A stretch of 25,630 nt of DNA from Candidatus Moraniibacteriota bacterium (GTDB taxonomy: Bacteria > Patescibacteriota > Minisyncoccia > Moranbacterales > UBA1568), in contig JAUYFO010000092.1 of assembly GCA_030690925.1 (NCBI GenBank), positions 1-25,630 on the forward strand, read 5' to 3'. Shown here piece by piece: positions 1 through 25,630 of this stretch. Each line of letters begins with the position of its first letter. Positions within the stretch are counted from its first letter, which is position 1. The position numbers and the translations under genes were made by a program. Under the pieces are notes generated by a model, which ran no database searches, was not told the DNA's origin, and saw only the letters and a list, made by a program, of their open reading frames with translations.

Positions 1-2
1 TT

Positions 3-86
3 TCTGTCGTTGCTATGGCGGTTATATTTTTTCGTCTTTCGGTAGAGTTTGATAAGCTTCGTCGAGCCCGTACCCCACAGGTATAG
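3..86 (+). CDS. Possible 3' end of an upstream membrane protein (partial)
   Basis: Open frame from the window edge, SVVAMAVIFFRLSVEFDKLRRARTPQV*, ending TAG at 84-86. Hydrophobic stretch followed by a basic tail. No family recognised. Confidence 0.35.
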   Translation, partial: SVVAMAVIFFRLSVEFDKLRRARTPQV

Positions 87-278
87 ATTGAAGAAAGTTG
101 GCACAAGCAGTGTTAGATCTTGCCTGCTGGCACACAGAAAAGTAAGTGAAATGCCTCGCTTTCGGCTGGATCGTTCCGGGGGGTTGCCCCACCTTGACTC
201 GAATCGAGACGAGGACAATCGGTAAGTACCTTTTTTGCTTTTATAGAGCCACTGTATGAGTGATAGAGAATTTTTGTA

Positions 279-307
279 TTGACGAATCAGTCAAAACTTG
301 ATATCCT
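279..307 (+). promoter_or_regulatory. Sigma70-type promoter for the lysozyme-like gene
   Basis: TTGACG (279-284), 17-nt spacer, TATCCT (302-307), with TG at 299-300 (extended -10). Confidence 0.6.
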
Positions 308-380
308 CTGGAGTACGCTCTTAATAGATTTTTGCTGTTCCGGAGGGGATTGCATGCGGCAATAGGTGGACGGTCACACT

Positions 381-1181
381 ATGGGTGATGATGTCAGGAG
401 AGGTAGTTTGCAAGGAGGGCTATCACAACTGAAACGCTTTTCGAAAATATATCCCTTTTTCACCAAAAAAGGCTTTTCTCATTTTACTTTTATTGTGCTT
501 AGTGTGGTCGTGACCTTCCCGGCATTGCCAGAGATTGATATTAAGGAACTCATGGTATCTTCGGAAACCGTCTCAGACGGTAGGGATATCGCAGTGGTTT
601 ACCAGGAGGAATTGTGCCGTTGGCAGAAGGACTTCTCTTTTTTCAGTGACCTGATGAAAGCCAAGAAAACCCCGGGGCAAAGCGCCCCCTGTTCTGAAGA
701 GACGCTCGAGGTACGTTCGGCGGCGGTCGTGAGTCAGCCGGTCAAGAAAAATGCCGAACTGGATGCGCTGATCCGCGAAATGGCGAGTGGCTACCCGATC
801 GAAGTGATGACGTCTGCCATTGCAGAGTATGATCGCAGTGTAGCTGCCCTCCTTGTGGGCATCGCCAAGAAAGAAAGTAACTGGGGCAAGCGGGTGCCGC
901 TGGCTCCTGATGGGACCGATTGTTACAATTATTGGGGCTTCAAAGGAGCGGGGAGCCGCGGGGTGGCGATGGGTCATGGTTGTTTCGGGAGTCCCGAAGA
1001 AGCCGTGCGGGCCGTGGGGAACCGAGTCGCTGAGCTGGTTGATATCAAGCAGACCAGCGAGCCCAAGAACATGATTATATGGAAGTGTGGCTCGAGCTGC
1101 GCGACTCATAGTCCCGAGAGCGTTCGGAAATGGATCAGCGATGTCGATTTGTACTATCGCAAGATTGCTTTGAAACAATAG
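381..1181 (+). CDS. Membrane-anchored/secreted lysozyme-fold protein (glucosaminidase/peptidoglycan hydrolase-like)
   Basis: N-terminal hydrophobic segment (FSHFTFIVLSVVVTF). C-terminal LLVGIAKKESNWGK...NYWGFKG resembles the A-x-x-E-S-x-W-G...N-x-[FW]-G pattern of GH73-like lysozyme-fold enzymes. ATG 381 preferred to the GTG 366 of the track; start uncertain. Confidence 0.55.
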   Translation: MGDDVRRGSLQGGLSQLKRFSKIYPFFTKKGFSHFTFIVLSVVVTFPALPEIDIKELMVSSETVSDGRDIAVVYQEELCRWQKDFSFFSDLMKAKKTPGQSAPCSEETLEVRSAAVVSQPVKKNAELDALIREMASGYPIEVMTSAIAEYDRSVAALLVGIAKKESNWGKRVPLAPDGTDCYNYWGFKGAGSRGVAMGHGCFGSPEEAVRAVGNRVAELVDIKQTSEPKNMIIWKCGSSCATHSPESVRKWISDVDLYYRKIALKQ

Positions 1182-1219
1182 TTTCTAGGGGAGTTTGTAG
1201 TTTTTTCACAAAGGAGGAA

Positions 1220-1288
1220 ATGATGAACAATTGTGCGGTATTACTTGTCTTGGGCGATTTTTTTCTGCTGGCCGAAGAACCGTGGTAA
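1220..1288 (+). CDS. Putative 22-aa small ORF (MMNNCAVLLVLGDFFLLAEEPW)
   Basis: Perfect SD AAGGAGG at 1211-1217, tandem ATG at 1220/1223, TAA at 1286-1288. Below the ORF-track size cutoff. Confidence 0.3.
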   Translation: MMNNCAVLLVLGDFFLLAEEPW

Positions 1289-1357
1289 CACAACCAACAG
1301 GGACGGCAGAGTCATTTTCGAGTATAATAGAAAAAGAGCCATTGACTATCTTTTTCT

Positions 1358-2305
1358 ATGACATGGGCACTTGTGGCACTCCTCGGGTATTTCTTTGCCG
1401 CCGTTTCTTCGGTTTTTGATAAATACCTGCTTTCAGATCGCATACCGGCGCCGGCGGTGTATGCTTTTTTTGTTTCACTTTTCAGCCTCTTTACGGTGGT
1501 GTTCATTCCTTTCGGTTTTTCCTTTTCTACGTGGCGTACGACGGGAATACTGCTTTTATCGGGAGTGCTTTTTGTCTATGGTCTGGTCGCTCTCTACACG
1601 GCGGTGAAACAGCACGAGGTATCGCGGGTCGCTCCGCTGGTGGGGGCGGTCATTTCTCTGGTCGCATTTTCAACAGTGTTTCTACCGGGTCTGTTAGAAG
1701 GCAATGTGGAACTATGGCCACTTTTAGCTCTCGGGCTGCTTATCGCTGGTGGGCTGCTTATCTCTTTCGACCTGCCACTGCGTCGCGGAGAGCATATCTC
1801 GAGATTCGTGGTAGTGGCCGGAGTACTTATGGGAGTATCACTTTTGTTACTCAAGGCTGGTTTCGGGGAATCAAATTTCGTGAGCGGTCTGGTCTGGTCA
1901 CGTTTTGGCATGGTGCTGGGCGGATTGTCGCTCCTTTGCATACCGCTCTACCGTAATGATATTGTTGCTCAGTTCAGAGTCTCTGCCAAGAATCCTAAGA
2001 AGAAGAAACGGGCACTAGGTACCAGTGTGCTCTTTCTACTCAACAAGTCGAGTGCTGGCATAGCGAGTTTTTTGGTGACCTACGCCCTTTCCCTGGGTTC
2101 TGTCGCCTTTGTGCAGGCCCTTTCGGGGATGCAGTACGTGTTTATTTTGGTGATGACGTTGGGTCTTTCTTTTCGCTTCCATCATATTTTCGGGGAGCGT
2201 TTATTTTTTTGGGATTGGGTGCAGAAACTAGTAGCGATTCTTATCATCGGAGCCGGGCTGTGGCTAGCGACGATGAGTGGTGTTCCTTTATTATTACCCG
2301 TTTAG
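1358..2305 (+). CDS. EamA/DMT-family transporter
   Basis: About 10 hydrophobic helices in two repeats, N-terminal A-x-x-x-V-F-D-K and VSRVAPL / SVAFVQALSGMQYVF motifs typical of EamA. TATAAT at 1323-1328 upstream. Confidence 0.8.
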   Translation: MTWALVALLGYFFAAVSSVFDKYLLSDRIPAPAVYAFFVSLFSLFTVVFIPFGFSFSTWRTTGILLLSGVLFVYGLVALYTAVKQHEVSRVAPLVGAVISLVAFSTVFLPGLLEGNVELWPLLALGLLIAGGLLISFDLPLRRGEHISRFVVVAGVLMGVSLLLLKAGFGESNFVSGLVWSRFGMVLGGLSLLCIPLYRNDIVAQFRVSAKNPKKKKRALGTSVLFLLNKSSAGIASFLVTYALSLGSVAFVQALSGMQYVFILVMTLGLSFRFHHIFGERLFFWDWVQKLVAILIIGAGLWLATMSGVPLLLPV

Positions 2306-2312
2306 TTTTTCT

Positions 2313-3326
2313 ATGAAACAATTGTTTAAAGTCATCGGAAAAGTGTTGCTCTGTGTGATTGTTCTCATCGCGCTTCTTTTTGGTTATTTCAACCTGCCTG
2401 GTCCGGCCCCGCGAGAAGATGTCAATCTTGGTATGACATTCTCATCGCGCTACGCTGAAGGGCTGGGGCTCGACTGGCGCGAGACGTACCTGGCGCTTCT
2501 TGACGATGTGGGGGTGAAAAAAATGCGCCTACCGGTGTACTGGGATCTGATTGAGAAGGAGCGTGGCGTATACGATTTTTCAGAGGTAGACTGGCAATTG
2601 GATGAAGCCGCCAAACGTGGTGTCGAGGTGATTCTGACGGTTGGTATCAAGGTTCCGCGTTGGCCCGAGTGTCATATTCCGGAATGGGTTGGGGATGACC
2701 TAGTATCTCGTCGCGAAGGGATCCTTCCTTTTATCGAGACTACGGTGATACGTTATCAAGAGCATCCGGCTCTTGCGAAGTGGCAGGTTGAGAATGAGCC
2801 GTTCCTTCGTTTTGGTATCTGCCCCCCTTTTGATGTGGCCCTTCTTGAAGAAGAGATAGCGCTTGTGAAACGCTTGGATGCGTCACGACCAGTGTTGTTG
2901 ACGGACAGCGGAGAAATCTCCCTGTGGATTCATGCCGCCGCTCGAGGCGATGAATTTGGTACGACTCTCTATCGTGATATCTATAGCCCAAAAGTTGGCG
3001 GGTATTTCGAGTATCCTATTGGTCCTAACTTCTTTCGTTTCAAGGAGTGGATGGTGCGTCTTTTTACTGATCAGGAAAACTTTATGATCATTGAGCTTCA
3101 GGCTGAGCCGTGGGCGAGCGGCTGGATTGCTGATGTGTCGCTCCAAGAGCAATGGAGAACCATGAACGAGAACAGGCTGGTCGAGAACGTTGATTATGCC
3201 AAGCGAGTCGGTTTTCCCGAAATCTATCTGTGGGGTGGCGAGTGGTGGTATTGGCTCAAGGTGAAAAAGCAGTATCCTGCAGTGTGGGAAACGGGCAAAC
3301 AATTGTTTCAGCAACATCAATTATAA
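2313..3326 (+). CDS. Membrane-anchored clan GH-A glycoside hydrolase (GH5/GH42-like)
   Basis: N-terminal TM helix; RLPVYWDLIEKERGVYDFSEVDWQL; acid/base WQVENEP and putative nucleophile IIELQAEPW. ATG 2313 avoids the overlap with the EamA gene that the track start (2277) implies. Confidence 0.75.
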   Translation: MKQLFKVIGKVLLCVIVLIALLFGYFNLPGPAPREDVNLGMTFSSRYAEGLGLDWRETYLALLDDVGVKKMRLPVYWDLIEKERGVYDFSEVDWQLDEAAKRGVEVILTVGIKVPRWPECHIPEWVGDDLVSRREGILPFIETTVIRYQEHPALAKWQVENEPFLRFGICPPFDVALLEEEIALVKRLDASRPVLLTDSGEISLWIHAAARGDEFGTTLYRDIYSPKVGGYFEYPIGPNFFRFKEWMVRLFTDQENFMIIELQAEPWASGWIADVSLQEQWRTMNENRLVENVDYAKRVGFPEIYLWGGEWWYWLKVKKQYPAVWETGKQLFQQHQL

Positions 3327-3330
3327 AAAC

Positions 3331-3443
3331 CACAGAACTCAGAGTACAAAAACCAAACAAAACACAAAATAAAAAAACACAGAAAGTGGATCTTGTGTTC
3401 TGGCCACGGTGCTTTGTTTGGCTTTTGTGATTTGAAAATTGTG
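3331..3443. repeat. Imperfect long inverted repeat with A/C-rich versus G/T-rich arms
   Basis: Arm 3331-3365 matches the reverse complement of 3409-3443 at 26/35 positions (core CAAAA[A/G]CCAAACAAA[A/G]CAC 17/19). Inner hairpin AACACA/TGTGTT. Confidence 0.65.
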
Positions 3444-3455
3444 CCTTGCCCCGTT

Positions 3456-3974
3456 ATGCAAAAATCACTTATCCTTGTCATCCATAACATACGCAGTGCT
3501 CACAATGTCGGTGCCCTGTTTCGTACTGCTGATGGGGCAGGGGTGGGGAGCATTGTGCTCTCTGGCTACACCCCGGTGCCTCCCAAGCAAGACGCGCTCT
3601 ACCTGAGCGACGCTGACAAGGCACTCAAGAAGACCGCCCTGGGAGCAGAGAATACGGTCCCATGGAAGATGGTATCTTCATTGACCAAGACGCTTAACCA
3701 GTTGAAAAAAGAGGGCTATCAGATCGTGGCTCTCGAGCAGCACAAAAAGAGTATCGACTATCGGCGGTATCGTCCAACTGGTCATGTAGCGCTGATGGTT
3801 GGGAATGAGGTGACTGGGGTGGATAGCCGGGTACTGAAGCGTTGTGATTGGATCGTAGAATTGCCGATGCGTGGCCAAAAGAACTCACTTAATGTTGCGG
3901 TCGCCGCAGGCATTGCTCTCTATCAGATAATCAGTACAATAGAGAAAGGAACCCATAAGAAAGAGAATCTATGA
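3456..3974 (+). CDS. SpoU/TrmH-family RNA 2'-O-methyltransferase
   Basis: IRSAHNVGALFR, GNEVTG and SLNVAVAAGIALY SPOUT motifs. ATG 3456 chosen because the track start lies inside the repeat. Confidence 0.9.
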   Translation: MQKSLILVIHNIRSAHNVGALFRTADGAGVGSIVLSGYTPVPPKQDALYLSDADKALKKTALGAENTVPWKMVSSLTKTLNQLKKEGYQIVALEQHKKSIDYRRYRPTGHVALMVGNEVTGVDSRVLKRCDWIVELPMRGQKNSLNVAVAAGIALYQIISTIEKGTHKKENL

Positions 3975-4705
3975 CAGCTAAGAAAAAAGATAAAATCGCC
4001 ATTCTTGATATCGACGGAACGATCTTCCGTAAGAATTTGCATTTCGAACTGATCAACGAACTGACCTGGATGAGGGTCTTCCCTCATGAGGCACGTAACG
4101 AACTGACCAGTATCTACACCAACTGGCTGAAACACGAGGGGACCTATGAGGATTACCGTAAGGCCTTGGTCAAGCTCTACTCCGAGCACATCCGCGGCTG
4201 TTCCCAGGAAGCGGTGATCAAGGCGAGTAAACTTCTAGTCCCGTTTCATGCCAAGCGTACTTATATCTACGCCGAACGACTGATCAAAAAACTACGCGAG
4301 GAACACTACCACCTGCTTGTTATTTCAGGATCACCTATCGAGGTGGTGGAGGAATACAACCGTCAGTACCTTAGGTTCGATGCTGCCTTTGGGAGTGTCT
4401 ACGCCGTAGATGAGCAAGGACTCTACACTGGAGAGGCTACCTTCGAGCCCTCACGCAACAAAGGTAGTCTGGTGGAGCAATACCTGTATGAGCACAAGCT
4501 TTCTCTTAAGGACTCCTATGGGGTCGGTGACACGGAGTCTGACATGGGGTTCCTTAAGTTGGTAGAACATCCTATCGCCTTTAACCCCAATCAGAACCTG
4601 AAGGCAGCAGCAGAAGAGCATGGCTGGAAGATCGTCGTAGAAAAGAAGGATGTTATTTATGAAATTAGCGATCACTACTCCCATACATCAAAAGCATCAC
4701 TATGA
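3971..4705 (+). CDS. HAD-superfamily subfamily IB phosphatase (SerB-like)
   Basis: DIDGT motif I, ISGS motif II, K and GDTESD motifs III/IV. 4-nt overlap with the upstream gene. Confidence 0.85.
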   Translation: MTAKKKDKIAILDIDGTIFRKNLHFELINELTWMRVFPHEARNELTSIYTNWLKHEGTYEDYRKALVKLYSEHIRGCSQEAVIKASKLLVPFHAKRTYIYAERLIKKLREEHYHLLVISGSPIEVVEEYNRQYLRFDAAFGSVYAVDEQGLYTGEATFEPSRNKGSLVEQYLYEHKLSLKDSYGVGDTESDMGFLKLVEHPIAFNPNQNLKAAAEEHGWKIVVEKKDVIYEISDHYSHTSKASL

Positions 4706-4815
4706 ATCTCAATAGCGCTATCGACAACTTTCTCAAGAAAACCGTGTGGCTGTGGTTGCCATTCTACGCACTCTTTCATTTGATCCATGAGTTTGGAGAA
4801 AGAAAAAAGAAATAG
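4702..4815 (+). CDS. Putative 37-aa small membrane protein (MNLNSAIDNFLKKTVWLWLPFYALFHLIHEFGERKKK)
   Basis: ATGA overlap with the HAD stop. Fills the gap up to the VanZ-like gene (ATG 4823). Aromatic hydrophobic core and basic tail. Not in the ORF track. Confidence 0.55.
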   Translation: MNLNSAIDNFLKKTVWLWLPFYALFHLIHEFGERKKK

Positions 4816-4822
4816 CCTTGCT

Positions 4823-5227
4823 ATGGTATTTTCCAAATTCTCAGTCTTCTCACAACAGGTTTTGTCGCTCGCTTTGCTTCTTGGGTGGATGGGAGTGATT
4901 TTTGCTTTTTCTTCGCTTTCAGGAGTAGCGACTGTCAGCCCACCACCGCTGTGGTACTTTATCGAACGCAAAGGGGCCCATGTAGTGGAATATGCCGTAC
5001 TCATGTTACTCGCTTTTCGTTTTTTTCGACTGACGTTTACCAAAGAAACCTTTGGGCGTGTTTTTATCTTGGCTGCTCTGTTTTCACTTACTTATGGAGC
5101 CACTGACGAACTCCACCAATTCTTTGTTCCTTTTCGAGGCGCTCATCTGACGGATGTGCTCATTGATGGGGTAGGGGTTCTCTGTATGGGGGCAGTAATC
5201 ATCTTTTTTCAAAAAACAAAAGACTGA
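4823..5227 (+). CDS. VanZ-like family membrane protein
   Basis: KGAHVVEYAVL, YGATDELHQFFVPFR and DVLIDGVG match VanZ-like motifs. ATG 4823 preferred to 4787. Confidence 0.85.
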   Translation: MVFSKFSVFSQQVLSLALLLGWMGVIFAFSSLSGVATVSPPPLWYFIERKGAHVVEYAVLMLLAFRFFRLTFTKETFGRVFILAALFSLTYGATDELHQFFVPFRGAHLTDVLIDGVGVLCMGAVIIFFQKTKD

Positions 5228-5258
5228 CCTGTGTAGAGAAGTATGAATACGAAAGAAA

Positions 5259-6236
5259 ATGTTTGAATCTATGAAAGAATTGCTTACAAGTGGTCAGATG
5301 AATGCTGCCGAGAGGTCGCTAGATCGCTTGTTTTCTGGCCATGTTAAGTCTGTTGCCGTGAATCAGGGAGAGCAGGACTTAATCGCTATTAGCGACGGAG
5401 AAACAAAAGACCAGCAGGCTGTTGCGAGCGTGCTGAAGAAAATAGAATTCATTCCTCGACGATTAGAAATAGTAGATGCTCTTGCAGTCGGAGCCGATTC
5501 TTTCGAGAATGCTATTTTGATCTCAAATCAGGGGAAAGACTTTACCCATAAAAGAAGAATAGGTAATTTTACGTATACTTTTCTTTTTGAGCGAGATGAT
5601 AAAAAAGGGATGTATCAAGTGACTTTTACGACGGAGGAGGCTAGATATGCTTTGGTAAATCAGGGATTGGCGGAGTTTCGAAAAATAATGGACACCGTGG
5701 TAGAGATGCTCGAGAAAATAAAAGAAAACGACAAGTCTTTTGAAGGGATTAAGTTTAGTGGGATGAAAGATAGTACTACTCTAGAGGAACGAGATAGGCT
5801 CTTATCGGAAAAAGAAGAGATAATCCAATTCCTTATGGCTACCTTCGAAAAAACTCCGGAGCAATATGAAGGATTTTCCTTTTATGATGGATATGGCAAT
5901 AGCCTGAATTATGAAAGCGGTCAACTCATCCGCACGTACGAGAATAAAGAGAAGAATGGTTTGAAGAATTCTATCAGAGGTTTTTTACAGAAGTTTTTCT
6001 CCAGAGAAAAAGATACCCGATCCTTTCCTTTGGATAGAGATGTATTGCGTAGTATGACAACGAGAGAAAGTATTACCCTCTTGCGTTATTTGGGGTATAT
6101 GGAAAAGGAAAAAAAAGATACAGAGATTGTTGGTACACAAAGAAAAAATGCCTATGTTTGGTATCTCAAAAAAAGACTGCCAGATAGTCGCGTGATACAA
6201 AATGAGAAGTCAGGAGAGGTCTTCTTATATGTTTAG
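5259..6236 (+). CDS. Hypothetical protein, low GC
   Basis: 325-aa soluble charged ORF. About 36% GC in a hand-counted 120-nt sample (5521-5640). No family recognised with confidence. Confidence 0.7.
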   Translation: MFESMKELLTSGQMNAAERSLDRLFSGHVKSVAVNQGEQDLIAISDGETKDQQAVASVLKKIEFIPRRLEIVDALAVGADSFENAILISNQGKDFTHKRRIGNFTYTFLFERDDKKGMYQVTFTTEEARYALVNQGLAEFRKIMDTVVEMLEKIKENDKSFEGIKFSGMKDSTTLEERDRLLSEKEEIIQFLMATFEKTPEQYEGFSFYDGYGNSLNYESGQLIRTYENKEKNGLKNSIRGFLQKFFSREKDTRSFPLDRDVLRSMTTRESITLLRYLGYMEKEKKDTEIVGTQRKNAYVWYLKKRLPDSRVIQNEKSGEVFLYV

Positions 6237-6247
6237 TGTCGAAAAAT

Positions 6248-6278
6248 AGAAAACCGCTCTTACATAGAGCGGTTTTCT
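6248..6278. terminator. Bidirectional intrinsic terminator
   Basis: Perfect 13-bp stem AGAAAACCGCTCT/AGAGCGGTTTTCT with a 5-nt loop, between the convergent orphan gene and rplT. A- and T-rich flanks. Confidence 0.85.
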
Positions 6279-6297
6279 TTCAAGAGGAGGGTATTCT

Positions 6298-6642
6298 TTA
6301 TCGGACCTTCTCAATCAAGGTCTTGAAAGTGGCTTCGTTTTCTACAGCCATCTGAGACAGGACTTTACGATCGAGAGCGATGTTCTTGGTGGTTTGGAGA
6401 GCGATGAAAGCACTGTACTTGATACCATGAAGACGGAGTGCGGTGTTGAGGCGGGTGATCCACAGGCTGCGAAAGGTGCGTTTTTTGGCACGGCGATCAC
6501 GATGGGCATACTTACCAGCTTTGATCACAGCTTCCTTGGCTTTGGTAAACAGGTTCTTGCGTCCCCAACGGAAACCTTTGGCCGCTTTCAAAATATTCTT
6601 GTGGCGTTTCTTGGTCATGACACCACGCTTTACTCTCGTCAT
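6298..6642 (-). CDS. rplT: 50S ribosomal protein L20 (bL20)
   Basis: MTRVKRGV...AKGFRWGR...YAHRDRRAKKRTFRSLWITRLN...LDRKVLS signature. Confidence 0.98.
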   Translation of the reverse strand: MTRVKRGVMTKKRHKNILKAAKGFRWGRKNLFTKAKEAVIKAGKYAHRDRRAKKRTFRSLWITRLNTALRLHGIKYSAFIALQTTKNIALDRKVLSQMAVENEATFKTLIEKVR

Positions 6643-6672
6643 ACGATTCTCTTTAAATGGAATTACTGGATG

Positions 6673-6879
6673 CTACTTGGTGCGAGCATATGGGATAGCG
6701 CGGCGGATGTTCTGCTCTTCAGTCTTGAAAATGCTCTGGTCCTTGCGCTTCGAGCGAGTCTCGTCGCCGGTATTGCGCGAGTTGTAGTGGTTCTGACCAC
6801 TGGCGCGACGCTTCAGCTTTCCGGTCCCGGTCACCTTGACTTTCTTGGCAACCGATTTCCTTGTTTTCATCTTGGGCAT
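6673..6879 (-). CDS. rpmI: 50S ribosomal protein L35 (bL35)
   Basis: MPKMKTRKSVAKKVKVTGTGKLKRR signature, located between infC and rplT. Start at ATG 6879. Confidence 0.95.
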   Translation of the reverse strand: MPKMKTRKSVAKKVKVTGTGKLKRRASGQNHYNSRNTGDETRSKRKDQSIFKTEEQNIRRAIPYARTK

Positions 6880-6975
6880 AGATCTGGGAGCTGACAACTG
6901 TGCAGCCGACAACATTTTTCCGATTAATGTGCGACTTGGTTGCTGGCTGTTAATTGGTTACTGCTGATTGATAGG

Positions 6976-7524
6976 TTATCCTGGAACGATGAGGCCAGTA
7001 AAGCCCATAGGCCCACGCTTAATCTCCTCCTCGAAGCGGTAGGGGATGGCAATACTTTTGAGAAAGAGGTTGAGGTTTTCCCGTGCTTTCTCTTGCATGG
7101 CCTTTTCGCGGCCACGCAAGATAATTTCGATTCGCACCTTGCTTCCCCTGGTCAGGAATTTCTCGGCCTGTGCTTTTTTGAAAAGAAGATCGTGTTTATC
7201 AGTACGGAAACCGATGCGGATGCCTTTGGTTTCAATTTTCTTCTGCTTGGCCTTCTGTTGCTGCTCCTGTTTGGCAACCTTGTACTGCAGTTTGCCGTAG
7301 TCGGTGATTTTGCACACGGGAGGTTTCGCCAGGGGAGAGACCTCTACCAAATCCGCTTCCTGTTCTTGGGCAAGCAGAATGGCCGCCGCAGTATCCATCA
7401 CGCCTCGGTTTTCGCCATCGATGTCGATGACCATCACCTGGGGGACGAGAATCTTCTCGTTGGTGCGTGCATGTTCCTTCAGCTGCACTTTTGGTTTCGG
7501 TCGGTTGTGACGTCTTCGTCTCAT
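6976..7524 (-). CDS. infC: Translation initiation factor IF-3
   Basis: NEKILVPQVMVID...DLVEVSPLAKPPVCKITDYGK...K.IRI...D..HDL..K...FL..G.KV. Canonical infC-rpmI-rplT order. Confidence 0.97.
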   Translation of the reverse strand: MRRRRHNRPKPKVQLKEHARTNEKILVPQVMVIDIDGENRGVMDTAAAILLAQEQEADLVEVSPLAKPPVCKITDYGKLQYKVAKQEQQQKAKQKKIETKGIRIGFRTDKHDLLFKKAQAEKFLTRGSKVRIEIILRGREKAMQEKARENLNLFLKSIAIPYRFEEEIKRGPMGFTGLIVPG

Positions 7525-7540
7525 TTTTTATCTGTTAAAA

Positions 7541-7943
7541 TGGTGGAGTTGATGGGAATTGCACCCATGTCCAGAGAAGTTTTTCCAAAATAATCTACAA
7601 GCGTAGTCAACCTTGTATACGGGTGGGAGGTAGAAGGAAAACAAAACCCTCACACAAGTTCCTCTTTTGCAATACGATTAGGAAGTAAAAGAAAAAGAAA
7701 TTCTTCCGTCACGTCTCGATAATATGACACCAGCCTCTCCCTACCGAGAATCAGGATGCTGATGGCGACGCCAGTAATTAGGCGAGCGCAAGACTGTAAG
7801 AAGGGGCAAAAGCTTGCGCCAGTGCGTTCTTGGTCTTTGTGATGAAGTTTGCATTTATCATCGTGAGAGCGATATTTACGACCGTGCCCTCAAGGTCGGC
7901 TTGCATATTTTGAAAGTACAGCCTGTCGAGTCTCAACAACCCC
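7541..7943 (-). ncRNA. ssrA: tmRNA (ssrA), about 403 nt
   Basis: 5' GGGGTTG...CTCGAC pairs with 3' CAACTCC-ACCA including the G3.U alanine identity pair. T-arm-like GGACATGGGTGCAATTCCCATC. Internal tag frame 7852-7778 (ANFITKTKNALAQAFAPSYSLALA*). Adjacent to smpB. Confidence 0.95.
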
Positions 7944-8038
7944 CAGCCGCAACAACTTCACTTCCGTTGTTTGTTACGCTTGGTGACCGTCTAACACTGC
8001 TTCGTTTTTTGTAAACTTCTTTTTGTTGCGGAAATTTC

Positions 8039-8087
8039 AAAGCCCAAATTACAAATACCAAACAATTTTCAAAGGGGCTTTGTTTGA
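8039..8087. repeat. Second copy of the A/C-rich repeat motif, in a hairpin context
   Basis: CAAATTACAAATACCAAACAA (8045-8065) matches the reverse complement of the 3409-3443 arm at 18/21 positions. AAAGCCC/GGGCTTT can close a hairpin. Confidence 0.5.
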
Positions 8088-8097
8088 TCACTGTGTT

Positions 8098-8541
8098 TTA
8101 GGTCTTCATCGCTCGGCGAATCCTTCTTTGGGCTTCACGTTTGCCAATGTCGGCTCGCCGGTCGTATTCTTTTTTTCCCTTACCAACAGCAAACAGGAGC
8201 TTCACAAGTTGCTTCTTAGTATACAACCGAATCGGCACTAATGTCAAGCCTTCTGTGCGTGATTTTCCGATGAGAGAGCGGATTTCTCGCTTGCGAAGGA
8301 GGAGCTTTCGTGGTCTGGTAGCATCGTGGCTGGTATCACGGTGAGCTTGGGCGTAGCGGGGGATGAGGGCATTGGTCAGGTAGAGCTCGCTTCCTTTGAC
8401 GGTGACGAAAGCTCCTTTCAGGCTGGCATGGCCAGTTTTGACCGATTTGACCTCGGCTCCGGTCAATACTAAACCGGCCTCGTACTGGTCGGCGAGGGTA
8501 TAATCGAACGAAGCTCGTTTGTTGGTAGCTATGGTAGTCAT
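8098..8541 (-). CDS. smpB: SsrA-binding protein SmpB
   Basis: NKRASFDY...EAGLVLTGAEVKSVK...RKLLLRKREI...KGKKEYDRR. Confidence 0.98.
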   Translation of the reverse strand: MTTIATNKRASFDYTLADQYEAGLVLTGAEVKSVKTGHASLKGAFVTVKGSELYLTNALIPRYAQAHRDTSHDATRPRKLLLRKREIRSLIGKSRTEGLTLVPIRLYTKKQLVKLLFAVGKGKKEYDRRADIGKREAQRRIRRAMKT

Positions 8542-8595
8542 ATAGCCTCACTTTCCCACATTTGGCTCAAATAAGCAAGCTTCTGGACGTTTCTA

Positions 8596-8624
8596 TTGAC
8601 TTTTTACTTTAAAAGGTGTATAAT
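8596..8624 (+). promoter_or_regulatory. Near-consensus sigma70 promoter upstream of trhO
   Basis: TTGACT (8596-8601), 17-nt spacer, TATAAT (8619-8624). Confidence 0.8.
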
Positions 8625-8776
8625 GATATGTTGCAAGTAAAAATTCGCAATTACCTCCTTTCCCGGTGGTTTTTTTCTTTTTTCCTTAAATCACGAAATG
8701 AACGGTCGTGTACTTGATGAGATACAATAGTAACACTTCACTTTTTGGTTGGTTTCAGATACCATGAGATGAGCTT

Positions 8777-9814
8777 ATGATTGATACTCCCCATCAATTA
8801 CGCAACCACCTTTCCAAAGCCGAAGCACGGAAGCTTCTGGCAGTAGAACCGTTTTCGCGGCGGGTGATTTCTTTTTATCGCTACGTGATTCTTTCTGATC
8901 CGAAGCAATTGCGCGATGAGTTATTCGCCGAGTGGGTGAAGCTCGGTATCTTGGGGCGCATCTATGTGGCCAAGGAAGGCATCAATGCCCAGATGAGTGT
9001 GCCGGAACCGAACTTTGAAGCATTTCAAAAACTTTTGTATAAGTGCACAGCGTTCCATGGCGTGCCATTCAAGGTGGGAGTAGAACAAGAAGACGATGCT
9101 TTTTGGAAATTGACTATCAAGGTGAAGCGGCAGATTGTAGCCGATGGGTTGCAACCGGGGGACTATGATGTCACCAATGTTGGCGCCCACCTCTCGGCCC
9201 GAGAATTTAACGATATGCTAAAACGGCCGGAGACAGTGGTGGTGGATATGCGTAACAATTACGAATCGGTTATTGGGCATTTCGAAGGTGCTATTTGTCC
9301 ACCCGCCTATACCTTCAAAGAAGAGTTGCCATTGGTGAAAGAAGCACTGAAAGGTCAGGAGGACAAAGAAGTGCTGCTCTACTGCACCGGTGGGATTCGT
9401 TGCGAAAAAGCTAGTTCCTACCTGAAACACCATGGTTTCCAGAACGTTTACCAGCTTCATGGGGGAATTATTGACTACAAGCACCAGATACAGCGCGAGG
9501 GACTGCCATCGCAGTTCAAGGGCAAGAACTTTGTTTTTGATAATCGCCTGGGCGAGCGCATTACTGATGATGTACTAGCCAAGTGTTACCAGTGTGACAG
9601 CACGTGTGATGACTATACCAACTGCGAGAATGTGGAATGCAACCTGCTCTTCATCCAGTGTGCGGCATGCAAAGAAACATTCGCTGGTTGCTGTGGAGTC
9701 GAGTGCCAGGCCATTGCTGAGCTACCAGAAACCGAGCAGTTAAAACTGCGCAAAGGGAAAGTGCTTCCAAAAAACGCTGAAGCCTTCAAAAAGAAAGTTG
9801 CCGTGACGTGCTAA
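8777..9814 (+). CDS. trhO: tRNA U34 hydroxylase TrhO (YceA/UPF0176 rhodanese-domain family)
   Basis: ISFYRY, GRIYVAKEGINAQ, VVDMRNNYE, YCTGGIRCEKAS, YQLHGGIIDY, FKGKNFVFDNRL and a Cys-rich C-terminus are UPF0176 signatures. Confidence 0.9.
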   Translation: MIDTPHQLRNHLSKAEARKLLAVEPFSRRVISFYRYVILSDPKQLRDELFAEWVKLGILGRIYVAKEGINAQMSVPEPNFEAFQKLLYKCTAFHGVPFKVGVEQEDDAFWKLTIKVKRQIVADGLQPGDYDVTNVGAHLSAREFNDMLKRPETVVVDMRNNYESVIGHFEGAICPPAYTFKEELPLVKEALKGQEDKEVLLYCTGGIRCEKASSYLKHHGFQNVYQLHGGIIDYKHQIQREGLPSQFKGKNFVFDNRLGERITDDVLAKCYQCDSTCDDYTNCENVECNLLFIQCAACKETFAGCCGVECQAIAELPETEQLKLRKGKVLPKNAEAFKKKVAVTC

Positions 9815-9945
9815 GGGCGGATGAAGAATTATCCCAAGCGGACACCTTTACAGGAATCCGTTTTTGTTGTATAAAGAGCAGTCGCCCCTAAGAAAGGCGT
9901 CTTAGCCAGTTCATTAACTACCAACCCGTCTCGAAGGGAGACATC

Positions 9946-10605
9946 ATGACCAAAACCATTTTTTCCCATATTTTCGCCATCCTGTTGGCCGGCTTCCTTA
10001 CTGCCTGCGGTGGCGGTGGGGGAGGTGAAACATCGGTGCCGCTGGCAACAGCCGTTGAGGTGAAAGAATCATTCGACCAGGCGCCGCAGATGCTCCAGAA
10101 CTACTTCGCTCAATCAGCAAGGGAAAGGGGGCTTGTCGAGATGGAATATCTCCAGGATGATGATTTCAAGGACCCGTGGCACCTTGTTATCCACTATAAG
10201 GGGGAAGTCATCTACGACAAAATCTTGTGGGCCATTTATCAGGTGCATGGCATAACATCCGACGGAACAGATGTCATTGTCGTGACTGAGTACGAATCGC
10301 CTGGTTCATGGTCAGGTGTATCGGTGGTATTTGTCAACGGTGAGATCATCCCGTTGCTACAGTCGCTTCCTGTAAACTTCGGTCAGCGCGGAGATTCCCC
10401 GGCCGCCGTACGTGAAATCCGCGAGTACCAAGATGGATGGTTCATCATTTACGCGACGCTCCGGGCTCGCGGCGACTATGACGCTCGCCGTTGGGCGATG
10501 TATCACCCAGGGTCGAAGGAATTCGTGGATTGTGGTGAACTCAACTCAAACCGGGATCCCACCAGCTGGGGGCCGAGTGCATCACCTCTTTGCGTATTGC
10601 GTTAA
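9946..10605 (+). CDS. Hypothetical lipoprotein
   Basis: Signal peptide ending in lipobox FLTA-C, followed by a GGGGGG linker. SD-like GGGAG upstream. Confidence 0.7.
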   Translation: MTKTIFSHIFAILLAGFLTACGGGGGGETSVPLATAVEVKESFDQAPQMLQNYFAQSARERGLVEMEYLQDDDFKDPWHLVIHYKGEVIYDKILWAIYQVHGITSDGTDVIVVTEYESPGSWSGVSVVFVNGEIIPLLQSLPVNFGQRGDSPAAVREIREYQDGWFIIYATLRARGDYDARRWAMYHPGSKEFVDCGELNSNRDPTSWGPSASPLCVLR

Positions 10606-10625
10606 GCCGACAGTCGAACTTTATT

Positions 10626-10668
10626 ACCGAGCCTTCCTATAGTTAGGTGCTCGGTTTTTTTCTTTTTT
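10626..10668 (+). terminator. Intrinsic terminator after the lipoprotein gene
   Basis: ACCGAGC/GCTCGGT stem followed by a long T tract. Confidence 0.7.
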
Positions 10669-10758
10669 ACTACTCAGTATCAAGTGGACGGTCGCCTCTT
10701 TGATGCTGTGAATATCAGAGACTTCCCTTCTTGGCTTGGTTCGGCTATGATAGAAAAC

Positions 10759-12477
10759 ATGAGGGAGGTACTAGAGAAGAAAATAAAGGAAGCAGTTGAG
10801 GCATTGCAACAGGGAGGTGTGTTGCCTGATTTTACTGTGCCCTCCATTCAGGTGGAACGGCCCAAGGATGAACAGTTTGGGGAATACACGACTAACGCGG
10901 CCCTTGTTTTGGCGAAACTGGCTAAGCAGAGCCCGATGGAGATTGCCGAGCTTTTGAAAGGCCGACTCTTCGACTTAGCTCAGAGTGAAAACAGCAGTTT
11001 TCAAAAAATAGAAGTGGTGGCTCCTGGTCATATCAACTTCTATCTTCCTTCGAGTTATTTCCAAGGCGTTGTTTCTACGGTATTACAGAAACAGTACCCG
11101 CAATTTCCTGTCTCTTTGGTAAATGAGAAAGTGATGGTCGAGTACTCGCAGCCGAACACTCACAAAGAATTCCATATCGGGCATCTGCGCAATGTGTTTA
11201 TCGGCAGTACGCTTGTGAATGTCTTGCGCAAAGCAGGGGATGAAGTAATCGCTGCCAACTATATCGGAGATACCGGTACACATATTGCCAAATGTTTGTG
11301 GGGACTGGTGACTTTTCATGGGGATGAGAATTTGGATCTTGTCGAAAATAAGACTGAGTTTTTGGGGAAAGTGTATTCGGAGGCGACTCAGAAAATTGCA
11401 GAGAATCTGGAATATGAAAAGGCCTTCAGGGCTGTTCAGAAGAAGTTTGATAGTGGCGATACGGCGTTGTTAGATTTATGGAAGAAAACCAAAAGCTGGT
11501 CTATGGATGAGTTTGAGAAAATCTATACTGAACTGGGAGTTTCTTTTGATGAATATTTTTTCGAGAGTATCGAAGAAGAGTCTGGCAAGCAATTATTGCC
11601 TGAACTTTTGGAAAAGGGAGTAGTAGAAAAGAGTGAAGGGGCGGTTATCGCCAATCTCGAGCAATACGGTCTCGGAGTATTGGTGTTGGTCCGCAAGGAC
11701 GGTGGCATTCTGTATGGATTAAAAGATATTCCGTTGGCAAAAAAGAAATTCGAAAAATTTGACCTTGATCGGAGTATCTATGTGGTTGATGTCAGACAGA
11801 GTTTGTACCTCAGGCAACTGTTTAAAATACTGGAGTTGTACGGATTCCATAAGAAGATGGTCCACTGTGGCTATGAATTTGTGGCATTAAAGGGTGGTGA
11901 GAGTATGTCTTCCCGCAAGGGAAATGTTATTCCAGCCCAGGTGCTCATCGATGAAACAATCGCTCAAGTGACTGCTCAGTTTCCCGAATCACCGAATCCC
12001 GAGAAGATTGCGCTGGGCGCGATAAAGTTTGCCATGCTGAAACATGGTGCTGGTAGCAAAATAGAGTTTGATATAGATGAATCAGTCCGCTTGGATGGGG
12101 CGACCGGCCCTTATGTTCAGTACGCCCATGCGCGTATTGTGAACATCCTTGCCAAAGCAAAAGAAAAAAATATATCTTTTGAAAATGAGCCTGTAGAAGA
12201 CAGGGTGTTTGAAGAGAAAGAGAAGGATTTGATACGGGAAGTATCCAAGTTTCCAGAGTTACTGCTTGAGGTGCGTGAAGGCTATGAGGTACATAAGTTG
12301 GCGCATTACGTGTTGCATCTCGCCGATCGTTTCCATTCTTTCTATAACGATTGTGTCGTCGTAGATGAAAAGAAAACGCAATTATCCAGTGAGCGGCTAA
12401 AATTGGTTTCTGCGGTACAGAAAGTATTGGCTGAGACACTGGCGCTCATGGGGATCAGCGCTCCGGAGAAGATGTGA
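10759..12477 (+). CDS. argS: Arginine--tRNA ligase
   Basis: FGEYTTNAA, PGHINF, VEYSQPNTHKEFHIGHLRN (HIGH), MSSRKGN, GPYVQYAHARI. ATG 10759 (MREVLEKK) preferred; 10747 is possible. Confidence 0.97.
   Translation: MREVLEKKIKEAVEALQQGGVLPDFTVPSIQVERPKDEQFGEYTTNAALVLAKLAKQSPMEIAELLKGRLFDLAQSENSSFQKIEVVAPGHINFYLPSSYFQGVVSTVLQKQYPQFPVSLVNEKVMVEYSQPNTHKEFHIGHLRNVFIGSTLVNVLRKAGDEVIAANYIGDTGTHIAKCLWGLVTFHGDENLDLVENKTEFLGKVYSEATQKIAENLEYEKAFRAVQKKFDSGDTALLDLWKKTKSWSMDEFEKIYTELGVSFDEYFFESIEEESGKQLLPELLEKGVVEKSEGAVIANLEQYGLGVLVLVRKDGGILYGLKDIPLAKKKFEKFDLDRSIYVVDVRQSLYLRQLFKILELYGFHKKMVHCGYEFVALKGGESMSSRKGNVIPAQVLIDETIAQVTAQFPESPNPEKIALGAIKFAMLKHGAGSKIEFDIDESVRLDGATGPYVQYAHARIVNILAKAKEKNISFENEPVEDRVFEEKEKDLIREVSKFPELLLEVREGYEVHKLAHYVLHLADRFHSFYNDCVVVDEKKTQLSSERLKLVSAVQKVLAETLALMGISAPEKM
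10968..10987 (-). repeat. REP-like motif inside the argS coding sequence
   Basis: CTTCGACTTAGCTCAGAGTG. Its reverse complement matches the intergenic copy at 12498-12517 at 16/20 positions. Confidence 0.5.
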
Positions 12478-12497
12478 TTTTTCGATAATCGAAAAAT

Positions 12498-12517
12498 CAC
12501 CCTGAGCGTAGTCGAGG
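12498..12517 (+). repeat. REP-like intergenic motif CACCCTGAGCGTAGTCGAGG
   Basis: Located just after the argS stop. Related copy at 10968-10987 in the opposite orientation. Confidence 0.55.
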
Positions 12518-12529
12518 GGTCTTTGTAAA

Positions 12530-12697
12530 ATGAAAACAAAAATGATTCATCGGTTGCCAAAAAAATATAAAGAGAAATACAAGAAGAAGCGCGGTTGGGA
12601 CCAAGAAGTATTGGCTTTCGCTGTGAAAGTAGTTGGTTCTACGGCCCTTTTGTTTCTGGTCGCGGGCGGTATTGATGTGTATCATATGATTCAGTAG
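12530..12697 (+). CDS. Putative 55-aa single-pass membrane protein
   Basis: MKTKMIHRLPKKYKEKYKKKRGWDQEVLAFAVKVVGSTALLFLVAGGIDVYHMIQ*: Lys-rich N-terminus and one TM helix. Stop lies 4 nt before the next ATG. Not in the ORF track. Confidence 0.6.
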   Translation: MKTKMIHRLPKKYKEKYKKKRGWDQEVLAFAVKVVGSTALLFLVAGGIDVYHMIQ

Positions 12698-12701
12698 CAG
12701 T

Positions 12702-13283
12702 ATGAAGCAAATCACTTTTTTTTTGGTACGGCACGGCGAAGCGGAAAATAACGTCCGCCATATTCTGAATTCAGCTCCGGTGAAGCAAGAGTATCCGCTC
12801 ACGGAACATGGAAAAGAACAGGCAACTAGGACTGCCAAGCAGCTGGCAACAGCGGGGGCTGATGTTCTTTTTAGTTCGCCCATCCTGCGGGCCAAGGAAA
12901 CGGCTGAGAGTATCGCGGCAGCAACCGGATTGCCGATCCAGTTTGATAATCGTTTGTGGGAAGTGGGGATGGGGAGATTCAATAACCATATCCAGCAAGA
13001 GCTCTTGGACAAGTATCCCGATCCCGAGATGCGGCTCTCTCCGGATGTAGCAGATGGGATGGAAAGTTTTCTAGAGGTGCGCAGTCGCTTGGATGATTTT
13101 TTGGGTGAAGTAAAAGAGAAGTATCTCGGAAAAAAAGTGATTATCGTGTCGCATGGTGACCCGCTGGAACAGCTCCATGGTATTCTGACACAGGAAGGGC
13201 CAGGCCGAGCAGCCGCTGGCTGGTATCCGGAAAAAGGCTCATGTACGGAAGTAGTCTGGGCAATCAAGGGGGAGTCAGTATAA
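12702..13283 (+). CDS. Histidine phosphatase (phosphoglycerate mutase-like) family protein
   Basis: LVRHGEAENN (RHG), SSPILRAKETA, LWEVGMG, IVSHGD. Confidence 0.9.
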   Translation: MKQITFFLVRHGEAENNVRHILNSAPVKQEYPLTEHGKEQATRTAKQLATAGADVLFSSPILRAKETAESIAAATGLPIQFDNRLWEVGMGRFNNHIQQELLDKYPDPEMRLSPDVADGMESFLEVRSRLDDFLGEVKEKYLGKKVIIVSHGDPLEQLHGILTQEGPGRAAAGWYPEKGSCTEVVWAIKGESV

Positions 13284-13321
13284 TAAGGGTTCCTTTTCTT
13301 TTTTCTCTGTAAAAAGCCCCA

Positions 13322-13330
13322 TGGTATGAT
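13322..13330 (+). promoter_or_regulatory. Extended -10 promoter element for the PAS-sigma gene
   Basis: TG-G-TATGAT, 23 nt upstream of ATG 13354. No clear -35. Confidence 0.4.
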
Positions 13331-13353
13331 GGAGGCAGACTGGTAACCGCCCT

Positions 13354-14442
13354 ATGAAATCACTCTCACTCAAAGATACGCTCGATCACCTCCCTGGGAG
13401 CTTGTTTATTACGGATCGGGAGTCACGGGTCCTCTACGCCAGTGCTGCCTTGGAGCAGCGTACGGGTTTCTCGGTAGCGGAAATCGTCGGCAAGAAACCA
13501 GGACAACTGTGGGGTGGAAAAATGGAAAAAACCTTCTATCGTGAGCTGTGGCAGACTATCGGTACGGAACGCCGGGCCTTTGTAGGACTGGTGAACAACC
13601 GCAAGAAAAGCGGCGCTCGTCGTGACGAACATATCTTTATTGTCCCTATTTGCAATCGCCTGGGAGAGACGGAGTATTTCGCCGAAATTCATCCGGATTT
13701 GGCCGGAAGAACAGCGGAAGAGGCTTTTGGGCGGGAGTTTCTTCGGCGGACAGAAACCATGATACAGGATCGGGACTTTTTCACATGGATTATTGAGAGT
13801 CTGCAGAAAAAAAAAGATGGTACGTTGGTCAGGTTGGATCAGTCTCTCTGGTACGGAGGTTTCCACGATGCCGCTCAATTTTTCCGGGAAACCCTGGTCA
13901 CACCGATGGAACAGGTATTTGCACGGCGCAAGGATGACGCTCTGCTCATAACCCATGCCCAAGAGAACCCGGAGAAGTTTGCGGCACTCTACCAGAAATA
14001 TGTGGTTTCGATAGGGGCGTATTTCTCCCGTCGGCTACACGGAGATAGTGCAGTGGCAGAGGATCTTACCCAGGAGGTCTTTGTCCGAGCGTTTCGTTAT
14101 CTTCCTGGTTTCCGCATGACCAATGCTTCCTACTACACCTACCTGCTTCGTTTGGCTCACAACATTTTAGTCAACCACTTTCGTACCCTACATCGCCAGG
14201 TCATGTCGTATCAGCATGATGGGGAGATGGAGAATTTCGTGGCCAAGAGCGATCACTCGGGGGAGGATGATATGGTGACTTTGCTCAAAACATTGGGGGA
14301 GAAAGAGAAGGCCATCATGCTTCTCAAGTATCGTGATGGGCTGAAGGCGAAGGAAATTGCTGCCCTGGTGGGCAAGAGTGAAAATGCGGTCAAGCTGATC
14401 CTGTCCCGAACGCGCAAGAGACTGAAAAAGAACCTTCAGTAA
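13354..14442 (+). CDS. PAS domain-ECF sigma-70 factor fusion protein
   Basis: Residues ~7-115 form a PAS/PAC domain (ITD...LYA...TGFS..EIVGK...YRELW...NNRKKSG...IVPI.N..GET.YF). Residues ~194-277 are sigma region 2 (DDALL...FAALYQKY...AEDLTQEVFVRAF...YLLRLAHNILVNHFR). Residues ~306-362 are sigma region 4 (LGEKEKAIMLLKYRDGLKAKEIAALVGKSENAVKLILSRTRKRL). One uninterrupted frame. Confidence 0.9.
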   Translation: MKSLSLKDTLDHLPGSLFITDRESRVLYASAALEQRTGFSVAEIVGKKPGQLWGGKMEKTFYRELWQTIGTERRAFVGLVNNRKKSGARRDEHIFIVPICNRLGETEYFAEIHPDLAGRTAEEAFGREFLRRTETMIQDRDFFTWIIESLQKKKDGTLVRLDQSLWYGGFHDAAQFFRETLVTPMEQVFARRKDDALLITHAQENPEKFAALYQKYVVSIGAYFSRRLHGDSAVAEDLTQEVFVRAFRYLPGFRMTNASYYTYLLRLAHNILVNHFRTLHRQVMSYQHDGEMENFVAKSDHSGEDDMVTLLKTLGEKEKAIMLLKYRDGLKAKEIAALVGKSENAVKLILSRTRKRLKKNLQ

Positions 14443-14553
14443 GGGAAAAATCTTGGAACAAAGAGTAATGGGTGGCACATGACACCTTTTTTGTTTTGTG
14501 GTGTTTAATACAGTGCAGCCTGCAGAATAATTCGCCAATTATTGAGGGTCTCT

Positions 14554-16668
14554 ATGCCACTCTACAAGATCCAGAAGCGTAATGGGACTATCGTAGACTT
14601 CGAGCCTGGTAAGATTAAGAACGCTATCGCCAAGGCCGCTCTATCGATCGGTCAGAGCGACCCCCTCATTCCGGAAGTGTTGGTAGCGGAGGTAGCGGTG
14701 GAGCTCGAAGAAAAGTGGAGCGATCAGATTCCCAGCGTGGAGCAGATTCAGGATGTGGTAGAGGACGTACTGATTCGTTTCGACTACGCTGAGATGGCCA
14801 AGGCCTATATTTTGTATCGGGAGAAGCGGCGTGAGGCCCGTGAGGATAAGAATGTGGTGGTGGAAGTACAGAAAACGGTGGCTGATTATCTCAACCGGGC
14901 CGATTGGCGGGTCAATGCCAATTCCAACCAAGGCTATTCGCTCGGGGGATTGATTCTGAATACGGCTGGCAGCGTCATCGCCAATTACTGGCTCTCCCAT
15001 ATTTACCCGAAAGCTGTTGGTGAGGCGCACCGCAACGGCGATTATCATATTCATGATCTCGATATGTTTTCCGGTTACTGTGCCGGTTGGAGTCTGCGCG
15101 TTCTTCTGGAAGAGGGCTTCAATGGTGTGACCAACAAGATCGAATCGGCACCACCGAAGCACCTTTCCTCGGCCGTGTCGCAGATGGTCAACTTTTTGGG
15201 GACACTGCAGAACGAGTGGGCCGGAGCCCAGGCTTTTTCCAGCTTCGATACCTACATGGCACCTTTTGTGAAGAAGAAGGAATTGGAGTTGCGAGAGGAT
15301 ATCGTTACGTATGGCATGAAGTTTTCTTCGAAAAAGAAAGAGGAAGCCTATGTCAGTGACGCCCTCTATAGCTACGTTTATCAGAATCTGCAGTCATTTG
15401 TCTTTAACTTAAACATTCCGTCCCGTTGGGGCACTCAGACGCCGTTTACCAACATCACGCTGGACTGGGATTGTCCCGAGGATTTGAAAGACAAACGCCT
15501 ATTGTTGGGGGGTAAGCCATTTCCCTACACTTTTGGCGAACTGGGAAAAGAGATGGATATCGTCAACCGGGCTTTCATCGAGATTATGACTCATGGGGAT
15601 GCCTGTGGGCGGACATTTACTTTTCCTATTCCGACTTACAATATCGGCAAGGACTTCGACTGGGAGAGTAAGAAGAATTTACCGTTGTTTGAGATGACGG
15701 CCAAGTACGGGACACCATATTTCCAGAATTTCATCAACTCAGAGCTCAATCCAGGTGACGTGCGTTCCATGTGCTGTCGGTTACAGCTCGACTTACGGGA
15801 ACTACGCAAGCGTGGTGGTGGGCTCTTCGGTTCGGCCGAAATGACAGGTTCCATCGGAGTGGTGACTATCAATGCGGCCCGTATCGGATATCTGACCAAG
15901 GGTGATAAGGAAAAGTTTTTCGCTCAGATCGAGCACCTGATGCAACTAGCCAAGACATCGCTTGAGATAAAACGCAAAGTGATTCAGGAATGGATCGACC
16001 GGGGATTGTTTCCGTACACCAAACGCTACCTCGGGTACCTGAAAAATCACTTCTCGACTATCGGTATCAATGGAGTAAACGAAGCCATCCGTAACTTTAC
16101 TGATGATCAGGAAAATATCACTACCAAGTGGGGCAACGCCTTTGCTGAGGAAGTGCTGGTGTTTATGCAAGAAAAGATTAAGTCGTTTCAGGAAGAAACC
16201 AAGAACTTCTATAACCTAGAGGCCACGCCGGCCGAAGGGACGACCTACCGGTTCGCCAAGGAAGACCGCAAGCGTTTTCCCGATATTCTTCAGGCGGGGA
16301 CCGCGGAAGCCCCCTACTACACCAACTCTTCTCAGGTACCGGTGGGCTATACTGACGATATCTTCGAGGTACTCGATCTCCAGGATAATCTGCAGACCAA
16401 ATATACCGGGGGAACGGTGCTCCACTGCTATATGACCGAAAAGATCTCATCACCGGAAGCTTGTCGCAATCTGGTGCGCAAGATTCTGAGGCACTATCGT
16501 TTGCCGTACATCACCATTACTCCAACCTTTTCCATCTGTCCCAAGCACGGCTATCTCTCGGGTGAATATGATTTTTGTCCCAAGTGCGACGCAGAAATCG
16601 GTACAGTGGGTGAGCGCTTCGACGAGACCTATCGCAAGACCTACATGAGCGCCAAAGCAGAGAAGTAA
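14554..16668 (+). CDS. nrdD: Class III (anaerobic) ribonucleoside-triphosphate reductase, large polypeptide lacking the glycyl-radical segment
   Basis: N-terminal ATP cone (IQKRNG...FEPGKIKNAI...AKAYILYR), YHIHDL, GYCAGWSL, RSMCCRLQLD, LEATPAEG, C-terminal CPKHG...CPKC zinc site. No R-x-x-G-Y motif in this ORF. ATG 14554 preferred to TTG 14542. Confidence 0.93.
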   Translation: MPLYKIQKRNGTIVDFEPGKIKNAIAKAALSIGQSDPLIPEVLVAEVAVELEEKWSDQIPSVEQIQDVVEDVLIRFDYAEMAKAYILYREKRREAREDKNVVVEVQKTVADYLNRADWRVNANSNQGYSLGGLILNTAGSVIANYWLSHIYPKAVGEAHRNGDYHIHDLDMFSGYCAGWSLRVLLEEGFNGVTNKIESAPPKHLSSAVSQMVNFLGTLQNEWAGAQAFSSFDTYMAPFVKKKELELREDIVTYGMKFSSKKKEEAYVSDALYSYVYQNLQSFVFNLNIPSRWGTQTPFTNITLDWDCPEDLKDKRLLLGGKPFPYTFGELGKEMDIVNRAFIEIMTHGDACGRTFTFPIPTYNIGKDFDWESKKNLPLFEMTAKYGTPYFQNFINSELNPGDVRSMCCRLQLDLRELRKRGGGLFGSAEMTGSIGVVTINAARIGYLTKGDKEKFFAQIEHLMQLAKTSLEIKRKVIQEWIDRGLFPYTKRYLGYLKNHFSTIGINGVNEAIRNFTDDQENITTKWGNAFAEEVLVFMQEKIKSFQEETKNFYNLEATPAEGTTYRFAKEDRKRFPDILQAGTAEAPYYTNSSQVPVGYTDDIFEVLDLQDNLQTKYTGGTVLHCYMTEKISSPEACRNLVRKILRHYRLPYITITPTFSICPKHGYLSGEYDFCPKCDAEIGTVGERFDETYRKTYMSAKAEK

Positions 16669-16703
16669 TAAAAACAAAAAGTAATTCCTCTAACAGTACC
16701 ATT

Positions 16704-16895
16704 ATGGCTGGAGCACAGGTAGCAGATAACGCCGGACGCACCCGCTGTGAAGTGTGGACTCGTGTCATGGGGTACCATCGGCCCGTTTCGCACTTCAACG
16801 TCGGGAAAAAAGCGGAGCACTATTCGCGCAAGCACTTCGAGGAGTGTGTGGCAGACAACGTTTCTTTTGAAGCGCGCTACGGAGAGGCGACCTAA
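16704..16895 (+). CDS. Stand-alone NrdD C-terminal glycyl-radical polypeptide (63 aa)
   Basis: CEVWTRVMGYHRPVSHFNVGKKAEHYSRKHF corresponds to the NrdD glycyl-radical loop (R-V-x-G-Y) and its C-terminal tail. Confidence 0.85.
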   Translation: MAGAQVADNAGRTRCEVWTRVMGYHRPVSHFNVGKKAEHYSRKHFEECVADNVSFEARYGEAT

Positions 16896-16917
16896 GATTT
16901 TTTTGGTAGTTACTTCC

Positions 16918-17622
16918 ATGAAACTTTCGGCCATCCAAAAGTTTACCATTCTCGACTATCCGAACAAGGTAGCGTGTATCGCTTTTACCCCTGGGTGCAA
17001 TATGCGTTGTGGTTTCTGCCACAACCCGGAGTTTGTGCTGCCAGAAAAAATACGCGAACTAGATGGTAACTTCATTGCCGAGGAGACGTTTTTCCGCTTC
17101 CTCGATCAACGGCGGGGACTACTTGAGGGAGTGGTAGTGTCAGGCGGAGAGCCAACCATCTGGCAGGATTTACCCGAATTTTTTGGTAAGATTAAAGCAT
17201 TGGGATTTTTGACCAAGCTTGATACCAATGGCAATCATCCCGAGATGCTTGAGCAGTTACTTCGGGAGAAGCTGGTAGATTATGTGGCTATGGATGTCAA
17301 AACGTCACTGGCTCAGTACCCCAAGCTGGTGGGCGGGGGCGTGAAGTGCAACAACATCGCAGAGAGTATGGAACTTTTGAAATCGTCCGGTACCCCTTAT
17401 GAATTTCGCACGACACTCATCAAAGAGGTACACAATGAAGAAGTACTAGGAGATATGAAGCAGATGCTAGCTGGGGCGGAAAAGTTTTTTTTACAAACCT
17501 TTCGTCCTGGACATACGCTCAATTCCGTTTTTGCAACCTATCATCCATTCTCGAGTGAAGAGACCGACCGGATTGCGCAGACCTTTCAAAAAGAAGTGGC
17601 TTCGGTCAGTATAAGAAATTAA
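16918..17622 (+). CDS. nrdG: Anaerobic RNR activating radical-SAM enzyme
   Basis: GCNMRCGFCHN (CxxxCxxC), VVVSGGEPT, KLDTNG, YEFRTT. ATG 16918 preferred, since the track start 16747 overlaps the small nrdD gene. Confidence 0.92.
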   Translation: MKLSAIQKFTILDYPNKVACIAFTPGCNMRCGFCHNPEFVLPEKIRELDGNFIAEETFFRFLDQRRGLLEGVVVSGGEPTIWQDLPEFFGKIKALGFLTKLDTNGNHPEMLEQLLREKLVDYVAMDVKTSLAQYPKLVGGGVKCNNIAESMELLKSSGTPYEFRTTLIKEVHNEEVLGDMKQMLAGAEKFFLQTFRPGHTLNSVFATYHPFSSEETDRIAQTFQKEVASVSIRN

Positions 17623-17638
17623 CTTTTAAGAAACGGAT

Positions 17639-18871
17639 ATGTTTGAGGTTTTTTCTCTGGTGAAGTTCTTGATCTTGCAGGGGGCTGGACTGGTTATCGC
17701 TCTCATCGCGGCGGGCTTGTTTGTGTACCTCGTTTTACGCAAGCTCCATTCTTCGAGGATTACCCTTTTTCTGTTTTTCTTTTTCTTTGGAACGTGTTTG
17801 CTGTTGTATGTTCCGATGGGTATACCGAGTAGCATCACCTATCCTTTTGGGTTGAAAACCTACGGCCCGGCGGAGGGCCCCTGGCTACCACTAAAAAATG
17901 TTTTTACTTTTTTCCGGCACGTCCGGCAATTTGAACGTGTGGCTGACATCGCGCGGGACCCAAACGTCACCCCGGCGCCGCTCCGTGCCGAAGGCGAGGA
18001 AGTGTCTCTCCATCTCACTACCAAAGAAGTGCTGGCTGAGATAGCGCCGGGAGTGGTGGTGAACTACTGGACATTCGATGGGACCGTGCCGGGGCCGATG
18101 CTGCGCGTGCGAGAAGGAGACATGGTACACGTGACTCTGAGCAATGATTCCAACAGCCTGCACCATCACAGTGTCGATTTTCACGCCGTAACTGGCCCTG
18201 GTGGTGGTGGCGTTGCCACCTATGTGGCTCCCGGAGAGTCTAAAGACTTTCGTTTTCGAGCCCTGAACCCGGGGTTGTATGTTTATCACTGCGCCGCTCC
18301 TAATGTCGCCAATCATATGGCGCACGGTATGTATGGAATGATCTTGGTAGAACCCAAGGAAGGATTGCCACAAGTGGATAAGGAATTCTACGTGATGCAG
18401 GGTGAAGTATATACTGCTGGTAAGATGGGGACTCAGGGTCTCCAAGTGATCGATACCGAGAAGATGCTTTCTGGGAATGCTGAGTATATTATTTTTAATG
18501 GGAGAGTGGGCGGTCTTAACGGAAAAATGACGGCCGCTACCGGGGAAAAGGTACGGATCTACTTCGGGAACGGAGGAGTGAGTGATATTTCTTCCTTTCA
18601 CGTCATTGGAGAAATATTTGATACGGTATACCCGGAGGCTTCTATCGGAGGGGCTCTCTTGAAAAATGTGCAGACAACGCTGGTACCGGCGGGAGGGGCT
18701 ACCATAGTGGAGTTTGGTCTAGAGGTGCCGGGACGCTATATACTGGTCGATCATGCCCTATCACGACTGGATCGTGGGGCTTGGGGGGTGCTCGAGGTGA
18801 CTGGCACAGAGAATCGCGAGGTGTTTGATGCAGCCGTAGATCCTCAGGTTGCCGCTACGCCGGGGCACTAG
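17639..18871 (+). CDS. nirK: Copper-containing nitrite reductase (AniA/class II-like) with two N-terminal TM helices
   Basis: HSVDFHAVTGPGG, YVYHCAAPNVANHMAHGMYG, SSFHVIGEIFD and LVDHALSR supply the type-1/type-2 Cu ligands and the catalytic Asp/His. Confidence 0.9.
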   Translation: MFEVFSLVKFLILQGAGLVIALIAAGLFVYLVLRKLHSSRITLFLFFFFFGTCLLLYVPMGIPSSITYPFGLKTYGPAEGPWLPLKNVFTFFRHVRQFERVADIARDPNVTPAPLRAEGEEVSLHLTTKEVLAEIAPGVVVNYWTFDGTVPGPMLRVREGDMVHVTLSNDSNSLHHHSVDFHAVTGPGGGGVATYVAPGESKDFRFRALNPGLYVYHCAAPNVANHMAHGMYGMILVEPKEGLPQVDKEFYVMQGEVYTAGKMGTQGLQVIDTEKMLSGNAEYIIFNGRVGGLNGKMTAATGEKVRIYFGNGGVSDISSFHVIGEIFDTVYPEASIGGALLKNVQTTLVPAGGATIVEFGLEVPGRYILVDHALSRLDRGAWGVLEVTGTENREVFDAAVDPQVAATPGH

Positions 18872-18878
18872 TCAAGGG

Positions 18879-18907
18879 TTGATTTCTCCCTGCAAGCCTG
18901 CTAGACT
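18879..18907 (+). promoter_or_regulatory. Sigma70 promoter of the ileS leader
   Basis: TTGATT (18879-18884), 17-nt spacer, TAGACT (18902-18907), with TG at 18899-18900. Confidence 0.65.
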
Positions 18908-18919
18908 GAATCTACAATT

Positions 18920-19120
18920 TTGAAAAGCGTTGAGGGAGCACATCACTCCTGAGCTGTAGAAAGAAACCTGCCGGTTGGCAGAGAGTAGAATCTATCGGAA
19001 CTGCCCGTAATAGCAGGCGAATAAGTCCGTCTGCCGGTTGGTAGGTGGAGAAGTAAGGTGGTACCACGTTTTGAATGTTTCAAACGTCCTTAGCACGGTT
19101 TTGTGTTAGGGATTTTTTGT
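18920..19120 (+). promoter_or_regulatory. T-box riboswitch (Ile) with antiterminator/terminator
   Basis: T-box AAGGTGGTACCACG (19055-19068). Antiterminator ACGTTTTGAA/TTTCAAACGT then CCT. Terminator CCTTAGCAC/GTGTTAGGG plus T tract (19088-19120). CCCGTAA stem IIA/B-like motif. Candidate Ile specifier ATC at 18994-18996. Directly upstream of ileS. Confidence 0.85.
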
Positions 19121-19139
19121 TTTTATAAAGAATACGGCT

Positions 19140-22100
19140 ATGTTCAAAAAAGTCGAAGCCAAAGTCAGTTTCCCGCGGATGGAAGAGGAAATCCTTAAGT
19201 TTTGGGATGAGAAAAAAATCTTTGAGCAGTCAGTAAAGAAAGAATCACCAGCTGGAGACTTTGTGTTTTATGAAGGCCCCCCGACGGCCAATGGCAAGCC
19301 AGGATTACATCATGTGTTGGCTCGCTCTTTCAAGGACATTATTCCACGTTACAAGACCATGAAGGGTTACCGGGTGGAGCGCAAGGCGGGCTGGGACACT
19401 CACGGACTGCCGGTGGAGCTGCAAGTCGAAAAGGCGTTGGGACTGAAGAGCAAGCAGGAGATCGAGAATATCGTGCCGGGCGACGTGCGGGCCAGCATCA
19501 TTGAATTTAATAAGCAGTGCAAAGAATCGGTGTGGGAATACCGTGATTTGTGGGAGAAGCTGACCCATCGCATGGCTTACTGGGTGGATATGGAACATCC
19601 CTACGTCACTTATGAGAATAAATATATCGAATCGGTGTGGTGGCAGCTAGCCCAGATTGCCAAAATGAAGAATGCTGCTGGCGAAAGTTTTCTCTACAAG
19701 GGACATAAAATAGTACCATATTGCTATCGTTGCGGGACGGCACTTTCGTCGCACGAGGTGGCGCAGGGGTACAAGGTGGTCAAAGACTTGTCAGTGACGG
19801 TGAAATTTGAGCTCGTAGATGAACCAGGGACATTTGTGTTGGCTTGGACTACCACACCTTGGACGTTGCCAGGGAATGTGGCGCTGGCAGTGAATGAAAA
19901 CATCGACTATGTAAAATTAGACGTTGAGTTAAGAGAGAGTAATGTCAAAAAGAGTTATATAGTAGCTAAAAGTAGTATTAATAGTGTTACTGATGTCGTT
20001 GGAATTGATGTGAATGAAAATATATTAAATGTTCTAAAAAATGGTCCGACTGAATTTTTTCAAATCGAGTTTAACAACTTTATTAAGACTTCAAAAATAA
20101 TTAAGGGATCTGATTTAGTTGGTAAGGCTTATAAACCACTGTTCGACTACTACGCCAAGGATGAAAAACTAGAAAACCGCGAGCGGGGGTGGAAGATTTA
20201 TCATGCCGACTTCGTGACGACTGAGAAAGGGACTGGTATCGCTCATGAAGCACCAGCTTTCGGTGAGGAAGATATGGAACTGGCCAAGGCCGAGAAACTT
20301 CCGATTATTCACCATGTAGGATTGGACGGGATGTTTGAGAAAGAAGTGACTGATTTTTCTGGTATGCAAGCGAAACCAAAAGATAATCCGGAGGCCACGG
20401 ATGTCGCGATTATCAAGTATCTAGCCGGTCAGGGACTGCTGTTTTCGAAGGAAAAATACGAACACGAATATCCTTTTTGCTGGCGCTGTGATACACCGCT
20501 CATCTACTATGCCAAGCCATCGTGGTTCATCCGGATGAGTGAGTTGCAGGAAGAGTTGGTACAGAACAACGAGGCCGTTTCCTGGGTACCAAAAAACATC
20601 AAAGAGGGGCGTTTCGGCGAGTGGTTACGCGGCGCGAAAGACTGGGCGATTTCCCGTGAACGGTATTGGGGGACACCGCTCCCTATCTGGGAGTGCGGTA
20701 AGTGTCAGGGACAAAAAGTTTTTTCTTCGATTAAGGAACTCGAAAGACTTTCGGGAAAAACACTTGAAGATGTACACAAACCCTATATCGACGATATTTT
20801 CTGGTTGTGCGATTGTGGCGGGACGATGAAGCGGACGCCGGAAGTGATGGACGTGTGGTTTGATTCCGGGGCGATGCCTTTGGCGCAGTTTTCGTACCCG
20901 AATCAGGTGAGCGAAAGCGTCAAGAAAAAAATCGAAGAGGGGAAATATTTTCCGGCAGACTACATTTGTGAAGCAATCGATCAGACGCGCGGGTGGTTCT
21001 ATACTCTGCACGCCGTCGCGACACTGCTTCACAAAGGGGGCGTGGTGAAAGTTGGGAATGCTTACAAAAACGTCATCTGTCTGGGGCATCTGCTCGATGG
21101 CGAGGGGAAAAAGATGTCCAAATCCAAGGGGAATGTGATCGATCCCTTCGAGATGTTCGATCAGTTCGGAGCCGATCAGTTGCGCTGGTTTATGTTTTCT
21201 GTCAATCAGCCGGGATTGCCCAAGCGTTTCGATCTGAAAGGAATGCGTGACGTGCAGAATCGGGTGTTTCGTATGTTGTGGAACTCCTATTCATTTTTCA
21301 CGACCTATGCCGTTATCGATAACTGGGCTCCTCAAGAAAATATCAAACCTTCGGAAAATCTTTTGGATCGGTGGATTGTATCGGAATTACAAGTGTTGAT
21401 TCAAGAAGTAGATGGTACTCTCGACAGATATGATGTGTACTCGGCAACTCAGAAAATCGAAAGTTTTATCGACAATCTTTCCAATTGGTACATTCGCCGC
21501 AGTCGTAAGCGTTTCTGGAAATCAGAAGACGATACTGATAAAGAGCAGGCCTACCAGACCCTGTACACGGTGCTGGTAACGCTCTCCAAACTGATGGCGC
21601 CGTTTACCCCGTTCCTTGCGGAAGAAATGTATAAGAATTTAACCGGTGAGCAGTCAGTACACTTAGCTGATTATCCAGTGGCTGATGCAAAGTTGATTGA
21701 TGAGAAGCTGATGAAGAATATGTCGTTGTTGCGTGAACTAGTAACAATTGGCCTTCAGAAGCGAACAGAAAAGAAAATTAAGGTTAGACAGCCACTCCAA
21801 TCACTTATATTGGGAGATGAGTATGAAGATCTTTACACGAAAGAGTTATTGGTTCATGGGAATGATTATGTGCAGATTATCTCAGAAGAATTAAATGTAA
21901 AAGGTTTCAAACTTGTTCGTGGACCAGAAAGTGAAAAAGTAACATTGGATTGGGAAATTACTCCTGAACTGAAACTGGAAGGTGAAATGCGTGAGGTGGT
22001 ACGGGCCATCCAAGAAGGCCGTAAGAAAGCTGGCTTCAAAGTTGAAGACCGCATCACCGTTGGCTATAGCGGGAAAGAAAAAGTTTTCCAGAACGAAGAT

Positions 22101-22229
22101 TTGAAACAAATAATTGAAAAAGAAGTATTGGCCACCGAAGTGCGGCCTGGTATGTTGCCCGATGCTGAATATACCGAAACCGTAAAACTCGATGACGAAG
22201 AATTTACTTTTACTTTGAAACGAGTGTAA
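19140..22229 (+). CDS. ileS: Isoleucine--tRNA ligase (type 2, eukaryote/archaea-like)
   Basis: FYEGPPTANGKPGLHH, GWDTHGLPVE, AWTTTPWTLPGN, DWAISRERYWGTPLP, EAIDQTRGWFY, KMSKSKGN. 1029 aa, without the type-1 C-terminal Zn finger. Confidence 0.97.
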   Translation: MFKKVEAKVSFPRMEEEILKFWDEKKIFEQSVKKESPAGDFVFYEGPPTANGKPGLHHVLARSFKDIIPRYKTMKGYRVERKAGWDTHGLPVELQVEKALGLKSKQEIENIVPGDVRASIIEFNKQCKESVWEYRDLWEKLTHRMAYWVDMEHPYVTYENKYIESVWWQLAQIAKMKNAAGESFLYKGHKIVPYCYRCGTALSSHEVAQGYKVVKDLSVTVKFELVDEPGTFVLAWTTTPWTLPGNVALAVNENIDYVKLDVELRESNVKKSYIVAKSSINSVTDVVGIDVNENILNVLKNGPTEFFQIEFNNFIKTSKIIKGSDLVGKAYKPLFDYYAKDEKLENRERGWKIYHADFVTTEKGTGIAHEAPAFGEEDMELAKAEKLPIIHHVGLDGMFEKEVTDFSGMQAKPKDNPEATDVAIIKYLAGQGLLFSKEKYEHEYPFCWRCDTPLIYYAKPSWFIRMSELQEELVQNNEAVSWVPKNIKEGRFGEWLRGAKDWAISRERYWGTPLPIWECGKCQGQKVFSSIKELERLSGKTLEDVHKPYIDDIFWLCDCGGTMKRTPEVMDVWFDSGAMPLAQFSYPNQVSESVKKKIEEGKYFPADYICEAIDQTRGWFYTLHAVATLLHKGGVVKVGNAYKNVICLGHLLDGEGKKMSKSKGNVIDPFEMFDQFGADQLRWFMFSVNQPGLPKRFDLKGMRDVQNRVFRMLWNSYSFFTTYAVIDNWAPQENIKPSENLLDRWIVSELQVLIQEVDGTLDRYDVYSATQKIESFIDNLSNWYIRRSRKRFWKSEDDTDKEQAYQTLYTVLVTLSKLMAPFTPFLAEEMYKNLTGEQSVHLADYPVADAKLIDEKLMKNMSLLRELVTIGLQKRTEKKIKVRQPLQSLILGDEYEDLYTKELLVHGNDYVQIISEELNVKGFKLVRGPESEKVTLDWEITPELKLEGEMREVVRAIQEGRKKAGFKVEDRITVGYSGKEKVFQNEDLKQIIEKEVLATEVRPGMLPDAEYTETVKLDDEEFTFTLKRV

Positions 22230-22951
22230 TGGAACTGCGCTACAACGCTATTGTTTTGAAGAAGAAAGAAGTCGGAGAAACGGATCGGCTGTATACGCTG
22301 TATACCGACACGGCTGGCAAATTGCAGTTGGTGGCCAAGGGGGTGCGTAAGTCAGAAGCCAAGCTGGCGGGCCAGCTCGAGACCCTCATGCAAGCACTGG
22401 TTATTGTCGTTAAGGGCCGTGGGGCTGGCAAGATTGCCGGCGCAGTGGCAGAAAAGAGTTTTCTCTATCTGCGCAGTGATTTCGATATTTTGAAGCGGGT
22501 AATGGAAGCAACTAGCATCTTCGAGCGCTTGGTGGGCTGGGAAGAGCAGGACAAAGAGCTCTTTGATCTCTTGGGGAAATACCTAGAGATCGTGAATGAT
22601 CTGGCTAAGGAAGAAAAAAAAGATAAGGCGCTGCTTGTGACCGAAGGTTTCCTCTTCCAGCTCTTCGCGCATTTGGGGTACGAGATCGAAACCGGTGTGT
22701 GCACGGTATCGGGAGAGAAGCTGGCCCGTGGGGAGAGGCACTTTTTCAGTCCCAGTGCCGGTGGAATGCTGCGCAGTGAGCATGCCCACGCCACGAGCGG
22801 TGCTCTACCTATCAGCGAAAGTACTATCAAACTGATTAGGTTGTTTCTTCATAACAAATTGGAAACACTTCCCAAGATCGCGGTCGAGCCAGGGCAGCTG
22901 CGTGAGGCTCGCCAGGTTGCTGCCCGCTTTTTTCAGTGGATTGAGGGGTAA
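22229..22951 (+). CDS. recO: DNA repair protein RecO
   Basis: AIVLKKKEVGETDRLYTLYT...GKLQLVAKGVRK..AKLAGQLE OB-fold start. 1-nt TAATG overlap with ileS. Confidence 0.92.
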   Translation: MELRYNAIVLKKKEVGETDRLYTLYTDTAGKLQLVAKGVRKSEAKLAGQLETLMQALVIVVKGRGAGKIAGAVAEKSFLYLRSDFDILKRVMEATSIFERLVGWEEQDKELFDLLGKYLEIVNDLAKEEKKDKALLVTEGFLFQLFAHLGYEIETGVCTVSGEKLARGERHFFSPSAGGMLRSEHAHATSGALPISESTIKLIRLFLHNKLETLPKIAVEPGQLREARQVAARFFQWIEG

Positions 22952-23003
22952 TTTCTTGCTACAATGGAAATAGCAGTAAGTAGTAAGAACCGTAGCTTTT
23001 TTT

Positions 23004-24953
23004 ATGGCGCTTGAGGACCTCAATGACAAATTGCACAGTCGGGACCTACATCTCAATCGAGTGCGTACTCCGGACAGTTTTCGTCCTGGCACGACAGCGC
23101 CCGAACCTGTAGCGGTATCGGAATTTCAACAGACAGAACGCTGGGCCGTCGATGCTCCTCTGCCAAACAAGGTAGCACCGGTCCTAGCCGCCGGGGTCAT
23201 TTTCGATGACATCGCCAAGAAGCGTCGCCGCAAGCTGTTGGCCTGGGGACTCGGTGGAGTGGCTCTCCTGGCACTGATTATCGGGGTCGTTATGAAGGTG
23301 CAGTCTTCACTGTTCAATGAAGAAAAGATCGTGCTGGATGTTTCTGGCCCCGGTGATGTGCGCAGCGCTGAACTGGTCACCTTTACTTTCGAATACGGAA
23401 ACAATAATTGGCTGGCTCTGCGTGATAGTACCGTAGCGTTTGAGTATCCCGAGACATTCCATCCCGATGACCAGAAGGGGCTTGTGATAAACAAGTCGCG
23501 AGCAGAACTGACCATCGGGGATATACCATCACGCGCTCATGGCAAAATCACGCTCGCAGGGAAGTTTTATGGTTCCCGAGGAGACCAGGTGACGCTACGC
23601 GCCACCCTGCGCTATACACCGAGTAATACTACCAGCGCCTATGAGAAGGTAACAGAGTATCGTCTGAGTGTTGCTTCTTCGCCACTCTTCTTCGAGATTA
23701 CTGCGCCTCAGGAGCGAGCCTCTGATCAGGAAGTACAGTATGATCTCCGCTACCGCAACAATGGGGCCAGTGCTTTTTCTAATCTCAAAGTGAAAATGGA
23801 GTATCCGGAGGGATTCGTCTTTACCGATTCTGATCCCCGACCGACTGATAGTAATACCATCTGGACGATTGGTACACTGGCTCCACAGCAGGAGAGCACC
23901 ATCGCTATCCGGGGTCGCCTCTCCGGTGTCCGAGATGAACAGAAAACTGTCCGTGGCGGCATCGGTTTCTTTCAAGGAGACGGGAACTTCATCGCCTATG
24001 GTGAAAGCGAACAGAAAACTCGGGTGGTAGCCTCTCCGTTTTCTATCCGTCAGACCGCGGATGGCAGGCTCGATGTGCGTACCGATCCTGGTGAAATTCT
24101 GCGCTATGGTATCGAATACCGGAATGATGGGAACGTCGGTATCCGTGATGCTATCGTCACGGTGGAGATCAATTCGCCCTATATCAATCTGAGTACACTG
24201 CGTTTTGATTCCCAGGGAGGCAGGGGGGCCTACAACCCCTCGTCTCGTACCATTGTTTGGAAAGCTTCCGATGTCCCTGCTTTGGCCCGGATCGAGCCAG
24301 GGCAAGAGGGATCACTCAGTTTTTCGGTTGCTACCTACTCTGATCCGGAAAAACGCGGAACCGTGGTGCACAATCCCGCCTTCCAAACGGTGGCCAAGAT
24401 CGACAGCCCGGATATCCCCGCTATTGTTGGGGTGACCAAGGTGGTAGCAAGCAACAGGCTGACGGTGAAACTCAATACCGTCGCCTTGCATACCCTCGAT
24501 ATACGCTATCAGGATGAAACGTTTCCCAACACGGGGCCAGTACCGCCCGTAGTCGGCCAAGAGACGACCTATACGGCTCATCTGGTGGTAGGTACTTCTA
24601 CCAACGAGATCAATCGTGCTCGAGTCAGTATCCTTTTGCCGAGTGGTATCCGTTATACCGGCAAGGAATCCCCGATGAGTGAAAAGATTCTTTTTAATGA
24701 GCGCACCAACGAGTTGGTTTGGGAAGTGGAGACCTTGATTCCTGGGCAGCAACGTGAGATCGTGTTTCAGATTGGGGTGACGCCGGCACCGAGTAGCGCT
24801 GGCCAAGAAGTACCGCTCGTCAGCCAGGCGGTCCTGACAGGACAGGACAGCTTCACCGAAGAAGACGTGAAACTGGAAGCCAGTAAAAAATCCGAAAAAG
24901 TGCCGGTCATAACACCGGAGGCCAGCGCATCAGCGGGAGCAGCGGCACAGTAA
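23004..24953 (+). CDS. Large single-pass membrane protein with tandem Ig-like (DUF11-like) domains
   Basis: One TM helix (LLAWGLGGVALLALIIGVVM) followed by four related beta-rich units (VTFTFEYGNN, VQYDLRYRNNG, LRYGIEYRNDG, TTYTAHLVVG). TGcTACAAT extended -10 at 22957-22965. Confidence 0.75.
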   Translation: MALEDLNDKLHSRDLHLNRVRTPDSFRPGTTAPEPVAVSEFQQTERWAVDAPLPNKVAPVLAAGVIFDDIAKKRRRKLLAWGLGGVALLALIIGVVMKVQSSLFNEEKIVLDVSGPGDVRSAELVTFTFEYGNNNWLALRDSTVAFEYPETFHPDDQKGLVINKSRAELTIGDIPSRAHGKITLAGKFYGSRGDQVTLRATLRYTPSNTTSAYEKVTEYRLSVASSPLFFEITAPQERASDQEVQYDLRYRNNGASAFSNLKVKMEYPEGFVFTDSDPRPTDSNTIWTIGTLAPQQESTIAIRGRLSGVRDEQKTVRGGIGFFQGDGNFIAYGESEQKTRVVASPFSIRQTADGRLDVRTDPGEILRYGIEYRNDGNVGIRDAIVTVEINSPYINLSTLRFDSQGGRGAYNPSSRTIVWKASDVPALARIEPGQEGSLSFSVATYSDPEKRGTVVHNPAFQTVAKIDSPDIPAIVGVTKVVASNRLTVKLNTVALHTLDIRYQDETFPNTGPVPPVVGQETTYTAHLVVGTSTNEINRARVSILLPSGIRYTGKESPMSEKILFNERTNELVWEVETLIPGQQREIVFQIGVTPAPSSAGQEVPLVSQAVLTGQDSFTEEDVKLEASKKSEKVPVITPEASASAGAAAQ

Positions 24954-24963
24954 TACCCTCGGC

Positions 24964-25630
24964 ATGACACTTTGGAAAGAACGCACAGATACTGATCGCG
25001 GTCGTATCGGTGAAATAATGACGAGAAAAGGGAGTTTGCAAACCCCCTTTTTTATGCCAGATGCTACCCGTGCCTCGGTGCGTGGATTGACGGCAGATGA
25101 TCTCCTGAAGACAGGGGTCAAGGCACTGGTGGTCAATACCTATCACCTGATGCTGCAACCGGGAGAGGCTCTGATCAAAGAGGCTGGCGGCATCCATAAT
25201 TTTATGGATTGGCAGTACCCGGTACTTTCTGATTCAGGAGGGTACCAAGTGTATTCACTGATTCATAAAAATCCTGACCTCGGACGAATCACTGAGGACG
25301 GGGCAGAGTTTCGTTCGGTGCTCGATGGCTCCAAGCATCTGCTCACGCCAGAGCGCGCCATAGAGATCCAGTTTGATCTGGGAGTAGACATGATGGTTTG
25401 TTTGGACGATCCGCGACCCAACGATGCGTCGGAGAAGGATATTGTGGCAGCGGTGGATCGGACGCTCCGCTGGGCCAGGCGCTGCAAAGACGAGTATGAT
25501 CGGCAGGTAGCGGCTCGGGAACTGGCCGTTACCACGAGGCCGCTCTTGTTCGGGGTGGTGCAGGGTGGGATGATCATTGCCGAACGTCAGCGTTGTGCCG
25601 CCGGATTGATAGCGATCGGCTTCGATGGTT
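24964..25630 (+). CDS. tgt: tRNA-guanine transglycosylase (5' part, runs off the window)
   Basis: My translation from ATG 24964: ...LQTPFFMPDAT...NTYHLMLQPG...GGIHNFMDW...LSDSGGYQVYSL...LTPERAIEIQ..LGVD...LDD...LFGVVQGG. Absent from the ORF track because it has no stop in the window. Confidence 0.95.
   Translation, partial: MTLWKERTDTDRGRIGEIMTRKGSLQTPFFMPDATRASVRGLTADDLLKTGVKALVVNTYHLMLQPGEALIKEAGGIHNFMDWQYPVLSDSGGYQVYSLIHKNPDLGRITEDGAEFRSVLDGSKHLLTPERAIEIQFDLGVDMMVCLDDPRPNDASEKDIVAAVDRTLRWARRCKDEYDRQVAARELAVTTRPLLFGVVQGGMIIAERQRCAAGLIAIGFDG

Follow-up and report, generated by a model that had tools for sequence, protein, structure and literature searches.

The window (the whole 25,630-nt stretch of DNA analysed here, a contig from a Candidatus Moraniibacteriota bacterium) encodes an ECF sigma factor with a PAS domain fused ahead of it. 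A near-invariant ECF-type motif lies between this PAS-ECF gene and nrdD, and the sequence comparisons mark the protein and the motif as a candidate sigma-promoter pair. We consider it fairly probable that the protein is a sensor and sigma factor in one polypeptide, acting as a redox switch in which a flavin PAS domain and a linker gate the ECF core at the nrdD operon. The preliminary description of this DNA had recognized the fusion, the lack of an anti-sigma gene and the flavin-type PAS domain, all of which stood; it named nrdD as a neighbor but did not see in it what the related loci indicate, the conserved target of the sigma factor. The source genome was metagenome-assembled (724 kb, 92 contigs, 84% complete).

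The PAS-ECF gene (13354–14442, + strand) is a single frame of 362 aa, as first described, and was defined by its ORF, its domain matches and full-length homologues. All of its parts lie on the + strand. Residues 7–115 (13372–13698) form a PAS domain resembling PAS1 of NifL, according to a match to PDB 2gj3 and a fold match; Pfam placed the domain at residues 9–113 (PF00989, E = 7e-8), and PAS_9 and PAS_4 also passed. A helical linker of ~70 aa follows (residues 116–185, 13699–13908, from AlphaFold helices), then sigma region 2 with an N-terminal lead-in (residues 186–281, 13909–14196; Sigma70_r2, PF04542, at 223–281) and sigma region 4 (residues 308–362, 14275–14439; Sigma70_r4_2, PF08281, at 308–357). 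ECF sigma factors have regions 2 and 4, lack region 3, and have fewer than 50 aa between the two regions (PMC7826278). In the PAS-ECF protein the gap between regions 2 and 4 was 27 aa with no Pfam match to region 3, and the NCBIfam ECF superfamily model TIGR02937 scored 72.7 bits (cut-off 42.9). By these sequence features the protein is an ECF (group IV) sigma-70 factor. The best NCBIfam subfamily was BldN (TIGR02952), at 86.9 bits for a cut-off of 206. The AlphaFold model (pLDDT 86, pTM 0.65) had low confidence only at residues 284–303, between regions 2 and 4. Across the family, region 2 carried the conserved block NASYxTYLLRxAHN and region 4 the conserved recognition helix K(T/S)ENAVKLxLSRxR. 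Stand-alone sister ECFs had an almost identical region 4 helix; thus, as far as sequence shows, the fused proteins do not have a promoter specificity of their own.

The full-length PAS-linker-sigma architecture recurred in at least 148 protein clusters and in at least 130 species-level genomes, and every credibly named genome with the full-length fusion belonged to the Patescibacteria (CPR). The full-length fused homologues had 31–81% identity, all of them kept the PAS domain and linker, and at least 92 of the best 149 representatives at 50% identity were fused. The chance that separate PAS and sigma genes were joined by an error of assembly or gene calling is negligible. This explanation can draw on the window being part of a fragmented metagenome-assembled genome of 92 contigs, and on nothing further; it is refuted by the recurrence of the unbroken frame, conserved linker included, in independently assembled genomes, in the numbers and at the range of identity just given. 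The fusion is therefore real and defines a conserved family. In a FastTree tree the fused proteins clustered together (17 changes versus 45.6 for shuffled labels; branch support was weak), and nine apparently stand-alone proteins fell inside the fused cluster. A single origin of the fused clade is likely from this tree.

ECF sigma factors are usually controlled by separate anti-sigma proteins. No anti-sigma-like gene was conserved beside the PAS-ECF gene in 80 related loci, which agrees with the first reading of the window. Judged by neighborhood and architecture, the PAS-ECF protein is a ‘one-component’ ECF, with a fused domain and without a conserved anti-sigma gene. Described one-component ECFs with fused extensions and without an anti-sigma factor are ECF41, ECF42, ECF44/CorE and ECF56/SigG1 (PMC8999054, PMC8103513). 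The PAS-ECF protein is like these in having a minimal core of regions 2 and 4 plus an extra domain, no nearby anti-sigma gene and adjacent targets. It is unlike them in that their extensions are C-terminal (SnoaL-like, TPR, Cys-rich), whereas its own is N-terminal and a cofactor-type PAS sensor. N-terminal extensions do occur in BldN/ECF121, SigC/ECF36s4, SigR’/ECF12s1 and the planctomycetal former groups ECF87–89; that of SigC was proposed to hinder DNA contact, and the reviews report no mechanistic information on such extensions (PMC7826278, PMC8103513). These proteins share with PAS-ECF the extra sequence ahead of region 2, but their extensions are short, pro-peptides or transmembrane, with no recognized ligand-binding fold, and none is a PAS domain. 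That no characterized ECF is known to carry an N-terminal PAS domain, as first noted, agrees with four classification and review papers, which do not mention a PAS-fused ECF (PMC7826278, PMC8999054, PMC8103513, PMC7671368). Literature searches of limited reach returned no relevant paper on PAS-fused ECFs or on CPR sigma factors.

The likeness of the PAS domain to NifL, pointed out earlier, was upheld by sequence and by fold. The best PDB sequence match of the protein was NifL PAS1 (2gj3, E = 1.6e-13, residues 7–116), followed by MmoS (3ewk, E = 5e-11). The modelled PAS domain superposed on 2gj3 with a TM-score of 0.82 and an rmsd of 1.8 Å (AlphaFold model), and the other PAS-domain matches listed in the fold comparison were LOV domains. 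Among 33 diverse homologues the invariant residues were Y28, G38, G46, P49, L52, W53, G54, G55, M57, F61, Y62, W66, N82 and P98. These include W66 and N82, which the preliminary description had matched to residues conserved in flavin PAS domains of the NifL/Aer/MmoS type. W66 aligned with the Trp of the NifL motif YQALW, and a Trp on F-alpha is a key residue of FAD-binding PAS domains (bioRxiv 10.1101/2023.04.23.537977). The reported change of the ‘YAN’ Asn to Ser is true of the window’s own subclade, but the family consensus at this position is Asn. The E-alpha region differed from NifL: the family has KPGxLWGGxM where NifL has NESILSNGT, and the position that we take to be Glu70 in NifL numbering aligned with the invariant P49. 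Sequence, modelled fold and the signature Trp support placing the PAS domain in the flavin-type branch of NifL, MmoS and Aer, and it probably holds a non-covalent flavin.

Several other identities for the sensor were set aside. An orthologue of NifL was rejected, as the NifL equivalog TIGR02938 scored 54.4 bits, far under its cut-off of 242.45, with only the PAS domain matched, and the Glu of the proposed proton relay is replaced by Pro. A LOV photosensor was rejected since the adduct Cys of the NCRFL motif is absent (the aligned motif is KPGQLW) and no Cys was invariant in the PAS domain of the 33 homologues. A heme PAS sensor such as FixL, DosP or Aer2 was discarded because no axial His is conserved; no His in residues 1–116 was invariant or near-invariant in the same set. 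Fe-S sensing by the PAS domain was likewise discarded, given that the domain had neither an invariant Cys nor an invariant His.

The linker comprised modelled helices at residues 119–133, 140–151, 163–166 and 173–188 (AlphaFold), with F125 and F129 near-invariant and P184 invariant. No Pfam domain was found in it, and a profile of 30 linkers returned no PDB homologue better than E = 0.13, all matches being designed or unrelated proteins. A sequence-profile search detected no similarity to known anti-sigma domains, so that reading the linker as a class I anti-sigma domain finds no support at the sequence level. The first linker helix aligned with the beginning of HisKA in a PAS-histidine kinase from the CPR. 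This resemblance suggests that PAS-ECF may descend from a NifL-like PAS histidine kinase in which the kinase core was swapped for a sigma factor.

The neighbors of the PAS-ECF gene are as first reported: a His_Phos_1 protein is encoded upstream of it, and nrdD lies downstream. Gene nrdD (14542–16668, +) encodes an anaerobic (class III) ribonucleotide reductase (RNR) with an ATP-cone (PF13597, E = 1.9e-174; TIGR02487, 458.7 bits, cut-off 326). It is followed by a 63-aa ORF (16704–16895, +) that aligns with the final 33 positions of the PF13597 model and carries the C-terminal glycyl-radical motif of NrdD (RVMGY). Next is nrdG (16918–17622, +), encoding the radical SAM enzyme that activates NrdD (TIGR02495, 193 bits, cut-off 131); its listed ORF opens at 16747, but the TIGR02495 match begins only at residue 61 of that longer frame, and translation probably starts from the ATG at 16918. 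The last gene of the apparent operon is nirK (17639–18871, +), a copper-containing nitrite reductase (TIGR02376, 316.5 bits, cut-off 296.3). Among the 80 loci, nrdD lay downstream of the PAS-sigma gene on the same strand in 70 and nrdG in 56. These two were the only conserved neighbors; upstream genes were kept only among close relatives.

Between the PAS-sigma gene and nrdD we identified a conserved motif of fixed spacing, TGACACCTTTT-N10-GTGTTTA (14480–14507, +), as a candidate PAS-ECF-dependent promoter. Its family form is TGACACCTTTT-N10-GYGTTTA, which in ECF geometry reads TGACAC-N16-YGTTTA. The motif has 11 + 7 nearly invariant positions with identical spacing in 69 of 81 sites, and it was found in 76 of 80 loci. 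In 64 of 69 loci it preceded nrdD by no more than 400 nt (median 43.5 nt). Where nrdD was displaced or inverted (L025, L028, L030, L042), the motif accompanied it, and in genome G223 it was still with nrdD 9 kb from the sigma gene. The motif thus tracks nrdD and not the sigma gene. The 724-kb genome had only two perfect sites. One precedes the nrdD-(glycyl-radical peptide)-nrdG-nirK operon and the other a membrane protein gene of unknown function, a homologue of which comes after nrdG in L017. In the family the motif also preceded a few other genes, namely nirK (which has its own copy in L018), the glycyl-radical peptide gene (counterpart small ORFs, all preceded by a separate copy, in L051, L057, L060 and L061), the membrane protein gene and a rhodanese protein gene; one weaker copy stood before an Hsp20 gene in L077. 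In a phylum sample of 301 genomes, three had the fusion, and of these two had the exact motif and the third had it with one mismatch; none of the 298 Patescibacteria genomes without the fusion had it. The element is bipartite with a fixed spacing of ~16 nt, lies upstream of the putative targets and co-occurs with the sigma factor, and these features identify it as a candidate ECF-type promoter.

The PAS-sigma gene itself had a different candidate promoter. A consensus scan gave the sigma-70-like TGGGCA-16-TATAAT (13257–13284, +), with 10 of 12 consensus matches, a consensus match only. The TGACACC motif was absent upstream of the sigma gene in the window and in nearly all loci; the exception was L018, where the copy before nirK also sits upstream of the sigma gene. 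Given this absence, the PAS-sigma gene is probably not autoregulated, in which respect it would differ from ECF41, ECF42, ECF44 and ECF56. At its other end, a terminator scan found a terminator-like hairpin and T-run closing the gene (14470–14497, +). The 3’ arm of this hairpin doubles as the −35 block of the candidate promoter that follows, and 39 of 64 loci had a GGTGTC arm 3–10 nt ahead of GACACC. An earlier −35 candidate, GGAAC at 14455–14459, was rejected because related loci do not share it; the element that they do share begins at 14480. Neither the sigma-nrdD region nor a long leader in L049 gave a match in Rfam.

It seems to us quite improbable that some other factor reads the TGACACC...GTGTTTA element, be it the housekeeping sigma, another ECF or a DNA-binding regulator such as NrdR, and that the PAS-sigma gene is a mere neighbor whose targets lie elsewhere. 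The TGACA of the −35 block does resemble the sigma-70 hexamer TTGACA, but the best −10-like sequence, TTTAAT, requires a 19-nt spacer, conservation extends well past the hexamers, and the genome has only two copies. The ACAC...GTGT symmetry is faintly like NrdR half-sites and NrdR is present; however, the element is non-palindromic with the wrong half-site spacing, 12 of 80 sites carry the GCGT variant that breaks the symmetry, and true NrdR-box palindromes are separate and upstream of the motif in some loci (e.g. ACACTATATATAGTGT in L048). The genome also has a second ECF as a possible reader. Against all of these readers stands the distribution of the element, which occurred in all three sampled genomes with the fusion (one with the single mismatch) and in none of those without. 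An alternative that we regard as unlikely accepts a sigma factor dedicated to the nrdD promoter but assigns the PAS domain another ligand, or a role in dimerization or stability, in place of flavin redox sensing. In its favor, the E-alpha motif is unlike those of NifL, MmoS and Aer with Pro at the NifL Glu position, a flavokinase/FAD synthetase (RibF) was not found in the 84%-complete genome, and PAS domains of this subtype are also present in histidine kinases of the CPR whose signal is unknown. Flavin sensing is favored by the best sequence and fold matches, which are FAD and FMN PAS domains, by the invariant FAD-signature Trp and G-beta Asn, and by targets that are O2-sensitive or low-oxygen functions.

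The sign of the response could also be reversed, with the sigma factor active when oxidized and re-supplying NrdD parts after oxygen damage. We regard this as unlikely. The separate promoter copies before the glycyl-radical peptide gene in four loci and the weaker copy before Hsp20 would suit such a role. Class III RNR is O2-sensitive, and it and nirK are typically low-oxygen functions, which argues for activation in anoxia; so, by analogy, does NifL, whose oxidized flavin is the inhibitory state.

Under the redox switch that we favor, a housekeeping-type promoter of its own would drive the sigma gene, which would end at the terminator whose 3’ arm is the next −35 block. Such an arrangement would imply that the protein is made constitutively and controlled post-translationally. 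With the PAS cofactor oxidized, the PAS domain and linker would keep the sigma factor inactive, either by masking regions 2 and 4 or by an oligomeric change; we infer this inhibition in cis. With the cofactor reduced in anoxia, the sigma factor would bind core RNA polymerase and fire the operon of nrdD, the glycyl-radical peptide gene, nrdG and nirK. The direction of the switch was deduced from the physiology of the target genes alone. PAS-ECF would then replace the FNR-type control of other bacteria, and the cell would change from O2-dependent class I RNR to O2-sensitive class III RNR, with NrdR as a second control layer. We advance only tentatively the broader proposal that the sigma factor is itself the oxygen or redox receptor, its N-terminal flavin PAS gating promoter recognition, so that Patescibacteria would change between class I and class III RNR without FNR.

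The gene content of the genome was noted alongside this scheme. Besides the operon ending in nirK, it encodes a class I RNR alpha subunit and NrdR, no CRP/FNR scored above cut-off in it, and its only PAS domain is that of PAS-ECF, an inventory consistent with a low-oxygen logic. Calling the protein a minimal regulator for a reduced genome, as was done at first, is reasonable framing, although NrdR and another ECF, of the ordinary kind, are retained as well. Characterized one-component ECFs are few, their extensions are C-terminal and their ligand specificity is unclear. If the proposal is true, PAS-ECF would link a redox signal to the choice of promoter by the shortest route known and represent a new mode of ECF control, and it would explain how Patescibacteria lacking FNR time their use of an O2-sensitive RNR and a nitrite reductase. 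With the protein, a candidate promoter of ~100 bp and a predicted signal specified, the idea is directly testable even though the host organisms are uncultured. Synthetic circuits could also make use of the sigma-promoter pair as an orthogonal and possibly redox-gated component.

Three known systems offer partial parallels. PAS-ECF shares the F-alpha Trp and G-beta Asn with NifL PAS1 (FAD; Azotobacter vinelandii), MmoS and Aer, and by analogy we propose that, like NifL, it sets a redox sensor over an O2-sensitive enzyme system. It differs from NifL in its E-alpha motif and in its output, which is a fused sigma factor, whereas NifL acts on NifA through a kinase-like domain. FNR activates nrdDG, and NrdR represses it, in E. 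coli and related bacteria. The proposed logic is alike, as class III RNR would be made only at low oxygen and NrdR is kept as the second layer; unlike FNR, the sensor is a PAS domain and not an Fe-S protein of the CRP family, and the effector is a sigma subunit and not an activator of the sigma-70 holoenzyme. EL222 is a light-driven LOV-HTH one-component regulator in which a flavin PAS masks a sigma4-like/LuxR-type HTH when inactive. PAS-ECF resembles it in joining a flavin-type PAS (the flavin here being presumed from sequence) to a sigma4-like helix-turn-helix output, but EL222 uses a LOV cysteine and light, whereas PAS-ECF has no conserved Cys and its output is a complete sigma factor. The PDB sequence search also returned 8a5r as a weak match to region 4 of PAS-ECF.

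We examined the reading frame at 13354..14442 of the window (+ strand), for which the preliminary description had claimed a single 362-aa protein joining a PAS domain to sigma regions 2 and 4. The frame was open throughout, and a Pfam scan placed a PAS fold at residues 9–113, sigma-70 region 2 at residues 223–281 and sigma-70 region 4 at residues 308–357, with no sigma region 3 in the 362 aa. The protein (PAS-sigma) passed the NCBIfam ECF superfamily model with 72.7 bits (cut-off 42.9). An AlphaFold2 model made from an alignment of 33 homologues was confident (mean pLDDT 86, pTM 0.65). It showed the PAS fold followed by four linker helices (residues 119–133, 140–151, 163–166 and 173–188), then the sigma2 and sigma4 bundles, both helical; the sole disordered stretch, residues 284–303, joined the two bundles. 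Frame, Pfam, NCBIfam and model all bore out the claimed architecture.

Searching 5.8 billion proteins returned relatives in at least 148 clusters, nearly all of 340–390 aa with the same PAS, region 2 and region 4 make-up, and 35–81% identical along their whole length. When one genome per prokaryotic species was scanned, 130 genomes proved to encode a relative, and 80 loci were fetched from relatives (L-numbers below). We concluded that the fusion is a family and no artefact. All credibly titled records were from Patescibacteria/CPR (Moranbacteria, Magasanikbacteria, Uhrbacteria, Peribacteria, Gracilibacteria, Nomurabacteria, Paceibacteria). Many third-party assemblies with a CPR-type locus were titled ‘uncultured Bdellovibrionales’ or ‘Gammaproteobacteria’ (L007, L008, L010, L035 and others); gene content and closest relatives suggest that these titles are wrong. 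Only 3 of 301 genomes evenly sampled from the phylum carried the full-length fusion; thus, the family is patchy, at ~1% of sampled species. With the sigma half as query, at least 92 of the best 149 representatives at 50% identity were fused. A FastTree phylogeny grouped the fused proteins together, beside stand-alone ordinary ECFs of ~40% identity, with weak branch support.

Judged by its sequence, PAS-sigma belongs among the ECFs with a regulatory extension, its nearest kind being those with a fused extension and no anti-sigma (ECF41, ECF42, ECF44, ECF56). The extensions of these groups are C-terminal and none is a PAS domain (PMC8999054, PMC8103513), whereas the PAS of PAS-sigma is N-terminal. 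The N-terminal extensions described so far (BldN, SigC, SigR', planctomycetal groups) are short, span the membrane or are proteolytic, and reviews report no mechanistic information on them (PMC7826278, PMC8103513). A PAS domain goes unmentioned in the ECF classification and review articles PMC7826278, PMC8999054, PMC8103513 and PMC7671368, and a literature search turned up no report of a PAS-fused ECF; an unnamed ECF group may already hold these proteins. FNR control of nrdDG is a functional parallel and LOV-HTH proteins such as EL222 a structural likeness, but PAS-sigma is a member of neither. It is a real and conserved sensor-sigma fusion, as yet uncharacterised, for which a candidate promoter and regulon can be defined.

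The neighbouring genes were compared with those of the 80 loci. In 70 of them the class III ribonucleotide reductase (RNR) gene nrdD lay downstream of the fusion gene and shared its strand, with the activating-enzyme gene nrdG following in 56, establishing the synteny; the upstream genes, for a His-phosphatase and argS, were common only to the 16–17 closest relatives. No third conserved neighbour was present across the 80 loci and therefore no candidate anti-sigma, in agreement with the earlier statement that no anti-sigma gene flanks the fusion. In the window, nrdD (TIGR02487 passed) was followed by a 63-aa ORF with a glycyl-radical motif (16704–16895, +), nrdG (TIGR02495 passed) and nirK (TIGR02376 passed), with gaps of tens of nt or fewer. 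The NrdD glycyl-radical loop (RVMGY) sits on the 63-aa ORF, not in nrdD itself. Because equivalent ORFs of 54–94 aa, each with its own TGACACC promoter copy, were seen in distant relatives (L051, L057, L060, L061), the split looks conserved rather than a frameshift; the small ORF recalls GrcA, a replaceable ‘spare part’. Elsewhere in the window, a tmRNA gene (7541–7943, −; tag ANFITKTKNALAQAFAPSYSLALA) and smpB (8098–8541, −) adjoin.

An intergenic element, TGACACCTTTT followed after about 10 nt by GYGTTTA, was found in 76 of the 80 loci. Its 11 + 7 positions were nearly invariant, including those left free by the search pattern, and spacing was the same in 69 of 81 sites. Rewritten as TGACAC-N16-YGTTTA, the motif shares its geometry with classical ECF promoters, for example the B. 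subtilis sigma-W consensus TGAAAC-N16-CGTA. Of the 69 loci that included the nrdD 5' end, 64 had it ≤400 nt ahead of nrdD (median gap 43.5 nt), and in the window it occupied 14480–14507, 34 nt before the nrdD start. In 10 loci the motif opened with the sigma gene's TGA stop. A terminator-like hairpin and T-run closed the 3' end of the sigma gene (14470–14497), its descending arm being the −35 block of the motif; a matching GGTGTC arm was present in 39 of 64 loci.

The motif followed nrdD. Where nrdD was displaced (L025, L028, L030) or inverted (L042) the motif moved along, and in G223, a sampled genome with nrdD 9 kb from the sigma gene, it stood 85 nt before nrdD. Extra copies preceded the small glycyl-radical peptide gene (L051, L057, L060, L061), nirK (L018), and genes for a rhodanese-domain membrane protein (L018, L020), a 2-hydroxyacid dehydrogenase (L047, L071, L072) and a 150-aa protein (L068, L077). 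The window’s own genome held exactly two perfect sites, one before nrdD and the other (contig C80:1093-1121, −; locus L084/L088) before the ORF of a 269-aa polytopic membrane protein (L084:246-1052, −). That protein had no Pfam or NCBIfam match, and its 57% identical homologue lies directly after nrdG in L017. Upstream there is a DsbB-like gene. Among the 301 genomes, the exact pattern occurred only in the window’s genome and G223; the third fusion-bearing genome, G095, had it before nrdD with one mismatch, and the 298 genomes without the fusion had none. The reversed pattern, used as a control on this sample, gave zero matches. A housekeeping sigma or general regulator might read such a motif, but its co-occurrence with the fusion and its rarity within genomes argue against this. 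We consider it quite probable that PAS-sigma reads the nrdD promoter and so controls nrdD–nrdG and, in the window’s genome, nirK and one membrane protein as well.

The PAS had been likened to the FAD-binding PAS of NifL, and the comparison held. The top match among all PDB sequences was A. vinelandii NifL PAS1 (2gj3, E 1.6e-13, residues 7–116), followed by the MmoS FAD-PAS (3ewk, 5e-11) and then LOV domains; the modelled PAS superposed on 2gj3 with TM 0.82 and rmsd 1.8 Å. Residues Y28, G38, G46, P49, L52, W53, G54, G55, M57, F61, Y62, W66, N82 and P98 were invariant across 33 diverse homologues. The two residues singled out earlier as typical of flavin PAS domains are thus among them, W66 aligning with the Trp of NifL ‘YQALW’ and N82 with the Asn of ‘VNRRKD’. 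A survey of ~3 million PAS domains names the F-alpha Trp as the key residue of FAD-binding members (bioRxiv 10.1101/2023.04.23.537977). The PAS had no conserved His or Cys in these homologues, which rules out His-ligated heme, LOV photochemistry and an Fe-S cluster. A simple copy of NifL is countered by the family-specific E-alpha segment KPGxLWGGxM and by the invariant P49, which aligns with Glu70 of NifL. It is also countered by the lack of any detected flavokinase or FAD synthetase (PF01687, PF06574) in the window’s genome (724 kb, 92 contigs, 84% complete), where any flavoprotein would need imported FMN or FAD.

PAS-sigma shared its PAS subtype (…P-RLWGNVMNKTFYKNMW…) with a PAS-HisKA-HATPase kinase of G223 (C30:5879-7018; locus L090:380-1519; LWG..M..FY..W). 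The kinase gene lies 2 kb upstream of G223's own fusion gene, separated from it by a gene for dihydroorotate dehydrogenase. The HisKA start of the kinase, ‘KSEFI’, aligned with the conserved F125..F129 of the PAS-sigma linker, and other large CPR proteins commonly gave PAS-only matches. Together, subtype, alignment and PAS-only matches suggest that the sensor and first linker helix derived from such a kinase. Searching the PDB with a linker profile gave no match.

As to sensing chemistry and self-control, we infer that the PAS would hold a flavin and report redox or O2 state, with PAS and linker restraining the sigma in one state; we regard this as an evenly balanced proposition. The reduced protein would be the active state on physiological grounds, because class III RNR and NirK are low-oxygen functions, the cell has an O2-dependent class I RNR to serve when oxygen is present, and the oxidised flavin of NifL is inhibitory. 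The separate promoter copies in front of the glycyl-radical peptide gene give a hint of the opposite polarity, in which PAS-sigma would act in re-supply following oxygen damage. That the system can be tested directly makes it highly interesting.

Upstream of the PAS-sigma gene in the window was a candidate sigma-70-like promoter (TGGGCA-16-TATAAT, 13257–13284) and no copy of the motif, so the gene is probably not autoregulated; L018 is the exception, its sigma gene coming after motif-driven nirK. The window’s genome also encoded the alpha subunit of a class I RNR (TIGR02506 passed) and NrdR, with no CRP/FNR-type protein above cut-off and no other PAS domain. Its second ECF (C28:13937-14472; locus L002:1393-1926) was ordinary, without extension, and cut by the contig end; a gene for a small secreted Gly/Met-rich protein precedes it.

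In L048, L031, L033, L034, L043, L050 and L058, AT-rich palindromes resembling NrdR boxes, such as ACACTATATATAGTGT, stood close before the special promoter, 20–40 nt ahead of its TGACACC block; this would fit dual control with NrdR in those lineages, and the window’s own intergenic region had none. Uhrbacteria loci L067, L070, L074, L075 and L076 shared a short hairpin (GTACGGA ... TCCGTAC), conserved among them and placed after the −10 block and ahead of nrdD, with GGAG in or near the loop and the start codon immediately after, a possible translational control element in a very short leader. In L046, L049, L055, L056, L059, L063 and L081, the ~120-nt leader from motif to nrdD was conserved and had no Rfam match. 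It has invariant blocks (GTGTA(C/T)AGTC, GGGTGC, GTTTGTG) as well as a predicted hairpin in which some changes are compensatory, and could be a novel RNA that regulates nrdD in cis in these lineages.

Follow-up and report, generated by a model that had tools for sequence, protein, structure and literature searches.

A PAS-bearing ECF-type sigma factor probably switches on an oxygen-sensitive ribonucleotide reductase operon from a conserved promoter

In a groundwater-assembled CPR/Patescibacteria genome of 0.72 Mb, an oxygen-sensitive ribonucleotide reductase (RNR) operon is probably switched on, from a conserved promoter, by a sigma factor that carries its own sensor domain. The 362-aa protein would be a one-component sigma factor, in which an ECF-type core is preceded by an N-terminal PAS domain of the flavin type (NifL-like), and which operates without an anti-sigma partner. 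Taking the protein, the promoter motif and the nrdD operon jointly, we consider this explanation likely. At the level of sequence, comparative genomics provides the identities of the genes, their conserved linkage, and a conserved directional promoter-like motif of fixed spacing that is rare in the genome and disappears where the sigma factor is missing; the genomes compared are metagenome assemblies.

The window (the whole stretch of 25,630 nt that was analysed) contains five co-oriented genes separated by gaps of 111, 35, 22 and 16 nt, an arrangement that had been claimed earlier and that open reading frames and family scans both confirm. The features discussed below are these:

13257..13284, + strand: sigma70-like promoter TGGGCA-16-TATAAT upstream of the PAS-sigma gene (10/12 consensus matches; consensus match only)
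13354..14442, + strand: PAS-ECF sigma factor, 362 aa (Pfam, NCBIfam, family alignment, AF2 model)
14470..14497, + strand: hairpin and T-run 3' of the sigma gene (folding energy, comparison with relatives)
14480..14507, + strand: candidate ECF-type promoter motif TGACACC-N16-GTTTA (conserved across homologous gaps)
14554..16668, + strand: nrdD large subunit with ATP-cone, catalytic barrel and Zn ribbon (NF006126, TIGR02487)
16704..16895, + strand: autonomous glycyl-radical peptide, 63 aa, RVMGY (end of the NRDD model)
16918..17622, + strand: nrdG, radical-SAM activase (TIGR02495; cysteine motif CNMRCGFC)
17639..18871, + strand: nirK, AniA-type copper nitrite reductase with two N-terminal TM helices (TIGR02376)

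The first of the five genes encodes a sigma factor of the ECF type (group 4). The TIGR02937 sigma70-ECF model matches it at 72.7 bits (cut-off 42.9), and Pfam finds a PAS domain, Sigma70_r2 at residues 223-281 and Sigma70_r4_2 at 308-357, with no sigma3 match and fewer than 50 residues between sigma2 and sigma4. The protein is laid out as a PAS domain (about residues 7-116), a helical linker (about 118-188), sigma2 (about 206-285) and sigma4 (about 304-361), with a disordered linker at 283-305 between the two sigma domains; in its AF2 model (pLDDT 83.7) the sigma part resembles E. coli sigmaE (1OR7). It falls into no named ECF group or subfamily among the models searched, since every subfamily and equivalog model scores far below its cut-off, the best being TIGR02952 (BldN family) with 86.9 bits against 206.

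The closest matches of the PAS domain, by sequence and by fold, are the flavin-binding NifL PAS1 (2GJ3) and the MmoS PAS (3EWK). For 2GJ3, the agreement amounts to E 2.4e-14 by sequence and, by Foldseek, to a TM score of 0.83 and an rmsd of 2.3 Å over 113 residues. The LOV cysteine is missing from the domain, where the corresponding segment reads GKKPGQLWGG, and, as a point against flavin binding, Phe76 stands at a position occupied by Trp in NifL. From these matches we infer that the domain binds a flavin, and the activating signal may be low oxygen or a reduced state. The gene itself is flanked by a histidine phosphatase gene and nrdD, and no co-encoded anti-sigma factor, a partner that ECF sigma factors typically but not always have, is found among its flanking genes. 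The consensus match at 13257..13284 suggests that transcription of the sigma gene is constitutive.

The comparative data show a strong association between this sigma factor and nrdD. Among 30 full-length PAS-sigma homologues, nrdD lies directly downstream (within 200 nt) in 22, and in 26 it is on the same strand no more than 10 kb away; in those 26 loci nrdD is followed by the glycyl-radical peptide and then nrdG, wherever the contig reaches. Since the linkage is so strongly conserved, the neighbours of the PAS-sigma gene are not random, as the original prediction had anticipated. A sample of 25 genomes from the genus agrees with this: nrdD is present in all 15 genomes that encode the PAS-sigma and adjoins it in 14, the locus being split by a contig end in the fifteenth. 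No nrdD was found near the sigma-only homologues without a PAS domain (L032-L041), nor within reach at three of the homologous loci (L014, L020, L028), and at a fourth (L026) it lies 3.9 kb away, without the motif described below. One further locus (L030) was rejected as degenerate, because its sigma gene is followed only by a 109-aa ATP-cone remnant.

Comparison of the gaps between the sigma gene and nrdD reveals a conserved bipartite motif of the ECF type, which occurs in all 25 such gaps shorter than 400 nt. In the window it consists of a -35-like box TGACACC (14480-14486), a 16-nt spacer, and a -10-like box GTTTA (14503-14507) with GT just before it. Across 49 non-redundant sites the spacer measures 16 nt in 39 cases and 17 nt in 10, with 15 to 18 permitted, and these statistics are partly circular because the sites were gathered using a pattern. 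One homologous locus (L017) has the variant -35-like box TGAAACC. Every site points toward its downstream gene, and nrdD keeps its upstream motif even at a distance from the sigma gene, which lies 0.9 or 9 kb off in L009 and L019 and on a separate contig in the genome of L020. Near the sigma factor's own locus the motif thus shows the attributes of an ECF promoter, with a -35 box rich in A and C, a spacer of 16-17 nt and a -10 box that contains GT, and we infer that the PAS-sigma reads TGACACC-N16/17-GTTTA as its predicted cognate sequence. Transcription of nrdD is then predicted to start a few nt 3' of the motif, which would give the transcript a leader of some 40 nt ahead of the ATG. Public reads were searched with a view to mapping such a start, and only DNA runs of a groundwater metagenome contain the sequence.

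The gap is otherwise devoid of familiar signals, as had been proposed. Between 14443 and 14553 there is no sigma70-type hexamer pair at the scan threshold and no FNR box at up to two mismatches. Likewise, no NrdR-box-like 16-mer occurs in 14381-14556 at up to five mismatches, in a scan that has no positive control in this genome, since nothing matched upstream of the other RNR gene (class I) or of nrdR either. The earlier choice of GGAAC (14455-14459) as the ECF -35 core must be given up: the sequence is present here and missing from the same gap in 24 homologous loci, and because no homologous gap keeps it, GGAAC is not the relevant element. The conserved box is TGACACC.

The motif is rare as well as conserved. 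The 724-kb genome has two exact sites, and a reversed control has none. Two further sites with one mismatch were discarded, of which one (C70:5751) lies within a coding region and is probably due to chance, while the other (C34:243) precedes a dnaE-like start and may represent a terminator. A phylum-wide even draw of 400 genomes, searched with the strict motif, gave matches in 12, with a similar number for the reversed control; about four of these genomes look genuine (the present one, G427, G363 and G262). With so few genuine matches, the system is patchy and the draw is uninformative about co-occurrence. Four other genomes (G003, G012, G029, G040) have no PAS-sigma and no motif at nrdD, carry NrdR-box-like palindromes in its place, and retain other small ECF sigmas. 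The predicted promoter motif thus co-varies with the presence of the PAS-sigma.

The second exact site lies on another contig (C80), 40 nt upstream of a gene for a 269-aa membrane protein, and the same gene carries the motif in four more genomes. Its identity as YedZ/MsrQ-like rests on the annotation of orthologues (PF01794 or YedZ) and on an Atlas lead: the orthologues carry PF01794, and their sources name them as the YedYZ haem subunit. For the 269-aa protein itself Pfam gives no match even at E 5, and an AF2 model built with six orthologues (pLDDT 59.8) is too poor for searching. One of the genomes without a PAS-sigma (G012) has TGcTATAAT upstream of its YedZ-like gene, where the motif would be.

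The operon that follows the motif encodes a class III RNR that is split into two polypeptides. NrdD matches NF006126 at 1089 bits (cut-off 548) and TIGR02487 at 459 bits (cut-off 326); its ATG at 14554 is preceded by GAGGG, the first listed start of the frame being a TTG at 14542. The match to the NF006126 profile stops at position 664 of 684, and the C-terminal glycyl-radical loop (RVxGY) is not on the large subunit. The loop is carried by the 63-aa peptide, whose match to the NRDD model is confined to the final 33 positions. This peptide is a separate open reading frame in all NrdD loci examined, and in three of them (L017, L021, L022) its gene is preceded by its own copy of the motif. NrdG matches TIGR02495 at 194 bits (cut-off 131), and CNMRCGFC provides the CxxxCxxC cysteines. 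The genome also encodes a class I NrdA (TIGR02506, 534 bits, cut-off 341), beside the end of a SOD-like gene. Class I NrdA is oxygen-dependent, so a genome with both enzymes needs a switch between them.

The last gene encodes a copper nitrite reductase of the AniA type. NirK matches TIGR02376 at 316.5 bits (cut-off 296.3) and Neisseria AniA (1KBV) at E 9e-100, with the Cu-ligand motifs aligned; the segments HSVDFH, YHCAAPNVANHMAHGM, SSFHVIGE and LVDHAL align with AniA and contain the Cu ligands of types 1 and 2 together with the catalytic Asp and His, as assigned in AniA. The gene starts 16 nt 3' of nrdG with no terminator between, and the nrdG-nirK junction recurs at L008/L186, L129 and L130. 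In the genus sample nirK occurs in only 2 of 25 genomes, both times at the PAS-sigma/nrdD locus. In another arrangement (G011), nirK precedes the sigma gene and has a motif of its own 62 nt before the nirK ATG; since two different wirings tie nirK to the motif, the gene appears to belong to the regulon. On this evidence nirK is an occasional member of the predicted regulon, outside its conserved core. The original prediction of a regulon comprising nrdD and nirK is therefore favoured by the linkage, the non-sigma70 motif, its co-variation with the sigma factor and the motif at nirK, but core membership of nirK cannot be kept. Beyond this locus, 24 of 67 CPR nirK loci, scattered over the NirK tree, have a gene for RNR (class I, II or III) within 6 kb, so that the pairing of nirK with RNR is recurrent in CPR and not a one-off. 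At Kaiserbacteria-type loci an ArsR-type regulator is encoded between RNR and nirK. The paradox that had been seen in an NO-producing enzyme beside radical and Fe-S enzymes is softened, since NirK is predicted to face outward.

We propose the following sequence of events. The sigma gene would be transcribed from its own sigma70-like promoter, and the PAS domain would gate the activity of the product, which is most plausibly active when the cell is reduced or anoxic. The active holoenzyme would initiate at TGACACC-N16-GTTTA in the gap, producing one transcript of the three class III RNR genes (nrdD, the peptide gene and nrdG), which in this genome extends through nirK. The second promoter copy (C80) would drive the YedZ/MsrQ-like haem-b membrane protein.

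It is important to weigh this proposal against other readings of the same motif. Since the genome encodes a second ECF-like sigma (C28), the assignment of the motif to the PAS-sigma rests on linkage and co-variation, and some other factor, either that sigma or a DNA-binding regulator, might read the motif while the PAS-sigma controls a different, unseen regulon. A dimeric regulator would suit the imperfect inverted repeat ACACC...GGTGT found in many sites; however, in several sites the GGTGT half is swapped for CCGTTT, GCGTTT or ACGTTT, whereas the GTTT and the spacing stay fixed, and the orientation is always toward the downstream gene. The four genomes that lose the motif, moreover, lack the PAS-sigma but keep their other small ECF sigmas, and we regard control by another factor as improbable. 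We give still less credence to the idea that the element's main role is intrinsic termination behind the sigma gene, nrdD being expressed by the housekeeping sigma, by read-through, or by both, under NrdR. TGACACC is indeed the 3' arm of a hairpin (14470..14497), which at most sigma-nrdD sites is strong and followed by a T-run. In the window the hairpin is weak (-6.7 kcal/mol, z -0.18), so that transcription from the sigma promoter could also run on into nrdD and express it; in relatives it is strong (-16.7 and -18.2 kcal/mol, z about -5). However, a terminator stem does not normally keep its sequence when the sigma proteins themselves share only 35-60% identity. The 5' arm, moreover, is missing from the sites before the YedZ-like gene, before nirK in G011 and before the glycyl-radical peptide, where both boxes and their spacing are nonetheless retained. 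In favour of a part for NrdR, the genome encodes nrdR (C27), and NrdR-box-like palindromes stand beside the sigma-type motif in three related loci (L012, L016, L027), so the claim that the PAS-sigma replaces NrdR does not hold; against nrdD being left to NrdR and the housekeeping sigma here, the gap has neither a sigma70-type pair nor, in a scan that lacks a positive control in this genome, an NrdR box.

A different question is whether nirK is merely a passenger between nrdG and ileS, co-transcribed by accident and with no selected link to RNR or to the sigma factor. The gene is missing from 13 of the 15 PAS-sigma genomes of the genus and from most homologous loci, and at one locus whose NirK falls in the same clade as that of the window (L164), neither a PAS-sigma nor the motif occurs within 6 kb. 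The motif-bearing nirK elsewhere in the same locus of G011, the nrdG-nirK junction common to four genomes and the spread of RNR-adjacent loci over the NirK tree nevertheless make a passenger unlikely, in our judgement. The explanation by PAS-sigma, motif and nrdD operon can also be carried further, to a true one-component sigma gated directly by a bound, oxygen- or redox-sensing flavin, with an anaerobic regulon of about three promoters and a real functional coupling of nirK with RNR. In ultra-small CPR bacteria this minimal regulon may cover the split class III RNR, whose glycyl-radical spare part could be transcribed independently, along with a YedZ-like haem protein and, in some genomes, NirK. 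Nitrite/NO handling may be coupled to ribonucleotide reduction, and the recurrent adjacency of nirK to RNR genes across CPR, be they of class I, II or III, may be a sign of this. We hold this fuller version only tentatively.

To our knowledge, almost nothing is known of gene regulation in CPR/Patescibacteria, and the locus offers a complete, testable circuit made up of a sensor-sigma fusion, a promoter of defined sequence and a regulon with two or three promoters. If true, a sigma factor with its own cofactor-type sensor would be a new mode of ECF regulation, and it would give a rationale for choosing between class I and class III RNR without FNR. The circuit could serve as a compact, orthogonal expression switch that responds to oxygen or redox state. 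The nirK genes of CPR, long noted and unexplained, become a concrete question through co-regulation and recurrent linkage to RNR.

We found no publication on a PAS-sigma/nrdD system, and nothing relevant in the literature on PAS-ECF fusions, sigma control of nrdDG, or split NrdD; the ECF classification paper and reviews make no mention of PAS extensions (PMC7826278, PMC7671368, PMC8999054). The nearest relatives in organisation are the extended ECFs ECF41, ECF42 and ECF44/CorE and the N-terminal cases ECF121 BldN and ECF36 SigC, which share with the present protein a sigma2 and sigma4 core without sigma3, a regulatory extension on the same polypeptide, the absence of an adjacent anti-sigma gene, and a small dedicated regulon adjoining the gene. 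Unlike in those proteins, the N-terminal extension here is a PAS sensor of about 115 aa with a helical linker of about 70 aa. That sensor is closest to the PAS domains of NifL (PAS1, the FAD redox sensor of Azotobacter vinelandii) and MmoS, which are flavin-based oxygen or redox sensors, while here the flavin is presumed from the likeness; their output is a partner protein or kinase, whereas here it is the fused sigma factor.

The predicted promoter resembles those of the sigmaR/SigH and sigmaW type in its AC-rich -35, its 16-17 nt spacer and its GTT-containing -10: the sigmaW promoter of B. subtilis is TGAAAC-N16-CGTA, and the -10 of sigmaR/SigH contains GTT. SigmaR/SigH is likewise a redox-linked ECF sigma (the redox link being presumed here), but it senses through the zinc anti-sigma RsrA/RshA, whereas in the present system the fused PAS domain would sense, and the -35 box is TGACACC. 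In known systems nrdDG is activated by FNR (E. coli) or Anr/Dnr (Pseudomonas) and repressed by NrdR; here an alternative sigma would select the promoter in place of a CRP/FNR-type activator, and NrdR is encoded, but no NrdR box appears in the gap by a scan that lacks a positive control. Finally, the glycyl-radical peptide resembles GrcA/YfiD, the autonomous glycyl-radical 'spare part' of pyruvate formate-lyase, in being a small stand-alone polypeptide encoded apart from the catalytic barrel, with a predicted promoter of its own at three loci. Unlike GrcA/YfiD, it belongs to NrdD and is obligatory rather than spare, since the large subunit lacks such a loop.

The locus consists of five co-oriented genes, and the ORF listing and family scans agree with the original prediction on both the genes and the gaps between them (111, 35, 22 and 16 nt, in the order sigma/nrdD/peptide/nrdG/nirK):

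13354-14442, + strand: PAS-ECF sigma factor, PAS-sigma (ORF listing, family scans)
14554-16668, + strand: nrdD, large subunit of the class III ribonucleotide reductase, RNR (ORF listing, family scans)
16704-16895, + strand: 63-aa glycyl-radical peptide with RVMGY (its NRDD match is confined to the final 33 model positions)
16918-17622, + strand: nrdG (ORF listing, family scans)
17639-18871, + strand: nirK (ORF listing, family scans)

The five genes are flanked by argS, a histidine phosphatase gene and ileS, in a genome of 724 kb on 92 contigs that is 84% complete; the window sequence is present in a groundwater metagenome. The window also holds a tmRNA gene (7541-7943, minus strand; RF00023, 109 bits). 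A promoter-like pair TTGATT-17-TAGACT (~18879-18907) stands immediately past the nirK stop, and a T-box leader candidate containing GGTGGTACCACG lies 5' of ileS (18921-19094, + strand); in a local search the candidate spans the full-length model (E 9e-11) at 52.3 bits, below the Rfam gathering score of 93. A terminator-like hairpin (19086-19113) directly precedes the ileS ATG.

PAS-sigma belongs to a well conserved family, in which each of the 120 or more clusters (90% identity) combines PAS, sigma2 and sigma4, and its homologues carry the labels Moranii-, Magasanik-, Uhr- and Nomurabacteria, that is, CPR/Patescibacteria. A scan of representative genomes gave 30 loci with full-length homologues, all from CPR, whose neighbourhoods we searched by tblastn with the window's proteins. 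In 22 of the 30 loci nrdD follows PAS-sigma immediately, on the same strand and across a gap of <200 nt; 26 have it on that strand no farther than 10 kb away. The separate glycyl-radical peptide and nrdG come after it wherever the contig reaches far enough. No nrdD was found near ten sigma-only relatives that have no PAS domain. Among 25 sampled genomes of the same genus, PAS-sigma occurs in 15; all 15 have nrdD, which adjoins the sigma gene in 14, a contig end splitting the locus in the fifteenth. Random neighbours had been named as grounds for abandoning the original prediction; given the linkage in both samples, the neighbours of PAS-sigma are not random.

As first claimed, no sigma70-type promoter reaches the scan's threshold in the gap between the sigma gene and nrdD, and neither an FNR box nor a NrdR-like box was found there. 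The GGAAC element proposed there as a -35 box is present at its claimed position but is not conserved in an alignment of 25 short sigma-nrdD gaps, and is ruled out in that role. All 25 gaps carry TGACACCTTTT, followed after ~10 nt by (G)GTGTTTA. The motif has an AC-rich -35 box, a spacer of 16-17 nt and a -10 box with GT(T). Of 49 non-redundant sites, with 15-18 nt permitted between TGACACC and GTTT, 39 have a spacing of 16 nt and 10 one of 17 nt; because these sites were gathered by pattern, their per-position conservation is partly circular, whereas the first observation in the gap alignment is not. SigmaW promoters read TGAAAC-N16-CGTA, and the -10 element of sigmaR/SigH is GTT; the motif resembles these ECF promoters in architecture, and the variant at locus L017 reads TGAAACC. 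It is unlike the sigma70 kind, TTGACA-17-TATAAT, an example of which is seen 5' of the sigma gene (13257-13284). At most sigma-nrdD sites TGACACC doubles as the 3' arm of the sigma-gene terminator hairpin. At -6.7 kcal/mol the hairpin of the window is weak; those of loci L002 and L005 are strong, at -16.7 and -18.2 kcal/mol (z about -5). Motif sites elsewhere have no 5' arm, however, which argues that the conserved element is a promoter box and not the hairpin.

Four genomes (G003, G012, G029, G040) lack PAS-sigma but share the split nrdD operon, their orthologues being 73-79% identical; in all four the motif is absent 5' of nrdD, its place being taken by a NrdR-box-like palindrome. Only a decayed TGATACCTTTTT is left upstream of nrdD in G003. 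The YedZ-like gene of G012 is preceded by an extended -10, TGcTATAAT, where the motif stands elsewhere. Since all four retain other small ECF-like sigmas, the motif tracks PAS-sigma specifically. The motif also remains with nrdD where the two genes are apart: 0.9 kb lies between nrdD and the sigma gene in L009 and 9 kb in L019, and in the genome of L020 they are on different contigs. In genome G011 (L115, contig C4), nrdD begins ~690 nt beyond the motif that follows the sigma gene. As judged from these comparisons, a core regulatory link between PAS-sigma and nrdD is well supported.

The original prediction also had PAS-sigma replacing NrdR. This part fails: the window's own genome encodes NrdR, so PAS-sigma does not replace it, and in L012, L016 and L027 a NrdR-like box lies directly 5' of the sigma-type promoter motif. 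Also in this genome is a gene for a class I NrdA, an oxygen-dependent enzyme, here with an ATP-cone (C8:10239-12854, L106); it lies directly 3' of the end of a gene resembling Fe/Mn superoxide dismutase. The class III locus thus has an 'oxic' counterpart in one genome, and with it a need for a switch.

Exact copies of the motif number two in this genome, and none in the reversed control:

window 14480-14507: motif site 1, exact match
C80:1093-1121: motif site 2, exact match, 40 nt 5' of the 269-aa membrane-protein gene
C80, L083:246-1052, minus strand: YedZ/MsrQ-like multi-pass membrane protein, 269 aa, after a DsbB-like gene

The motif precedes the orthologous membrane-protein gene in four further genomes (G002, G011, G016, G021). 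Orthologues of the protein are annotated PF01794 (ferric-reductase-like), some being named YedYZ haem-binding membrane subunit by their sources, and an Atlas lead added to this identification. Two TM histidines, H97 and H169, are invariant. In more distant PAS-sigma genomes the motif stands 5' of a D-2-hydroxyacid dehydrogenase (L026:2516-3454) and, in L028, 5' of an Hsp20 gene (L028:8588-9016) and a divergent 150-aa gene with no assigned function (L028:8012-8464, minus strand). A one-mismatch copy in the window's genome, TTACACCTTTCATAACGTCAGGTGTTT (C34:243-269, + strand), lies ~130 nt 5' of a dnaE-like start and may be a terminator instead.

All loci examined keep NrdD and its glycyl-radical peptide split, the two being ~25 to 970 nt apart. 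Three lineages have a motif copy of their own 5' of the peptide gene (L017:7467, L021:10657, L022:8683); with such a predicted promoter the peptide could be made independently of the large subunit, and can there be likened to a spare part. In other families of the same order, G028, G031 and G039 have only a separate glycyl-radical ORF, and G027 and G038 have a fused NrdD with an extra stand-alone ORF ~300 nt downstream:

G027:C2:30296-30777 (L127): site of this arrangement; the fused NrdD has a frame of 772 aa with radical loop
G038:C13:81909-82382 (L128): site of this arrangement; the fused NrdD has a frame of 756 aa with radical loop

This suggests that a fused enzyme with a spare peptide could have led to the obligatory split enzyme.

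The nirK product scores above the TIGR02376 cut-off and aligns to 1KBV (E 9e-100) with its Cu-ligand motifs; by these matches it is a genuine AniA-type NirK. Two N-terminal TM helices enclose a positively charged loop, RKLHSSR, so that by the positive-inside rule the catalytic domain would lie outside the cell. The YedZ/MsrQ-like protein might, speculatively, carry electrons to NirK in this predicted outward-facing topology. The proposed membership of nirK in the PAS-sigma regulon holds in part. It lies 16 nt 3' of nrdG in the window, with a like arrangement in L008/L186, L129 and L130. In G011 it stands immediately 5' of the sigma gene, and a separate motif copy, TGACACCTTTTGGGTAAGAAAAGTGTTTC, lies 62 nt ahead of the nirK ATG; there are thus two different wirings of nirK to this promoter type. 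It is rare, however, occurring in 2 of 25 genus genomes, both times at the sigma-nrdD locus, and on this distribution is a predicted accessory member of the regulon, not a core one. We surveyed 67 CPR nirK loci (L129-L195, 6-kb flanks), all with the same TM anchor. An RNR gene lies within 6 kb in 24 of them (15 class II, 5 class I with an ATP-cone NrdB plus NrdA, 4 class III). An ArsR-type gene is directly 5' of nirK in 20 loci, 19 of which have an RNR within 6 kb, mostly adjacent and divergently transcribed. The RNR-linked loci are scattered on the NirK tree (taken together, the three labels need 6 parsimony changes, and starred branches require no fewer than 2-3 in each class). Therefore, the nirK-RNR pairing, at first called paradoxical, is recurrent in CPR.

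Among matches to the PAS domain, the FAD-binding PAS1 of NifL ranks first (2GJ3, E 2.4e-14, TM 0.83, rmsd 2.3 A), followed by MmoS, the LOV domains and Aer. An AF2 model (pLDDT 83.7, pTM 0.62) arranges the protein as PAS, 3-4 linker helices, sigma2, a disordered linker and sigma4, the sigma part matching E. coli sigmaE. We infer the cofactor, the signal and the sign of regulation. Because NrdD is oxygen-sensitive, the parsimonious reading is that PAS-sigma would be active under reducing or anoxic conditions. Alternatively, it may respond to oxygen exposure, with resupply of the radical peptide, Hsp20 and the MsrQ-like protein as the response.

Our searches turned up no publication that treats a split NrdD or the control of nrdDG by a sigma factor, and CPR papers that mention nirK were not found to describe the PAS-sigma/nrdD circuit. 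Extensions described in the ECF classification paper and two reviews (PMC7826278, PMC7671368, PMC8999054) are C-terminal or, in a few cases, short and N-terminal; none is a PAS fusion. PAS-sigma belongs with the ECF sigmas that carry a fused regulatory extension, and differs from them in that the extension is a PAS domain.
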